A stretch of 64,000 nucleotides of DNA from Alphaproteobacteria bacterium. Lineage in GTDB: Bacteria; Pseudomonadota; Alphaproteobacteria; SP197. The notes beneath the pieces were generated by a model that did not search any database, was not told the DNA's origin, and was given only the letters and a program-made list of their open reading frames with translations. Below are positions 1 to 64,000 of the stretch, piece by piece; within the stretch, counting starts at the first letter, position 1, and every line of letters begins with the position of its first letter. Position numbers and translations under genes: made by a program. The DNA is taken from assembly GCA_964291415.2 (NCBI GenBank), contig OZ219920.1, positions 224,001 through 288,000 on the forward strand, given 5' to 3'.

Positions 1-2
1 GC

Positions 3-629
3 GAGGTCGAGGAAGACCTTCAGCGGGAACGATGGCTGCGGCTGTGGCGGGCCTATGGCCGCCAGGTACTCGGCATTGTCGCCGTGGTGGTCCTTGCAGT
101 CGCCGGATACACCGGGTGGATCGAGTACCGCGAGTCCCGACTCGGCGACGACGGCTATCGGTACTGGCTTGCGGACCGTCAGGCTGATGCCGGCGACATC
201 GACGAGGCGATGGCCGCTTTCGGCGCCCTCCGCGCAGAGGGCCATGGCGGCTATCCGTGGCTTGCAGGCATGCGCGAGGCACAGCTTCTCGCCGAAGCCG
301 GCGAACGGGAGCTGGCGTTGCAACGCTATGACGATCTTGCCGCCATGGGAGACGTTCCTCCCGTCTGGCGGGAGCTGGCGGCCCTCTATGCGGTCATGCT
401 GATGGTTGATCATGCCGACCCCGACGATGTCGTTGCACGACTGGCGCCGCTTCTCGATGGCACCTGGCGTCATCTTGCCCTCGAGCTCAGGGGCCTTCTC
501 TATCTGCGGACCGGTGACACGGAGTCTGCGGCGGCGAGTTTCGAAGCGTTGGCCGGTGACGCCGATGCGCCGGCATCGGCCGTGCTCCGGGCACGTGAAC
601 TGCTGTCGCTGACGACGCGGGGACACTGA
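3..629 (+). CDS. YfgM-like/TPR-like membrane-anchored protein, 5' truncated by window edge
   Basis: Frame is open from base 3 (EVEEDLQRERWLRLWRAYG, then a TM helix) into the listed 84..629 ORF; lies directly upstream of bamB-der, the usual YfgM position. Confidence 0.8.
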   Translation, partial: EVEEDLQRERWLRLWRAYGRQVLGIVAVVVLAVAGYTGWIEYRESRLGDDGYRYWLADRQADAGDIDEAMAAFGALRAEGHGGYPWLAGMREAQLLAEAGERELALQRYDDLAAMGDVPPVWRELAALYAVMLMVDHADPDDVVARLAPLLDGTWRHLALELRGLLYLRTGDTESAAASFEALAGDADAPASAVLRARELLSLTTRGH

Positions 630-631
630 CC

Positions 632-1942
632 ATGCGGTGGGTTGTCCTTGCCGTGTCGTGCCTGTCACTCGTCGGCTGCGAAAGCGACTGGTTCGGAGAT
701 CCGCCACCGCCGCCTCTCGAGGGTGAGCGCATCGCCATTCTGGAACTCGGTTCGGGGCTGGCAAGCGACCCGGAGTACGCCGCCATTCCGGTCGAACTGC
801 CGCCTCAACGCCTCAACCCGGAGTGGCCCCAGTACGGTGGCAGTCTTGACAAGGCCATGCACCATCTGGCCCACGGCGGATCCTGGGAACGGGTCTGGTC
901 GCGCAGCATCGGCGACGGGCACAGCGATTCGCGCCGGCTCGTGGGAACGCCCGTCATCGCTGCAGGCATGGTGTTCACGATCGATTCCAATACCCGGGTC
1001 TCGGCCTTCGATGAGGCGACCGGCACGCCCTTGTGGAGTACCGACATCACCGCCGCCGAGGAAGATGACGGCTGGGGAGGCGGCCTTGCCTTCGATGACG
1101 GCCGACTTTTCGTGACCACCGGCAATGGCGAAGTCATGGCGCTCGATCCGGTCGACGGCATTCCCCAGTGGCGCGTCGATGCCGGTCCGCCGGTCCGTAC
1201 GCCTCCTGCGGCAAGCCAGGGGCGTGTTCATGTCGTCACCGCGGACAACACGCTCCTGACCCTGGATGCGGCGACCGGTGACTCTCTGTGGGTTCACCGC
1301 GGACTCCTCGGTACGGCCTCGCTCATGGGCGGCGGCGCGCCAAGCATTGCCGGATCCTTTGTCGTGGCCACCTACACGACCGGTGAAGTGGTGGCCCTGA
1401 GGGCAGAGAACGGCCGTGTGGTGTGGAGCGATATCCTGGCTCAGGGCGGACAGGCCGGTGTCCTGGCGGCGCTTGACGACATCAATGGCAGCGCCGTCAT
1501 CGATCGCGATCTCGTGTTCGTCGCCAGTTACGGCGGTCGTCTGGCCGCCATCGATGTGACACGGGGAATCAGGGTCTGGGAGCAGAATCTCTCGATCACG
1601 CAAACACCATGGGTGGCTGGTGACTATCTATGGGTGGTGACCAGTGACGCGGAACTCATCTGCTTCCGGAAGGAAGACGGCCGGGTGCGCTGGATCACCC
1701 GATTGCCGCTGTATGAGGATCCCGAGGACAAGGAAGGGACCATCCTGTGGTCCGGGCCGGTGCTGGCAGGCGAAAGACTGGTCGTGGCGGGAAGCCACGG
1801 GAACGCTGTTGTTCTTTCACCCTACACGGGCGACGTCATCGACACGCTGTCTGTGGACCGCGGACTGCCCCTGCCACCCGTTGTCGCAAACGCGAGACTC
1901 TACTTCGTTGGCGACTCGGGCACCGTGACTGTACTCGACTAA
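632..1942 (+). CDS. bamB: Outer-membrane assembly lipoprotein BamB-like (PQQ-type beta-propeller)
   Basis: Lipobox LVGC, repeated 'D..TG..LW' blade motifs, yfgM-bamB-der synteny. Confidence 0.8.
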   Translation: MRWVVLAVSCLSLVGCESDWFGDPPPPPLEGERIAILELGSGLASDPEYAAIPVELPPQRLNPEWPQYGGSLDKAMHHLAHGGSWERVWSRSIGDGHSDSRRLVGTPVIAAGMVFTIDSNTRVSAFDEATGTPLWSTDITAAEEDDGWGGGLAFDDGRLFVTTGNGEVMALDPVDGIPQWRVDAGPPVRTPPAASQGRVHVVTADNTLLTLDAATGDSLWVHRGLLGTASLMGGGAPSIAGSFVVATYTTGEVVALRAENGRVVWSDILAQGGQAGVLAALDDINGSAVIDRDLVFVASYGGRLAAIDVTRGIRVWEQNLSITQTPWVAGDYLWVVTSDAELICFRKEDGRVRWITRLPLYEDPEDKEGTILWSGPVLAGERLVVAGSHGNAVVLSPYTGDVIDTLSVDRGLPLPPVVANARLYFVGDSGTVTVLD

Positions 1943-1946
1943 ACCG

Positions 1947-3281
1947 GTGTCTTTCGCGGTCGCCATTGTCGGTCGGCCCAACGTCGGCAAGTCCACGCTC
2001 TTCAATCGCCTGACCGGCCGGCGTGCGGCGCTGGTCGATCCGCAGCCGGGCGTCACGCGGGATCGCCGGGAGGGCGAGGGCAGGATCGGTCCCCTGACGT
2101 TCCGCCTCGTCGATACGGCGGGACTCGAGGACGCGGTGTCGGGAACCATGGCCGGGCGCATGCGGGCACAGACCGACGAGGCCCTCCATGAGGCTGATGT
2201 CCTGCTCTTCGTCATTGACGCGCGGCAGGGCGTGACAACGCGTGACAGGCAGTTTGCCAGTGAACTGCGCAAGGCGGAAACGCCCGTGATCCTGGTGGCC
2301 AACAAGGCCGAGGCCCGCTCGGCGATGGCCGGGGTCTGGGATGCGTTCTCCCTGGGGTTTGGTGACCCGGTTGCCGTGTCGGCAGAGCACGGCGACGGCA
2401 TGGCCGCCCTTCATGATGCCCTGGTCCACCACGCTCCGGCCGCTGATGGGGAGACCGCCGATAACGACGGGGACCGCCTGCGCCTGGCCATCGTCGGCCG
2501 CCCCAATGTCGGCAAGTCGACACTCGTCAACCGTCTCCTTGGCAGCGAGCGCGTGATCACCGGGCCGGAACCGGGACTGACGCGTGATGCCATCGCCGCC
2601 CGCTGGACCTCGTGCGGCCGCAAGATCGAACTCATCGATACCGCTGGTATCAGGCGCCGCTCGCGGGTGGCGGAACGAGTCGAGAAACTCTCGGTAGCCG
2701 ACAGTTTTTCGGCGATCCGCAAGGCGCACATCGTGGTCGTCGTGCTGGAGGCCCATCAGGCGTTCGATCATCAGGACCTCGCCATCGTCGATCATGTCGA
2801 GCGCGAGGGCAGGGGCCTCGTTGTCGTCATCAACAAGTGGGATCTTGCCGACGAGCCACGATCGCTCAAGCACGAACTGGACTTGCGGTTTGCGGAACTC
2901 CTGCCCCAGGTGCGCGGCGCTCCGATGCTGACCATGAGCGCAGTCGACGGCAAGGGCGTGACAAGGCTCATGCCGGCGGTGGTGGGTGTCCAGGACCGCT
3001 GGACCCGGCGCCTCTCCACGGCGGAACTCAACAGATGGCTCGGAGTGACGGTGGAACGGCACCCCCCTCCCGTGGTGCGGGGCGGCAGGCCGCGATTGCG
3101 CTATGCGACCCAGGTCGCAACGCGACCCCCGACCTTCGCCGTCTTCGGCAGCAGGCTTGCCGGGCTCCCGGACTCGTACCGACGCTACCTCGTCAATCGG
3201 CTGCGGCAGGACTTCGATCTGCCCGGCATTCCGCTTCGGTTGCGCTTCCGCTCGACCCGCAACCCATACGCCGGCACCTGA
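1947..3281 (+). CDS. der: Ribosome biogenesis GTPase Der (EngA)
   Basis: Two GTPase domains, each with GRPNVGKS, TRD, DTAG and NKx; C-terminal PPTF/YRRYL. Confidence 0.97.
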   Translation: MSFAVAIVGRPNVGKSTLFNRLTGRRAALVDPQPGVTRDRREGEGRIGPLTFRLVDTAGLEDAVSGTMAGRMRAQTDEALHEADVLLFVIDARQGVTTRDRQFASELRKAETPVILVANKAEARSAMAGVWDAFSLGFGDPVAVSAEHGDGMAALHDALVHHAPAADGETADNDGDRLRLAIVGRPNVGKSTLVNRLLGSERVITGPEPGLTRDAIAARWTSCGRKIELIDTAGIRRRSRVAERVEKLSVADSFSAIRKAHIVVVVLEAHQAFDHQDLAIVDHVEREGRGLVVVINKWDLADEPRSLKHELDLRFAELLPQVRGAPMLTMSAVDGKGVTRLMPAVVGVQDRWTRRLSTAELNRWLGVTVERHPPPVVRGGRPRLRYATQVATRPPTFAVFGSRLAGLPDSYRRYLVNRLRQDFDLPGIPLRLRFRSTRNPYAGT

Positions 3282-3337
3282 CAAGGGGCGCGCCGTTTCG
3301 CTGATCTGCTCCACATCGTCGATGGGCGGGAGGTGCC

Positions 3338-3379
3338 TTGTGGTTCACCCGTGAACCACAAACTGTGTTGTGGCTCACG
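3338..3379. repeat. Perfect 11-bp inverted repeat plus a third near-copy between convergent genes
   Basis: TTGTGGTTCAC-CC-GTGAACCACAA at 3338-3361, then TTGTGGCTCAC at 3368-3378. Confidence 0.7.
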
Positions 3380-3469
3380 AAACGGGTGTGCTCGCGTTAC
3401 AAACGGCCGCAGGTCTTCAATCCGGCAGCCTTGGGCGCGACGCTGTGGCGCGTTCCCTGTCGGGCTTGT

Positions 3470-4183
3470 TCACGCTCTGGCAACGATCCGGGCGCCGTTC
3501 AGTGTCCAGTCGGGCATGGCCATGGAGATGAAGGTCTCGACGACGCTCGACGGCTCGGCGAGTGATTCCGGGTTTTCACCCGGGAAGGCGCGGGCACGCA
3601 TGGCCGTCCGCAGCACGCCCGGGTCGACGAGGTTGACCTTCAGTGCGGTCTTTGCCAGCTCTCCCGCCCAGCACGTCACGAGGGCTTCGAGGGCTGCCTT
3701 GGTGGCGGCGTAGGCGGCCCAGTAGGGCGCAGGGGATGCCGTGATCCCGGACGTCACGAAGATGGCGCGGCCGGAAGGCGATTGCCTCAGCAGCGGATCC
3801 ATGGCCCGGATCAGCCGCCAGTTGGCCGTCAGGTTGACATCCAGGGAGCGCTGCCAGTCCTGCGGCATGATGTGATGGGCCGGGGATAGAGCATTCAGAT
3901 AAGCCGCGTTGCCCACGAGGACATCGAGCCGGCCGAATCGCTCGAAGAGCGCTCCGCCAAGGCGGTCGACGGCATCGCCGTCGGCAAGATCCAGAGGCAC
4001 CAGGACCGGGGTGAGGCCGCCAGCCGCGCGGATGGCGTCGTCGAGGTCCTCGAGACCACCTGTGGTGCGCGCGACGAGGACAAGGCGCGCACCCTCGGCG
4101 GCGAAAGCCTCTGCGACGGCTGCTCCAAGGCCTCGCGAGGCGCCGGTCACCAGGGCGACGCGCCCGTCGAGCCGTCCGCTCAT
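3470..4183 (-). CDS. SDR family oxidoreductase (YciK-like)
   Basis: TGASRGLG, YAATK, PGVLRTAMRARAFPGE; start placed at ATG 4183 just after the purF stop. Confidence 0.88.
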   Translation of the reverse strand: MSGRLDGRVALVTGASRGLGAAVAEAFAAEGARLVLVARTTGGLEDLDDAIRAAGGLTPVLVPLDLADGDAVDRLGGALFERFGRLDVLVGNAAYLNALSPAHHIMPQDWQRSLDVNLTANWRLIRAMDPLLRQSPSGRAIFVTSGITASPAPYWAAYAATKAALEALVTCWAGELAKTALKVNLVDPGVLRTAMRARAFPGENPESLAEPSSVVETFISMAMPDWTLNGARIVARA

Positions 4184-4184
4184 G

Positions 4185-5651
4185 TCACAGGGATTCGTAG
4201 TGGAAGGAGAGCTGATTCGTCTCGTAGCCGCCATCCCGGTCAACCAGGGGAATCGGATAGTGACCGGTCAGGCAGGCATCGCAGTACTGGGGTTTCGCGG
4301 CATGGCGCCCTTCCTCATGTCCGGTTGCCCGGTAGAGGCCGTCGGCCGTGATGAAGGCCAGACTGTCCACGCCGAGAAACGCCGCAATCTCGTCGACGCT
4401 GAACCGCGAGGCCAGCAGCTCATCGCGCGACGGCGTGTCGACTCCGTAAAAGCACGAATGAATGGTCGGTGGACTGGCAATGCGCATGTGCACTTCCCGG
4501 GCGCCGCACTCCCTGACCATGGAGACGATTTTCGTCGATGTCGTGCCGCGGACGATGGAATCGTCAATGAGGACGACACGCTTGCCGGAGAGTTCCACGC
4601 GGTTGGCATTGTGTTTCAGCTTGACACCGAAGTGGCGGATGTTCTGGCCGGGTTCGATGAAGGTGCGGCCGACATAGTGGTTGCGGATGATGCCGAAGGT
4701 CAGCGGCAGGCCGGACTGTTCGGCGAATCCCAGCGCCGCCGGTGTACCGGAATCGGGGACAGGCACCACGACATCGGCGTCGGCCGGACTCTCCTTTGCC
4801 AGTTCGGCGCCGGTCCGCCTGCGGACGGTGTAGGCGGAATGGCCCTCGACCAGGCTGTCGGGCCGCGAGAAGTAGATGTACTCGAAGATGCAGAACCGGC
4901 TGCGGCGGGGCGCAAAGGGGCGGTAGGAGCTGAGGCCCGATGCATCGATCACGATGAGCTCTCCGGGTTCCACGTCCCTCACGAACGCAGCGCCCATGAT
5001 ATCGAGGGCACAGGTTTCCGAAGCGAGGACGAAGGCGTCTCCCAGGCGGCCAAGCACGAGGGGACGCACGCCGAGGGCGTCCCTCACGCCGATCATGGCT
5101 TCGTTGGTGAGCGCCACCAGGGAGTAGGCGCCGACGACCTGTTTCAGGGCATCGACCAGCCGGTCCGGAATGGTGCCGTGTGCCGACAGCGCCACCAGGT
5201 GGACGATGATCTCCGTATCGGATGTCGACTGGAAAATGGCTCCCTTGCGCACGAGGCCGTCTCGCACCTGATTCGCGTTGGTGAGATTGCCGTTGTGGGC
5301 GACCGCCAGGCCGCCCTGGTCGGTTTCGACGAAGATGGGCTGGACATTGCGCAGCAACGTCCCCCCGGTGGTCGCATAGCGGTTGTGTCCGATGGCTGAG
5401 TGGCCCGTCAGCGCGCCGACATTGGCGCGGTTCGAGAAGATTTCCGAGACCAGTCCAAGATTGCGGTGGACGTGAAACTGGGAGCCGTCGAAGGAGACGA
5501 TGCCCGCCGATTCCTGGCCACGGTGCTGAAGGGCATGCAGACCGAGCACCGTGTGGGCGGCTGCATCCTCGGCTCCGAAGATGCCGAAGATGCCGCATTC
5601 CTCGCGCAACCTGTCGTCATCAAGGGGATGCCGCGGCAGGAATCGGGTCAC
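4185..5651 (-). CDS. purF: Amidophosphoribosyltransferase
   Basis: EECGIFG propeptide/catalytic Cys, LQHRGQESAG, DDSIVRGTTS, CFYGVD; start uncertain (GTG 5651 chosen). Confidence 0.96.
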   Translation of the reverse strand: MTRFLPRHPLDDDRLREECGIFGIFGAEDAAAHTVLGLHALQHRGQESAGIVSFDGSQFHVHRNLGLVSEIFSNRANVGALTGHSAIGHNRYATTGGTLLRNVQPIFVETDQGGLAVAHNGNLTNANQVRDGLVRKGAIFQSTSDTEIIVHLVALSAHGTIPDRLVDALKQVVGAYSLVALTNEAMIGVRDALGVRPLVLGRLGDAFVLASETCALDIMGAAFVRDVEPGELIVIDASGLSSYRPFAPRRSRFCIFEYIYFSRPDSLVEGHSAYTVRRRTGAELAKESPADADVVVPVPDSGTPAALGFAEQSGLPLTFGIIRNHYVGRTFIEPGQNIRHFGVKLKHNANRVELSGKRVVLIDDSIVRGTTSTKIVSMVRECGAREVHMRIASPPTIHSCFYGVDTPSRDELLASRFSVDEIAAFLGVDSLAFITADGLYRATGHEEGRHAAKPQYCDACLTGHYPIPLVDRDGGYETNQLSFHYESL

Positions 5652-5667
5652 ATCTGTCGGCCCATGT

Positions 5668-6342
5668 TCATTCGTCGCCAGCGATGATGGATTCGAGTGC
5701 CGATCGGTCCTCTTCACTGTACCCCTCCTCACCCTCCGCGTCAGCATCGCTGGCCGGCGCCTGGGGATCAATCAGGTCGCTGTAGGACCGCAGCGCCTCT
5801 TCGGCTGCGGCGTTCCTGGTCCGGATCAGGAAATCCTCGCTGTCGAGGTCCCATTCCTCGGGCGCCAGTTCGATGAGCAGCAGGGAGCCCCTGTCAATGA
5901 CGGGTGTCAGACGTGCTTCCTCGATCCAGCCCGGCCGCTCCCCGGCAGGGGCAAGCAGGCCGTAGACCAGGAAGACGAGACAGACCACCAGCGCGCCGCG
6001 GACAAGGCCGAACACGAACCCGACCGACCTGTCGAGCATGTCGAGTCCGGATGACCGGGTCCGCCGCATCACCAGCGACGACACGAGGCTGAGGCAGGCG
6101 AGCGCGATGACAAACAGGCCTGCCGCATTGGCAATGGCCACAATCAGCGGGTCGTTGCCGATCCAGTTCGCCAGGACGGGCCAGGAGTGGTCGTAGAGGT
6201 AGACGGTCGCAAGGGCAGCTCCGCCCCAGGTGGCGAGGAACAGGAACTCGCGCATGGCCCCGCGATAGTAGGCGAGGAAACCTGAAATGAAGATGACCCC
6301 GAGAATGACGAGGTCCGTGACGGTGACCGGCAGGTCGTTCAT
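5668..6342 (-). CDS. cvpA: CvpA family membrane protein
   Basis: Four TM helices, RGAMRE, LDRSVGFVFGLVRG; upstream of purF. Confidence 0.9.
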   Translation of the reverse strand: MNDLPVTVTDLVILGVIFISGFLAYYRGAMREFLFLATWGGAALATVYLYDHSWPVLANWIGNDPLIVAIANAAGLFVIALACLSLVSSLVMRRTRSSGLDMLDRSVGFVFGLVRGALVVCLVFLVYGLLAPAGERPGWIEEARLTPVIDRGSLLLIELAPEEWDLDSEDFLIRTRNAAAEEALRSYSDLIDPQAPASDADAEGEEGYSEEDRSALESIIAGDE

Positions 6343-6483
6343 GCCGCTTGCCCTGTTCTCAGGTGCTGCCGCCGGCGCTCACATGAGAGATGAACCGCGC
6401 CATCATGGCCGCCGCCGGTCCCTCCTCTTTGCATGACTGGTGGCATTGTGTCCAGAATCCGGCTCATGCGCCGCCCCGGGGAC

Positions 6484-7245
6484 TCACGGACGCAGCACGC
6501 TCATGGAGATGGGACCTTCGGCGCGGCCGTTGATGAACTGATCGACATGGGGGCTGCCACTCCGGTCGATGTCGGCGGCGTTGCCCTGCCAGACCAGGCG
6601 TCCGTCATGCAGCATCGCGATCCTGTCGGCGATCTTGCGCGCACTCGCCATGTCGTGGGTGATCGAGATGGTGGTGATGCCGAGACGGCGGCTCACCGAG
6701 ACGATGAGATCATTGATGACATCGGCCATGATCGGATCGAGGCCGGTCGTCGGCTCGTCGAGGAAGACGATGTCAGGCCGGTCCGAGATGGCTCGGGCCA
6801 GGGCAACCCGCTTCATCATGCCCCCCGACAGTTCGGCGGGGAGGAGATCGGCGACATCCTCTCCGAGCCCGACCAGGCCAAGGGTTTCGCAGGCGGAGTC
6901 CCGCGCATCAGCGCGAGTCAGGGTGCCGGTGTGAATCTGCCGGAAGGCGACATTCTCCCATACCGCAAGGCTGTCGAACAGCGCCCCGCCCTGAAACAGC
7001 ATGCCGAATCGCGCCATGAGACCGGTGTCCGCCGGCCGGGTGGCCGTCCCGTCGATCAAGATCTCTCCTGCGTCAGGCTTCAGGAGACCGAGGATGCATT
7101 TGAGGGTGACGGACTTGCCGGATCCGGACCCGCCGATGATGACGAATGCCTCTCCGTGTGCGACGTCGAAGCTCACGCCGTCCAGCACGCGCCGGGCCGG
7201 GAAACTCTTCCGCAGGTCGCGAACACGGATCATGGGCTGGTTCAT
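6484..7245 (-). CDS. mlaF: MlaF-type ABC ATPase
   Basis: GGSGSGKS, FQGGALFDSL, LSGGMMKRVALARA, DEPTTGLDP; ATGA overlap with mlaE. Confidence 0.9.
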   Translation of the reverse strand: MNQPMIRVRDLRKSFPARRVLDGVSFDVAHGEAFVIIGGSGSGKSVTLKCILGLLKPDAGEILIDGTATRPADTGLMARFGMLFQGGALFDSLAVWENVAFRQIHTGTLTRADARDSACETLGLVGLGEDVADLLPAELSGGMMKRVALARAISDRPDIVFLDEPTTGLDPIMADVINDLIVSVSRRLGITTISITHDMASARKIADRIAMLHDGRLVWQGNAADIDRSGSPHVDQFINGRAEGPISMSVLRP

Positions 7246-8015
7246 CGCGAAAAGAAAATCTCCGTGACAACGTAATTGAAGGTCAGGATGAGAATGGACC
7301 CCGACACCACGGCAAGGGTCGTTGCCTGTCCCACGCCCTGGGCTCCGCGCTTCGAATGCCAGCCGTGGTAGCACCCCGTGAGGGCTATGAGAAAGCCGAA
7401 CACGGCCGCCTTGACGAGGCCCGAGATCACGTCGATCGGCTCGAGGATATCGATCGTGCTGGCGAGGTAGGCCGACGGGTTGAAGCCCAGCTTGTGGATT
7501 GACACCAGATAGCCGCCCAGAACGCCGATGACATCGGCCACCAGAACGAGCACGGGCAGGATCAGAGTCGCGGCGATCAGACGCGGTGCGACGAGATAGC
7601 GGCGTGGAGAGGCCTGGAGGGTCAAGAGGGCGTCGATCTGCTCGGTGACACGCATGGTGCCGATCTCGGCCGCCATCGCGGCGCCGACCCGTCCGGCAAC
7701 CATGAGACCGGCGAGGACCGGGCCGAGTTCACGGGTGATGGACAGGACGACGATACCGGCTATGGCGCCTTCCGCCTCGAAGCGCGAGAAACCGGTGTAG
7801 CTCTGCAGGGCCAGAACCATGCCGGTGAAGATCGCTGTCAGGCCCACGACGGGAAGCGAGTAGTAGCCGATGTCGATGAACTGGCGGGTGATGTTGCGCA
7901 CATGCCAGGGTGGTGTGACGCAACTGGCAAGACCGAGGGCGGCAAAAAGGACGATCCGCCCGGTTCCGGCGAGAAAGGCGAGGAACGTCGCGCCGATGGA
8001 GGCCAGCGGGTTCAT
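7242..8015 (-). CDS. mlaE: MlaE family ABC permease
   Basis: RELGPVLAGLMVAGRVGAAMAAEIGTMRVTEQIDAL signature. Confidence 0.93.
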   Translation of the reverse strand: MNPLASIGATFLAFLAGTGRIVLFAALGLASCVTPPWHVRNITRQFIDIGYYSLPVVGLTAIFTGMVLALQSYTGFSRFEAEGAIAGIVVLSITRELGPVLAGLMVAGRVGAAMAAEIGTMRVTEQIDALLTLQASPRRYLVAPRLIAATLILPVLVLVADVIGVLGGYLVSIHKLGFNPSAYLASTIDILEPIDVISGLVKAAVFGFLIALTGCYHGWHSKRGAQGVGQATTLAVVSGSILILTFNYVVTEIFFSR

Positions 8016-8064
8016 CCGGTCAGCCGCCGGCAGCCATGACCCGCAGGGGATGACGATGTGGGCA

Positions 8065-9174
8065 TCAGCACGTCCCGCCGAGCCATTGGCGGGCGTAGCG
8101 GGCGCCGAGCGATGTCAGCAGCTCGTAGCCTATGGTGCCGGCCTTTCCGGCCAGGTCGTCCAGCATGGTGCGCCCCCTGATCAGGTCGACCCAGGTTCCC
8201 ACATGGGCTCTCGCCTCCGGCAATTCGCCCAGGTCCAGTGTCATCAGATCCATGGAAACGTGGCCGGCCACCGGGACGGCATGGTCACCGATAAAGGCAT
8301 GCGCCAGGTTGCCAAGCGCCCGCGGATAGCCATCCGCATAGCCGACCGGCAGGGTGGCAAGGCGCGTGGCACGACTTGTCGTGTAGGTTCCGCCGTAGCC
8401 GACACGCGTGCCGGCCGGCACCTCGCGCACCTGAATGATGCGGGCCTTCAGCCGTATGACGGGTTCCATGGGGTTGGTTTCGGAGGGAGTCGGGTTGCCG
8501 CCGTAGACGGCATAGCCCGGTCGCACGAGATCGTGGTGCCAGGCGTCTCCGAGGAAGATGCCTGACGAATTGGCAAGGCTGGCACGGGCTCCCGGAAAGG
8601 AACGCATGGTGTGCCGGAACAGTTCCAGCTGGCGGTGATTGTCGGTCTCCTCGGGCTCACTGGCACACGAAAGGTGGCTCATCACGAAGTGAAGATCGAG
8701 GGGCGCCAGGAGTTCCGGAGTGGCGGCCAGTCTGGCTGTCTCCGCCGGTGGCAGTCCCAGTCGGGACATGCCGGTGTCGACGTGAACGACGGCACCCAGT
8801 CGTCGTTCCCGACGCCGCGCCTCGTCTGCCCAGCGGGCGATCTGCCCGAGGTCATTGAGAACGGGAACAAGATTCCGGGCCGCAAGGTCACCAGCCTCGG
8901 CAATGAGGCCGTTGAGCACGTAGATTCTTGCCGTCTCGTCGAGAACGGACCGGAGCGCTGCAGCTCCGTCCGGATTGGCGACAAAGAAGCGGCGGCATCC
9001 GGCGTGTGCCAGGGACTGCGCCACCTGAACTGCGCCCAGGCCGTAGGCGTCTGCCTTGACGATCCCGGCACACTCCGCCGGCCTGACCATCCGGGCGAGT
9101 GCCTGCCAGTTGCGTGTGAGCGCATCGAGATCGATGACAAGTCGGGAGACCGGAGCGTCAATAGGATCCGTCAT
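8065..9174 (-). CDS. alr: Alanine racemase
   Basis: VKADAYGLG PLP lysine, HVDTGMSRLG, VGYGGT, GYADGYPR; start at ATG 9174 overlapping the dnaB end. Confidence 0.94.
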   Translation of the reverse strand: MTDPIDAPVSRLVIDLDALTRNWQALARMVRPAECAGIVKADAYGLGAVQVAQSLAHAGCRRFFVANPDGAAALRSVLDETARIYVLNGLIAEAGDLAARNLVPVLNDLGQIARWADEARRRERRLGAVVHVDTGMSRLGLPPAETARLAATPELLAPLDLHFVMSHLSCASEPEETDNHRQLELFRHTMRSFPGARASLANSSGIFLGDAWHHDLVRPGYAVYGGNPTPSETNPMEPVIRLKARIIQVREVPAGTRVGYGGTYTTSRATRLATLPVGYADGYPRALGNLAHAFIGDHAVPVAGHVSMDLMTLDLGELPEARAHVGTWVDLIRGRTMLDDLAGKAGTIGYELLTSLGARYARQWLGGTC

Positions 9175-10675
9175 GGGGACCGTAGCGACTGTCCAGATCC
9201 ATGAACCTCGTGGTCTTGGAATCGAAGTGCAGCTTGGCCTCCCCGGTCGGTCCGTGCCGGTTCTTGGCGACGATGACTTCCGACACGCCGCGCATGTCCT
9301 CCATTTCCCCCTGCCATCGTTCGAGGCGACGGCGGTAGCCAGGATCGTCCTCGTCCTCTTCGTCCTTGGGCTGCGGTTCACGGCGTTCGTGGTAGTACTC
9401 CCGGCGGAACAGGAACATCACGATGTCGGCGTCCTGTTCGATGGATCCCGACTCGCGCAGATCCGACAGCAGCGGCCGCTTGTCCTCGCGCTGCTCGACG
9501 GCCCGGGAAAGCTGCGAACAGGCGATCACAGGAACGTCAAGCTCCTTGGCCAGGGCCTTGAGACCCTGGGTGATCTCGGACACCTCCTGCACCCTGTTTC
9601 TGTCGCCGCCCGGGCGGAACTCCGAGACGACGAGTTGCAGGTAGTCGACGATGAGGAGCGAGAGTCCGCCGGACTGGCGCTTGAGGCGGCGGGCACGGCC
9701 GCGCAACTGGGCGATGGTGATGGCCGGCGTGTCGTCGATGTGCAAGGGCAGGGCCGAAAGGCGGTGAGCCGTGGTTACCAGGTTCTCGAAGTCGGACTGC
9801 TTGATTCGGCCGGTGCGGATCAACTGCGAGGGGATGTCGGCTTCCACGGCAAGCATCCGTGCGACCAGCTGCTCGGCGGACATTTCGAGGGAAAAGATGC
9901 CAACCCGGCCGGGTGAAGCGCCGTCGGAGCCGGCCTCCTCGAGGTTGCGGCTGGCGACATGGAGGGCCAGTGTGGTGGCAAGCGACGTCTTTCCCATGCC
10001 TGGGCGGGCGGCAAGAACCACGAGATCCGTCCGTGACAGGCCGCCAATTGCCTCGTCGAGATTCTTCAGCCCCGTGGACTGCCCCGCCAGTCCGCTGCCG
10101 TCGCGGAACGTGGCTTCCATCATCTCCAGGGTCGGAATCGTGACGGCGTGGAAGGACCGGAAGGCGCGTTTCACCTCGCCGTGTTCGGCAAGATCGAAGA
10201 GCGACTTTTCGGCCTCTTCGATCTGCGCCATCGCATCGTGGTCGATGGTGAACTCGTACGCGTCGCTCACCATGGTCTCGCCGATGTCGACAAGCTGCCG
10301 GCGCAGATGGTGTTCCTGGATCTGGCGGGCAAAGCCGTCGGCGTTGATGATCATGGCCGCCGATGCGGCGAGCTTGGCGAGATAACCGGTACCGCCAACG
10401 CCGGAGAGCGCCTCGTCGTCGGCAAAGAAGGCGCCCAGGGTGATGGGGGTGGCGATCTGACCCTTGTCGACGACGTGACGAATCGCCTCGTAGATCCGTC
10501 GGTGCACCGGAATGAAGAAGGACTCGGGCTGCAGGATGCGCTCGATGTCGTCGAGGATGTCGTTTTTCACCAGGAGTGCGCCCAGCAACGACTGTTCCGC
10601 CTGCTCGTTGTAGGGCAGCGGACGATACCCGGCCTCACCGTGGGGCTTGAGGTCACCGAGACCGGCTTGTGTCAT
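9158..10675 (-). CDS. dnaB: Replicative DNA helicase
   Basis: AEQSLLG, AARPGMGKT, FSLEM, VDYLQL, SQLSR, DLRESGSIEQDAD, KNRHGPTG. Confidence 0.97.
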   Translation of the reverse strand: MTQAGLGDLKPHGEAGYRPLPYNEQAEQSLLGALLVKNDILDDIERILQPESFFIPVHRRIYEAIRHVVDKGQIATPITLGAFFADDEALSGVGGTGYLAKLAASAAMIINADGFARQIQEHHLRRQLVDIGETMVSDAYEFTIDHDAMAQIEEAEKSLFDLAEHGEVKRAFRSFHAVTIPTLEMMEATFRDGSGLAGQSTGLKNLDEAIGGLSRTDLVVLAARPGMGKTSLATTLALHVASRNLEEAGSDGASPGRVGIFSLEMSAEQLVARMLAVEADIPSQLIRTGRIKQSDFENLVTTAHRLSALPLHIDDTPAITIAQLRGRARRLKRQSGGLSLLIVDYLQLVVSEFRPGGDRNRVQEVSEITQGLKALAKELDVPVIACSQLSRAVEQREDKRPLLSDLRESGSIEQDADIVMFLFRREYYHERREPQPKDEEDEDDPGYRRRLERWQGEMEDMRGVSEVIVAKNRHGPTGEAKLHFDSKTTRFMDLDSRYGPHDGSY

Positions 10676-10795
10676 GGCGCACGCGGATCTTTCATGCGCC
10701 GCAGTATGGCACGAAACCACTCCCGGAGTGGATCCGTTACGGCGAAAATAGCCGGGGATTGTCTGTGGGAATCAGGGGCTCCCAGGCCGGCCGGT

Positions 10796-12010
10796 TCAGC
10801 TGTGTGCCCGTTCCCAGTCGACCATGTAGTCGCGAATCTCCGGAGTTGCGCGACGTTCCCTGGCAAGTTGCAGCTGGAACACCATGTGCTCGCTGTTGCG
10901 GAAGGATGATTCGCTCCCCAGGAGATAGAACTCCCACATGCGGCAGAAACGTTCATCGTAGTGTTCGCGAATCCTGTCCCTGTTTTCGGCGAATCTCCGG
11001 TACCAGTGTCTCAGGGTTTCCGCGTAGTGGGTCTTCAGGATCTCGATGTCGGTGGCCATCAGCCCGGCGCGTTCCAGGGGCGCCAGCACCTCGGAGAGGG
11101 AGGGCGTGTAACCACCAGGGAAGATGTACTTGCGGATCCAGGGATTGGTATTGCTCGGTTCGCCTGTCCAGCCGATCGAGTGCAGCAGCATGACTCCGTT
11201 GCGCCGCAACAGACTGTTGATCTTGTTGAAGAACTCCGGGTAGTGGCGCGACCCGACGTGTTCGAACATGCCGACGGAGACGATCCGATCGAATGTTTCT
11301 TCAAGCTCGCGGTAGTCCTTCAGCTGGAACCTGACCCGATCTTCGAGGCCGTGTTCGGTGACGCGCCTGGTGGACACGTCGTGCTGCTCCCTTGACAGGG
11401 TCACGCCGGTGACGTCGACATCGGCAACCTGCGCCAGGTAGAGGCCCATGCCGCCCCAGCCCGAACCGATGTCGAGGACCTTCATGCCGGGTTCCAGGAG
11501 AAGCTTGGCGGCAATGTGCCGCTTCTTGTCCGCCTGGGCCTGGTCCAGCGTGCTGTTGGGGGTCGCGAAGTAGGCGCAGGAATACTGCCGGTCTTCATCG
11601 AGAAAGAGATCGAACAGTTCATCCGAGAGGTCATAGTGATGGGCGGCGTTGCGCCGGGCCCTGCCGACGGGGTTGTACTGCTGCATCGGTCCAAGCAGGT
11701 AGCGGCGCAGCCAGGTGGCCATGCGGCCCATGGAATCGTGGCGGGCGAGGTTGCGGTAGTTGCGGCCGACCACCTCCCAGAAATCGACGATCGTACCGTC
11801 CTCGATGGTGAGTGTGCCGTCCATGTAGGCCTCACCGACCGCCAGGTGGGGGTTGAGGGCAATCTTGCGGACCAGTCCCGGATCGTGGAAACGCACGGCA
11901 ACAGACGGTGCATCGCCTGGAGTGCCGAAGTCATGAACACGGTTCCGGGCGTCGATGATCCGCAGATGGCCGACCGACACGAAACGCCTGAGAAGCCCGG
12001 AGATAAGCAT
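10796..12010 (-). CDS. cfa: Cyclopropane-fatty-acyl-phospholipid synthase family SAM methyltransferase
   Basis: HHYDLS, YSCAYF, LDIGSGWGG, SVGMFEHVG, YIFPGG, RMWEFYL. Confidence 0.9.
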   Translation of the reverse strand: MLISGLLRRFVSVGHLRIIDARNRVHDFGTPGDAPSVAVRFHDPGLVRKIALNPHLAVGEAYMDGTLTIEDGTIVDFWEVVGRNYRNLARHDSMGRMATWLRRYLLGPMQQYNPVGRARRNAAHHYDLSDELFDLFLDEDRQYSCAYFATPNSTLDQAQADKKRHIAAKLLLEPGMKVLDIGSGWGGMGLYLAQVADVDVTGVTLSREQHDVSTRRVTEHGLEDRVRFQLKDYRELEETFDRIVSVGMFEHVGSRHYPEFFNKINSLLRRNGVMLLHSIGWTGEPSNTNPWIRKYIFPGGYTPSLSEVLAPLERAGLMATDIEILKTHYAETLRHWYRRFAENRDRIREHYDERFCRMWEFYLLGSESSFRNSEHMVFQLQLARERRATPEIRDYMVDWERAHS

Positions 12011-12046
12011 GCCTCCTCCCGATCGCTAAATCCGACACGGTTATCG

Positions 12047-12667
12047 TCACTCCTGGACTGGCGTGTCGTCAACGTCCTCCCCGGGCGTCTCCTCCGCCGC
12101 CTCTTCTTCCACTGCCTCTTCCTCCACGGCTCCTTCTTCCACCGCCTGCTCGTCCGCCTCCTCCTCTTCGTCGTCGGCGCGGTGGAACGTGCGGCCGGTG
12201 GCCTCCTGGATCATCGCCTCGTCGACCGTGCGTGCCACATTGGCGACAACCGTCGCCGGCACTTCCGGATGAAGAAGGGTGGTGACCTCGAAGAGACCCA
12301 GGGTCTTGATGGGGCGATCGAGGACGACCATGCGGCGGTCGACCGGAAAGCCCATGGCCGCAAGTCCGTCGGCAATGTCGCGCGCCTTGACGGAACCGTA
12401 GAGCTGCAGGTTGTCGGCCGCCTGGCGGATGAGGGTGACATGGACGCGCTCCATCTTTTCCTTGAGGGAACCCGCCACGTCGCGCTGCTCGAGGTTGTGT
12501 TCCTCGCGCTCGGCCCTCTCGGCTTCAAAGCGGGCGATGTTGTCTCGCGTCGCCCGCAGTGCCTTGCCCCGGGGCAGCAGAAAGTTGCGTGCATAGCCGG
12601 GGCGCACCGCGACCACGTCACCCATGTTTCCGAGCTTGTCGATGCGTTCAAGAAGAACGATGTCCAT
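12047..12667 (-). CDS. rplI: 50S ribosomal protein L9 with acidic C-terminal tail
   Basis: LGNMGDVVAVRPGYARNFLLP, LYGSV, PIKTLG. Confidence 0.97.
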   Translation of the reverse strand: MDIVLLERIDKLGNMGDVVAVRPGYARNFLLPRGKALRATRDNIARFEAERAEREEHNLEQRDVAGSLKEKMERVHVTLIRQAADNLQLYGSVKARDIADGLAAMGFPVDRRMVVLDRPIKTLGLFEVTTLLHPEVPATVVANVARTVDEAMIQEATGRTFHRADDEEEEADEQAVEEGAVEEEAVEEEAAEETPGEDVDDTPVQE

Positions 12668-12682
12668 TGTGGGTCTCCATAC

Positions 12683-13681
12683 TCAGGCGTCGTCGGCGAC
12701 GCCAAACCGTTCACGAAATCCCGCCCAGCAGTCGGCAAACCCGACAGCCGCGAAGGCGAGGGCGCCGAATGGCTGGAAGACGAGCACAACCACGTACCCT
12801 GCCATGAGAAACAGGGGTTGCATCCCCATGCCACGGGTGAGGGCGTGCAGGACCGCCAGACCCTGTAGCAGAAAACCCGTGCCCAGGACCAGAACAATTC
12901 CTGTCGCAAGGTAAACCACAAAGGCCGTCAGTCCGCCGGTCGATCCGCCCAGCGTGTCGACCCCCAGCGCCACCGCAGCGGCGGCGAGGGCGGCGATGGA
13001 GGGCCACATGGGAAGGCGCAGCTGCCAGAACACGGGCGAGGGACGCATCGGAGTGGCGAAGCTGACCAGAAGGCCCTGGGCCAGGGCTCCCATGACCGCA
13101 TGAGAGATCATGATGCCGCCCACCAGAGTACCTGGCACCAGGGAATCCCAGAAATCGACGAGGTCAGCCAGCGCCTGGCGTGACTCCTCGTCGGAATCCT
13201 CGAACCAGCCTCCAACCTCGTGAAGATTGCCGCGCACCGTGCCTGCGAGTCCGGCCTCGGTCATCGTGAGAACGAGGGTAAGGAGGGTGATCTCGACGAG
13301 ACCGACAACGAGGAACACTCGTGCCAGAGCGGATGCCGGGAGCCAGCGCGGCGCCTCTTCGGTCCCCGACACGGGCTGGATGGCGAGATGCGTGAGAATG
13401 AAGGCGGGAACCACGAATCCAAGGCTGTAGACGCTGGTCATCACCGGATCGAAGAACATCAGCAGGCACGCCACGGCGAGGACGCCGGCGAATCCCGATG
13501 CAAGGGACCCCCAGCCCAGACCCGCCAGGTAGATCGGCAGGGGCGAGGCCATGACCAGGAACAGACCCCAGAACGACGATGCCATGCCGAAGCCGAACAG
13601 CAGCGCGCTGACGAAGGCCGCGACCATCGCCACCAGGGGAACGAACGGGTTGAGAGGGGTTGCCTTGTCCTTCACGGGCAA
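12683..13681 (-). CDS. DUF2232/YybS-like polytopic membrane protein
   Basis: Many TM helices, LQGLAVLH motif, position between rpsR and rplI. Confidence 0.72.
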   Translation of the reverse strand: MPVKDKATPLNPFVPLVAMVAAFVSALLFGFGMASSFWGLFLVMASPLPIYLAGLGWGSLASGFAGVLAVACLLMFFDPVMTSVYSLGFVVPAFILTHLAIQPVSGTEEAPRWLPASALARVFLVVGLVEITLLTLVLTMTEAGLAGTVRGNLHEVGGWFEDSDEESRQALADLVDFWDSLVPGTLVGGIMISHAVMGALAQGLLVSFATPMRPSPVFWQLRLPMWPSIAALAAAAVALGVDTLGGSTGGLTAFVVYLATGIVLVLGTGFLLQGLAVLHALTRGMGMQPLFLMAGYVVVLVFQPFGALAFAAVGFADCWAGFRERFGVADDA

Positions 13682-13690
13682 GGGCGGCGC

Positions 13691-13927
13691 CTACTGTGCG
13701 ACGTAGGGCAACAGCGCGAGATAGCGTGCGCGCTTGATCGCCTTGGCGAGTTCGCGCTGTTTCTTGGCCGAGACGGCGGTGATGCGTGACGGAACGATCT
13801 TCCCCCGCTCGGAGATGTATCTCTGCAGCAGCTTGACGTCCTTGTAGTCGATCACCGGCGCATTGGGTCCGGAAAATGGACAGGACTTGCGACGGCGCCA
13901 GTAGGGTCTGCGGGCAGGGGCAGCCAT
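13691..13927 (-). CDS. rpsR: 30S ribosomal protein S18
   Basis: [36 protein letters not shown]. Confidence 0.97.
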
Positions 13928-14346
13928 CACGATCCTCCATCCTTCGCTTCAGCGTCCGCAGGCTCGGCGGACTGCGGTGCCTCATCGCCGGTGTTGCGCC
14001 GGATTGAGCGGTCGTCGCGGCTCGACTTGTTGCGCATCATCGGCGAGACCTCGGACTCCAGCTGATCGACACGCACCGACATGAAGCGCAGCACGTCCTC
14101 GTTGAAACGCAGGTTGCGCTCCAGCTCACCGAGCGTCTCGACGGAAGCGTCGACATTCATGAAGACATAGTGGCCCTTGCGGTTCTTCTTGATGCGGTAT
14201 GCCAGGGACTTCAAGCCCCAGATTTCGGTCTTGGGAACATCGCCGCCGCCCTCCTGGACCAGGGCTTCCATCTTTCCGGCAAGAGCCTCGACCTGTTGCG
14301 GAGAGGAATCCGGGCGGACGATAAAGACACTCTCGTAGAACGGCAT
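13927..14346 (-). CDS. rpsF: 30S ribosomal protein S6
   Basis: [34 protein letters not shown]. Confidence 0.96.
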
Positions 14347-14582
14347 CGAACTTTCAGCTCACATCGTTGATCCGGAACGTCAAACTCGCATCGGGCATGG
14401 TGCGGACACGACAGCAACCTGCCACCGACAGGCTCGGCGCCCGGCCGCAAGGGTGGCGCACTATAGGGACTGCACGGGGGGATGCAAGCGATTTTGCCAT
14501 CCGGCGACCGCTGGGGTCTTGACAACCGGCAGGCGGCATTCGTTGAGTGCCCGTCAGGCAACCAAGGCAGGTATGGAGTGTC

Positions 14583-15524
14583 ATGACGTGCATGTTCGTG
14601 TTTCCGGGACAGGGCAGCCAGCGCCCCGGCATGGGAGTGGCGCTCGCCGATGCCTTTGCGACCTCGCGCGAGGTGTTCGAGGAAGTCGATGACGCCCTCG
14701 GCCGCCACCTCACGCGCCTGATGCGCGAAGGCGATGCCGACGACCTGACGCTCACCAGCAATGCCCAGCCGGCCCTCATGGCGGTTTCCGTGGCCGTGCT
14801 GCGGGTGATCGTGTCCGAGAGTGGCCAACCGGTTCCGGCCTTGTGCCGACTGGCCGCCGGTCATTCCCTTGGCGAGTACTCCGCTCTTGTGGCCTCCGGG
14901 GTCCTGGGCCTTGCCGATACGGCACGCCTGCTCGACCTGCGCGGCCGGGCAATGCAGGAGGCTGTGCCAGCCGGCGAAGGCGCCATGGCGGCCGTGCTCG
15001 GACTGGAGATCGACGACGTCATCGACATCGCCGCCGAGGCGTCACGCGCCGGTGTCTGCGTAGTCGGCAATGACAACGCACCGTCGCAGGTCGTGGTCTC
15101 GGGAAAGAAGGAGGCTGTCGAATTGGCATCGGACCTGGCGTCCGAGCGCGGCGCAGGCCGCGTCGTGCCGCTTCAGGTGAGCGCACCCTTTCACTCGCCG
15201 CTCATGGAACCGGCTGCCCGGCGCATGGAAGAGGCCCTGGCGGCGGTGACGTTCGCCACTCCGGCGGTTCCGGTGGTGAGCAATGTGACGGCAAGGCCGG
15301 AGACAGCGCCGGCAGACATGCGCCGGCTCCTGGTCGACCAGATCACGGCGCGGGTGCGCTGGCGCGAGAGCATGAGCGGACTCGCGGACCACGGGGTCAT
15401 GTCGGTGGCCGAACTCGGCTCCGGCAGGACGCTGTGCGGACTGATGCGCAAGATTGACCGGGACATCAAGGCCGTTCCGGTGGAGACCCCGGATGATGTC
15501 GAGGCATTCCTCAATGCCCTTTGA
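14583..15524 (+). CDS. fabD: Malonyl-CoA:ACP transacylase
   Basis: FPGQGSQ, AQPAL, GHSLGEY, VSAPFHS. Confidence 0.96.
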   Translation: MTCMFVFPGQGSQRPGMGVALADAFATSREVFEEVDDALGRHLTRLMREGDADDLTLTSNAQPALMAVSVAVLRVIVSESGQPVPALCRLAAGHSLGEYSALVASGVLGLADTARLLDLRGRAMQEAVPAGEGAMAAVLGLEIDDVIDIAAEASRAGVCVVGNDNAPSQVVVSGKKEAVELASDLASERGAGRVVPLQVSAPFHSPLMEPAARRMEEALAAVTFATPAVPVVSNVTARPETAPADMRRLLVDQITARVRWRESMSGLADHGVMSVAELGSGRTLCGLMRKIDRDIKAVPVETPDDVEAFLNAL

Positions 15525-15600
15525 CGATCCGCGCTGGACGGATAGCCTGCTTCGACGGCGCAGGCTTACGGAGTGAACAACAGGATTGGGGAATGAGGCC

Positions 15601-16329
15601 ATGCATGACGATCTGACGGGACGGACGGCGCTCGTCACCGGAGCCTCGGGCGGCATCGGTGCCGCCATCGCGAGGCGACTGCACGCCCGGGGTGCGGCGG
15701 TCGTGCTCTCCGGACGCCGCCGCGAGGCCCTCGAGTCCCTGGCTCGGGAGCTCGGCGAGGCGGCGAGCGTTGTCGTTGCCGAACTGGGCACCGCCGATGC
15801 GGCGCGGGCCCTCGCCAAGGCTGCCGGGGACGTCGACATCATTGTCAACAATGCCGGGGTCGTCGACGATTCCCTCGCCCTTCGCCTGGGCGACGATCAG
15901 TGGCAACGGGTCATTGACCTCAATCTTTCGTCAGCCTTCCATATCATTCAGCCTCTGCTGCGCGGCATGATCAGGAGACGACACGGCCGCATCATCAACA
16001 TCACGTCGGTGGTGGGCCACACCGGCAATCCGGGACAGGCCAACTACGCCGCCGCCAAGGCCGGCCTGGCGGGAATGACAAGGTCGCTGGCCCTGGAGGT
16101 GGCGCAGCGCGGCATCACGGTGAACTGCGTGGCGCCCGGCTTCATAGATACGGCGATGACGGACCAACTGCCGGACTCGCTCCGGGATTCCATTCTCGAA
16201 CGGATTCCGGCGGGCCGCCTCGGAACGGCCGACGAGGTGGCGGCAGCCGTGGCCTGGCTTGCCGGTGACGACGCCGCCTATGTCACGGGACAGACGATCC
16301 ACGTGAATGGCGGCATGGCGATGCCGTGA
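15601..16329 (+). CDS. fabG: 3-oxoacyl-ACP reductase
   Basis: TGASGGIG, NNAG, GNPGQANYAAAK, APGFIDTAMT; fab operon context. Confidence 0.93.
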   Translation: MHDDLTGRTALVTGASGGIGAAIARRLHARGAAVVLSGRRREALESLARELGEAASVVVAELGTADAARALAKAAGDVDIIVNNAGVVDDSLALRLGDDQWQRVIDLNLSSAFHIIQPLLRGMIRRRHGRIINITSVVGHTGNPGQANYAAAKAGLAGMTRSLALEVAQRGITVNCVAPGFIDTAMTDQLPDSLRDSILERIPAGRLGTADEVAAAVAWLAGDDAAYVTGQTIHVNGGMAMP

Positions 16330-16485
16330 GCCGCCTGTTGACCATTCCCCTGCCGCCGTGGAGTCTTGACCTATCGCCTTGTTGCGGGATTATGGTAGAG
16401 ACAGGCGTTCCCCGGAGAGCATCCGTCGAGGCGGCACAAGGAACGTGACATCCCAGACTCATTCAGGACCGGAGGCGGCTCGACC

Positions 16486-16719
16486 ATGAGCGATACAGCT
16501 GAACGTGTACGATCAATCGTCATAGAGCATCTTGGAGTCGATGAATCCAAGGTTGTCGATGGTGCCAGTTTTATCGATGACCTCGGGGCCGACAGCCTCG
16601 ACACGGTTGAACTCGTGATGGCATTCGAGGATGCCTTCAGTATCGCCATACCTGATGATGCCGGAGAGAAGATCGTCACCGTCAAGGATGCGATCGACTA
16701 CATCGAGCAGCACATCTGA
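16486..16719 (+). CDS. acpP: Acyl carrier protein
   Basis: [18 protein letters not shown] phosphopantetheine site; GGAGG RBS. Confidence 0.97.
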
Positions 16720-16752
16720 GACCGTGACTGGCAATCCTGCCTCCCGCCCGCC

Positions 16753-18036
16753 ATGGTGACAGCTGCAAGCCGGTCGCGCCGGGTCGTGGTGACCGGCCTT
16801 GGCATGGTGACGCCGCTCGGAGGGAGCGTTGCCCGCAACTGGTCCCAGATCGTCTCGGGCGTCTCGGGCATACGACGGATAGAGAACTTTCCCGTCGACG
16901 ATCTGCCGGCAAAGATTGCCGGGCAGCCGCCGCGCGGCAACGGTGACGATGCGTTCGATGCAGCACGTTACGTGGAGCCGAAGGAGCAGCGGCGCATGGA
17001 TGACTTCATCATCTATGCCATTGCCGCAGCGCAGCAGGCGGTCGAGGATGCCGACTGGATCATCGATGACGTGGAGGAGCAGCGGCGCACCGGTGTCCTG
17101 ATCGGCTCGGGCATCGGCGGACTGAAGACCATTCAGGACGGTTCCCTGATTCTGCGGGACAAGGGGCCGCGCCGGATCAGCCCCTTCTTCATCCCGTCGG
17201 CTCTCATCAACCTTGCCTCGGGCCACGTTTCCATCCGTTTCGGCTACCGCGGCCCCAACCATTCGGTGGTGACGGCCTGTTCCACCGGCGCCCATGCCAT
17301 TGGCGATGCCGCCCGGCTGATCGCGTGCGGCAACGCGGACGTCATGGTGGCCGGAGGCGCCGAGGCTGCTGTCTGCCAGCTGGGGATTGCCGGGTTTTCG
17401 GCATCACGGGCGCTTTCCACGAATTTCAACGACGAACCGGAGCGGGCTTCGCGACCCTGGGACAAGGGCAGGGACGGATTCGTCATGGGCGAGGGAGCCG
17501 GCGTCGTCGTTCTCGAGGAGTACGCCCACGCGCGGCAACGCGGAGCCCGGATCCATGCGGAGATCCTGGGTTACGGCCTGTCGGGCGATGCCCATCACAT
17601 CACGGCGCCGCCGCCCGACGGAGATGGCGGATACCGGTCGATGAAGGCCGCCATCGAGGACGCCGGACTGGCGCCCGCAGACATCGACTACATCAACGCC
17701 CATGGAACCTCGACGCCGATGGGGGATGAGATCGAGATTGGCGCCGTCAGGCGCCTCTTTGGCGACGCCGTCTCGAACATCAGCATGTCTTCGACGAAAT
17801 CGTCGATCGGACATCTGCTCGGCGCCGCCGGCAGCGTCGAGGCGATCTACACCATCCTCGCGGTCCAGAACAACCTGGTTCCGCCGACTCTCAATCTCGA
17901 CGACCCCGAGGATGTCTGCCTGGGACTCGATCTCGTTCCCCACGAAGCGAAGGAGCGTCCGGTCCGCCGGGCGTTGTCGAACTCGTTCGGTTTTGGCGGC
18001 ACCAACGCCACGCTGATCATCGGCAAGTGCCACTGA
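16753..18036 (+). CDS. fabF: 3-oxoacyl-ACP synthase II
   Basis: TACSTGAH, YINAHGTST, KSSIGHLLGAAG, SNSFGFGGTN. Confidence 0.96.
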   Translation: MVTAASRSRRVVVTGLGMVTPLGGSVARNWSQIVSGVSGIRRIENFPVDDLPAKIAGQPPRGNGDDAFDAARYVEPKEQRRMDDFIIYAIAAAQQAVEDADWIIDDVEEQRRTGVLIGSGIGGLKTIQDGSLILRDKGPRRISPFFIPSALINLASGHVSIRFGYRGPNHSVVTACSTGAHAIGDAARLIACGNADVMVAGGAEAAVCQLGIAGFSASRALSTNFNDEPERASRPWDKGRDGFVMGEGAGVVVLEEYAHARQRGARIHAEILGYGLSGDAHHITAPPPDGDGGYRSMKAAIEDAGLAPADIDYINAHGTSTPMGDEIEIGAVRRLFGDAVSNISMSSTKSSIGHLLGAAGSVEAIYTILAVQNNLVPPTLNLDDPEDVCLGLDLVPHEAKERPVRRALSNSFGFGGTNATLIIGKCH

Positions 18037-18045
18037 GACTCCGCG

Positions 18046-19023
18046 GTGGGCCGGAAAGCGGGGGTTGTCGCCAGTCTCTTCGGTACCGGCGTCATCGTCC
18101 TGGCCACCGCATTCCTGTGGTTCCAGGCGGCACTGGAGAGGCACGGCCCCCTGGAGGCTCCGGCCACCCTGATCATCCCTGAAGGAACCGGCGCGGCCGA
18201 GATCGCAGAGAGACTCCACGCCAGCAACATCATTGACAGCACCACGCTCTTCCGGCTGCACACGCTTGCGCGCGGCAATGCCCACCTCCTGAAGGCCGGC
18301 GAGTATGCCTTCGGGTCCGGTGAGACCCTTGGCAGCGTCATCGCGAGGCTGGTCAGTGGCGACACCGTGGTCCATGCCCTCACGCTTCCCGAAGGATTGA
18401 GCAGTGCCGCGGCGCTTGCCATCATCGAAGCCCACTCTGCCCTCGAGGGAACGGTCGCCGCCACGCCCCGGGAGGGCTCGCTGTTGCCCGAAACCTATCA
18501 CTTCGAGCGCGGCACGACGCGCCAGGAGCTCGTCGAACGCATGATGCAGGCCATGGAGGCCGCTGTCGCCGAACTGTGGGCCGTTCGGGCCGGGGGGTTG
18601 CCGCTGGCCTCGCCGGCGGAAGCGGTGATCCTTGCCTCGATCGTCGAGAAGGAGACCGGCAGGGCGGATGAACGCCGGCATGTTGCCGGTGTCCTGGTCA
18701 ACCGCCTTGAGCGCGGCATGCGCCTGCAATCAGATCCGACGGTCATCTATGCCCTGACCAGGGGGGCCGAGCCGCTTGGCCGGGATCTGCTGCGCTCGGA
18801 CTGGCAGCTCGATGATCCCTACAACACCTACCGTCACAAGGGACTGCCTCCCGGACCCATTGCCAACCCGGGGCGCGAGGCCATCGCGGCGGTCCTCGAT
18901 CCGCTCGACACCCCGGATCTCTACTTTGTTGCCGATGGATCAGGCGGCCATGCCTTTGCCGCCACTCTCGAGGAACACAACCGCAACGTTGTTCGCTGGC
19001 GGCGCCATCGTTCCGGCAACTGA
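18046..19023 (+). CDS. mltG: Endolytic murein transglycosylase MltG
   Basis: N-terminal TM, LASIVEKET, LQSDPT, PYNTY, GLPPGPIANPG, LYFVADG. Confidence 0.94.
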   Translation: MGRKAGVVASLFGTGVIVLATAFLWFQAALERHGPLEAPATLIIPEGTGAAEIAERLHASNIIDSTTLFRLHTLARGNAHLLKAGEYAFGSGETLGSVIARLVSGDTVVHALTLPEGLSSAAALAIIEAHSALEGTVAATPREGSLLPETYHFERGTTRQELVERMMQAMEAAVAELWAVRAGGLPLASPAEAVILASIVEKETGRADERRHVAGVLVNRLERGMRLQSDPTVIYALTRGAEPLGRDLLRSDWQLDDPYNTYRHKGLPPGPIANPGREAIAAVLDPLDTPDLYFVADGSGGHAFAATLEEHNRNVVRWRRHRSGN

Positions 19024-19040
19024 CAGGCGCTACCCGCACC

Positions 19041-19832
19041 TCACCCTTTAGGGGGAGCTTCCGGCGTCGCAGGCTTGGACGGCATGCGGGAGAGCAGCCG
19101 GTCCGTGAGCGCCGGCGGCAGGACCGCAAGAAGCTGGACGAGCCAGGTCGTCTGCCATGGGAAGGCAATGCGTCCGCGGTCGCGTTCCAGTCCCTTCCTG
19201 ATGAGGCGAGCGGCGCGCCTCGCGTCCATGAGAAACGGCATGGTGTAGGGATTGTCCCTGCTCATCGGGGTCTCCACGAATCCGGGGCAGATGACCGAAA
19301 GGCGCACGCCATGGTGGCGCAACCAGACTCGCTGGCCCTCGCCCCACACGCGCAGGGCTGCCTTGCTGGCGCAGTAGGCCGGCGCGCCCGGGAATCCCCT
19401 GAAGCTGGCAAGGGACGACATCACCGCGATCTGTCCCTGGCCCCGTGTCACCATCATGTGCATCGCCGGCAGGACGGTGTTGAAGACTCCGTCCACGTTG
19501 ACGCGGAAGAGGTGGCGCACCTGGTCTGCCGATTCGCCCGTGTAGCCGGAGCCGGCGGAGACGCCGGCGTTGGCGATCACCAGATCCAGGGCGCGGGTGT
19601 CGTTGCAGTCCGCCATCCAGCTCTCCATGGCGTCCCGGTCGGTCACGTCCACTGTTTGCGCGATGCAGCAGGCGCCGGCGCGGCGACAGTCGTCCGCGAC
19701 TGCTTCCAGGCGCGGTTCATCGCGCCCGCCGAGAAAAAGCGTGGTGTCCGGGGCGGCATAGACCCGGGCAAGTGCGGCTCCGATGCCGCTTGATGCGCCG
19801 GTCACGAGGATGGAGGACGGAGTTCGGGTCAT
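19041..19832 (-). CDS. SDR family oxidoreductase
   Basis: TGASSGIG, ANAG, YCASK, PGFVETPM. Confidence 0.88.
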   Translation of the reverse strand: MTRTPSSILVTGASSGIGAALARVYAAPDTTLFLGGRDEPRLEAVADDCRRAGACCIAQTVDVTDRDAMESWMADCNDTRALDLVIANAGVSAGSGYTGESADQVRHLFRVNVDGVFNTVLPAMHMMVTRGQGQIAVMSSLASFRGFPGAPAYCASKAALRVWGEGQRVWLRHHGVRLSVICPGFVETPMSRDNPYTMPFLMDARRAARLIRKGLERDRGRIAFPWQTTWLVQLLAVLPPALTDRLLSRMPSKPATPEAPPKG

Positions 19833-19909
19833 GGCATTCCAGGGCGAGAGTGACTCTGGTGAAGCGCCCATGATATCACCCTCCACTCTTGCGCAGTCGG
19901 AGGCGGTTC

Positions 19910-20758
19910 GTGGCGTTTCAGGGCATGACGGGTATCGCCAGTGTGGCCGGTCGCGCCTGGACATGGAATGCGCGCAGTGTCAACGGCAAGGGCCTCGATG
20001 TCCGCTGCCGGGTGCCAGGGGGCCTGGAATGGCTGGAGCCCGTGGCGCGCGAACGGGCCGGACGACTGATGACGCGGGGCAGCATTTCGCTCTCCCTGGT
20101 CCTGGAGTCCGACCAGGCGACGGGCGTGGTGGTGAACCACGCCGCTCTCGATGACCTCGTTCATGTCCTGGAGCAACGGGCGGGCCCGCCCTCACCGGCA
20201 TCTCTTGCCGGACTGCTGGCGGTTCCAGGGATCGTCTCCCCGGGCGCAAGGACGGATGCCGGGCCCGTGGCCGATGAACTGACCGCGGACCTCGAGGCGG
20301 TTCTCGATCTCCTGGTCGCATCACGCCTGGGGGAGGGGGCCAGTCTGGCCGGAATCATCGGCGGCCTGCTGGACGAGGTCGACGACCTTGTCGCGCTGGC
20401 CCATGACGAGGCCCGCGGCGAGCCCGAACGCCTCCGCCGCGTCCTGGACGAAAGGGTGCGTGATCTTGTCCGCGATCCCGCGATCGATGACGCGAGACTT
20501 GCCCAGGAAGTCGCCTTCCTCGTCTCGCGTGCCGATGTGCGCGAGGAGATCGACCGCCTGACCGCCCATGCGGCGGCGGTGCGCAACCTGCTCGAAGAGG
20601 CGAGTCCCGGGCGCCAGCTGGGTTTCTTCTGTCAGGAACTGTTGCGCGAGGCCAACACGCTTTCATCCAAGTCCCAGTCCGTGCCTTTGACCAACGCCGC
20701 CGTCAACCTCAAGGTGGCCATTGACCGCCTGCGCGAGCAGGCCCAGAACGTGGAGTAG
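19910..20758 (+). CDS. yicC: YicC/YloC family endoribonuclease
   Basis: MTG, RSVNGKGLD, DVREEIDRL..H, QELLREANTLSSK, LREQAQNVE; GTG start after GGAGG. Confidence 0.9.
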   Translation: MAFQGMTGIASVAGRAWTWNARSVNGKGLDVRCRVPGGLEWLEPVARERAGRLMTRGSISLSLVLESDQATGVVVNHAALDDLVHVLEQRAGPPSPASLAGLLAVPGIVSPGARTDAGPVADELTADLEAVLDLLVASRLGEGASLAGIIGGLLDEVDDLVALAHDEARGEPERLRRVLDERVRDLVRDPAIDDARLAQEVAFLVSRADVREEIDRLTAHAAAVRNLLEEASPGRQLGFFCQELLREANTLSSKSQSVPLTNAAVNLKVAIDRLREQAQNVE

Positions 20759-20846
20759 GCTGCCATGCTCCAGTCCACACGCGCGATTCCGTACCTGATG
20801 GCTGTCGGTGGTCCGCGCGGGCGGACACGGGGTGGGGAGTAGGCCG

Positions 20847-21488
20847 GTGTCCGAGAGAACCCGCCGGGGCTTCATGCTGGTGCTGTCCGCACCGTCGGCT
20901 ACCGGCAAGTCGACGCTGGTGCGCCGGCTGGTTGACGACGACGGCACCATCGCGTTTTCGGTCTCGGTCACCACGCGGGCTCCCCGGCCAGGAGAAGAGG
21001 CCGGCCGCGACCTTCATTTCGTCGACCACGAGCGCTTCCGGGAGATGATCGACCGGGAAGAACTTCTCGAACATGCCACGGTTTTCGGCAATTCCTACGG
21101 AACCCCGAGGACGCCGGTCGAGGAGGCGCTGAACCGGGGTTGCGATGTGGTGTCGGATATCGACTGCCAGGGCGCGGCCCAGCTTCGCGAATCCCTCGGG
21201 GACGATGTCGTTCTGGTTTTCGTTCTGCCGCCTTCAGCAGCGGAACTCAAGCACCGGCTCGCCGCACGGGGTACCGGAACAGCCGAGGACATGGAGCGCC
21301 GCATGCGCGATGCCGTGGGCGAACTCGCCAGCTGGGAGACCTTCGACTACGTCATCGTCAACCACGATGTCGACGACAGTCTTGCCTCACTGAAGTCCAT
21401 CCTGGCCGCCGAACGTCACCGGCGCGATCGTCTCACGTCGCTTCCCCAACTCGTGGCAACCATGCGCCGGGAACTCTCCGGCGCCTGA
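20847..21488 (+). CDS. gmk: Guanylate kinase
   Basis: APSATGKS P-loop, SVSVTTRAPRPGE, YGTP, FVLPPS, FDYVIVN; downstream of yicC. Confidence 0.92.
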   Translation: MSERTRRGFMLVLSAPSATGKSTLVRRLVDDDGTIAFSVSVTTRAPRPGEEAGRDLHFVDHERFREMIDREELLEHATVFGNSYGTPRTPVEEALNRGCDVVSDIDCQGAAQLRESLGDDVVLVFVLPPSAAELKHRLAARGTGTAEDMERRMRDAVGELASWETFDYVIVNHDVDDSLASLKSILAAERHRRDRLTSLPQLVATMRRELSGA

Positions 21489-21512
21489 TGGGCCATGAGC
21501 GCCGGGGCTGTG

Positions 21513-22019
21513 TCATCGCAGCGCCGGAATGGTATCCGGGCGCACCACGCCCGAGAGGCCCGCAAGGGCGTCGGGCACCAGGGCCAGAACGTGCAGCCGT
21601 TCCCGGTCACGTGTCTCGGCCAGCGTGATGTTCCGTGGCAATGCGGGTTCGAACCCGTAACGGCCGTAGAGGTTGCCGTCGCCAATGAGAACCACGATGC
21701 GGTGCCCGAGGGTGCGCGCGCGTTCCAGGGTCGTGTTGATCAGTTCCCGGCTGATGCCGCGACCCCTGTGGTCGGGGTCGACGGCAACGGGACCCAACTG
21801 GATCGCCCGGGTTCCGGCGCCGATCAGTACCGGCCAGCAGCGGATGGTGGCGATGACGTGGCCCCCTTCAAGGGCCACAAGGCTCAGTTCCGCAATTCTG
21901 CGGGAGCCCTGACGCAACCGCGCCGCCGGGCTGTCGACAAGCCGGTGGCCCAGCGACATGCGGGCGATCGTCTCGACAGCGAGCCTGTCGCGGGGACGTT
22001 CTTCGATGATCTCAACCAA
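21513..22019 (-). CDS. GNAT family N-acetyltransferase (YhbS-like)
   Basis: LGPVAVDPDHRGRGI, VLIGD..YGRYGF. Confidence 0.85.
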   Translation of the reverse strand: MVEIIEERPRDRLAVETIARMSLGHRLVDSPAARLRQGSRRIAELSLVALEGGHVIATIRCWPVLIGAGTRAIQLGPVAVDPDHRGRGISRELINTTLERARTLGHRIVVLIGDGNLYGRYGFEPALPRNITLAETRDRERLHVLALVPDALAGLSGVVRPDTIPALR

Positions 22020-22266
22020 GGGGAAAGACCGGAGTTCAGGCAGGATGAGGGGCCTGCCATAGCATCGATTGTGATGGCGGGAAACGTGCGCGTGACCCGC
22101 GCCGCATTGGATGACTACGGCCGTTTCCCTATATTGGACAACACGGAGGGTGCCGCCATGTCAGCCGCACGGCGTACTGCGGCACGTACGACGAGGACAG
22201 CATATGGTCTTGGTCTTCACAACGGCCGGACCTGCGTGCCTGAACCACCCATAGCGGGAGAGTGAC

Positions 22267-24678
22267 GTGCAGGATCATGTCAGGGTTGTCATCATCGGTG
22301 GCGGGGTGGTCGGCTGTTCCATCCTCTTCCACCTTGCCAGGCACGGGTGGAAGGAGACCCTGCTCCTGGAGAGAAGCGAACTCACGTCGGGGTCGTCCTG
22401 GCATGCTGCGGGACAGATTCACACCATCTCCTCGGATCCCAACATCTCGAGGCTCCAGGGATACACGATCAATCTCTACGCCGAACTCGAGGAGCTGTCC
22501 GGTCAGTCCGTGGGGCTCCACAACACCGGCGGCTTCTATCTCGCCTCCAACGACGCCTGGCACGACTATCTCAAGCGGGAGCGGTCCAAGGCGCGGTACA
22601 TGGGTCTGGACCAGGAGTTCATCAGTGTCGAGGAAGCGGCCAGGCGCCATCCGCTGATCGATCCCTCCCGCTACATTGCAGCCCTGTGGGATCCACTTGA
22701 TGGCGACATTGACCCCTCTGGTGTGACCCATGCCTACGCGCGGGCAGCGCGCGTCCTTGGCGCGGACTACTCCACGCACACCCCGGTCGTGGAAACCAGG
22801 CAACGTGCCGACGGCACGTGGGACGTGGTGACGCAGACCGGCACCGTTCACGCCGAACACGTGGTCAACGCAGCCGGGCTGTGGGCGCGCGAGGTGGGAC
22901 GGATGGCCGGCATTCACCTGCCCGTCCAGCCCATGGAGCACCACTACCTCATCACCGAGGACATTCCGGAGATCGTCGAGCGGGAGGAACGTTTGCCGGC
23001 CGGGATCGACTACGAAGGCAACATGTACTTCCGCCAGGAACGAAACGGCATGTTGCTCGGCACCTACGAGCCCCATGCCACCCCCTGGTCCGTTGACGGA
23101 ACCCCGGCTGACTTCGGCCACGAACTCCTGCAACCGCAGCTCGACAACATTGCCGAGAGGCTGGAGCTCGGTTTCGAGCGCATTCCCGCGCTCCGCGAGG
23201 CCGGTATCAAGAATATCATCAACGGTCCGTTCACGTTCGGTCCCGATGGCAATCCGATGATCGGACCTGTCCCGGGCATGAGAAACTACTGGGTGGCCGT
23301 CGGCGTGATGGCCGGATTCTGCCAGGCGGGAGGTGTGGGTCTGTGCATGGCCGAGTGGATGATCTCGGGCGAACCCTCGATCGATGTCTGGGCCATGGAC
23401 ATCGCGCGCTTCGGCGATTTCGCGACACCGGACTGGGGAACCACCAAGAGCGCCGAGAACTACGAACGCCGGTTCGTCATGACCTTCCCCAACGAAACGC
23501 TGCCCAAGGGACGCCGCCAGATGACGACGGCGCTCTATGACAGGCTCACCACGAGGGGAGCCGTCTGGGATCAGGCGTTCGGCCTGGAGCATGCGCTGTG
23601 GTTTGCCGATGGTCCCGACGACGCTTTCGAGGACCCGACCTTCCGGCGTTCGAGGGCCCATGCCTACGTCGCCAGGGAAGTCGATGCGGTGCGCACGAAG
23701 GTCGGGGCCATCGAGATCGCCAACTTTGCCAAGCACGAGTTTCGCGGTCCGGGAGCGAGATCCATGCTCGACCGTCTGCTCGCCGGGCGCGTGCCGGGAC
23801 CGGGACGACTGACCCTGACGCCGATGCTGACCGCGAAGGGCAAGCTCGGCGGCGACCTGACGGTGGCCTGTCTGGCGGAAGACCGGTTTGTCGTCATCGG
23901 GTCAGGCGTGATGCAGAACGCCCATCGCCGCTGGTTCGAGGCGGCGCTCCCGGAAGCCGGCGTCGCCTATCGCAACATTTCGGCGGACCTTCACGGCATC
24001 GCGTTGTCGGGCCCCTCGTCGAGAGACGTGCTGGCGGCGCTCACCCGTGACGATGTATCGGCCGGAGCGCTCAGGTTCCGCGATTCCCGTGAGACGGTCG
24101 TGGGCGGCGTACCCGTGCTTCTCAATCGTATCTCGTTTTCCGGCGAACTCGGCTACGAGATCTACACCGCGCCGTCCTACCTGCTGCGGCTTGCCGAAGA
24201 GGTCGAGAGGGCGGGGGTCGATCATGGCCTGCGCTGGTACGGCGCCCGGGCCCTGATGAGCCTGCGCCTCGAGAAGTCATGGGGGGTGTGGGGCCTCGAC
24301 TACCGGCCCGATTTCACGGCTGGAGAGAGTGGCCTTGATGTCTTCATTGACTGGACGAAGGACTTCGTCGGCAAGGAGGCGGCTCTGAGGATGAGGGAAG
24401 AGGGGCCCTCACGGAAGCTCGTCACGATGAGGGTCGAGACCGACGACATCGACGTCTCGGCGGACGAAGCGATTCTCAAGGATGGCGAGGCTGTCGGATA
24501 CGTGTCGTCCGGGGGGTTCGCCCACAATTCGAAGGCATCGGTGGCCATGGGCTACGTGCCGACGGAACTCGCCCAGGGCGATACGGCGCTGGAGGTCGAG
24601 ATCAACGGCGAACGCTATCCGGCCCGGATCCTCGGGCAGTGTCTCTGGGATGCCAACGGCGGACGCATGCGCTCCTGA
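22267..24678 (+). CDS. GcvT-family FAD oxidoreductase (dimethylglycine/sarcosine dehydrogenase-like)
   Basis: IGGGVVG, LTSGSSWHAAG, NGPFTFGPDG, C-terminal folate domain RISFSGELGYEI / SLRLEK. Confidence 0.9.
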   Translation: MQDHVRVVIIGGGVVGCSILFHLARHGWKETLLLERSELTSGSSWHAAGQIHTISSDPNISRLQGYTINLYAELEELSGQSVGLHNTGGFYLASNDAWHDYLKRERSKARYMGLDQEFISVEEAARRHPLIDPSRYIAALWDPLDGDIDPSGVTHAYARAARVLGADYSTHTPVVETRQRADGTWDVVTQTGTVHAEHVVNAAGLWAREVGRMAGIHLPVQPMEHHYLITEDIPEIVEREERLPAGIDYEGNMYFRQERNGMLLGTYEPHATPWSVDGTPADFGHELLQPQLDNIAERLELGFERIPALREAGIKNIINGPFTFGPDGNPMIGPVPGMRNYWVAVGVMAGFCQAGGVGLCMAEWMISGEPSIDVWAMDIARFGDFATPDWGTTKSAENYERRFVMTFPNETLPKGRRQMTTALYDRLTTRGAVWDQAFGLEHALWFADGPDDAFEDPTFRRSRAHAYVAREVDAVRTKVGAIEIANFAKHEFRGPGARSMLDRLLAGRVPGPGRLTLTPMLTAKGKLGGDLTVACLAEDRFVVIGSGVMQNAHRRWFEAALPEAGVAYRNISADLHGIALSGPSSRDVLAALTRDDVSAGALRFRDSRETVVGGVPVLLNRISFSGELGYEIYTAPSYLLRLAEEVERAGVDHGLRWYGARALMSLRLEKSWGVWGLDYRPDFTAGESGLDVFIDWTKDFVGKEAALRMREEGPSRKLVTMRVETDDIDVSADEAILKDGEAVGYVSSGGFAHNSKASVAMGYVPTELAQGDTALEVEINGERYPARILGQCLWDANGGRMRS

Positions 24679-25782
24679 TCAGGGGAAGGCGGCAACGGGA
24701 CGACCGAGGCTGTGGTAGTCGGGTTCGACCCCAAGCCCTGGAGTATCGGGGGCGAAGAGCCGGCCGCCGGCGACCCGGGGCGCCGGCGTACCGGAAGAGG
24801 TCGTGTTGTAGTTGTGAAGGTCCGTGGTGCTCAGCTGGAAGGCGGCTGGTGTCGATGCGGCGAAGTGAGCGCAGGCGGCCGTGCAGATCTCGCCACCCCA
24901 TGTGTCCTCCGAGACAACCTCGATGCCGTGCGCCACGAGGAAGTCGCGCGCCCGGCGGGCTCGTGAGAGGCCGCCAAGGTTGGAGATCTTCAGGCACACG
25001 ACTTCGGCCGAGCGATCGGCGACGATGCGCGCAGCAACGTCGAGACCGGTGACACATTCATCAAGCTTCATCGGGTGATCACAGCGCCTGCGCACCTGCA
25101 GGCATTCGTCATACGTGAGGCACGGCTGTTCGATGATGACGTCAACGTCACGGACGGCGCGGACCACGCGCACCGCGTCGCGAACCGAATACGCGGTGTT
25201 GGCGTCCGCGAAGACCGTTTCCCCCGGCCGAAGCAGGCCGGCAACGGTGCGAATCCGCTCGATGTCGCTGTCGGGATCCTGACCGACCTTGATCTGGAAC
25301 TGGCGGTAGCCCGCCTGCCGGTGACTCTCCATCTCCTCGAGGGTTGCCTCGAGCGGCTTCTGGGGCACCACCCGGTACATGGGCGCACCGTCCGTCAGCC
25401 TGCCTCCCAGGAGTGTCGACACCGGCAGTCCGACAGTCTTGCCAAGGATGTCCCAGCACGCGGCATCGAAGGCGGACTTGGCGTAGCCGTGCCCCTTGAG
25501 AGCCATGTCCATGGCCTGTTCAACGGCGCCGGTCTGCAACGGATCAAGACCGATGACCGCGCGGGCAAGAGTTGGCGCGGCGGCGAGAATGCCTGGCGCA
25601 TGGGCGGCAAGGTACGTGGCGCCGAGCGGGCACGATTCGCCGCATCCCTCGAGACCGCTGTCGGTTTCGAGGACCACCACCGTCGTCCTTGCAACCTCGA
25701 GACTGCATCCCGGTCCCCAGTCGTAGCGGCCGCCGACATAGGGCAGATTCATCTGGTAGACCCTGACGGCCGCGATCTTCAT
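24679..25782 (-). CDS. Enolase-superfamily enzyme, cis-3-hydroxy-L-proline dehydratase/proline-betaine racemase-like
   Basis: GESCPLG..Y, FQIKVG, ADANT, EQPCLTY, LDE, LKIS..GG, EDTWGG; subgroup assigned from recalled similarity. Confidence 0.75.
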   Translation of the reverse strand: MKIAAVRVYQMNLPYVGGRYDWGPGCSLEVARTTVVVLETDSGLEGCGESCPLGATYLAAHAPGILAAAPTLARAVIGLDPLQTGAVEQAMDMALKGHGYAKSAFDAACWDILGKTVGLPVSTLLGGRLTDGAPMYRVVPQKPLEATLEEMESHRQAGYRQFQIKVGQDPDSDIERIRTVAGLLRPGETVFADANTAYSVRDAVRVVRAVRDVDVIIEQPCLTYDECLQVRRRCDHPMKLDECVTGLDVAARIVADRSAEVVCLKISNLGGLSRARRARDFLVAHGIEVVSEDTWGGEICTAACAHFAASTPAAFQLSTTDLHNYNTTSSGTPAPRVAGGRLFAPDTPGLGVEPDYHSLGRPVAAFP

Positions 25783-25959
25783 GACCCCGGCCTCCCACCC
25801 CGCACGAAGCCGATCGCGCCATGCCCGGCCTTGTCCGGGCAGGATCGCCGGTCGTCTCCGGTGCAAGGGGGCAGGAACGGGATGGTCAAGTGGTCGCGCA
25901 TGTCGCCGTGCAACCGGCCGTAACCCGGCGCAGGGCGTGCCCCATGGCGCCGGTTCGGG

Positions 25960-26652
25960 TTACCGCCGTTCGTACTGTGCACTGCCGAACAGGATGTCGC
26001 GCTCCTCATCCGTCATCTCGGCGGAGCGCTGACGGTCGCTCAGGACCGCGCAGCCGCGAACGACCGCAGGGCGCTCCTCCAGGCGTTGCTGCCAACGGAC
26101 CACGTTCGGGTAGTCTGCCGGGTCAACCCCCTGCCGTTCGATGGAGCGCGTCCAGGGATAGGTCGCCATGTCGGCAATCGAGTAGTCTCCTGCCATGTAG
26201 TCGGCTTCGCCCAGCCTCTTGTCGAGCACGCCGTAGAGGCGTCCGGTCTCGTTCGTGTAGCGATCGATGGCGTAGGCGATTGGTTCGGGCGCGTAGTTGC
26301 GAAAATGATGGCACTGGCCAAACATGGGCCCGATGCCGCCCATCTGGAACATCAGCCATTGCATGACGAGCGTGCGGCCGCGGGTATCATCAGGCATGAA
26401 GCGGCCGGTCTTGCCGGCGAGGTAGACGAGGATGGCGCCCGATTCGAAGATGCTGATCGCCTCGCCATCAGGTCCGTCGTGGTCGACGATGGCCGGCATC
26501 CTGTTGTTGGGGCTGATGGCAAGGAATGCGGGATCGAACTGGTCGCCGCGGCCGATGTCGACGGGGATGACACGGTAGGCGAGGCCGGTTTCCTCGAGCA
26601 TGATGTGGACCTTGTGTCCGTTGGGAGTCGGCCATGTGTGGAGGTCGATCAT
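25960..26652 (-). CDS. Glutathione S-transferase family disulfide oxidoreductase (YfcG-like)
   Basis: TPNGHKV, SPNNRMPAI, FESGAIL, WLMFQMGGIGPMFGQ. Confidence 0.88.
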   Translation of the reverse strand: MIDLHTWPTPNGHKVHIMLEETGLAYRVIPVDIGRGDQFDPAFLAISPNNRMPAIVDHDGPDGEAISIFESGAILVYLAGKTGRFMPDDTRGRTLVMQWLMFQMGGIGPMFGQCHHFRNYAPEPIAYAIDRYTNETGRLYGVLDKRLGEADYMAGDYSIADMATYPWTRSIERQGVDPADYPNVVRWQQRLEERPAVVRGCAVLSDRQRSAEMTDEERDILFGSAQYERR

Positions 26653-27758
26653 CGCTGTCTCCAGGCGTCCAGTTTGTGCGCCACGAGCCTTGCGATGGCC
26701 AGGGATGCTGTCAATCCCGGTGATTCAATCCCGAAGAGATTCACGATGCCGCCTACTCCGTGATCCGCAGGACCGTCGATCCGGAAATCCGAGTCCCCCG
26801 ATGTCCCGAGCTTGGGACGGATGCCACTGTAGTCGGGAGCCAGGGCATCGTCTGGAAGGCCGGGCCAGTAGCGGCGCACGGCATCACGGAAGGCGAGTGC
26901 ACGGGCCGGATCGACGTCATAGGAGGTGTCGCGCACCCATTCGACGTCCGGTCCAAACCGGCAGCGTCCGGCAAGATCGAGGGTGGCGTGAACTCCCAGG
27001 CCACCGGCGACCGGTGTCGGATAGACGAGCCGGGAGAAGGGAGAGGGGCCTGACAAGGTGAAATAGCTGCCCTTGGCGAGATGGAGCGCGGGAACATGAA
27101 GGGGGTCGAGCCCCGTTGTCACCGATGCGAGGTGCTGCGCTCCGAGACCGGCGGCATTCACCAGTTCGCGCGCCTCCAGGTTCATGGTCTCCTTGCCGCC
27201 GACCGAGAGAATCAGGCCACTTCCGCTGGGCACAATGCTTCGCACGGGGGCGCCCAGAGCCAGCCAGGCGCCGGCTGCCTCAGCCTCTCCCAGCAAGGCC
27301 AGCATCAGGCCGTGGCTGTCGATGATGCCGGTTGACGGTGACAGGAGGGCGCCGCGCGTTTCCAGTTCGGGCTCAAGAACCGCCACGTCCGCTCGCTCCA
27401 GGCTCAACAGATCGTCAACGCCGTTGGCGGTGGCCCGCTGCCTGAGCCGCGAGAGAACGTCACGATCGTCGTCACTGGCGGCAACGATCAGCTTGCCACA
27501 GGTGCGGAACGCCACATGGCGCGACCGGCAGTAGTCATAGAGCAGGGTCCTGCCGGCGACACACAGGCGGGCTTTCAGGCTTCCCGGCGGATAGTAGATG
27601 CCGGCGTGGATGACTTCGCTGTTGCGCGACGAGATGCCGGTTCCCAAGGCGTCGGCGGCGTCCAGCAGCATGACTTCGCGTCCGCTGTTGGCCAGGGCAC
27701 GCGCTACCGCCAGACCGATGACGCCGGCGCCGACGACGACCGTTTCAACGCTCTCCAC
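26649..27758 (-). CDS. FAD-dependent oxidoreductase (L-2-hydroxyglutarate oxidase-like)
   Basis: GAGVIG, SSRNSEVIHAGIYY, GLGVHAT, GIESPGLTASLA; start uncertain. Confidence 0.85.
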   Translation of the reverse strand: MESVETVVVGAGVIGLAVARALANSGREVMLLDAADALGTGISSRNSEVIHAGIYYPPGSLKARLCVAGRTLLYDYCRSRHVAFRTCGKLIVAASDDDRDVLSRLRQRATANGVDDLLSLERADVAVLEPELETRGALLSPSTGIIDSHGLMLALLGEAEAAGAWLALGAPVRSIVPSGSGLILSVGGKETMNLEARELVNAAGLGAQHLASVTTGLDPLHVPALHLAKGSYFTLSGPSPFSRLVYPTPVAGGLGVHATLDLAGRCRFGPDVEWVRDTSYDVDPARALAFRDAVRRYWPGLPDDALAPDYSGIRPKLGTSGDSDFRIDGPADHGVGGIVNLFGIESPGLTASLAIARLVAHKLDAWRQR

Positions 27759-27957
27759 GCGATTTCTGTCCCCTTGCTGGTTCCGGATCCGACCGACGGC
27801 CACCAGGGCTGATCTGCCGCTTGCGGGGGCCATGGCCCGTCCCCGGTGTTGAGTGTCGGCGTCACAGGTGCGACAACACGAGCCGGCAGGATGGCCATGC
27901 GCGCCCTCTTATGGCAAGCGCATCCCCGCTTTCGAGATTCCGGCGGCCAGGAGGTTC

Positions 27958-28854
27958 ATGCGACAACTCGTCTACGTCTTCGCTGTCATCGTTCAGGGTA
28001 CCGCATGGGGCGCCCAGTTCGCGATGCTCAAACTTGCCGCCGAGGGAGGTTACGGCGAGTTGACGGTTCTGGTCATCGCCATGTTTCTCGTCAGCTCCAG
28101 CTACTTCGTGATTCTCCTGGTGCGCCGGTCCCCGTTTCGCCTGACGGCGAAGTCAATCGAGTTCTTCACCATCACCGGGTTGCTCGGCTATGTCCTGCCC
28201 CTGGCGGCCGTGCTGCATGCCGCACCGCACCTGCCGGCGGGCGTCATCACGCTGATTGTCTGTTTCACGCCGATGGTCTCGATCGTCGTAGCGCTCCTTG
28301 CCCGGACAGAACGGGTGTCGCGAACCAGGCTGGTGGCGGTGGCGCTGGGCATGGCCGCTGCCGTCATGGTGCTGGCGCCACAGCTTTCCCTGCCGGGACT
28401 GGGGGTCCTGGAATGGATGCTGCTCGTTGGCTTCGTACCGCTTTGCTACGGGATCGAGTCTATCTATATCGACAGGCGCTGGCCGGAGGGTTTCGACATC
28501 TGGCAGGTCGGATTTGGCGAGGCCGCCGCCGCCCTGATTCTCGTGACGCCGCTGCTCGTCGTCGTCGGCGAACCGTGGCCGGGTCTTGCGTGGACCACGG
28601 CCGAGCTCGGCATCGTTCTCTTTTCCCTGATCGGTCTTGTCGAGATCATCATCTACTTCTGGCTCATCAACAGGACCGGCGGGGTGCTGGTCAATTTCAG
28701 CGTGTTCGCCGCCCTGTTTGCCGGCATCGCCTGGGGCATGATCATCTTCGGCGAACGCCACGACATGCTGGTCTGGGGCGCCGCCGCCGTGTTGCTGGCG
28801 GCCATGGCACTGCTGTCTCGCGAGACCGTGAAGGAGGCCGGGGCCGCCGGTTGA
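27958..28854 (+). CDS. DMT/EamA family transporter
   Basis: About 10 TM helices in two halves, IIFGE motif; ATG after GGAGG. Confidence 0.8.
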   Translation: MRQLVYVFAVIVQGTAWGAQFAMLKLAAEGGYGELTVLVIAMFLVSSSYFVILLVRRSPFRLTAKSIEFFTITGLLGYVLPLAAVLHAAPHLPAGVITLIVCFTPMVSIVVALLARTERVSRTRLVAVALGMAAAVMVLAPQLSLPGLGVLEWMLLVGFVPLCYGIESIYIDRRWPEGFDIWQVGFGEAAAALILVTPLLVVVGEPWPGLAWTTAELGIVLFSLIGLVEIIIYFWLINRTGGVLVNFSVFAALFAGIAWGMIIFGERHDMLVWGAAAVLLAAMALLSRETVKEAGAAG

Positions 28855-28857
28855 CGC

Positions 28858-29967
28858 TCAGGACACAAGACTGCGGGCGATGACGACGTTCTGGATCTCC
28901 GTGGCGCCGTCGAGCCACTGGGCCATCCGGGCGCAGGCAAGGTGGCGTGCCAGGGAGTGACCGTCATCGCCACGGAATCCCCGGGCGCCCATGACCTGCA
29001 TGCAGTCGCTGATCGCCTTCCAGGCCACCCGCGTGGCGAACTTCTTGGCATGGGCGCATGCCACCTGGACATCCTCGCCGCTCTCGAAGGCGGCGGTGGC
29101 ATCGCGGGTCAGCAATCGGGCCGCCCTGAGATCCGTTGCCGCGTCGGCCAGCATCCACTGCACCCCCTGAAAGTCACCGATCGTGCGGCCGAAGGCGTCC
29201 CGGGAGGCCACGGCATCGAGCGCCTGGTCAAGCGCCGCCTTCACCATGCCACAGCACATGGCGGCCACTCCGGCCCGGGCGGCATTGATGCCTCGCATCG
29301 CGGTCCGGAAGGCATCGCCGGGGGCGAGGATCATCGCCGCGTGCTCCACCCGTGCGGACGAAAAGCTGAATCCGCACACCCCGGCGGAATGGCCACCGAG
29401 AAGCGTGTAGGGGTCGGTTCGTGCAACACCCGGGGTGTCGGCGTCGACGAGGAACCCGGCGATGCCGCGCCACCCCAGGGAAGGATCGGTCTGCAGGAAG
29501 ACCAGCAGGACGCCCGCCGCCATGCCATTGGTGACCCAGGCCTTTTCTCCGTCGAGCACCCAGTGATCGCCATCCGCACGCGCCGATGCGGTGATCGCCG
29601 CGGCATCGCTGCCGGCACCGGGCTCGGTGAGAAGGAACGCGCCGATCCGCCTTGCATGGAGGAGATCGTCAAGATGGCGCGAGATGAGATCATCCCTTCC
29701 GGACCGGACAAGACTGGCCGTCATGTTGGCGTGGACCTTGAGGGCGAAGGCATGGCCAAAGTCTTCGCCGGCAATGCGCGAGACAACATCACAGGCCTCG
29801 CCGAGCGCCAGTCCGAGCCCCCCTTGTTCCCGCGGGACCAGCATGCCGGCCAGTCCCGATCGACCCGCCTCGCGCATCGCCTCGAGGGGATAGCGCCTGG
29901 CGCTTTCCCAGGCAGCAGCATCTCGGGCGACGCGAGCGCAGTGGGCCTCGAGCGCGGAACCGTCCAT
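28858..29967 (-). CDS. Acyl-CoA dehydrogenase family protein
   Basis: FLLTEPGAGSD, GEKAWVTNG, R.AFGR.IGDFQ, GATEIQ. Confidence 0.9.
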   Translation of the reverse strand: MDGSALEAHCARVARDAAAWESARRYPLEAMREAGRSGLAGMLVPREQGGLGLALGEACDVVSRIAGEDFGHAFALKVHANMTASLVRSGRDDLISRHLDDLLHARRIGAFLLTEPGAGSDAAAITASARADGDHWVLDGEKAWVTNGMAAGVLLVFLQTDPSLGWRGIAGFLVDADTPGVARTDPYTLLGGHSAGVCGFSFSSARVEHAAMILAPGDAFRTAMRGINAARAGVAAMCCGMVKAALDQALDAVASRDAFGRTIGDFQGVQWMLADAATDLRAARLLTRDATAAFESGEDVQVACAHAKKFATRVAWKAISDCMQVMGARGFRGDDGHSLARHLACARMAQWLDGATEIQNVVIARSLVS

Positions 29968-30139
29968 TCGTTGCCCCCTCCTGACTGGCGGACTTGTGCA
30001 GCAATCCGCTGTGACCCACAAGTCCATAGGCAGACGTCTGGCCCGTGAACGGCGCGTGTGACCGGCGTTCCTCCCGCCAGGGTCTTCGATCCCGCGCGTC
30101 CACTCAGGGCCGAATGCGGATGACGAGCCGGGACAGTCC

Positions 30140-30185
30140 TTGTGAGCATCTGCGAGATGTGTACAATGCGGTGAAATTTACACAT
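30140..30185 (+). promoter_or_regulatory. Putative sigma70 promoter with overlapping operator for vapBC
   Basis: TTGTGA(30140-45)-N16-TACAAT(30162-67); inverted repeat ATGTGTA(30157-63)/TACACAT(30179-85). Confidence 0.6.
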
Positions 30186-30194
30186 AGGATAGAG

Positions 30195-30389
30195 ATGCGT
30201 ACCAATATCGACATTGATGACGCCCTGATGGCGAAGGTCATGGAGTCGGGCGAGTTCAAGACCAAGAAGGCGGCTGTCGAGGAAGGTCTGCGTCTGCTGG
30301 CTCAGGTGAGGACACAGGGGCGGATACGCGCGTTGCGTGGCCGGCTCAACTGGGAAGGCTCGCTCGACGCCATGCGGAAGGACCGATGA
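30195..30389 (+). CDS. vapB: Type II antitoxin, VapB family
   Basis: MRTNIDIDDALM...TKKAAVEEGL; ATGA overlap with the PIN toxin. Confidence 0.88.
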   Translation: MRTNIDIDDALMAKVMESGEFKTKKAAVEEGLRLLAQVRTQGRIRALRGRLNWEGSLDAMRKDR

Positions 30390-30775
30390 TTGTTGTCGAT
30401 TCCTCAGTCTGGATCGACTACTTCAACGGCACGGACACGCGCGAGACGGCCTTGCTTGACGGCATTCTCGGCAAGGACGCGGTTGTCATCGGAGATCTTG
30501 TGATGGCCGAAGTCCTGCAGGGTTTTCGCGACGACCGCGAACTCCGCATCGCGCAGGCAGTGCTGGAGACGCTCTTCTTCCGGCCGATGGTCGGCCGCGC
30601 CAATGCCGTTGCGAGCATCGGAAACTATCGCACTCTGCGTGCCGCCGGCATTACCGTTCGCAAGACGATTGACATGTTGATTGCAACCTTCTGTATTGAG
30701 AACGGGCACAATTTGCTTCATGCGGACCGGGACTTTCTGCCCATGGAACGCCACCTGGGCCTTCGCACCTTATGA
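30386..30775 (+). CDS. vapC: PIN-domain toxin VapC
   Basis: VDSSVWIDY, EVLQG, TIDMLIA, DRDF acidic motifs. Confidence 0.92.
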   Translation: MIVVDSSVWIDYFNGTDTRETALLDGILGKDAVVIGDLVMAEVLQGFRDDRELRIAQAVLETLFFRPMVGRANAVASIGNYRTLRAAGITVRKTIDMLIATFCIENGHNLLHADRDFLPMERHLGLRTL

Positions 30776-30938
30776 GGTGTGCCGCGACTCGATGCAGGTT
30801 TCATTCGGAGTATCCGTGATGATCGCCATGTCATCGGGGAGGTATCGTTTTCATGATGGCATGCCACGCGGCGCTCCTGAGTTCCATCGAACGTGAGTTC
30901 GGAGATGCCCTGTTCTCTCGCCTGATGTCGATGGGACG

Positions 30939-31748
30939 ATGAGACCGGCTCTCCCGATCAGCCATCAGCCAGACCTCTTTGACGCGCGCGAAGAGGACGG
31001 GTCCAATGGCGATTCGTCGGCCGCGGTGCCCCCAAGGGACTACACGGACGAAGACCTGATCGCAGCGATTCCGATGGCAGGACTGTCGAATGTCGATGCT
31101 CTTTGCTCCGAGGCTGTTGCACGCTCCCTGGCGGCGGCGGTTCCGGCACTTGAAACGCTATGGCAGCGCTTCACCGGATTCGGCCCCAACACGCCGCATC
31201 GCCAGCAGCTGGCGGTCATCGACACCCTCGAGCGACTCGAAAGCGTGAGATCACATGCGGCGCTGCGGCGGATTGTGCTCTCAAGGACCTTGCCCGAATC
31301 TCTGCTGCCCGTGGCGCTGCAGGCGGCCATCCAGGCAAGGCTCGCCCTGCCCGCAAGGTTCGTCGAACCTCTCCTTGCCCATGACGAGGGCTCGGTGCGC
31401 CTAGCGGCGTTCTCCCTCGCTCTGTGGTCCGGCGTTGCCATCGACTGTCTCCGCGAGGGACTGCATGACCCCGCTGACGGGGTCCGTCGTCTGGCAGCCG
31501 TCGCGCTCGGGTTGCGCGGTGACGTCCAGGCCCGCCAACCCCTGATTCGGGAACTCTCGCGTTCTCCATCAACGGACGTCGTCGAGGCCATCACGGCAGT
31601 CTGGGATGACGACGTGATCGTGCACTTGGGGCGATGCGGGAATCGTCATCCACACCTCGCCGAAGCCGTGCTGGAGGCCCTGAACGATATCGGTACCGCA
31701 AGAGCTTTGACTGTTGCGGCCAAACTGCAGTCCGCCACCGGCGACTGA
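30939..31748 (+). CDS. HEAT/PBS-repeat-like helical protein
   Basis: Repeats LAHDEGSVRLAA, LHDPADGVRRLAAVALG, EAVLEALNDIG. Confidence 0.6.
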   Translation: MRPALPISHQPDLFDAREEDGSNGDSSAAVPPRDYTDEDLIAAIPMAGLSNVDALCSEAVARSLAAAVPALETLWQRFTGFGPNTPHRQQLAVIDTLERLESVRSHAALRRIVLSRTLPESLLPVALQAAIQARLALPARFVEPLLAHDEGSVRLAAFSLALWSGVAIDCLREGLHDPADGVRRLAAVALGLRGDVQARQPLIRELSRSPSTDVVEAITAVWDDDVIVHLGRCGNRHPHLAEAVLEALNDIGTARALTVAAKLQSATGD

Positions 31749-31973
31749 CGCCGGCACCTCACGGCATGCGCCGGGACTCCAAAGGTCAGGGTTTCCCTCG
31801 CTGTTGCGTCGACACGTTCATCCGGGAGCTGTTGCGAACGAGGCAAGAGGGGGTGCCCGACCTCGACAACGCACACGGGAAGACGACTTCGACTGCATGG
31901 CGCACTATGATGCCGTCGCTTGCCGTTGGACTGTCATTATCTCCCCTCGTGAACCGCCGCAGTCGTTGGGACC

Positions 31974-32948
31974 ATGACACTGTCGCCCCGTGCTTGTGAC
32001 ATGCCCTGGCTTGTCGCCGATGTTGGCGGCACCAACACGCGCATCGCACGTGCCCGGGGACCAGCCCTGCTTCCCGATTCGGTTCACAGGTACCGCAATG
32101 CCGATCACCCCGACTTTGAGTCATTGCTCGAGCATCACTTCGCGGCTGCAGGCAGGGATGCGTGCCGGATGGCCTGCGTGGCAGTCGCCGGCCCGGTAGA
32201 GAACGGCGTCGCCGAACTCACCAACGTCGATTGGCGCATTGACACTTCGGGACTTGCCCGGGCTACCGGAGCAAGCAAGGTCGTGCTCCTGAACGATCTG
32301 CAGGCAACGGGCTTCGCGCTGGGCCATATCGCGCCCTCACACGTGCGCGAGATCGTTCCGCAGTCCGCTGCCGGCGGTGGTGCAACACAACTCGTGATCG
32401 GTATCGGCACCGGCTTCAACGCGGCGGTGGTTCATTACCTTGCGTCGGGACGCTACGTAGCCGCGGCCGAGGCCGGTCACGTCAACATGCCCGTCGACAG
32501 CGATGCGGATCTCCGTCTTGCACGGTTCATTGAGGCAGGGAACGGGTTTGCCGATGTCGAGGACGTCTTGTCGGGGCGCGGGATCGAGAACATTCATGCC
32601 TGGCTGGGGTATCGGGAGGAGGCGACGTCGCGGATGTCTGCCGGAGACATCGTGCAGGCACTCGCCAGCAGCGATCCACGCGCCGAAGCGACAGGGCGTG
32701 TCTTCGTCCGCATGCTTGGAGTGACCGCTGGCAATCTCGCTCTCACCACACTGCCGTTTGGCGGCATATTCCTCGCAGGTGGCGTGTCTCGCGCCGTCGC
32801 TCCCTATCTGGATGATCTCGGCTTTGTCGATGCATTCCATGACAAGGGGCGTTTCAGCGGCTTCATGAAAGGCTTCGGCGTCTCGGTGATCGAAGACGAG
32901 TATGCAACGCTGACCGGGTGCGCAAGCCATCTCGCCAACTGCTTGTGA
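31974..32948 (+). CDS. glk: Glucokinase (Glk family)
   Basis: ADVGGTNTR, VAGPV, LTN..W, LLNDL, GIGTGF, EAGH, EDVLSGRG. Confidence 0.85.
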   Translation: MTLSPRACDMPWLVADVGGTNTRIARARGPALLPDSVHRYRNADHPDFESLLEHHFAAAGRDACRMACVAVAGPVENGVAELTNVDWRIDTSGLARATGASKVVLLNDLQATGFALGHIAPSHVREIVPQSAAGGGATQLVIGIGTGFNAAVVHYLASGRYVAAAEAGHVNMPVDSDADLRLARFIEAGNGFADVEDVLSGRGIENIHAWLGYREEATSRMSAGDIVQALASSDPRAEATGRVFVRMLGVTAGNLALTTLPFGGIFLAGGVSRAVAPYLDDLGFVDAFHDKGRFSGFMKGFGVSVIEDEYATLTGCASHLANCL

Positions 32949-33178
32949 CCCCCTGCAATCGCCATGCGTTCCCGGAACAAGTCCCCGGTGACAGTCTGCG
33001 ATTTCCAGGCGGCGGGGACTTGCTGTCGCCCGCAGCCTGGAATTCCGAACCCGTCCCGCCGGCACCGGACTCAGAACCGGCAGGCATGGCCCAGCATCGA
33101 CGCCGGGTAGAAGTGGGACTTCCTGGTCGGCTCGCCACTTCTCCTGCGCGCATCCCGCTCCGACCGTCGCCCGGCCTG

Positions 33179-34237
33179 TCAGCGCGTGCGCCCGGCTCCG
33201 AAGGCCCCAACCAGGGCAACAGTGCTGCCGTCGCTGGTCGACGCCCGGGCGTCGAAGGTCCCGGCCGCCAGGCGCGGCGCACCCGAGCCGTCGGGGATGT
33301 TGGAGAACTGGCCGGCCCACTTTCCGCTCGATCCGGTCACCGACACGGCGGAGGTCGAAAGGGTCACGTTCGAGCCGTGAAACGTGCCGTTGGCGCGATC
33401 GAAGGAGACGGCACCAAGCTCCAGATGACCGACGCCGTTGATCAGCCCGGAGGCGCATCCGATGCAGCCCTCGATGGTCCCGGCCGCGAAGTCGGCGCTG
33501 AGGCTGGCCTCCGAAGTGAAGTCGCCTCTTATCGTGAGCCCCGCATCGGTGAGCTGGGAGGCGAAGGTGCCCTGGAACGTGTAGACGCCCCCGGCATCGC
33601 CTTCGTAGGTGGCCGTGCCCGAGACCGGCAGGCTGGGCGGATTGCTCAGACTCAACTCCGGTCCAACCACATATGCGCCCGCTTCCCAACCGGTCGAGCC
33701 CGGCCCCGCGTGCAGCCAGTATCCGCCGGCGATGTAATCGCTCGGATCGCTGTTGGACCAGTCGACCACGAGGCGGCCGGAGGTGGCGCTGTTGCCGGTT
33801 CGGGAATAGACGTTTCGGTCGCGTGAAGTCCGCCCCGATCCGGTGTCGCCGTAGAACACCGAGGAGTCGCGGCCATCGTCCCGATAGGTGTCGTTGGTGT
33901 CGAGAATCACGGTGCCCGCGCTGCCCCGGTCGACGGTGACGGTCGCGCGACTGCCGTCGAAGGTCAGTCCCAGATCCGTGACATCGGGACCGGCCGACAG
34001 GGCGGCGCTTCCGAACCAGACTTTCGAGGCGGGCACCAGGGCGTAGAGCGATGGTGCGGCGGAATCCAGCACTTCGTCCGCGTTGGCGGGAACGGAGGCG
34101 CCGTATGGAGGCTCCGACGGCATGCCGGTCCCGGGCATCGAGGGCGTTCCCGTCATGTCCGTCGAGGAGCTGCCGCCCCCGCCGCACGCGGCGAGCAACA
34201 AAAGGGCGGCGATGGCATAGAGGTAACGTGCAGTCAT
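33179..34237 (-). CDS. Surface lipoprotein with TbpB-like C-terminal beta-barrel
   Basis: Signal plus lipobox LAAC, GGGGSSS linker, LPVSGTATYEG, LSADFAAGTIEG, terminal VGAFGA strand. Confidence 0.65.
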   Translation of the reverse strand: MTARYLYAIAALLLLAACGGGGSSSTDMTGTPSMPGTGMPSEPPYGASVPANADEVLDSAAPSLYALVPASKVWFGSAALSAGPDVTDLGLTFDGSRATVTVDRGSAGTVILDTNDTYRDDGRDSSVFYGDTGSGRTSRDRNVYSRTGNSATSGRLVVDWSNSDPSDYIAGGYWLHAGPGSTGWEAGAYVVGPELSLSNPPSLPVSGTATYEGDAGGVYTFQGTFASQLTDAGLTIRGDFTSEASLSADFAAGTIEGCIGCASGLINGVGHLELGAVSFDRANGTFHGSNVTLSTSAVSVTGSSGKWAGQFSNIPDGSGAPRLAAGTFDARASTSDGSTVALVGAFGAGRTR

Positions 34238-34618
34238 GTCGGTCTCCCGGCTTGCTTGGGCGTCGACCGGGCAGCGCTCCGGAGGCGGCGCCATGGGTGG
34301 AAATCGCGCTGCACGCAAACGAGGTTGGGATGCGCCAGGAACGCGGTCACCGCCCAAATGGGTGGGCCGCGATTACGGGCCGGTGATGCAGGTCACGCTC
34401 AGTTTCCCTTGGCGGAAGGCGGGATAGATAATCGTGGGCGGCTGCGTGCGCTGCGTGCCTGGCAACGCTTCGGAAATCAGTCTCCGATTCACCGGTTTCG
34501 ACCTTGAACTCCCCCAAGTTGGGGAAGCAAGGCAAGGCGGGGCTCGAATACGATGCTTGTGTCGTCGGCAGGTTCGGAACATCTCCGGCCGCCGACGAGA
34601 CGGGCGCCAGTCGATCGA

Positions 34619-35756
34619 ATGGATGACCTCTTCGAAAGCACCGTGGAAATCCTTCTTGACGCCGCGTTCGACGACGCGCGCTGGGGTGAAGCCTTTCGGG
34701 CGATCGACCGTCTGTGCGGTCTCAACGGAGGCCAGTTCACCGCGCTCGCGGCCGACGGCGAGCCGACTTTCGCGGCGTGCTGGATCGGCGGCGACCCGCA
34801 CCAGGAGATCGTGGCGGACTGGATCGCGAACTATGCGGCGTTATGCGAGAACGTGCCGCGGATCAGCAAGCTGCCGGCCTGGCGGCTCACCCACAACGAG
34901 GAGTTGTTCACCCCGGCCGAGAAGCGGAACTCCCTGATGTACAATGAGTTCCAGCCGAAATACGACTGCCGCGACCAATTGGCGGTGGTGGTCGACCGTC
35001 CGTCGGGCGAGCGGCCCCGGGACGGCTGCCTGTTCTGGACCATGGCCAACGGCGCGGCGGGATGGGCGCCGGACAGGCTCCAAGCGAATCGGCGCTCTGC
35101 TGCCGCACATTCGCCAGGCTGTCCGGGTACGCCGGGAGCTGGTGGCGGCGGAAGCGCATGCCCATGCCGAGATAACCGCGTTGCTGGAGCACGATTCACC
35201 GGGCACGGTGTTCCTGGATCGACGCGGCAGCATCGTCTCGGCCAACCGGTCCGCGCGGCGGATGCTGGCCATGAGAGGCGGACTCGACGCGTGGCGGGGC
35301 GCCTTGCGGGCCGGCTCGCCGAACGACGATGCGAGACTCCGCAAGCTGGTATCCGGGGCCTTGCCGCGTTTCGGATACATGCCGGTCGGCGGCTCCATGC
35401 CCGTGCGGCGCCCGGCTGGCCTGTCACTGATCGTCCACGTGCATCCCGTTGCGCCGCGCCGCGCCGACTTCGGGGCGGCACGGATCGCTGCGGTGGTTCT
35501 CATCCGCGATCCGGACGCCGGCCGGCTCGATGCAGAGGCGGTCGGCGACATGCTCGGGCTGACCGCCGCCGAGAGCCGCGTCGCCGTTCTGCTCGGCCGG
35601 GGCCGCACCGTGCGCGACGTTGCACGCGAGCTCGACCGCTCGGAGAACACCGTCCGCTGGACCCTGAAGAACGTGCTCTCGAAGACCGGCTCGGCGCGGC
35701 AGGCCGATCTTGTGCGGCTGCTGCTCCAGCTGCCGCCAGGCGGCCGGGACGCGTAG
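34619..35756 (+). pseudogene. LuxR-type HTH regulator with N-terminal sensor region, split by a +1 frameshift (may be a sequencing error)
   Basis: First frame MDDLFE...WAPDRL continues as KRIGALLPHIRQAV...GLTAAESRVA...TVRWTLKNVLSKTG..RQADLV if one C is removed at 35080-35081. Confidence 0.75.
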
Positions 35757-35888
35757 ACCCTGCCGGTCTCCCAACTCGTCATGGCCGGACGTGTTCCATG
35801 CAAGCGCGCGGTTGTCCGGCGAGCGGCTGTCCTTGCCGCAACGACGCTGGAGCCACTTGGCGGCCGGGCGACGTCGGAGCCGACACCC

Positions 35889-37112
35889 CTAGTCTGCGAA
35901 CGCAACCGCCCGGACCTCCTCGATCCGCTCGTCCTCGGTAAATCGCCAGATACCGATATGGCCACGGCGCAAATCGCCGTTCTCGTCCCAGTCCACGCTG
36001 CCCGACGCACCTTCGTAGTCGATCTCCCCGCCGTTCGCGAGAATGCGAAGGCCTTCGGCAACGCCCGTCGGGCCGGCAGCCACGACGGTTCCTGGCGAGC
36101 CGGCCACCGCGCGCAGCCGGTCGCGGATTGCCGCGCCGTCCAACCGGCCCGCCGCCTGCGCAGCAAGCGCCAGGGCAACCGTGGCATCATAGGCTTCCTT
36201 TACGTAGGCGAGCACCGGCAGTGCGCCGTACTCGGCGACCCAGGCCGTTTCCCACGCCGCGGACGCGGCACTGTCCGGCGCCGACGCGGGCCCGGTGCCG
36301 TACATGTTGCCGAGGCGTGCGCTGCCCAGGGATCGGACCAGGCTTACCCGCTTGGCGCCGTCGCCGAAGACGAAGTGGTCGTAAAGAGCGTTGTCGATGG
36401 CTTCGCGGACCATGGCGAGCGCCGCCGACTCGGAGGCGATCACCACCAGGGCCTGCGCACCTCCGCTCGCCGACTCGCGCAGCGCGGCGAGGAAGCCGGT
36501 CTGATCGCGGTCCACCGCGACGGCCTTGACGGGATCGTTCCAGGCTGCCTCGAAGGCGTCGGCGAGGCCCTGTCCCCAGGGGTCGTCCACATAGAGCAGG
36601 CCTACATTGTCGAAACCGCGCTCGCGTGTGAGGCCGGCGAGGACGGGTCCCTGGGAAACGTCGGATAGCGCGGTTCGAAACAGGAAGTCCCGGTCGGCGA
36701 CGGCGGTCAGCGCCGGCGACGTGGCGGAGAAACTGATGGTGGGAACGGCCGCCGGACCGCTCACCCGCTCGGCCACCGGCAGGGCGCTGGCGCTGGCGTT
36801 GGGACCAACGATGCCATGCACGCCCTCGACCTCGACGAGACGGCGTGCCGCCATGACCGCCTTCTCGGGTTCCGCCGTGGCATCTGCGATTGCGACCGTC
36901 ACGGGCAGGCCGAACACACCACCGCCTTGGTTGACATGCCTGATCGCAAGCTCGAACGCCCGTTGCCTGTCCCTCGCGGCCTCGAGCGATCCACTGCTCA
37001 GGTCCAGCAGAAAGCCGATCTTGAGTCCGGTCGCATCGTCCGCTTCGGCAGCCTTTGGTGCGGCAGCTGCCCCGGTCAGCAACATCCCCGCGACAGCCAG
37101 AATCAACCCCAT
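35889..37112 (-). CDS. LivJ/K-like ABC substrate-binding protein (orphan)
   Basis: Signal peptide, KIGFLLDLS, SATSPALT, FLFRTALSD, YEGASG; start uncertain. Confidence 0.85.
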   Translation of the reverse strand: MGLILAVAGMLLTGAAAAPKAAEADDATGLKIGFLLDLSSGSLEAARDRQRAFELAIRHVNQGGGVFGLPVTVAIADATAEPEKAVMAARRLVEVEGVHGIVGPNASASALPVAERVSGPAAVPTISFSATSPALTAVADRDFLFRTALSDVSQGPVLAGLTRERGFDNVGLLYVDDPWGQGLADAFEAAWNDPVKAVAVDRDQTGFLAALRESASGGAQALVVIASESAALAMVREAIDNALYDHFVFGDGAKRVSLVRSLGSARLGNMYGTGPASAPDSAASAAWETAWVAEYGALPVLAYVKEAYDATVALALAAQAAGRLDGAAIRDRLRAVAGSPGTVVAAGPTGVAEGLRILANGGEIDYEGASGSVDWDENGDLRRGHIGIWRFTEDERIEEVRAVAFAD

Positions 37113-37469
37113 CGCACGCGCCCGGAGAATCGCATCGTCGCAAAGCCCGCGAATCACCGGGACCGTCCTCCACTCGACAACGCGTGTCGGCGGCGACAAG
37201 GCCCGCGCCTTCCCGCCGCTTCGACAGTCTGTCCGTGGCCGGGCAGCCTTCGCCTCGGGAGGCTGCGCCAGAGATGCCGGTGACGCCACGGAACTCATGA
37301 TCGTGGCGGCAATGCCGGCTGGCAATGAGACGCCCTGGCCCAGGGCCTGGAGGATGCATGAATGAAGACAGCCCCGACAAGGGCCAAAGGACGGGCGCCG
37401 ACATCGGTGGCGCGGACAGGACCAAGGGCGGTCTGTCGTGGGAACAACGCGCTACAACAATCAGTCATG

Positions 37470-37545
37470 TGGCGTCCCCAAGGGGACTCGAACCCCTGTT
37501 TTCGGCGTGAGAGGCCGATGTCCTAGGCCGCTAGACGATGGGGAC
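37470..37545 (-). tRNA. tRNA-Glu(CTC)
   Basis: Reverse complement GTCCCCATCGTCTAGCGGCCTAGGACATCGGCCTCTCACGCCGAAAACAGGGGTTCGAGTCCCCTTGGGGACGCCA folds as a cloverleaf, anticodon CTC, CCA end. Confidence 0.96.
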
Positions 37546-37672
37546 CCTGTGTGCCGTATGCGAGCACAACCTAGATTGGGACCACCGTCGTGTCAACGCG
37601 GCGGGGAAGGTTGTATTCGATTGTGGCGTGGTGAATCATCGGCGGCCGAAACACGTCGATGTTGCTCTCAAC

Positions 37673-39007
37673 ATGAAGACTTCAGTCCCCTTCGATGGAT
37701 ACCGGCGCAGCGGTCCGGGAGGCCACGACGAACTGCTGGTCCGGGTCGGCCCGGGAACGCCGGCCGGCGAGTACCTGCGCCGCTACTGGCACCCTGTGGC
37801 CATGGCAGAAGAGGTCGGACGGCTGCCCGTGCGCATACGCATTCTGGGCGAGGACCTGGTGGTGTTTCGCGACAGGAGCGGGCGTTACGGGCTGGTCCAC
37901 AGGAACTGCCCGCACCGGCGCGCCTCCCTGGAGTTCGGCGTATGCGAGGACCGCGGCATCAGGTGCTGTTACCACGGCTGGCTCTTCGATGTTGACGGGA
38001 CCGTCCTGGAGGTGCCCGGCCAGCCTGACGGCGTGGAAGAACGGATCCGATCCTCGACCCGGTTGGGCGCCTATCCGGTCAGGGAGTACAAGGGACTGAT
38101 CTTCGCCTATCTCGGGCCTCCCGGACTTGTGCCGGACTTTCCCGTGTACGACACCCTCGAGATGCCGGAACACGTCCTGGTGCCCTACCGGGCGCCCTTC
38201 CGCTGCAACTGGCTGCAGGTTCTCGACGCCATTCTGGACCCGCTCCACACCGCCTTCCTTCATTCCCGCATGAGCCGCGAACAGTTCAGCCAGGGCTTCG
38301 GCGAAGTCGGCGAGATGAAGTTCTACGAGAGGCGTTCGGGATTTCTCGGGACGGCGACGAGGCGGGTCGACGACAATGTCTGGGTCCGTGTCAATGAACT
38401 CGTCCTGCCGAACTATACCCAGGCCGGAGCGGCGTTTGCCGCCGACGGCACACGCCAGCGCTACTTCGGCCGCACGTCCTTTGCCCGCTGGGTGGTGCCG
38501 GTGGACGATCACGAAACCACCTGCCTTGCCTGGGCGATCTTCGGCGAGCGCGGCGACCCTGAGAGCTACAACGTTCCCGGCGGTCCGGAACTCATCGAGC
38601 AGGGAGAGATCTTCGACAGGCCGTATGAGGAACGCCAGCGCTTTCCGGCGGATGCGGAAGCGACCGAGGGCATGGGTCCGATCACCGAGCACGACCGGGA
38701 AAACCTGGTTCCCAGCGATCGCGGCATCACGCTCTGTCGCCGTCGCATGCGCCACATCATCACGGCCCTCCAGGAGGGCGACGAGCCGGAGCATGTCGCC
38801 TCCATGTGGCCTTCGACGGTGCCCACCTACGGCGGTGACACGGTGCTCCACCTTCCTGCCAGCGGGGACGACCAGGCGTACCTGCGGCGTGTCGGCATGG
38901 CGGTGATGGAACGCCAGTTCGCCGCCGAGCCGCTGGCGCCGGAGGCACGGGACGCGCACGTCATCGCCGCCCTGAAGGACCTGGAAACGAACGGATTGCC
39001 GGCATGA
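37673..39007 (+). CDS. Rieske non-heme iron oxygenase alpha subunit (phthalate dioxygenase-like group)
   Basis: LRRYWHP, CPHRRASL...CCYHGW Rieske motif, NW, DPLHTAFLH iron motif. Confidence 0.9.
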   Translation: MKTSVPFDGYRRSGPGGHDELLVRVGPGTPAGEYLRRYWHPVAMAEEVGRLPVRIRILGEDLVVFRDRSGRYGLVHRNCPHRRASLEFGVCEDRGIRCCYHGWLFDVDGTVLEVPGQPDGVEERIRSSTRLGAYPVREYKGLIFAYLGPPGLVPDFPVYDTLEMPEHVLVPYRAPFRCNWLQVLDAILDPLHTAFLHSRMSREQFSQGFGEVGEMKFYERRSGFLGTATRRVDDNVWVRVNELVLPNYTQAGAAFAADGTRQRYFGRTSFARWVVPVDDHETTCLAWAIFGERGDPESYNVPGGPELIEQGEIFDRPYEERQRFPADAEATEGMGPITEHDRENLVPSDRGITLCRRRMRHIITALQEGDEPEHVASMWPSTVPTYGGDTVLHLPASGDDQAYLRRVGMAVMERQFAAEPLAPEARDAHVIAALKDLETNGLPA

Positions 39008-40020
39008 CGATCCGGGTTCACATCAAGAACAACCACGCCCATCCCGATACCTTTCCGCCGACACCGGAAGCGGAACCTGTCTTCACCACGACGAGAGAGC
39101 GCTACGACGCGGCGCTGGAGTCGTGGCCCGATCTGAAGAACAGGCTGTCGACCACAATCGACTGGGATACCGAGAACTTTGCCGAAGCGATGAAATCAGC
39201 CGAGGTCCTGATGTGCTGGGACCTGCCGACGGAGAACCTCGAGGTTGTGGCGCCGAACCTGAGATGGATCCACATCATCGGGGCGGGCGTGGAGCATCTC
39301 TGTCCCATGGACTGGGTGCCGAAGGAGGTGGTGGTCACCAACAACAAGGGCGCCCAGGCAAGGAAGGCTGGTGATTTCGCCCTCATGGCCGTTCTCATGC
39401 TGCATTCCCGCATCCCCGCCATCGTCACCAACCAGCGCCGCAACGTCTGGAATTCGCTCTATGCGACACCGGTGGAGGGGACGACGGTGCTCATCATCGG
39501 CGTCGGCAGCCTTGGGGGCGGAGCCGCCGATCGCCTGCACGGTGCCGGACTGAGGGTTCTCGGGATCAACCGTCACGGAAGACCCCATCCCTCGGTGGAG
39601 ACGATGGGAACGCCCGGAGACCTCGATTCCCTCCTTGCCGAGGCCGACCATGTGCTGGTGTGCGTTCCTGCCACGCCCGAGACCATCGGACTCATTGACC
39701 GCTCCCGCCTTCAGGCCCTGAAACCGGGCGCCGGCCTCATCAACATCGGCCGCGCCGCCACGGTGGACTACGATGCCGTCGTCGAACTCCTGGAGAGCGG
39801 CCATCTCTCGGGCGCCATTCTCGACGTCTTCGATCCGGAACCCCTGGCGACTGATTCTCCCCTCTGGACGACACCCAACCTGATGGTCATGCCCCACATT
39901 TCCGCCGATGATGGAGAGACCTATGTCGAGACGACGCTTTCCATTTTCTTTGACAACATGCGCCGGTTCATGGCCGGTGAAGGGCTTCGCAACATCGTGC
40001 GGCCCGAACTCGGTTACTGA
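39004..40020 (+). CDS. D-2-hydroxyacid dehydrogenase family protein
   Basis: GAGVEH, IIGVGSLG, NIGR, LDVFDPEPL, PHIS; ATGA overlap with the Rieske gene. Confidence 0.88.
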   Translation: MTIRVHIKNNHAHPDTFPPTPEAEPVFTTTRERYDAALESWPDLKNRLSTTIDWDTENFAEAMKSAEVLMCWDLPTENLEVVAPNLRWIHIIGAGVEHLCPMDWVPKEVVVTNNKGAQARKAGDFALMAVLMLHSRIPAIVTNQRRNVWNSLYATPVEGTTVLIIGVGSLGGGAADRLHGAGLRVLGINRHGRPHPSVETMGTPGDLDSLLAEADHVLVCVPATPETIGLIDRSRLQALKPGAGLINIGRAATVDYDAVVELLESGHLSGAILDVFDPEPLATDSPLWTTPNLMVMPHISADDGETYVETTLSIFFDNMRRFMAGEGLRNIVRPELGY

Positions 40021-40029
40021 CGGTCCTGC

Positions 40030-41166
40030 ATGATGACCGATCCGGAATTCACCATCGGCATCGAGGAGGAGTATCACCTCGTCGACGTGGCTACTGGCTC
40101 ACTCGCCCGGGATGTGCCCGAGACTCTGATCAGTGAATGTGTCGGCGAACTCGGCGAACAGGTGACGACGGAATTCATGCGTGCACAGGTCGAGATCGGC
40201 ACGAAGGTGTGTCGTCACATCGGTGAAGCGCGCGAGGAGCTCAAACGCCTGAGAGACGGTGTGGCGCGCATTGCCGGGCGCCATGGTCTGGCCCCTGTGG
40301 CCTGTTCGACGCACCCTTTCGGTGACTGGCGCGAGCAGGACTACACCCACAAGGAACGCTACGAGGGACTGGCGCGGGATCACCAGGCGGTGGCGCGCAG
40401 GCTGCTGATTTGCGGCATGCATGTGCACATCGGTATCGATGACGCGGAGACCCGCATCGACCTGATGAACCAGGCGAAGTACTTCCTGCCGCATCTTCTG
40501 TGCCTCACCACCTCGTCGCCCTTCTGGCAGGGGCGCGATACCGGTCTCAATTCCTACCGCCTCACCGTGTTCGACAGCCTGCCGCGCACAGGCCTTCCCG
40601 ACCGGCTGCAGAGCTGGTCCGAGTACGAACGCCTGGTCAGGGACATGGCGAGTTCCGGCCTCCTTGAAGACGGCACCAAGATATGGTGGGACCTGCGTCC
40701 CAGCGCGCGGTTCCCGACGCTGGAGATGCGCATCTGCGACGTCTGCCCCGACATCGAGGATGCTGTCGGTGTGGCGGCACTCTTCCAGTGCATTCTGCGC
40801 ATGCTCTACCGCCTGCGCCTGGCAAACCAGACGTGGCGCGAGTACTCCAACATCCTGGTCGAGGAGAACCGCTGGCTGGCCCAGCGTTTTGGCGTCAGGA
40901 GCGAACTGGTGGACTTCGGCAAGCGGCAGCTGGTTCCCTATGGTGAGCTCCTCGATGAACTGATCGGACTGGTGGGTGAGGACGCTGACGCGCTGGGGTG
41001 CCGCGCCGAGGTTGAACACACCCGCAACATCGTCGCCAGGGGAACATCGGCGGAGCGCCAGCGGTCGGTCTTCCGGCAGGCTGGCGGCGACGCCGGGGCC
41101 GACGAGGCTCTCGCAGCCGTTGTCGGAGATCTGCTGGAACAGACGATGGCGGGCACCGGCCCTTGA
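40030..41166 (+). CDS. ybdK: Carboxylate-amine ligase YbdK (GCS2 family)
   Basis: TIGIEEEY, CGMHVHIG, SSPFWQG, WWDLRPS, TLEMRICD, ENRW.A.RFG. Confidence 0.9.
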   Translation: MMTDPEFTIGIEEEYHLVDVATGSLARDVPETLISECVGELGEQVTTEFMRAQVEIGTKVCRHIGEAREELKRLRDGVARIAGRHGLAPVACSTHPFGDWREQDYTHKERYEGLARDHQAVARRLLICGMHVHIGIDDAETRIDLMNQAKYFLPHLLCLTTSSPFWQGRDTGLNSYRLTVFDSLPRTGLPDRLQSWSEYERLVRDMASSGLLEDGTKIWWDLRPSARFPTLEMRICDVCPDIEDAVGVAALFQCILRMLYRLRLANQTWREYSNILVEENRWLAQRFGVRSELVDFGKRQLVPYGELLDELIGLVGEDADALGCRAEVEHTRNIVARGTSAERQRSVFRQAGGDAGADEALAAVVGDLLEQTMAGTGP

Positions 41167-41201
41167 CGTTGCTGCCGGTCGGGGCCAAGAAGTAGGGTGA
41201 T

Positions 41202-41278
<77 letters not shown>

Positions 41279-41311
41279 CCTCATGACCGCCCTTTTTGAA
41301 AAGGAGGCGCG

Positions 41312-41611
41312 ATGACCGCCAGAATCTATCGTCCGGCCAAGACGGCCATGCAGTCGGGACGCGCCGGAACCCGCCGCTGGCTTCTCGAGTACGTTCCGTC
41401 TGCGGCGAGGCCGGTCGACTCCCTGACCGGCTGGACGGGTTCGTCGGACATGATGGCCGACCAGATCAGGCTGTGGTTCGAGACCCGTGAGGCGGCCGTG
41501 GCCTATGCAGAACGCCATGGCATCAGGTACAGCGTGATCGAACGCCGCGAGAGAAGGATCAAGCCGAAATCCTATGCCGAGAATTTCCGCTGGGAGAGAC
41601 CGGGCAACTGA
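41312..41611 (+). CDS. ETC complex I subunit (NDUFS4-like)
   Basis: ARIYRPAKTAMQSG, LTGWTGS.D, KSYAENF. Confidence 0.9.
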   Translation: MTARIYRPAKTAMQSGRAGTRRWLLEYVPSAARPVDSLTGWTGSSDMMADQIRLWFETREAAVAYAERHGIRYSVIERRERRIKPKSYAENFRWERPGN

Positions 41612-41676
41612 CGGCCTCGCATCGCACATGGTCAGCACCACAGGCGGGTCATGAAGGCGCCCGCTGCCAACATGAA

Positions 41677-41752
41677 GCGCCCTTAGCTCAGTGGATAGAG
41701 CAACGGCCTTCTAAGCCGTAGGTCCCAGGTTCGAATCCTGGAGGGCGCGCCA
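41677..41752 (+). tRNA. tRNA-Arg(TCT)
   Basis: GCGCCCTTAGCTCAGTGGATAGAGCAACGGCCTTCTAAGCCGTAGGTCCCAGGTTCGAATCCTGGAGGGCGCGCCA. Confidence 0.96.
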
Positions 41753-41790
41753 CACCTGCGTTTCAAGGGCAGCACGGGAGACAGGACATC

Positions 41791-43031
41791 ATGACGACGA
41801 CACGCATTTCGGCGGCCGAGGCGGTGCAGCGCGGCGCCATGGAAGGCAGCGAAGCGCCCGTCGATCTCGACAAGGTCCGGCGCGACCGCCTTGCCAATGT
41901 TCACCGGCAGCTCGCCCGCAGCGATCTCGCCGGGGTCCTGCTCTTCGATCAGCTCAACGTGCGGTACGCCATCGATGCGACCAACATGCAGGTGTGGTGC
42001 CTGCACAACGAGGTCCGCTACTGCTTCGTTGCGACGGACGGACCGGTCATCTCTTCGAGTTCGGCCACGGCGACCGTCTCACCCGAGGGTATCCGGGAAT
42101 CAGCGAGCGGCGGCCGGCCCGGGCTGCGACGTACTTCTCATCCGGTAACCGCGCGCATGAACACGCCCGCGAGTTCGCCCGGGAGATCGCGGATGTCGTG
42201 CGGGAGCACGGGGCCGGCAACCGGCGGATCGGCATCGATCGCATGGGCGCCGATCTCTACCACGCCCTGGAAAACGAGAATCTCGACCTTCAGGACGGCT
42301 TCGCGCTGATGGAGGAGGCGCGCAAGATCAAGACGCCCGAAGAGATCGTCCTGATGCGCTGCGCCATCGAGGCGTCCGAGAAGGGGATCCGGGCGATGCG
42401 CGAGAACCTGCGGCCCGGCATCACCGAGAATGCCCTGTGGGCGAAACTTCACGAAGCCAACATTGCCGAAGGGGGCGAGTGGATCGAAACCCGCCTGCTG
42501 TCGTCGGGGCCGCGCACCAACCCCTGGATGCAGGAGTGCTCCATGAGGGTGATCGAGAAGGGCGACATGGTGAGCTTCGACACCGACCTCGTGGGACCCT
42601 ACGGCTACTGTTCGGACATCTCGCGGGCGTGGATCTGCGATGCCCGTCCCACCAATGAACAGCAACGGCTCTACATGGCTGCCATGGAGCAGCTCGAGCA
42701 CAACAAGGCGTTGCTGAAACCGGGATTGTCGTTCCGCGAATGGGCCGAGAAGGCGTGGCCCATCCCCGACGAGTTCCTGGCCAGCCGGTACGGCATCATC
42801 GCCCACGGAGTGGGCCTGGTCGACGAGTATCCGGCGATTGCCCACCGGGAGGATTTCGTTGAGCGGGGCTACGACGGCATCATCCACCCGGGCATGGTGC
42901 TGTGCGTCGAATCACTGATCGGCACCGAGGGCGGGCGCGAGGCGGTCAAGCTCGAACAGCAGCTGTTGGTCACGCAGACCGGATACGAACGCCTGGACAC
43001 CTATCCCATGGATGAGACCTGGGTTTCCTGA
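41791..43031 (+). pseudogene. M24 metallopeptidase-fold enzyme, DddP (DMSP lyase)-like, split by a -1 frameshift (may be a sequencing error)
   Basis: LFDQLNVRYAIDATNMQVW joins LFEFG...GGEWIETRLLSSGPRTNPW...FDTDLVGPYG..SDISR...HGVGL.DE...LCVES..KLE if one C is added near 42051. Confidence 0.75.
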
Positions 43032-43059
43032 AGCCCTGTGGCGTTCCGGAGGTGACGAC

Positions 43060-43911
43060 ATGCATGACCTGACCCCGCTTCACGACGAGTTCGGCGTCAG
43101 GCTCGAGTGCTCCTCGATCGGGGCGCTTGACATTGCCGGGCTCAGACAGCTGATCGACCGCTACTCCTTCATCCACGTACCCGGCGTCGCCAGCGGTGAC
43201 GAGGCTCATCTCGCGCTCACCCGCAGTCTTGGCGAGCCTGAGGAGGAACACGTCCGCCTGGGCCGGGAAGGCAAGGTTGCGTGGTTCGGCACCGTCGGCA
43301 ATGTGCGCGAGGACGGTACGGTGCGCCGCAATGACCACAAGGAGACGCTCTACCAGACCGGCAACAACATGTGGCACTCGGATTCGTCGTTCCGTGCAGT
43401 GCCGAGCTTCGTGTCGATCACGTGTGCCTACGAGACGCCCGACGAGGGTGGTGAAACGCTCTTTGCCAGCCAGCGCAGCGCCTTTGGGCGTCTCGATGCG
43501 GCAGAGCAGGAACGGCTTGAACCTCTCGTCGCCATCCATGACTACGTGTATTCACGATCCAAGGTCCATCCCGACGCCGTGACGGCCACCCATGCCGCCT
43601 CGCTGCCACCGGTGCGCCAGCGTCTCGTGCGCCGCAATCCGGAAACCGGCTCGAAGAATCTCTACATTGGCTCCCATGCCCGCGAGGTGGAGGGCTGGTC
43701 CTTCGAGAAGGGCAGGGAACTGCTCGACGGCCTGCTCGAGGAGACGACGGCGGACGAGCATGTGCTCGCCCACCGCTGGCGGCCCGGAGATCTCGTGATC
43801 TGGGACAACCGCTGCCTGCTCCATCGGGGCGCGGGGTACGACGCCGACCGCTACCGGCGTTACATGCGCCAGACACGTGTGAAGGGGACCGGTTCCACCC
43901 TCGAGGAGTGA
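43060..43911 (+). CDS. TauD/TfdA family Fe(II)/2-oxoglutarate dioxygenase
   Basis: NNMWHSDSSF (HxD), GGETLFA, LYIGSHA, WDNRCLLHR. Confidence 0.9.
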   Translation: MHDLTPLHDEFGVRLECSSIGALDIAGLRQLIDRYSFIHVPGVASGDEAHLALTRSLGEPEEEHVRLGREGKVAWFGTVGNVREDGTVRRNDHKETLYQTGNNMWHSDSSFRAVPSFVSITCAYETPDEGGETLFASQRSAFGRLDAAEQERLEPLVAIHDYVYSRSKVHPDAVTATHAASLPPVRQRLVRRNPETGSKNLYIGSHAREVEGWSFEKGRELLDGLLEETTADEHVLAHRWRPGDLVIWDNRCLLHRGAGYDADRYRRYMRQTRVKGTGSTLEE

Positions 43912-43927
43912 TCGCGCATGCCGGTTG

Positions 43928-45094
43928 TCAGGACGCCTTGCTGCGGCGCTCGAACGCCGCATCGAGATCGGCAATGAGATCGTCGGCGTCCTCCAGTCCG
44001 GCGTGGATCCTCAGCAGCTGGCCCTCTGCGGTCCAGGGGACGGCGGTGCGTGACGACGAGGGGTCGACGGGGACCAGGAGACTCTCGTAGCCGCCCCACG
44101 ACCAGCCCATTCCGAAGAGCGTGAGGCCGTCCACCATGGCGGCAAGGGCCTCCCGGCTGGTGGGCGCCAGGAGAACGCCGAAGAGACCGCTCGCACCGGT
44201 AAAGTCACGTTTCCACAGCGCATGGCCGGGGTCTGAATCAAGGCCGGGGTGGAGCACACGGACCACGTCAGGGTGGCGACGCAGCCAGGTCGCCAGACGA
44301 AGGCCGGTCTCATGATGGCGCCGGAGCCTGACGGCGATGGTGCGGATGCCGCGCTGAGCGAGATAGGCGTCATCAGGGCCGATGCAGCTGCCGAGCTCCT
44401 GGAAGGTGTGCCAGACGCGCTCACACCAGTCGCCCCTGGCCGCGACGAGACCGCACATGGCGTCGGAATGGCCGACGATGTACTTGGTTCCCGCCTGCAC
44501 GACGATGTCGACTCCGAGATCGAAGGGCTTGAGGAAGTACCCTCCCGACCACGTGTTGTCGTTGATGACCACGGCGCCGTGCTCGTGGGCAATGGCGGCA
44601 ATGGCAGGAAGGTCCTGGACCTCGAAGGTGAGGGATCCCGGACTTTCCGTGTAGACGGCCCTGGTGTTGGGCTGCATTAGGGCCGCAATGTCCTCTCCGG
44701 CCGCAGGATCGTAATAGCTCGTCTCGACGCCGAAGGAGCGCAGAATGCCGTCGGCGAACGTCCGCGTGGGAAGATAGGCGGAATCGGCGACGAGCAGGTG
44801 ATCCCCCGATTCCAGGCAGGCAAGCAGCGCCGTCACGATGGCCGCCTTGCCCGATCCTGTGGCCACCGCCATGTCCGCGCCCTCGAGTGCGGCATAGGCG
44901 TCCTGGAGCGAGTGGGTGGTTGGCGTGCCGATGCGCCCGTAGACCACCTGACGCGGATCCCTGCCGCGGCCTTTCTGCAAGGCTTCCAGGGTCGGGAAGA
45001 GAACGGTGGAAGCGTGGTAGACCGGCGGATTGACGATGCCGTGATTGTTGTGCGGATCACGTCCGGCGGTCACCACGCGGGTGTCGTCCTTCAT
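43928..45094 (-). CDS. metC: Cystathionine beta-lyase
   Basis: VNPPVYHASTVLF, YGR.GTPT, ESPGSLTFE, DNTW, TKYIVGHSD, WGGYESL. Confidence 0.92.
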   Translation of the reverse strand: MKDDTRVVTAGRDPHNNHGIVNPPVYHASTVLFPTLEALQKGRGRDPRQVVYGRIGTPTTHSLQDAYAALEGADMAVATGSGKAAIVTALLACLESGDHLLVADSAYLPTRTFADGILRSFGVETSYYDPAAGEDIAALMQPNTRAVYTESPGSLTFEVQDLPAIAAIAHEHGAVVINDNTWSGGYFLKPFDLGVDIVVQAGTKYIVGHSDAMCGLVAARGDWCERVWHTFQELGSCIGPDDAYLAQRGIRTIAVRLRRHHETGLRLATWLRRHPDVVRVLHPGLDSDPGHALWKRDFTGASGLFGVLLAPTSREALAAMVDGLTLFGMGWSWGGYESLLVPVDPSSSRTAVPWTAEGQLLRIHAGLEDADDLIADLDAAFERRSKAS

Positions 45095-45708
45095 CCTGCT
45101 CTTTCCTCTCCGCCCTGCGGATTGAAGGCCTCGGCCGATTGCGGGAGATCGAAGGCGCCCCTGAAATGGGAGTCGGGAATGAGCCAGGCCTCTTCGCGCC
45201 GAACCACCCTGAACCCGGCCTTCTGGTACATGACGAGAGCCCGGGGATGATCCCGGACGTTGGTGTCGACCAGTGCCAGATCGACGCCTGGCCGCCACAT
45301 GGCGTCGATGACATGGTCGAGAAAGTAACCTCCGTAGCCCTTGCCCTGGTACTCCGGCAGGAATCCGAAGAGCGCCAGCTCACTGGTTCCAGGCCGGCGA
45401 AAATCAAGTTCGGCGAAGCCCGCCGGTACGCCGCCGACATGGCAGACGATGATCTCGACGGCCGGATGATGGATCACGTCGAGGAGGCGGTCTTGCGGCC
45501 ACACGAGGCGGTCGGTCCAGTTCCAGTCGCGCCCGACATTGCGATAGAGCCACAGGTAGAACGATCGCGGCGGCCGTTCCGCGCGCAGCAACGCCACCTT
45601 TCCGACAGGCGCCGGACGCGGCGGTCTTGCCGGTCTCGCGGACATTTCGAGGTAGGTGATCGTCGTGGGCAGCGTGCGCAGCGCGTCCGCCGGAAAGGCT
45701 GTGGTCAC
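45091..45708 (-). CDS. GNAT family N-acetyltransferase
   Basis: TYLEM, FGFLPEYQGKGYG, DHPRAL..YQKAGF; 4-bp overlaps at both ends. Confidence 0.85.
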   Translation of the reverse strand: MTTAFPADALRTLPTTITYLEMSARPARPPRPAPVGKVALLRAERPPRSFYLWLYRNVGRDWNWTDRLVWPQDRLLDVIHHPAVEIIVCHVGGVPAGFAELDFRRPGTSELALFGFLPEYQGKGYGGYFLDHVIDAMWRPGVDLALVDTNVRDHPRALVMYQKAGFRVVRREEAWLIPDSHFRGAFDLPQSAEAFNPQGGEERAG

Positions 45709-46553
45709 AGGTCCCCCGTGGCTACCGGGGTGTCGTCAGCGCCGCCCCACTCGGTCCAGGAACCGTCATAGACGGCAGCATCCGGGAACTCGGCAAGATC
45801 GAGAGCAAGGGCGAGGAAACACGCTGAAATGCCCGAACCGCAGGTGGTGATCACCGGTCGCGAAGGGTCGATCCCGGCATCGTGGAAGGCGGCAGCGATC
45901 GCCTCGTTGTCGACGATCGTGCCGTTCTGGTGGAGCAGCGTCGTGTAGGGGAGGTTGCGGCTCCCCGGGATATGCCCGCTCTTCAGACCCGGGCGAAACT
46001 CCGGCTCCTCCCCGGCAAAGCGGCCACGGCCGCGGGCATCGACAACCTGGGCGCGGCCGTTTGCGAGATTTGCCTTCATCTGTCCGATGTCGCGCACCAG
46101 GAATGTGTTGAAGCGTGGCGTGAAGTGCCGTTCACGGGGAATCACCGGTTCGTCGTCGACCGGCCGGCCTTCGGCCATCCACTTCGCGAGTCCTCCATCG
46201 AGGACCTGGATGTCATCGTGGCCGAAGACCCGGAACATCCACCATACCCGGGCTGCCGCCATCATGTTGCCGCCGTCGTAGACCACGATCCGGACTCCGT
46301 CGCCCAGGCCCAGCGCCCGTACACGGCTGGAGAACTTCTCGGGCCGGGGCAGCATGTGGGGAAGGTCCGTCGACTCGTCGCTGATGTCGTCGATGTCGAA
46401 GAACACGGCCCCGGCGATGTGCCTCTCGCGGTAGTCCGAAAGGGCGTCGCGGTTTTCGACGGGGAGATACCACGAGGCATCCACGAGACGCACATCCGGC
46501 GCGTCGAGCAGTCCGGCAAGGGTTTCGGTGTCAACAAGCCAGCGGTCGCGCAT
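45705..46553 (-). CDS. sseA: 3-mercaptopyruvate sulfurtransferase
   Basis: Tandem rhodanese: DASWY, PHMLP, ARVWW, GHIPGS, CGSGISA, YDGSWTEW. Confidence 0.93.
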   Translation of the reverse strand: MRDRWLVDTETLAGLLDAPDVRLVDASWYLPVENRDALSDYRERHIAGAVFFDIDDISDESTDLPHMLPRPEKFSSRVRALGLGDGVRIVVYDGGNMMAAARVWWMFRVFGHDDIQVLDGGLAKWMAEGRPVDDEPVIPRERHFTPRFNTFLVRDIGQMKANLANGRAQVVDARGRGRFAGEEPEFRPGLKSGHIPGSRNLPYTTLLHQNGTIVDNEAIAAAFHDAGIDPSRPVITTCGSGISACFLALALDLAEFPDAAVYDGSWTEWGGADDTPVATGDL

Positions 46554-46569
46554 CGCTCATCGCTTTCCT

Positions 46570-47277
46570 TCAGGTGGTGAAGATCACGTTGATGCGGCGG
46601 TTGTGCCGGCCCTTGTTCTCGATCTTCGAGACAGCCATGCCGGCAAGTTCGCCGGTCCGGGCGACATGAGTGCCGCCACAGGGCTGCAGGTCGACACCCT
46701 CGATCTCCAGCAGCCTGACCATGCCGGCGCCGCGCGGGGGCCTGATGCTCATGGTGCGGATGAGTTCGGGTCTGCGATCGAGTTCTTCCTCGCTGATCCA
46801 GCGCGGCGTGACCGGCAGGTCGGCTGCCGCCATCTCCGCCAGCCTGGCGGTGATGTCATCCCTGGTCATGTCCGGCTGCGGCCAGTTGAGATCGATGCGG
46901 CTCTTCGCGGCGCCGACGGAAGCCCCGGTGATCTCCGCATCGACGATGGCGCACAACAGATGGAGTGTGGTGTGCATGCGCATGTGGCGGTATCGCCGGT
47001 CCCAGTCGATGTGGGCAGTCACGGGCGTGCCGGGTGCCGGAAGCGGGTGACCGGATTCGGGAATGTGGACGACATCGTCCATGGCCTTGCCCTTCACCGT
47101 GTCGGCAATGGGGACCAAGGAGCCGTCGTCGAACTCGAGGTGGCCGGAGTCTCCAGGCTGCCCGCCGCCGTTGGGATAGAAGACCGTGCTGTCGAGGCGC
47201 AGACGTCCTCCTTCGGTGGACGTCACCCTCGCCTGGCAGGACGCACGGTAGGCGTCGTCGAGATACAGGCGTTCCAT
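46570..47277 (-). CDS. alaX: Free-standing alanyl-tRNA editing protein (AlaX)
   Basis: FYPNGGGQPGD, RMHTTLHLL (HxxxH), QPCGGTHV (CxxxH). Confidence 0.9.
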   Translation of the reverse strand: MERLYLDDAYRASCQARVTSTEGGRLRLDSTVFYPNGGGQPGDSGHLEFDDGSLVPIADTVKGKAMDDVVHIPESGHPLPAPGTPVTAHIDWDRRYRHMRMHTTLHLLCAIVDAEITGASVGAAKSRIDLNWPQPDMTRDDITARLAEMAAADLPVTPRWISEEELDRRPELIRTMSIRPPRGAGMVRLLEIEGVDLQPCGGTHVARTGELAGMAVSKIENKGRHNRRINVIFTT

Positions 47278-47278
47278 G

Positions 47279-48280
47279 TCATGTCATCCAGGGTGGGGGA
47301 GGCAGATTGCGCTCCTTCAGGAACTCGGGGTTGAAGATCTTGCTCTGGTAGCGTGCTCCGTAGTCACACAGAAGGGTGACGATGGTGTGGCCGGGACCGA
47401 GTTCCCGGGCGATCTTCATGGCGCCGGCAACGTTGATGCCCGTGGAACCGCCCAGACACAGGCCCTCTTCGATCAACAGGTCGTAGATGACCTCGAGCAT
47501 CTCGACATCGCTGACCTGGACGGACATGTCGATCGGTGCACCCTCGAGGTTCCGTGTCACCCGGCCCTGTCCGATGCCTTCCGAGATCGAACTTCCCTCC
47601 GACGTGAGTTCATCCTTCGTGACCCAGTTGTGCATGCACGAGCCAAAGGGATCGGTGAGGCCGATGACGATGTCGGGGTTGCGTTCCTTGAGGAAGATGC
47701 CGACTCCGGCGATGGTGCCTCCCGTGCCGATAGAGGATGCAAAGGCGTCCACCTTGCCAGCGGTCTGCTCCCAGATCTCGGGCCCGGTGCTCTCGATGTG
47801 AGCCTGCCTGTTGGCGACATTGTCGAACTGGTTGGCCCACACGGCGCCGCGGGGTTCGCTCGCCGCCTTCTCGCGGGCGATTCTCTCGGATGTGCGGATG
47901 TAATTGGCGGGATCTCGATAGGGTTTGGCCGGTGTCAGGTGAAGGTCGGCGCCCAGTGATCTGAGGGCGTCCTTCTTTTCCTTGCTCTGGGTCTCCGGCA
48001 TGACGATCACCGAGCGGTAGCCCAGGGCGTTGCCGACGGTACACAGGCCAATACCCGTGTTGCCGGCCGTGCCTTCGACGATGGTACCTCCCGGTCCCAG
48101 TTCGCCCGTTCTTTCGGCTTGCCTGATGATCCAAAGTGCCGCCCGGTCCTTGACCGACTGCCCGGGATTGAGGAACTCGCACTTGCCGAGAATCTCGCAT
48201 CCCGTCTTTTTCGAGGGTCCCGCAAGACGCAGCAGCGGTGTGCCACCGACCAGGGAAACAAGGCTCTCGTGGGTTGTCAT
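47279..48280 (-). CDS. cysK: Cysteine synthase (O-acetylserine sulfhydrylase family)
   Basis: KCEFLNPGQSVKDR, EGTAGNTGIG, NQFDN, GTGGT, EGIGQ. Confidence 0.9.
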   Translation of the reverse strand: MTTHESLVSLVGGTPLLRLAGPSKKTGCEILGKCEFLNPGQSVKDRAALWIIRQAERTGELGPGGTIVEGTAGNTGIGLCTVGNALGYRSVIVMPETQSKEKKDALRSLGADLHLTPAKPYRDPANYIRTSERIAREKAASEPRGAVWANQFDNVANRQAHIESTGPEIWEQTAGKVDAFASSIGTGGTIAGVGIFLKERNPDIVIGLTDPFGSCMHNWVTKDELTSEGSSISEGIGQGRVTRNLEGAPIDMSVQVSDVEMLEVIYDLLIEEGLCLGGSTGINVAGAMKIARELGPGHTIVTLLCDYGARYQSKIFNPEFLKERNLPPPPWMT

Positions 48281-48717
48281 GTGGCAATCCGTGACATGGA
48301 TGGCAGCCTCCCTGGCCTGGAACCGGCGCACTCTAGGAAAGCAGAGCATGCCGATCAAGGACAGCGGATCCCGCGCCACTCGTTCAGGACGGCCCGGTCC
48401 GCATCCGTACGTTATCCGGAACAGCGCGGCGCATCGTCGTTGAGGGGGACGGACACGTCGGGGATCCCGAATGCCGGTCACGCCGCTGCGAACTCCTCTA
48501 GGGGTGTATCCCGATCACAGTCCGTCGTCTGACGGAGATTGCGAACCGTCTCGTTTCCCAAGTCGGGTCTCCTGCATCGATCAAGTGAGTGTGTGGCTGG
48601 TTCTCCAACCGAGAGTCGTTGAATGGGCTCCTGAACCTTGAGTTCCACTACGCAGAAAGGAGTGATGCTCCAGCGGCAAGTATGGAAGTCATGCTGTTTT
48701 ACGTATGATTTCTCTCC

Positions 48718-48981
48718 ATGAAACTCGAGCATGACACCGTCAAGAGCGTCGCAAACCGCAGCAAACACGGCATTGACTTTGATGAAGCCCAAGCCCTCTG
48801 GGACGACCCTTACCTCATCGAAGCCCCGGCAAACGTGACAGATGAGCCGCGCTATCTGGCTGTCGGCATGATCGGCGCCAGGCACTGGACGGCGGTTTAC
48901 ACATATCGGAACGAGCGGGTGCAAATCATTTCCGTGCGTCGCTCTCGCAAGCAGGAGATAGACCACTATGAAGGCGCGTGA
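48718..48981 (+). CDS. brnT: BrnT family toxin
   Basis: KSVANRSKHGIDF.EA, EPRY, YTYR, IISVRR. Confidence 0.85.
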   Translation: MKLEHDTVKSVANRSKHGIDFDEAQALWDDPYLIEAPANVTDEPRYLAVGMIGARHWTAVYTYRNERVQIISVRRSRKQEIDHYEGA

Positions 48982-49183
48982 ATTCGACGAGAGGTTCGAT
49001 GCGGGCGAAGACATGTCGGCCGATGTCGACTGGTCCAGGGCCCGCCGGCTGAATGTTGAGACCAGACGGGTCAATGTGGACTTTCCGGCGTGGGTTGTCT
49101 CGGGTCTGGACCGGCAGGCTCGAATACTGGGCATCACCCGCCAGGCGCTGATCAAGATGTGGATCGCCGACCGTCTGCAATGA
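48968..49183 (+). CDS. brnA: BrnA/CopG-like antitoxin
   Basis: MKAREFDERFDAGED...RVNVDFPAW...GITRQALIK; overlaps the toxin gene. Confidence 0.82.
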   Translation: MKAREFDERFDAGEDMSADVDWSRARRLNVETRRVNVDFPAWVVSGLDRQARILGITRQALIKMWIADRLQ

Positions 49184-49475
49184 ACCCGTCTTGGAGACTG
49201 CGTGACGGGATACGTCGTTGAACACGCCGTCGGGCGGATCTTGCAAGCCTCTCCGGTGAGCAACACCGCGAAGGTGGGCGGCAAGGCCGGCGCCTGGTTC
49301 CGGAATGCCGGAGGCTTGCTGATTGACGATCCGTCGCAAGGGCGATGAGGTCCTGACTCCGGCACGGAGTCGGGCGCCTCCTTGTCCGATGCCGTCGGGG
49401 GTGTGTATCCTGCGGCTTGACGCCCCGGCTCGATCGGACGATGCCGGCGGCAGGCAAACGCGGGAGCGCCAGACG

Positions 49476-50870
49476 ATGAGACGCAACTTCCAGTATGATG
49501 TTGAAGGCCTGATGGCCAAGGACAAGGCCCACGCCATGCACCCCTGGCACGAGTTCGGCCGCGAGGAGCACATGATCCTGGCGGATTCGGAGGGAATCTA
49601 CGTCTACGACGGCGAGGGCAACCGCTACATCGACGGTATCGGCGGCATGTGGGCCGTGCAGCTCGGTTACGGCAACGAGGAGATGGCAACGGCCATCTCG
49701 GACCAGGTGCGCAGCATGGTCTACTATTCGCCCTGGTCGATGGCGACCCCGCCCCACGCGGAACTCTCCGCCAAACTGGCGACGCTGACACCGGGAGATC
49801 TCAACCGGTTCTTCTATTCAACCGGCGGTTCGACGGCGAACGACGCTGCGGTCCGCTTCGTCCACTACTACTGGAACGTCGTCGGCGAGCCGTCCCGCAA
49901 GACCATTCTCACGCGCGACGACGCCTACCATGGCAGCACGTATCTTGCCGATTCGCTGTGCGGCAAGCCCGGCAACGACACGCGCATGGAACGGGTGACG
50001 GAGTGGATCGAACATCTCTCGTCTCCCAATCCCTACCGCAAGCCCGAGGGCATGGACGACGCCGCGTTCCTCGATCACCTGATCACCGAGATGGACAACC
50101 GGATCAAGGCGATCGGCCCGGAGAACGTGGCGGCCTTCATCGCCGAGCCGGTGCTGGCGTCCGGCGGCGTCATCGTGCCGCCGAAAGGCTACCAGAAGGC
50201 GTGTCTCGAGACCTGCCGCAAGTACGGCATCCTCTACATCTCCGACGAGGTGGTGACGGGTTTCGGGCGCATGGGGCACTTCTTTTCCTCGGAGCCCGTC
50301 TTCGACATCGTGCCGGACATCATCACCGCGGCGAAGGGATTCACCTCCGGATACATCCCTGCCGGCCTGACGGCCATTTCCGAGAGAATGCACCAGGACA
50401 TCATCGAAAAGGGTGGGGATTCTCCCACGTTTTCCATGGGTTTCACCTATTCGGGACACCCGGTCGCCATGGCGGCGGCGCTCAAGAACATCGAGATCAT
50501 GGAGCGCGACGACATCATGGGTCACGCCCGCAGCACGGGCGACTACTTCCAGGAGCAGCTGCGCTCCCTGGCAGACCTTCCCATGGTGGGCGACGTCCGG
50601 GGTGTCGGACTCATGGGATGCATCGAGTGTGTCGAGAGCAAGTCGACCAGGAAGGCCTTCGAAGAGAGCCTCAATGTCGGCAAGAAGATCGACGAGAAGT
50701 GCCAGCAGTACGGGCTGATCCTGCGTCCCATGTGGCACCTGTGCGTCTTTTCGCCGCCCATCATCATCACGCGCTCCCAGGTGGACGACATGGTTGCGAT
50801 CATGGAGCGGGCCATCAGGGAAGTGGCGGACGATCTGGTGCGCGACGGTTCCTGGTCGGGCCAGGACTGA
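49476..50870 (+). CDS. Class III PLP aminotransferase (omega-amine/polyamine type)
   Basis: DGIGGMW, AYHGST, AFIAEPV, SDEVVTGFGR, AKG, GFTYSGHP. Confidence 0.9.
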   Translation: MRRNFQYDVEGLMAKDKAHAMHPWHEFGREEHMILADSEGIYVYDGEGNRYIDGIGGMWAVQLGYGNEEMATAISDQVRSMVYYSPWSMATPPHAELSAKLATLTPGDLNRFFYSTGGSTANDAAVRFVHYYWNVVGEPSRKTILTRDDAYHGSTYLADSLCGKPGNDTRMERVTEWIEHLSSPNPYRKPEGMDDAAFLDHLITEMDNRIKAIGPENVAAFIAEPVLASGGVIVPPKGYQKACLETCRKYGILYISDEVVTGFGRMGHFFSSEPVFDIVPDIITAAKGFTSGYIPAGLTAISERMHQDIIEKGGDSPTFSMGFTYSGHPVAMAAALKNIEIMERDDIMGHARSTGDYFQEQLRSLADLPMVGDVRGVGLMGCIECVESKSTRKAFEESLNVGKKIDEKCQQYGLILRPMWHLCVFSPPIIITRSQVDDMVAIMERAIREVADDLVRDGSWSGQD

Positions 50871-50891
50871 GCCGGCGGGTTCAGCCGGTCG

Positions 50892-52421
50892 CTATCGGGC
50901 CGCCCTGGCCGGTGCCGGGCTGCGGTCCGGAACCTGACGGGAGACGGTGAAGGACACATCGAGCGCCTGGCCGATCGCTGCGGCCTGGCGCTCGATGCGT
51001 TCAGGCGAGGCGACGGCGGCATCCCGCGGAATCTCCAGGGCGAACCCGTCTGCGGCGGTGACCAGGGGGGTCGAATCGAGGATGGGTCCGCGTCCGGCAC
51101 TCAAGAGCAGCGCGAGACGCAGCAGCCTGCCAAGCAACACCGCCCCGTCGACCGTGTCCGGCTTCAGCAGGCGGCGGCAGGGCGCCGCCTCGTCGGCCGT
51201 TTCCGCGCCCCCGTAGCGCACGAAGATGGTGAGGGCGAGCCATGCCCTTTCCTGGTGATCGAGCACCGACCAGGGCATGTGGAGAACCCTGGAGAGGGAA
51301 CGTCCGGCACGGTACTCGGGGTGTTCTCTCCAGCCGGTGTCGGCGAGGATGCAGGCGGCGCGCACAAGGCGTGGATCGGCATGACCGTGATGCCGGATGA
51401 CCGGGGCGACCCAGCGTTCGAGAGCCGCCGAGCAGTCGGCGAACCGGCGATGCCAGAGAGCGAGTTGATGGCATGCGGCAATCAGCGGATCGCTCTTGCG
51501 GGTGGCGTCATCGAGCATGTGGAAGTGGTGCCCTTCCCGCAAGCCCTGGGCCGAGAACACGACGTTCCTCGGCGCAAGGACGTCCGTCAGGTGGTCGAGC
51601 ACCATGGCCCCCCAGGGCAGGATCGCGGCCCGCCTTCTGGAAATTCCGCGGATACGTGACGTCGTCTCGTCGCTCAGTCTCTCCAGCATGCCGGTGAAGG
51701 TCCGGGCCTCCGCCGGCGCCATGGCGTAGCCGTGCACGATGGTCAGCGGATAGTGATGCTGCGTCATGTGGAGGCGGGCGATGGCCCGCCACGAACCACC
51801 GACCGCGTGAAAATCCCGGTGCTTCCAGGTGTCGAGCCAGGCCACACCGCAGACGGCCTCGCGAATCGCCGCCGATGCGTGTGCCGGGTTCCCTCCCCAT
51901 CGTTCTCTCAGACGCAGGGGTCCGATGTCGCGTGTGGCATGCTCCCTGATGGTGCCGTCCTCGACGGCAACGAGTTCCAGGCTGCCGCCGCCCAGGTCTC
52001 CGATGACGCCGGACAATCCGGGCAGTGCCGAGATGACGCCGGCTGCTGACAGTCGTGCCTCCCCGGCGCCGGTCAGAACCGTCACGGCACGTCCTGTCCT
52101 TGTCTCGACTGAGCGGCAGAAGTCGCCGCCGTTGGCGGCCTGCCTTACGGCGGCGGTGGCATAGAGGGCGAGGTCTGAACAGGGAACGCTGTCGGCAAGG
52201 CGCACCAGGATATCGACGGCTTCGATGCCTCTGCGAAAGGCCTCTTCGCCGAACCGGCCGTGGCGCTCGACGTCCACACCGAGTCCGATGACTGCCTTGT
52301 GGTTGATGACCGGCAGAGGCGCCCGGCCGAGATCATCGAAGATGACGAGGCGAATCGAATTCGAGCCGATATCGATCACCCCCACCCTGGTGGCGGGGAG
52401 CAACTCAACGGCTTCGTTCAT
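50892..52421 (-). CDS. ppx: Exopolyphosphatase (Ppx/GppA family)
   Basis: [33 protein letters not shown]. Confidence 0.92.
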
Positions 52422-54580
52422 TCCGCCGGCGTGGGTGTCGCATTGCCCCGCTGGATCTGCCGTTGCAGTGCACTGCCCCGGCCCGACAGGCTGGGATTGG
52501 TCATGAAGAAGCGGTGGGCGGAAAAGGCGTTGTCCGCGTTGGCGAGCCTCGTGTAGGCGCCATCGCTGGTCAGCGTCCAGGACTGCTCCGTATCGCGCAG
52601 GTTGGCGACCATGATCTGGTCGAGAATCTGCCGGTGAACCGTCGGGTTGAGAATCGGAACCATGGTCTCTACCCGATAATCGAAATTGCGGGTCATCCAG
52701 TCAGCCGACGACACGAAGACAAGGGTGTCGGATGATGGCATCTCGCCGCCGTTGGCAAAGCAGAAGATGCGGCTGTGCTCGAGAAAGCGGCCGACCAGAC
52801 TCTTCACCCGGATCCTCTCCGAGAGTCCCTCGACACCGGGTCGCAGGCAGCAGATGCCGCGCACCACGAGATCGATCTCAACGCCACAGCCGGACGCCTG
52901 GTAGAGCAGGTCGATGATCTGCGAATCGACGAGGGAGTTCATCTTGGCCCAGATGGCGGCCGGCTTGCCGGCCCGGGCATTGTCGATCTCACGGCGGATC
53001 AGCTCGTGAAGGCGCTGGCGCAGGATGCCAGGCGACATGGCGACCGCCTCGAGAGTGTGGGGCCTGATGTATCCGGTCAGGAAGTTGAAGATCCGGTTGG
53101 CGTCCCGGGTGAGCGCCGGCGCGGTGGTGAAGAGGGAGAGATCGGTGTAGATCTTTGCCGTGACGGGGTGATAGTTGCCGGTTCCAAAGTGAACGTATGT
53201 CACCAGGGCGCCTTGTTCGCGGCGCACGATGAGCGAAATCTTCGTGTGGGTCTTGAAGTCCGGTATGCCGTACACGATCTGGGCGCCGGCATGTTCGAGA
53301 CCGCGGGCCCAGCGGATGTTCGCCTCCTCGTCGAACCGCGCCTTGAGCTCGACGACCGCCGTGACCGACTTGCCCGCTTCCGCTGCCTCGATAAGGGCCT
53401 TCACGATCGGCGATCCCTCGCTCGTCCGGTAGAGCGTCTGCTTGATCGCCACCACCGCGGGGTCGCGTGCCGCCTGCTGCAGGAACTGGACGACGACATC
53501 GAAACTCTCGTAGGGGTGATGGACGATGATGTCCTTGGCGCGGATGGCGTCGAAGCAGTTGCCGCCGAAGTCGCGAATGCGCTCGGGGAAGCGCGCCGAA
53601 TAGGGATCGAACAGCAGATCGGGGCGGTGGTCGACGATCAGGCGGGAGAGATCGCTCAGACCGAGCTCGCCCTCGACCACGGTGACATCGCCGGGGGAGA
53701 CATCGAGGCGGTCGGTCAGAAGATTGAGAAGTTCGCCAGGCATGGCCGCATCGACCACGAGATCAATCACGCTGCCGCGCCGCCGCCGCTTGAGAGCGCT
53801 CTCGAAGTGGCGCACCAGATCCTGTGATTCCTCGTCGATCTCGATTTCACTGTCGCGCACCACGCGGAAAAAGCCGGTTTCAAGCAACCTGAACCCCGGA
53901 AACAGGTTCTTGAGATGCATGCGCACGGCCTGTTCGAGGGGCAGGAAGCGCGATCCCTCGTCTCCAGGCAGGCGAATGAAGCGATCGGTCTGCTGCGGCA
54001 GCCTGATGATGGCATGGGCCGGTTCATCTCCGCCCTTACCGATGAGCTTGAGGGCGATGCCGAACCCGAAATTGGGAATGAAGGGGAAGGGATGGGCCGG
54101 ATCAATGGCCATTGGCGTCAGCAGGGGCAGGATTTCGCGTTCGAAATGATCGGCGAGCCAGGAGCGTTCTTCTTCGTCGAGCTGACCCTCGCTGACCACC
54201 GAGATTCCTTCCCGTGACAGCAGTCCCCGCAGGGTGCGCCAGATGACATACTGGCCGCCGATCAGCGTCTTCGAGCGATCCTTGATGGCTGCCAGCTGAC
54301 GTGCCGGAGACAGGCCATCGATGCCCGGAGTGGTGACACCGGCGTCGACCTGGGCCTTGAGGCCGGCCACCCTCACCATCTGGAATTCATCGAGATTGCT
54401 GGCGGAGATCGACAGGAATCTCAATCGTTCAAGGAGCGGGTGACGGGTGTTGCGCGCTTCCTCGAGAACCCGTTCGTTGAAGGCCAGCCAGCTCAGTTCG
54501 CGATTGATGTAGCGATCGGCCGGCGCCTCGGCGGGTGCCGGCGCGACGGACAGGACGGTATCCAGTTCCTGGCTGACCAT
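52418..54580 (-). CDS. ppk1: Polyphosphate kinase 1
   Basis: [53 protein letters not shown]. Confidence 0.96.
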
Positions 54581-54650
54581 TCTGTGCTAGCCTCGGGTCG
54601 GAAAGCGGAATGTGCGGGATTTCCCCGAACGTCGCAGGAGACGATGTGTG

Positions 54651-55160
54651 ATGACCACCACACTTTATCTCGTACGCCATGCCAAATCCAGTTGGGCAGA
54701 CATCACGCTCGACGATCACGATCGTCCCTTGCGCAACCGCGGGAGACGCCGCGCCGCCGGCCTCGCCACCTGGCTGGAAGAACGCTCGCTGGGATGCGAT
54801 CTCGTGCTGTGCTCGACCACGTTGCGCACCCGCCAGACTCTGGAGATCCTGCTTCCCGTCCTCGGCAGCGCGGAAGTCCGCTACGAAGAGGGTCTCTACC
54901 ATGGCGATGCACGCCACCTCATCTCCGTGCTGCGGCGTACGCCCTCCACCATGGATCGGGTCATGGTGGTGGGCCACGATCCTGTCCTGCAAATGACGGC
55001 GCAGTACCTGGCGGCGACGGCGACAGGCGATGCCATGGACAGGCTCGATCGCAAGTTTCCGACGTCCGCGCTGGCCATGCTGACCTTCGGTTCGGCCGGG
55101 TGGACGGCGCTGCGCCAGCACATGGGACACCTCGAATTCTTCTGCATTCCACCGGATTGA
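54651..55160 (+). CDS. sixA: SixA-like histidine phosphatase
   Basis: LVRHAKS, DHDRPL..RG, RTRQT, VGHDP. Confidence 0.85.
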   Translation: MTTTLYLVRHAKSSWADITLDDHDRPLRNRGRRRAAGLATWLEERSLGCDLVLCSTTLRTRQTLEILLPVLGSAEVRYEEGLYHGDARHLISVLRRTPSTMDRVMVVGHDPVLQMTAQYLAATATGDAMDRLDRKFPTSALAMLTFGSAGWTALRQHMGHLEFFCIPPD

Positions 55161-55167
55161 GATTGCG

Positions 55168-55692
55168 ATGAGACTGTTCGCAGGCTGGCTCTATGCTCTG
55201 GGGCTGGTGGCCACGCTCGGCGGGGTCATCGTCTGGGCATCCAATATCCCGAACATCCCCGACGAGGACGACCTCGTCTGGAAGCGCGGCTTTCTGGTCG
55301 GCATCCTCCTCGACTACGACTACGATGGCCTGTTCGTCGTCAACATGCGGTTGCGGGACGACGAGACCCTCTACACCTACCACTCCACCTACCCCAGATA
55401 TGTCGCGGTGCGCGATCGCTTTGGCATCTACCGCGATGTCGAGATCCTCGTCGATCAGACCGCCCTGGCCTCCGGCAGCGAGACCGTCAGGATGTGGGGC
55501 GTGATCGAGCACGACCCCTACGATGAAGGTATCGTTGTGCTGTTCGACGAGATCCGCAGGGAGGTGACGCAGACCGAACGCTCCTGGCAGCGCGTCGCCC
55601 TCATCGTGCTCGCCTCGGGGCTGGCCGCCATCCTCGCAGGATTCGCGATCCGCCGTGCCGTTCCCTACGTTCCCAGGGACCCCACGGCCTGA
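55168..55692 (+). CDS. Hypothetical protein with two TM helices flanking a soluble domain
   Basis: Strong GC3 codon bias, hydrophobic N- and C-terminal segments; 7 bp after sixA. Confidence 0.6.
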   Translation: MRLFAGWLYALGLVATLGGVIVWASNIPNIPDEDDLVWKRGFLVGILLDYDYDGLFVVNMRLRDDETLYTYHSTYPRYVAVRDRFGIYRDVEILVDQTALASGSETVRMWGVIEHDPYDEGIVVLFDEIRREVTQTERSWQRVALIVLASGLAAILAGFAIRRAVPYVPRDPTA

Positions 55693-56849
55693 CGGCCCGA
55701 GAGGCGCCGGTAGATCCTCGAGGCGTTGCCGCGGGCGATCATGGCGACGATGCGCTCGGCCTCCGCCAGGTTGAGCATGCCGTCGGAGATCCAGCGGTCG
55801 AGATGCTGGCTCAGCGTGCGGCGGAACTGGAGTTGTCCGAGATAGTGGAGCTCGGCCAGTCCGAAGGCGTCCGAACTGTAGAGCTGCTTGAAGAAGGGGC
55901 CCATTTCCAGGGCTTCGCCCATGATCGTGGCGGCCTGGGGCCCGGTGAAATTGAGGACCACGCCGACATCGTAATAGACGTTGCGGAAGATCTCGGCGAG
56001 CCACGCTGCTTCACGATGGAAGGGATAGTTGTGGAGAAGCGTGCAGTCGACCTCCCAGGTCTCCATGGCGCGCAGGAACTCCGTGAAGTGTGTCGGGTCA
56101 CAGGCGTGCATGGTGATGTCGGGGTCGCCGAATCCGACGTGGATCTGCAGGGGAAGGCCGTGCTGACGGGCGAGTTCGGCACCTGTCCACAGGCCTGACC
56201 GCACGACGTCAACCGCCTCGAGGCGTACCGTTCCCGTGGTCTCGATGGAGCGGAACCAGGCATCCGTCGCCGCCCCCACTTCGGCGGCCGAAGGCGGGCT
56301 CTGGTCGATGGCGAAGGTCGTGCGATAGGCGACAATGGTCTTCAGGCCGACCGCGTCGTGCGTCCGTGCCGCCAGGATGTCGGCGAACGCCTGAGGGAAG
56401 CGTGCCGCGTCAACGCCGGACCGCGCCACCTCTTCGGCCACGGCCTCGATGCGAACGACCTCGTGGGCCGGCCGTCCCGAGATCGCCGCCATCTCCGGCA
56501 CATCGGCAATCGATTCGCTCCGGTGGCCGGTGTCGACGATCAGCCTTTCCAGGCCGCATGCGTGAAGCAGGCGACGGTTGACTTCCTCCGCACCGATGTG
56601 GCGGCGACGTTCCACGTAGTCCCTGCCTTGCGTGAAGGGGTCGAGGCCGAGCAGCGGCGCGCACTGGCTGCGGACCATGAGACCGAGCGGCTTGTCGAAC
56701 TGCGAGGTTCCGTCGGGTGGCGGCCGGTAGCTTTCGCTCATGAGTGCCTCGAACGTCTGAAGATCGAGGTCTCCCGGCATCACGCCGTGGCAGTGATGAT
56801 CGATCAGGGGCAGATCACACGTGACGCCCCCCTTTGATGCAGCGGGCAT
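55665..56849 (-). CDS. Amidohydrolase_2 family protein (FluG N-terminal domain-like)
   Basis: IDHHCH metal motif, GLKTIVAYR, LQIHVGFGD, LLHNYPF, YSSDAFG..E. Confidence 0.85.
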   Translation of the reverse strand: MPAASKGGVTCDLPLIDHHCHGVMPGDLDLQTFEALMSESYRPPPDGTSQFDKPLGLMVRSQCAPLLGLDPFTQGRDYVERRRHIGAEEVNRRLLHACGLERLIVDTGHRSESIADVPEMAAISGRPAHEVVRIEAVAEEVARSGVDAARFPQAFADILAARTHDAVGLKTIVAYRTTFAIDQSPPSAAEVGAATDAWFRSIETTGTVRLEAVDVVRSGLWTGAELARQHGLPLQIHVGFGDPDITMHACDPTHFTEFLRAMETWEVDCTLLHNYPFHREAAWLAEIFRNVYYDVGVVLNFTGPQAATIMGEALEMGPFFKQLYSSDAFGLAELHYLGQLQFRRTLSQHLDRWISDGMLNLAEAERIVAMIARGNASRIYRRLSGRQAVGSLGT

Positions 56850-56853
56850 CGCC

Positions 56854-58155
56854 TCAATAGGCCCCGCGGTATCTCTGGCAGAGTTCGGCATCGCTCATCG
56901 CCGCCGCATTCGCTGCCTCGAGACGCTTGAGGGCGCCATAGGCCTCGATCATCACGGGGTCAAACCACTGACAGACGCTGTCATCGGCCAGGAAGGCGTC
57001 GAGGGCCTCGTCCAGGGATTCCGGCAGGGTGCGGATACCCTGGTCCCGGCGTTCGGCGTCGCTCAACGAGGCCGGATCCAGATTCACCATGGCAGGGGGC
57101 GCCAGGTCGGCGCGGATTCCTTCGAGCCCGGCGCGGATGATGGCGCCGATGGCAAGGTAGGGGCTCGCCGTCGCGTCGGTCGAGCGGATCTCGATGTTGA
57201 AGGCCGCAGGGTCGCCATCGGGCGCAGGGCAGATCCGGATTGCCGCCTCGCGATTCTGCACCCCGACGGCATCGAAGCCGCAGCTCCAGTGGTGTGGTCC
57301 CAGGCGCATGTAGGAGACGGGACTTGGCGCCGTGATGGCGACGAGAGCCCGCAGGTGACGGTGAACTCCGGCGACGAAGCGTCCGGCTGCGGCGCTCAGT
57401 CCGGCCGGTCCGGCGGGGTCGGCCGTCACCGGGTTGCCGGCACTGTCCCACAGGCTCAAGTGAAGATGGCAGCCGTTGCCGACGGCATCCGGCGCCGGCT
57501 TTGGCGAAAAACTCGCGGTGATCGAGCACTGGCGTGCGGTCTCGCGCACCGTCTCCCTGGTGATGACGACACGATCGGCGCCGGCCAGCCCCGTTGCCGG
57601 TCCGCAACTCACTTCGTACTGTCCGACTCCGTACTCGGGCTCGAAGGTCTCGAGGTCGACGCCGGCATCGATCAGCGCACGGGTGCAGAGATCGGCAAAG
57701 GGCGCGGCCCGGCGAATGGAATCGACGGAAAACGGCGCCGCCCACTCGAGAGCGGGATCGATGAGCAGGAACTCGTTCTCGTAGGCGATGGCGACCTCGA
57801 GTCCGGTCTGACTCTTCAGATCCTCAAGGGCATGCGCGAGGAAACTCCGGGTGCAGCACCCCCAGGGTGTGCCGTCGGCATGAAGACTGTTGCACAGGGC
57901 GACATGGAACGCCGGATGATCCTGCTTGACGACAATGCGCCGGCGCGTTGCCTCGTCCGGCACCTGACGCACCTCGTCCATGGGTCCCCAGGGATTGGGC
58001 GCGATGTCCTCGAAGGGTGTCAGGGACTGGCCGGCGAGTGCCCATCCCAGCCCGTGACGCCGTCGGCGCTCGTACTGCTCCAGGGGAACGCCCCTGGTGC
58101 GCGACAGTCCCACGAGGTCGTTCCAGACCAGCAGGACCAGTTCACCATTCGCCAT
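56854..58155 (-). CDS. Glutamine-synthetase-like gamma-glutamyl-amine ligase (GlnA3/FluG C-terminal-like)
   Basis: ENEF, EYGVGQYE, GNGCHLHLSL, SYMRL, NREAAIR, IEIRSTDATASPY; Trp (HHWSC) where GSI has the FEAP flap. Confidence 0.85.
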   Translation of the reverse strand: MANGELVLLVWNDLVGLSRTRGVPLEQYERRRRHGLGWALAGQSLTPFEDIAPNPWGPMDEVRQVPDEATRRRIVVKQDHPAFHVALCNSLHADGTPWGCCTRSFLAHALEDLKSQTGLEVAIAYENEFLLIDPALEWAAPFSVDSIRRAAPFADLCTRALIDAGVDLETFEPEYGVGQYEVSCGPATGLAGADRVVITRETVRETARQCSITASFSPKPAPDAVGNGCHLHLSLWDSAGNPVTADPAGPAGLSAAAGRFVAGVHRHLRALVAITAPSPVSYMRLGPHHWSCGFDAVGVQNREAAIRICPAPDGDPAAFNIEIRSTDATASPYLAIGAIIRAGLEGIRADLAPPAMVNLDPASLSDAERRDQGIRTLPESLDEALDAFLADDSVCQWFDPVMIEAYGALKRLEAANAAAMSDAELCQRYRGAY

Positions 58156-58248
58156 GACACCTCGCGCGTCGGTCGCGTGCCGGCGGCCACTGTTGCAACG
58201 TCGGCGACGCCGGTCAACGCCGCTTGACGACATTGGCGGGGTCTTCCA

Positions 58249-60129
58249 ATGTCGCCGGCTCCTGCAGGTGAAGCGACACCGTTGAACACGTTGACACGTG
58301 CCCGTCTTGCGTCCTGGCCGCCCCTAGCAGGCAGCCTGCTCATGCTGGTTCCCATCGCCGTCGTATCCCTGCTGGTGTGGCAGACGGGCGGTGCGGCGCT
58401 CCAGGGGACCGTGACGCACTATCTCGTGCTGACGGTCGCGGTGCTGGCCTTCAGCGCGTTCACCGGCAACTCCGGAATCCTGAGTTTCGGTCACGCGGCC
58501 TTCATGGGCCTGGCGGCGCATGTGACGGGCGTTCTCACCATACCGGTGGCACAGAAGGCCATCTTTCTGCCCGACCTGCCGTTGTGGCTTGCCGGTCTCG
58601 AACTCCATTTTCTCCTGGCCGGCGCGATCGCCGTGGTTCTCGTGACGATCGTCGGATTTCTCGTCGGCATTCCGATCTGCCGTCTCGGTGGCGCCTCGGC
58701 GGCGATCGCCACCCTGGGACTGCTCATCATCGCCTATGGCGTCCTCGTGGGCGCTCGGGACTTCACCCGCGGCAGCCAGGCGCTGATCGGCGTGCCGCGA
58801 ACCGTCGACATCCCCCTGGCCCTGCTGTTTGTCGCAATCGCCCTCACGGCGTGCCGCATCTTTCGGGATTCCCTGCCCGGCCTCGAATTGCGGGCGGCAC
58901 GCGAAGACGAGCCGGCGGCACGGGCCGTGGGTGTGGATGTCCACCGTCGCCGTCTGCTTGCCTGGACGCTCAGCGCCTGTATCGCCGCCGTTGCCGGGGT
59001 GCTGCTGGCCCATGAACTCGGGGTCTATTCGCCGAGAGAGTTCTACTTCCAGATCACCTTTGCGGTCCTCGTCATGCTGATCGTCGGCGGCATGACAAGT
59101 GTATCGGGGGCCGTGGCGGGTGCGGTTGTCGTCACCATCCTCATCGAAGTCCTGCGGTCGGTGGAAGAGTCCATCAACACGGTCTGGTTCGACGAGCCGA
59201 CGGTCTTCGGGCTGACGGACATCGGCCTGTCGCTCGCCATCCTCGGCGTGCTCTTCTGGCGGCGCAACGGACTGTTCGAGTACCGCGAGATCGAGGACTT
59301 CGTCCTCAGCCCCCGCCAGCCCCCCGCCGGACCCTTCACTGCGACGCCCGGGCGGGTGGCAGGGGAGGGAGGGCTCGAGGTCCGTAACGTCACCAGGATG
59401 TTCGGAGGCCTGCGCGCCGTGGACGACGCCAGCCTCTCGCTGAAGCCAGGCGAGATTGTCGGCCTCATCGGACCCAACGGTTCGGGGAAGACCACGCTGC
59501 TCGGCTGCATCTCCGGCGCCCTGGACTGCGACGGAGGCACCATCGTACTCGACGGCGCCGACATCACCGGCATGCCCAGTCACCTGATTGCCAGGCGTGG
59601 CGTCGGCCGCACCTTCCAGAACGTCAGGCTGTTTTCCAATCTTTCTTGCCAGGAGAACGTCAAGACCGCCCTGGCGGCGGGATCGACCGGTTCAAGACCG
59701 GCCCGCATGACGGAGCGATGCCTCGCCCTTCTCGGGGAACTCGGCATCGCAGACTATGCCTCGCGTCGCGCCGGAACCCTCGCCTACGGCCTGCAGCGGC
59801 GCCTGGAGATCGCCCGGGCGCTCGCCCTGGAACCCCGCTATCTGCTGCTCGACGAACCGGCCGCGGGCATGAATGAGAGCGAATCCGACGAACTGCTCGC
59901 CATTCTGGCCCGGTTGCGGGAAGTCAGGGGCCCGGGCCTGCTTGTCGTCGACCACGATCTCAGCCTCATCATGAGATTGTGCGACCGGGTGATCGTGCTA
60001 AACAAGGGCGAAGTCATTGCCGAAGGAACACCGGAGGAGGTCCAGTCCGACCCGGTCGTGATCGAGGCATACCTGGGTCGCCGGCGTACCGCCGAGCGGG
60101 CCACCAGTTTGTCAGCAGCAAGGGAGTAG
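58249..60129 (+). CDS. Fused LivM-like permease / LivG-like ATPase
   Basis: LSFGHAAF, AIATLG, REDE.AA..VG in TM half; GPNGSGKT, RTFQN, LDEPAAG, VIEAYLG in C-terminal half. Confidence 0.9.
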   Translation: MSPAPAGEATPLNTLTRARLASWPPLAGSLLMLVPIAVVSLLVWQTGGAALQGTVTHYLVLTVAVLAFSAFTGNSGILSFGHAAFMGLAAHVTGVLTIPVAQKAIFLPDLPLWLAGLELHFLLAGAIAVVLVTIVGFLVGIPICRLGGASAAIATLGLLIIAYGVLVGARDFTRGSQALIGVPRTVDIPLALLFVAIALTACRIFRDSLPGLELRAAREDEPAARAVGVDVHRRRLLAWTLSACIAAVAGVLLAHELGVYSPREFYFQITFAVLVMLIVGGMTSVSGAVAGAVVVTILIEVLRSVEESINTVWFDEPTVFGLTDIGLSLAILGVLFWRRNGLFEYREIEDFVLSPRQPPAGPFTATPGRVAGEGGLEVRNVTRMFGGLRAVDDASLSLKPGEIVGLIGPNGSGKTTLLGCISGALDCDGGTIVLDGADITGMPSHLIARRGVGRTFQNVRLFSNLSCQENVKTALAAGSTGSRPARMTERCLALLGELGIADYASRRAGTLAYGLQRRLEIARALALEPRYLLLDEPAAGMNESESDELLAILARLREVRGPGLLVVDHDLSLIMRLCDRVIVLNKGEVIAEGTPEEVQSDPVVIEAYLGRRRTAERATSLSAARE

Positions 60130-60135
60130 GACACC

Positions 60136-61299
60136 ATGTTTCGTACATCAACAACCCGCATCGCCGCTGTGGCTGCCGGACTCGTGGCGGCTGGCGGTGT
60201 GGCCCAGGGCGATTCCCACGGAATCACGATCGGCTATGCCGGTGGATTTACCGGCTATCTCGCGCCTTACGACCAGCCGTCCCTGAACGGGGTGCAGCTG
60301 GCGCTCGATCAGATCAATGCGGCCGGCGGCATCATGGGCATGCCGGTCGAAATCATGGTCAAGGACACGCGATCGGATACCGCTCAGGCCGCCGTCGTCG
60401 CCCAGGAGCTCATCGATGAGGGCGTGGTGGCGATGATCGTGTCCTGCGACGTCGATCCCGCCGTGGCGTCCGGCGTCATGGCCCAGGCGGCCGAGATCCC
60501 GTCAGCGAGTTCGTGTGCTTCCACACCCACCCTGCCGGCGGCGGTCGGACCCTACATGTTCTCCAACTACACGGCGGACAACCTGCAGGGTGCAGTCCTC
60601 GCAGAGTATGCCCGCGGCCAGGGCTACGAGAATGCCTATATCCTGCTGTCGCGCGACACGCCCTACACCGAGAAGCTGCCGGAGTACTTCGGCGAGGCCT
60701 TCGAGGCCATGGGCGGCACGGTGGTCGCGGTCGGCGAATACACCATGGGACAGCAGGACTTCTCGGCGGAAGTCACCAACATCGGCGGCCTCGATCCCAG
60801 TCCGGACGTCATCCAGACGTCGGCCTACGAGCCCGACTTTCCGGCCTTCATCAAGCAATTGCGAGCCGCCGGCATCGACACACCGGTGCTCGGCAGTGAC
60901 GGCATCGATTCTCCCACGACCTTCGCTCTTGGCGACGTGGCCGAGGGCGTGGTCTTCTCCAACGCCGGATTTGCGTCTCCGGGTAGTGCGCTCGAGGCCT
61001 TCGAGATGGCTTACGAGGAGAAGTACGGCATGCCGAACGACACCGTCTTCACGGCAACCGGCTATGACCTGATGATGGTCATCGCCGCGGCCATCGAGGC
61101 GGCCGGCTCCACCGACGGTCCGGCGATCCGGGATGCCTGGGACAACCTGGAGAACGTCCAGGTCGCCACGGGGTCGATCACCTACAAGGATCAGAACCGG
61201 GTGCCGGTGCGTGTTGTCGCGCTCAACCAGGTCTCGGGCGGCGAGAGGGTTCATGTCGGCGATTTCTCGCCCGATTCCTCGATGATCCCGGCTCCGTGA
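60136..61299 (+). CDS. LIV-type ABC substrate-binding protein
   Basis: Signal peptide, INAAGGIMG, DTRSD, QDFSA, DGPAIRDA. Confidence 0.88.
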   Translation: MFRTSTTRIAAVAAGLVAAGGVAQGDSHGITIGYAGGFTGYLAPYDQPSLNGVQLALDQINAAGGIMGMPVEIMVKDTRSDTAQAAVVAQELIDEGVVAMIVSCDVDPAVASGVMAQAAEIPSASSCASTPTLPAAVGPYMFSNYTADNLQGAVLAEYARGQGYENAYILLSRDTPYTEKLPEYFGEAFEAMGGTVVAVGEYTMGQQDFSAEVTNIGGLDPSPDVIQTSAYEPDFPAFIKQLRAAGIDTPVLGSDGIDSPTTFALGDVAEGVVFSNAGFASPGSALEAFEMAYEEKYGMPNDTVFTATGYDLMMVIAAAIEAAGSTDGPAIRDAWDNLENVQVATGSITYKDQNRVPVRVVALNQVSGGERVHVGDFSPDSSMIPAP

Positions 61300-62024
61300 G
61301 CAGTGGCCCCGAACACCTCCTCGACGTCGCAGGGCTTGAGGTCCGCTACGGCGCCATAGAGGCCATCAGGGGCGCAGGCCTCGAGGTCTGCAAGGGCGAA
61401 ATCGTGACTCTTCTCGGCGCCAACGGCGCCGGGAAGAGTTCCTTTCTCAACGCCGTCATGGGACTGGTGCCACTGGCCGCCGGCCGGGTCGTGCTCGATG
61501 GCGCGGACATCACCGGCGAAAAGCCGGAAACCGTCGTGCGGCGTGGCATGACCCTGTGCCCGGAAGGACGGCGCGTCTTTGCCAATCTCACCGTACGCGA
61601 GAATCTTGCCATCGGCGGCGCGACACGGCGGCGTACCGGTGATGCCGCAACGATTCTCGCCGACATGCTGGACCGTTTCCCGGTGCTCGCGGAACGCCAT
61701 GACCAGATGGCCGGCACGCTCTCGGGAGGGGAACAGCAGATGCTGGCGATCGCCCGGGCCATGATGTCCGCTCCCCGGATCGTGCTGCTCGACGAACCTT
61801 CGCTGGGTCTCGCGCCTCAAGTCGTCGACACCATCTTCGAGATGATCGTTGCCCTTCAGCATCACGGTGCCACCATTTTGCTGGTGGAACAGAATGTCGA
61901 CCTTGCCCTGGACGTAGCCGACAGGGGCTATGTCCTTGCGTCCGGCCGTGTCGTGCTCTCCGGACCGGCATCCGAACTGCAGGCTTCCGGAGAGGTCGAA
62001 CGCGCCTACATGGGGCGCGACTGA
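61296..62024 (+). CDS. livF: LivF-like ABC ATPase
   Basis: GANGAGKS, PEGRRVF, LSGGEQQMLAIARA, DEPSLGLAP, VEQN. Confidence 0.9.
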   Translation: MSSGPEHLLDVAGLEVRYGAIEAIRGAGLEVCKGEIVTLLGANGAGKSSFLNAVMGLVPLAAGRVVLDGADITGEKPETVVRRGMTLCPEGRRVFANLTVRENLAIGGATRRRTGDAATILADMLDRFPVLAERHDQMAGTLSGGEQQMLAIARAMMSAPRIVLLDEPSLGLAPQVVDTIFEMIVALQHHGATILLVEQNVDLALDVADRGYVLASGRVVLSGPASELQASGEVERAYMGRD

Positions 62025-62089
62025 TGGATGATCCGGAGCGCCGGACGATCGGGTGGCGCACCCCTTGCGCGGGTGCCGGGTAACGGCTG

Positions 62090-62974
62090 ATGGACATCGT
62101 CATCCAGCAGTTCGTCAACGCCCTTTCCCTGGGAGGCACCTATGCCCTGCTGGCTCTTGGTCTGGCGATGGTGTTCAGCGTTCTGGGCCTGATCAACTTT
62201 GCCCACGGCGATCTCATGACGCTGACGGGCTACGCCATGTTCTTTGCCATCGGCGCCGGTCTCGGCCTGCCGCTGGCGATCGTTCTCGGCATCGCCTGCG
62301 CCACCCTGGCGGCGGTGGCGATGGAACGGGTGGCCTTCCGTCCGGTGCGTGACGCCAACACGGCAACCATGCTGCTGACCAGCCTGGCGGTCAGCACCAT
62401 CCTCCACATGCTGTTCCAGAACCTGATTTCGGCCCGACCCCGGGCCATTCCGGTGCCCTCCTGGATGATCGGCGCCGTCGATGTAGGAGGCCTGGCGATT
62501 GGCGTGATCCAGCTGATGTCAATCACCGCCACAGCGCTGCTGCTCATCGCTCTCTCGGTTTTCCTGCGCCGTTCCATCCTCGGCATCGCCATGCGGGCGG
62601 CGGCTCTCGACTTTCCGGTCACCCGGCTCATGGGGATCAATGCCAACGCCGTCGTCGCCACGGCCTTCGGCCTTTCCGGGCTGCTGGCCGGAGTGGCCGG
62701 AGTCCTGTGGCTGGCGCAGCGCGGTTCGGTCGATCCGCTGATGGGTTTCCTGCCGGTGCTCAAGGCGTTCATCGCCGTGGTGCTGGGTGGTCTTGGCAGC
62801 CTTGCAGGCGCGGTGGTGGGTGGCTTCGCGCTTGCCTTCATCGAGGTGTTCCTGCGTGCCTTCCTTCCCGAAGGCTGGTTGCCGTTTCGCGAATCGATCA
62901 CACTGACCCTCGTCATCGTCCTGCTCCTGGTCAGGCCCGAGGGTCTGATCGGCCAGCGCGAGAACGTGAGATAG
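62090..62974 (+). CDS. livH: LivH-like ABC permease
   Basis: YALLALGL.MVF..LGLINFAHG, G.AMRA, KAF.AVVLGGLGS, RPEGL. Confidence 0.9.
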   Translation: MDIVIQQFVNALSLGGTYALLALGLAMVFSVLGLINFAHGDLMTLTGYAMFFAIGAGLGLPLAIVLGIACATLAAVAMERVAFRPVRDANTATMLLTSLAVSTILHMLFQNLISARPRAIPVPSWMIGAVDVGGLAIGVIQLMSITATALLLIALSVFLRRSILGIAMRAAALDFPVTRLMGINANAVVATAFGLSGLLAGVAGVLWLAQRGSVDPLMGFLPVLKAFIAVVLGGLGSLAGAVVGGFALAFIEVFLRAFLPEGWLPFRESITLTLVIVLLLVRPEGLIGQRENVR

Positions 62975-62985
62975 GAGGCGCTCGA

Positions 62986-64000
62986 TTGAGCAATTCGCTG
63001 CTCGAGAGGGACAGGCGGGTTCTCGCCGGAATCGGCAAGCTGAGGACATCGCCGCTCACCATCCGCCATGCCCGTGGCAACCGGCTGATCGAGGAGGATG
63101 GCCGCGAGGTGCTCGACATGTCCGCCACCGCCGGCGCCGCGCTTCTGGGATACGGACACCCCGCAGTCATCGAGGCGACACGCCGTGGCCTCGGCGAGTG
63201 TGCCGGTGCGTCGGCCATGTTCGGCGCATCCGAATCGGCCGTGGCCCTGGCCGAGGATCTTCTCGCCCTCGTGCCGGAGGCCGATGATCACAAGGTCTGG
63301 TTCGGTCACAGTGGATCGGATGCCAACGATACGGTCATGCGGGCCGTGACGGCAGCGACCGGACGACGCCGGTTCATGAGTTTCCATGGCGCCTATCACG
63401 GCGGCATCTCGGGTTCCATGTCCGTGTCCGGCCACCCGTCTCAGCAGCATGCGCTGCCCCGCGCCGGTCTGGTGCAGATCCCCTTTCCCAATCCCTACCG
63501 CCCTCTGGGCGGTGGCGACGCGGCGCGCCATGTTCTCGATCATGTCGATTTCCTGTTTTCCACCGCCATCCGTCCGGACGATGTCGCCGCGCTCTTCATC
63601 GAGCCGTTGCAGTCCGACGGCGGCATGCTCGTTCCGCCTCCGGGCTTCTTCTCGGCCCTCGCCGACCGGTGCCGGGCCGAGGGCATTCTCGTCGTCAGCG
63701 ACGAGGTCAAGGTGGGTCTTGGCCGGCCGGGTTGCTGGCACTGCTACCAGGCGGAAGGGTTCCGGCCCGACATCGTGACCTTCGGCAAGGGTCTGGGGAG
63801 CGGCATTCCCGTCTCGGCCATTGTCGCGCCGCGGAGCGTGATGGATGTGCAGGAAGCCTTCGCCCTCATCACCACCACCGGAAACTCCGTCTCGACGAGC
63901 GTCGCACGCGCCGTTCTCCGGCACATCCGCGACGACGGCCTCGTCGACAACGCAGCCCAACGCGGACGTCAGCTCATGGACGGCCTCGTCGCCATGCAGG
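62986..64000 (+). CDS. Class III aminotransferase (4-aminobutyrate aminotransferase-like), 3' truncated; absent from the ORF track
   Basis: TTG start after GGAGG; hand translation gives MSNSLLERD...LLGYGHP...SGSDAND...AYHG...IEPLQSDGG...SDEVKVGLGR...FGKGLGSG. Confidence 0.88.
   Translation, partial: MSNSLLERDRRVLAGIGKLRTSPLTIRHARGNRLIEEDGREVLDMSATAGAALLGYGHPAVIEATRRGLGECAGASAMFGASESAVALAEDLLALVPEADDHKVWFGHSGSDANDTVMRAVTAATGRRRFMSFHGAYHGGISGSMSVSGHPSQQHALPRAGLVQIPFPNPYRPLGGGDAARHVLDHVDFLFSTAIRPDDVAALFIEPLQSDGGMLVPPPGFFSALADRCRAEGILVVSDEVKVGLGRPGCWHCYQAEGFRPDIVTFGKGLGSGIPVSAIVAPRSVMDVQEAFALITTTGNSVSTSVARAVLRHIRDDGLVDNAAQRGRQLMDGLVAMQ

Follow-up and report, generated by a model that had tools for sequence, protein, structure and literature searches.

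Organization of the Locus

The window, by which we mean the whole 64,000-nucleotide stretch of alphaproteobacterial DNA analyzed here, ends in a gene cluster (55665–64000) in which an Amidohydro_2 gene and a gene for a GS-like ligase are divergent from genes for a fused LivM-LivG protein (LivMG), a periplasmic SBP, LivF, LivH, and a class-III PLP enzyme (Table 1). The first-pass annotation gave the same gene order, a spacing of 4 bp between ligase and amidohydrolase, and a divergence of about 90 bp, all of which agree with our analysis: the ligase TGA and the amidohydrolase ATG are 4 nt apart (TGA GGCG ATG), and the divergent gap measures 93 bp to the LivMG ATG at 58249. It described the plus-strand operon as having five genes; we count six, the additional FGase-family gene having been missed because it lies beyond base 64000.

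Table 1. Features of the cluster; positions are numbered from the first base of the window.
Feature	Position	Strand	Details
Amidohydro_2 gene (FluG-N-type amidohydrolase)	55665..56849	-	394 aa
PA5508-type GS-like ligase	56854..58155	-	433 aa
Divergent spacer with conserved palindromes	58156..58248	.	Comparison with close relatives
Fused LivM permease and LivG ATPase	58249..60129	+	626 aa; alternative start 58342
Periplasmic SBP, LIV/HAAT type	60136..61299	+	387 aa
LivF-type ATPase	61296..62024	+	ABC_tran
LivH-type permease	62090..62974	+	BPD_transp_2
ACL/amino-acid-amide racemase homologue (predicted)	62986 (TTG start)..64305	+	439 aa; window end at 64000 cuts gene
FGase-family (PF05013) hydrolase	64302-65084	+	Outside window; overlaps PLP gene by 4 nt

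Two of the starts call for comment. The ligase was taken to begin at M27 of a longer ORF because its homologues measure 433–437 aa, and a codon-score caller favors 58342 as the LivMG start, which would widen the divergent gap to 186 bp. Within the spacer, the palindromes GTCAACGCCGCTTGAC (58213–58228) and GTTGCAAC (58192–58199) are mostly kept, with one or two changes in some members, across a set of seven close relatives (OWN, L002, L036, L024, L072, L009, and L010), whereas the rest of the spacer is variable among them. A consensus promoter scan of the spacer (58156..58248) returned no matches.

A GS-Like Ligase Paired with a FluG-Type Amidohydrolase

The ligase contains Gln-synt_C (4e-75) and Gln-synt_N_2 domains, and its best match in the PDB is 4HPP, the structure of PA5508 (E 1.4e-98, 334 bits), with true GS and GmaS all at 130 bits or below. 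It misses every NCBIfam equivalog cut-off; the best of these matches, to gamma-glutamylputrescine synthetase (PuuA, NF045547, GGputSyn), reaches 304 of the 650 bits required. Assignment as a true GlnA (TIGR00653) was rejected, the score being 198 bits where 429 are required, and a bona fide GlnA lies elsewhere in the genome at C1:491800-493191 (653 bits with the same model, compared with 182 for the ligase gene).

The metal, glutamate, and ATP residues of the ligase (E126, E128, E174, E181, H230, H232, R284, R302, R307, and E322) are all retained, invariant in 15 homologues, and aligned in the same order with E131, E133, E180, E187, H236, H238, R290, R308, R313, and E332 of 4HPP, the roles of these GS catalytic positions being set out in Table 3 of PMC6478659. 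The two residues concerned with ammonium are replaced. A39 occupies the position of V42 in 4HPP and of the ammonium-deprotonating D53 in 4LNN, and HMMER alignments place W290 (433-aa numbering), the Trp of an HHWSC motif that the first-pass annotation had read as standing in for the flap Glu, at exactly that position of true GS (E304 in 4LNN); in PA5508 the equivalent Trp is W296, and in FluG it is W726 (Table 3, PMC6478659). This pattern supports the earlier proposal that the protein is a GS homologue of the non-ammonia, gamma-glutamyl-amine type, a classification predicted from sequence.

The partner enzyme belongs to PF04909 (2.9e-10), and its sole PDB sequence match is 2QPX (4e-40), to which the AF2 model (pLDDT 90) superimposes with a TM of 0.82; the next nearest folds are uronate isomerases, at a TM of about 0.62. 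The binuclear site of 2QPX is described as consisting of an HxH motif, a carbamylated Lys, Tyr, two His, and Asp (PMC6478659), and the corresponding residues of the amidohydrolase (H19, H21, K170, Y175, H237, H273, and D327) are identical and invariant in 25 homologues, so that the predicted site is complete.

The same two domain types, a 2QPX-type amidohydrolase beside a Trp-flap GS-like domain, make up FluG and NodGS, and the proposed pairing of the ligase with a FluG-N-type amidohydrolase is upheld by the 2QPX match and by gene adjacency. The FluG N-domain is closest to 2QPX. For the C-domain two templates stand out, 4HPP and the GSI structure 4LNN; the latter covers more of that domain at slightly higher identity, but the authors judged the PA5508 type the better fit, and FluG is just 22–25% identical to these templates (PMC6478659). 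In contrast to the fused proteins, the cluster has two separate ORFs with a stop codon and 4 nt between them, and in some relatives the two ORFs overlap. No fused amidohydrolase-GS relative was found among proteins of 759–2165 aa, which is weak evidence on this point.

The Importer, the PLP Enzyme, and a Second Hydrolase

The cluster encodes a complete LIV/HAAT importer set, comprising a Peripla_BP_6 SBP, two BPD_transp_2 permeases, and two ABC ATPases, with one permease-ATPase pair fused. In the fused LivMG, BPD_transp_2 spans residues 56–303, ABC_tran 392–538, and BCA_ABC_TP_C 588–611 (LivG model NF008449, 1.4e-69), and a fusion of the same kind appears in the annotation of Brucella anthropi pOANT01. 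LivF (NF008626, 2e-69) and LivH (BPD_transp_2, 1e-35; LivH model, 7e-47) both score under the cut-offs of their models. The SBP (Peripla_BP_6, 4.5e-56) has amino-acid-binding LivJ-like proteins as its best PDB matches, at about 1e-30, and also matches the amide sensor AmiC (4e-7).

The PLP enzyme was first annotated as a class III aminotransferase supplying a transamination step, and the fold is indeed that of a class-III aminotransferase according to Pfam, but the closest relatives point elsewhere. Its top PDB matches are 6GIO, an amino acid amide racemase (1.2e-150), and 2ZUK, the ACL racemase of Achromobacter obae (6.5e-131), followed by other racemases and epimerases, with GABA transaminases (GabT) at about 1e-50; the 13 best distinct PDB sequences are racemases or epimerases throughout, and a more distant copy from Dongia also ranks racemases ahead of transaminases. 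The motifs GAYHG, QSDGG, DEVK(V/T)GL, and FGKG are kept in all 18 cluster-linked homologues, and QSDGG and DEVKVGL recur in the pOANT01 ACL racemase homologue (49% identical to the PLP enzyme), whereas 15 unlinked paralogues lack these two and read LASGG and DEVVTGFGR instead. Equivalents of Y137, D238, and K267 are present, as are those of D210 and K241, which we take to have roles in lactam recognition. The roles of Y137 and D238 in that enzyme have been described (PMC6424897). On the strength of these family signatures, the enzyme is predicted to be a member of the ACL/amino-acid-amide racemase family rather than a transaminase.

Passages of PMC7431475 report that ACL racemases accept alpha-amino lactams, amino-acid amides, and esters, and homocysteine thiolactone is a further reported substrate (PMC11391342). 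The two nearest PDB relatives, with which the PLP enzyme has active-site motifs in common, differ from it in being known as industrial catalysts, and our literature search found no paper on a physiological pathway or gene context for ACL or amino acid amide racemases.

The FGase-family protein matches PF05013 (6.6e-39) and PDB entry 2ODF (2e-35), and its AF2 model (pLDDT 91) has a carboxypeptidase fold, with a TM of 0.90 to 2ODF and 0.64 to 2Q7S; there is a weak match to phage poly-gamma-glutamate hydrolases (3A9L, E 2.6e-3). At equivalog level there is no match to HutG, no NCBIfam family being matched at E ≤1e-10. A non-exhaustive scan of neighboring ORFs, which used no hut model, gave no hit to a histidine-utilisation family. 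In three loci, two from Actinomycetota and one from an unclassified uncultured bacterium, the place of the FGase is taken by an M20 enzyme that passes the TIGR01891 cut-off (246 vs. 154 bits) and resembles N2-acetyl-diaminobutanoate deacetylase, a swap that fits a step of N-acyl-amino-acid cleavage.

Conservation across Genomes

The module is widespread, and the linkage of its gene families is conserved. Among 80 ligase-related loci, the partners are the amidohydrolase in 51 (directly downstream in 44), the FGase in 36, LivMG in 34, the SBP in 30, and the racemase in 17. The first-pass annotation had tied the ligase/amidohydrolase pair functionally to the LIV-type importer, and had offered as its own test whether the divergent halves occur together in other genomes; they do, in the 34 loci with LivMG, which come from Alphaproteobacteria, Actinomycetota, and Chloroflexota and differ in gene order.

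Could the two halves nonetheless be chance neighbors with no common pathway? The ligase stands apart from all five partners in 23 of the 80 loci, and in five close relatives unrelated MTTB and TauD genes lie between the halves. Set against this is co-occurrence in three phyla with rearranged orders, including co-directional operons of SBP, LivF, LivH, LivMG, and GS in Actinomycetota and Chloroflexota, and we consider coincidence very improbable.

A racemase of this type is found in 7 of 401 alphaproteobacterial genomes; leaving aside the genome studied here, five of the other six have a PA5508-like GS no more than 5 kb away from it (six of eight copies). One genome (G300) has two racemase copies with no such GS on the same contig, and a congener (G033) has no match to either query. 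On pOANT01, the LivH, LivF, SBP, and LivMG genes are divergent from those for an RpiR regulator, an isochorismatase, GS, FGase, and the ACL racemase homologue. Accessory genes at other loci encode RpiR/SIS regulators (27 of 77 loci), isochorismatase-type hydrolases, and an MSOX-like FAD oxidase (9 of 77) that also resembles N-methyltryptophan oxidase; the cluster under study lacks the regulator and the oxidase. A sister subgroup combines the ligase with an isochorismatase and homologues of the ATP-dependent hydantoinase or lactamase HyuA/HyuB. We found no published description of this cluster in our literature search.

Comparison with Known Systems

The E. coli Puu pathway (PuuA, PuuB, PuuC, PuuD, and PuuP) has a comparable logic, in that a ligase adds a gamma-glutamyl handle, the substrate is modified, and a hydrolase removes the handle. 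The first-pass annotation proposed such a route, in which an amine or diamine would be imported and given a gamma-glutamyl group, the class-III enzyme would transaminate the other amino group, and the amidohydrolase would release the product. Besides the class-III fold, the top NCBIfam match of the ligase is in keeping with this, as is Streptomyces coelicolor, where, according to PMC5403932, glnA3 is followed by an amidohydrolase-2 gene in the gamma-glutamylpolyamine synthetase operon glnA3-SCO6961-SCO6960 and both are polyamine-induced. That operon differs from the cluster, however, in being linked to polyamines and in lacking an FGase, a LIV-type importer, and a racemase. The GGputSyn score is also far under its cut-off, a PLP enzyme allied to racemases takes the position of the Puu oxidase or transaminase, and import falls to an ABC system of the LIV type, not Pot/Spu. 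A Pfam scan of the cluster genes and 34 recurrent neighbor families found neither an aldehyde dehydrogenase (PuuC) nor a PuuD-type hydrolase, the hydrolase families being Amidohydro_2, FGase, and isochorismatase instead, and the MSOX-like oxidase of other loci is absent here. The ligase type, the amidohydrolase pairing, and the importer link of the earlier interpretation stand, then, while its transamination step is unsupported, as is the signaling role that it raised as an alternative, and we regard the Puu-like route as unlikely.

PA5508 (PauA7 of Pseudomonas aeruginosa) is the closest characterized homologue of the ligase, with which it shares a PHHWS motif, the flap-position Trp, and the lack of the ammonium-deprotonating Asp. 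Of its neighbors, we take PA5506 to resemble RpiR, PA5507 an amidohydrolase, and PA5509 an FGase. The genes PA5506-PA5509 are co-expressed as a unit (PMC6246594), and PA5508 is described as a gamma-glutamylating enzyme that prefers bulky amines. It differs in context, being adjoined by an APC-family permease, PA5510, where the cluster has a LIV-type ABC system. By extension, the cluster might break down or detoxify a bulky or aromatic monoamine, the role proposed for PA5508, with the hydrolases recycling glutamate and the racemase an unrelated add-on. Substrate preference and co-expression speak for this, but the cluster is without ring-cleavage or amine-oxidation genes, the racemase-GS linkage recurs in five of six genomes, and the best SBP matches are amino-acid binders, which makes a monoamine role a doubtful proposition.

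A Proposed Pathway

Our own reading, offered tentatively as having nearly an even chance of being right, is that the cluster represents one instance of a conserved module for the catabolism of a chiral alpha-amino compound, taken up from outside, in which an amide, lactam, or ester masks the carboxyl group. Such a substrate appears likelier than a simple amine or diamine. The gene families, catalytic residues, and conserved linkage are observed, and the order of steps, the kind of substrate, and the division of labor among the hydrolases are inferred from them. The compound would enter through the LIV/HAAT-type ABC system, and its D and L forms would be interconverted by the ACL/amino-acid-amide-racemase homologue. 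The PA5508-type ligase would then use ATP to join the gamma-carboxyl of glutamate to the compound's free amino group, after which the binuclear-metal amidohydrolase would cleave the amide or lactam; some other genomes have an isochorismatase-type cysteine hydrolase alongside it or as its replacement. Finally, the FGase-family zinc hydrolase (in Actinomycetota, the M20 N-acyl-amino-acid amidohydrolase) would deglutamylate the N-acyl amino acid so formed, yielding glutamate and the free amino acid.

Hydrolysis could instead come first, such that an imported amide, lactam, or ureide is opened, the ligase captures the toxic or volatile amine thus released by converting it to a gamma-glutamyl amide, in the manner of GmaS-type nitrogen assimilation, and the FGase frees it later. 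The presence of three different hydrolase families in this cluster type and the HyuA/HyuB pairing of the sister subgroup are compatible with that order. NMG-type downstream genes are absent, however, and the tight adjacency of ligase and amidohydrolase, together with their fusion in FluG, suggests consecutive steps on one molecule; we judge this order rather improbable.

RpiR/SIS regulators often sense sugar phosphates, and their frequent presence, along with the uronate-isomerase-like fold of the amidohydrolase, hints at sugar-like chemistry that would run against an amide or lactam. The likeness of the accessory oxidase to MSOX and N-methyltryptophan oxidase likewise suggests that it acts on secondary amines, an activity for which the amide/lactam model has no use. 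These features, and the definition of the FGase family (PF05013) by N-acyl-glutamate cleavage, would suit as substrate a glutamine or glutamate with an N-substituent, or else a compound of Amadori or opine-like type, with ligase and FGase acting on the glutamate moiety. A PLP racemase requires a free primary alpha-amine, though, the core has no sugar kinase or isomerase genes, and RpiR and the oxidase are missing from the cluster under study, so we hold this to be decidedly unlikely.

Several observations sit uneasily with the amide/lactam reading itself. It supplies no rationale for glutamylation ahead of hydrolysis, the reported preference of PA5508 is for aromatic or bulky amines and not amino-acid amides, and both the partnerless ligase loci and the unlinked racemases of G300 fall outside it. 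With just 17 of 80 loci containing the racemase, that enzyme is an accessory step and could mislead as to the core substrate.

Overall, we would give slightly less than even weight to the possibility that an alpha-amino carboxamide or lactam is catabolized via a gamma-glutamylated intermediate, and on this reading the cluster points to a previously undescribed route for the breakdown of an amino-acid amide or lactam.

Gene Organization and Flanking Genes

The ORF listing and Pfam scans agree with the first-pass annotation on the placement of the genes: a GS-family ligase and an Amidohydro_2 protein form a pair on the minus strand, with four bases between the TGA of the former and the ATG of the latter, and a plus-strand operon encodes a LIV-type importer and a class-III PLP enzyme. 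The window corresponds to C4:224001–288000 of the source genome (G000). The start of the ligase was set at 58155 because its homologues measure 433–437 aa. That annotation had given the operon five genes, all of which are confirmed, but the list was incomplete: past position 64000 the PLP gene runs to its end and a sixth gene follows, encoding a hydrolase of the PF05013 family (FGase), after which come a gap and then unrelated genes for a rhodanese, a cupin, an MbnB/DUF2063 pair and a RES-domain protein.

Genes of the cluster (window coordinates; positions beyond 64000 are window-equivalent)
Product	Position	Strand	Remarks
Amidohydro_2 protein	55665–56849	−	ORF listing and Pfam
GS-family ligase	56854–58155	−	directly upstream of amidohydrolase; ORF listing and Pfam
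Fused LivM permease–LivG ATPase (LivMG)	58249–60129	+	ORF listing and Pfam
Peripla_BP_6 binding protein (SBP)	60136–61299	+	
LivF	61296–62024	+	
LivH	62090–62974	+	
Class-III PLP enzyme	62986 (TTG)–64305	+	439 aa full length
PF05013 (FGase) hydrolase	64302–65084	+	sixth plus-strand gene; 4-nt overlap with PLP gene

The divergent intergenic region holds the palindromes GTTGCAAC and GTCAACGCCGCTTGAC (window 58192–58199 and 58213–58228), which are largely conserved in seven close relatives and may represent an operator or back-to-back −35 boxes; a promoter and terminator scan gave a number of sites not above that in shuffled sequences. No regulator gene is linked to the cluster in the window's clade.

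Several flanking genes also keep their place. A ppk (PF13089/02503/17941/13090) and ppx (Ppx-GppA) pair with a 4-nt overlap (window 50892–54580, minus strand) keeps its synteny with the cluster across 16 related loci, and two plus-strand genes convergent with the amidohydrolase, one for a His_Phos_1 phosphatase (54648–55157) and one for a 174-aa protein without a Pfam match (55168–55689), are kept beside it in 14 and 16 loci, respectively; the latter overlaps the 3′ end of the amidohydrolase gene by about 25 nt. An MbnB/TglH/ChrH-family enzyme (3e-99) and, directly after it, a DUF2063 protein are encoded outside the window at C4:293074–294790 (L001:14074–15790), with the RES-domain ORF just downstream of the pair. 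Such a pairing is typical of RiPP modification loci.

A Ligase without the Ammonium-Handling Residues

Compared with solved structures, the ligase matches PA5508, a GS-like ligase of P. aeruginosa (PDB 4HPP), at an E-value of 1.4e-98 and 334 bits, whereas genuine glutamine synthetases and glutamate-methylamine ligase all score at most 130 bits in the same PDB comparison. It fails all of the NCBIfam equivalog cut-offs, scoring 304 against 650 for gamma-glutamylputrescine synthetase, 198 against 429 for GlnA and 184 against 470 for type III. When the residue roles given for 4HPP and the B. subtilis GS in Table 3 of PMC6478659 are transferred through a HMMER alignment, the metal, glutamate and ATP residues are complete (E126, E128, E174, E181, H230, H232, R284, R302, R307 and E322) and invariant in 15 homologues. 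In the same alignment Ala39 replaces the ammonium-deprotonating Asp, and Trp290, the Trp of the HHWSC motif that had been noticed at first pass, indeed occupies the place of the flap Glu; the corresponding residues are Val42/Trp296 in PA5508 and Ser481/Trp726 in FluG (PMC6478659).

The source genome (G000, an assembly with 8.99% reported contamination) holds about eleven loci of the GS family; a single one exceeds the cut-off for GlnA, a bona fide GlnA at C1:491800–493191 (653 bits). Since the window's ligase lacks the ammonium residues and a true GlnA is present elsewhere, an ammonia-using GS is very unlikely; true GS function was rejected. A search of longer proteins for FluG-like fusions related to the ligase gave none at E 1e-20 or better, a result of little weight. 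The same genome encodes a second PA5508-like ligase, 41% identical (C1:339513–342800; L088:7514–12069), whose operon also encodes an NmrA-like protein and an Amidohydro_2 protein distinct from that of the cluster, and thus another ligase–amidohydrolase pair; a PhyH dioxygenase adjoins.

A Racemase Homologue in Place of an Aminotransferase

The PLP enzyme had been taken for a class III aminotransferase performing a transamination step, and here the evidence points elsewhere. Its leading PDB matches are the amino acid amide racemase 6GIO (1.2e-150) and the alpha-amino-epsilon-caprolactam (ACL) racemases 2ZUK, 3DXW and 5M46–5M4D (about 1e-131). An alanine/serine racemase, several isoleucine 2-epimerases and a racemase of broad specificity come next, whereas dialkylglycine decarboxylase and the GABA and acetylornithine transaminases follow only at 1e-61 to 1e-50. 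By homology, then, the cluster enzyme groups with racemases and not with aminotransferases. Its counterpart on the Brucella anthropi plasmid pOANT01, 49% identical to the window protein, matches 2ZUK at 4e-247.

We aligned 34 class-III proteins from the related loci, comprising 18 cluster-linked copies (17 loci and the window), the pOANT01 protein, 14 copies of a paralogue and one further protein. The motifs GAYHG, QSDGG and DEVK(V/T)GL and the Schiff-base Lys are common to the 18 cluster-linked copies and the pOANT01 protein; the 14 copies of the unlinked paralogue carry LASGG and DEVVTGFGR instead, and the one further protein also differs. The window's own copy of this paralogue (49476–50867, plus strand) is 28% identical to the racemase homologue and has transaminase-type motifs. 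In ACL racemase, Asp210 and Lys241 presumably recognise the lactam. Tyr137 and Asp238 of the enzyme have been described (PMC6424897), and ACL racemases are reported to be active on ACL, amino-acid amides and esters (PMC7431475) and on homocysteine thiolactone (PMC11391342).

Linkage is also seen from the racemase side. Of 401 sampled alphaproteobacterial genomes, seven, the source genome included, encode a racemase homologue (E-value of 1e-80 or lower), and in five of the six others (six of eight copies) a PA5508-like ligase lies 14 bp to 5 kb away. One of these genomes has two tandem racemase–ligase pairs (G164:C6:50040–55392), and another, G300, has two racemase copies that do not share a contig with its three ligase homologues; in the congener G033 neither the racemase nor the ligase query matched at the thresholds used.

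Conservation of the Neighbourhood

A search of species-representative genomes with a profile built from 15 homologues of the ligase gave 353 related stretches, of which the best 80 were kept with flanks of up to 10 kb and searched by tblastn with the window's proteins (coverage at least 50%, identity about 38%).

Partners of the window found around the ligase (best 80 of 353 loci)
Partner	Loci (of 80)	Loci with at least 8 kb on both sides (of 49)
Amidohydrolase	51 (44 directly downstream of ligase, same strand)	33
FGase	36	26
Fused LivMG	34	23
SBP	30	22
Racemase homologue	17	15
All five partners	14	
None of the five partners	23	

The two divergent halves co-occur in other genomes, both among these loci and on two plasmids, and the coupling of a gamma-glutamylation module to a LIV-type importer, as first proposed, is borne out by this conservation. 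On pOANT01 the order is LivH, LivF, SBP and LivMG, with divergent genes for RpiR, an isochorismatase, the GS, FGase and the ACL racemase homologue and without Amidohydro_2; a Nitratireductor plasmid carries two isochorismatases together with RpiR, GS, FGase and a LIV system. In Actinomycetota and Chloroflexota the genes are co-directional, in the order SBP, LivF, LivH, LivMG and GS. This variation in gene order among phyla argues for selection on linkage and not for inherited synteny.

Further recurrent members emerged from clustered ORF calls, with Pfam scans of family representatives; the codon log-odds gene caller made no ligase call in four of 81 loci (L007, L010, L075 and L076), leaving 77 loci for these counts. 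An isochorismatase-family hydrolase is present in 36 of the 77 and an MSOX or N-methyltryptophan-oxidase-like FAD enzyme in nine, and 27 have a gene for an RpiR/SIS regulator immediately upstream of the ligase gene. The fullest clusters, L011, L032 and that of Dongia mobilis (L045), have eleven genes. The window's clade is without RpiR, isochorismatase and oxidase; queries from L011 found neither an RpiR orthologue nor a close MSOX-like oxidase in the source genome, whose isochorismatase homologues are not linked to the cluster. The isochorismatase-family gene that follows the amidohydrolase in L011 (12457–13095) scores 221 bits, above the cut-off of 174 for the PncA nicotinamidase, and those in Dongia and pOANT01 are RutB- or biuret hydrolase-like, so this slot is heterogeneous.

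The 23 partnerless loci belong largely to one ligase subgroup, in which an isochorismatase gene comes after that of the ligase and, in eight loci, homologues of the HyuA/HyuB ATP-dependent hydantoinase/lactamase adjoin. In a quick ML tree this subgroup appears as a 20-row clade (SH-aLRT 98), which falls with the clade of the window into a group of 34 rows (support 92) whose inner order is not settled. Two Hyphomicrobiales loci (L079/L080:1537–3617) have a second, very divergent GS-like gene beside FGase, which forms a long branch in the tree. Closer to the window, five loci with 86–95% ligase identity (L003–L006 and L008) have a block with an MTTB-family methyltransferase inserted between the ligase and the transporter operon, which in L004, L005 and L008 also holds a TauD dioxygenase.

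The Two Hydrolases

The sole PDB sequence match of the amidohydrolase is 2QPX (4e-40), which is also the closest template for the N-domain of FluG (PMC6478659). The binuclear zinc-site residues of 2QPX, as given in the same paper, have identical counterparts (H19, H21, K170, Y175, H237, H273 and D327) that are invariant in 25 homologues. The AlphaFold model (pLDDT 90) superposes on 2QPX at TM 0.82, next on uronate isomerases at about 0.62, and much more weakly on phosphotriesterase-like lactonases and Amidohydro_2 decarboxylases. With this match and the FluG-like Trp flap of the ligase, the earlier label "split FluG" is fair as an analogy, although FluG holds both domain types (GS-like and Amidohydro_2) in one fusion (PMC6478659) and the window has separate genes.

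For FGase, one of four such genes in the genome, HutG function was considered and rejected: it has no NCBIfam equivalog match, and no histidine-utilisation family is found among the flanking ORFs scanned with Pfam. Its model (pLDDT 91) resembles Atu2144 (2ODF, TM 0.90) and a Ralstonia FGase (2Q7S, TM 0.64) and, more weakly, metallocarboxypeptidases, succinylglutamate desuccinylase/aspartoacylase proteins and phage poly-gamma-glutamate hydrolases (3A9L, E 2.6e-3; 21DC). In three of the 77 loci (two Actinomycetota and one unclassified uncultured bacterium) its place is taken by an M20 N-acyl-amino-acid amidohydrolase (246 bits against a TIGR01891 cut-off of 154). The structural matches and this replacement fit cleavage of an N-acyl, possibly N-gamma-glutamyl, amino acid as a putative reaction of FGase.

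A Possible Pathway

The eight genes very probably form one conserved catabolic unit around a GS-like ligase that does not use ammonia. We take the core of the module to be the ligase, one or two amide hydrolases, an N-acyl-amino-acid hydrolase, the importer and a regulator, with the racemase or the oxidase as an accessory. The reading we favour, plausible if somewhat short of probable, is that the cluster is a catabolic route, by way of gamma-glutamylation, for an imported alpha-amino compound with a masked carboxyl. The compound would be racemised if needed, its amine gamma-glutamylated, the amide or lactam hydrolysed and the glutamyl group taken off. The gene families, their residues and their linkage are observations; the order of these steps, the substrate and the assignment of the hydrolases are proposals. 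Several points count against this model: a minority of the modules contains the racemase, regulator and oxidase belong to the RpiR/SIS and MSOX types, respectively, uronate isomerase is the second-closest fold to that of the amidohydrolase, the preference reported for PA5508 is for aromatic amines, and there is no rationale for glutamylation preceding hydrolysis.

A more far-reaching reading rests on handle chemistry. An alpha-amino lactam or amide (for example lysine lactam, ornithine lactam or an amino-acid amide) would receive an ATP-driven gamma-glutamyl handle on its alpha-amino group, glutamylation would let the binuclear amidohydrolase open an otherwise stable amide, and FGase or the M20 hydrolase would then strip the handle. 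That the cluster is in this way a so-far undescribed physiological pathway of the ACL-racemase family and the bacterial FluG-type ligase/amidohydrolase pairs is a tentative idea, which we consider rather unlikely.

Relation to Known Systems and Significance

Pairs of a GS-like ligase and Amidohydro_2, and ACL racemases as catalysts, are already known. In S. coelicolor, glnA3 and SCO6961, which encode such a pair, are reported to be polyamine-induced (PMC5403932); for PA5508 a structure and in-vitro activity have been reported, PA5506–PA5509 are co-expressed (PMC6246594), and PA5510 is an APC permease. The cluster would belong to gamma-glutamyl-handle catabolism, a known kind of logic. For PA5506, PA5507, PA5509 and PA5510, the publications found were expression or transporter lists only. 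A full-text search, with most subscription journals outside its scope, found no publication that describes the cluster, links ACL-type racemases to GS-like ligases or gives the substrate.

Gamma-glutamylating GS-like ligases and their amidohydrolase partners (GlnA3 operons, PA5508, FluG and NodGS) are widespread, most of them without a known substrate, and ACL racemases have industrial use while their natural role is not known. The module joins the two to an importer and to hydrolases from two or three families, and it recurs in Alphaproteobacteria, Actinomycetota and Chloroflexota, freshwater, soil and probably sponge-associated lineages among them. If the handle chemistry were true, it would be a new catabolic logic and would also suggest the chemistry of fungal FluG and plant NodGS. 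For all of these proteins the module thus offers a concrete hypothesis that can be put to the test, with Dongia mobilis and Taklimakanibacter lacteus as cultured carriers.
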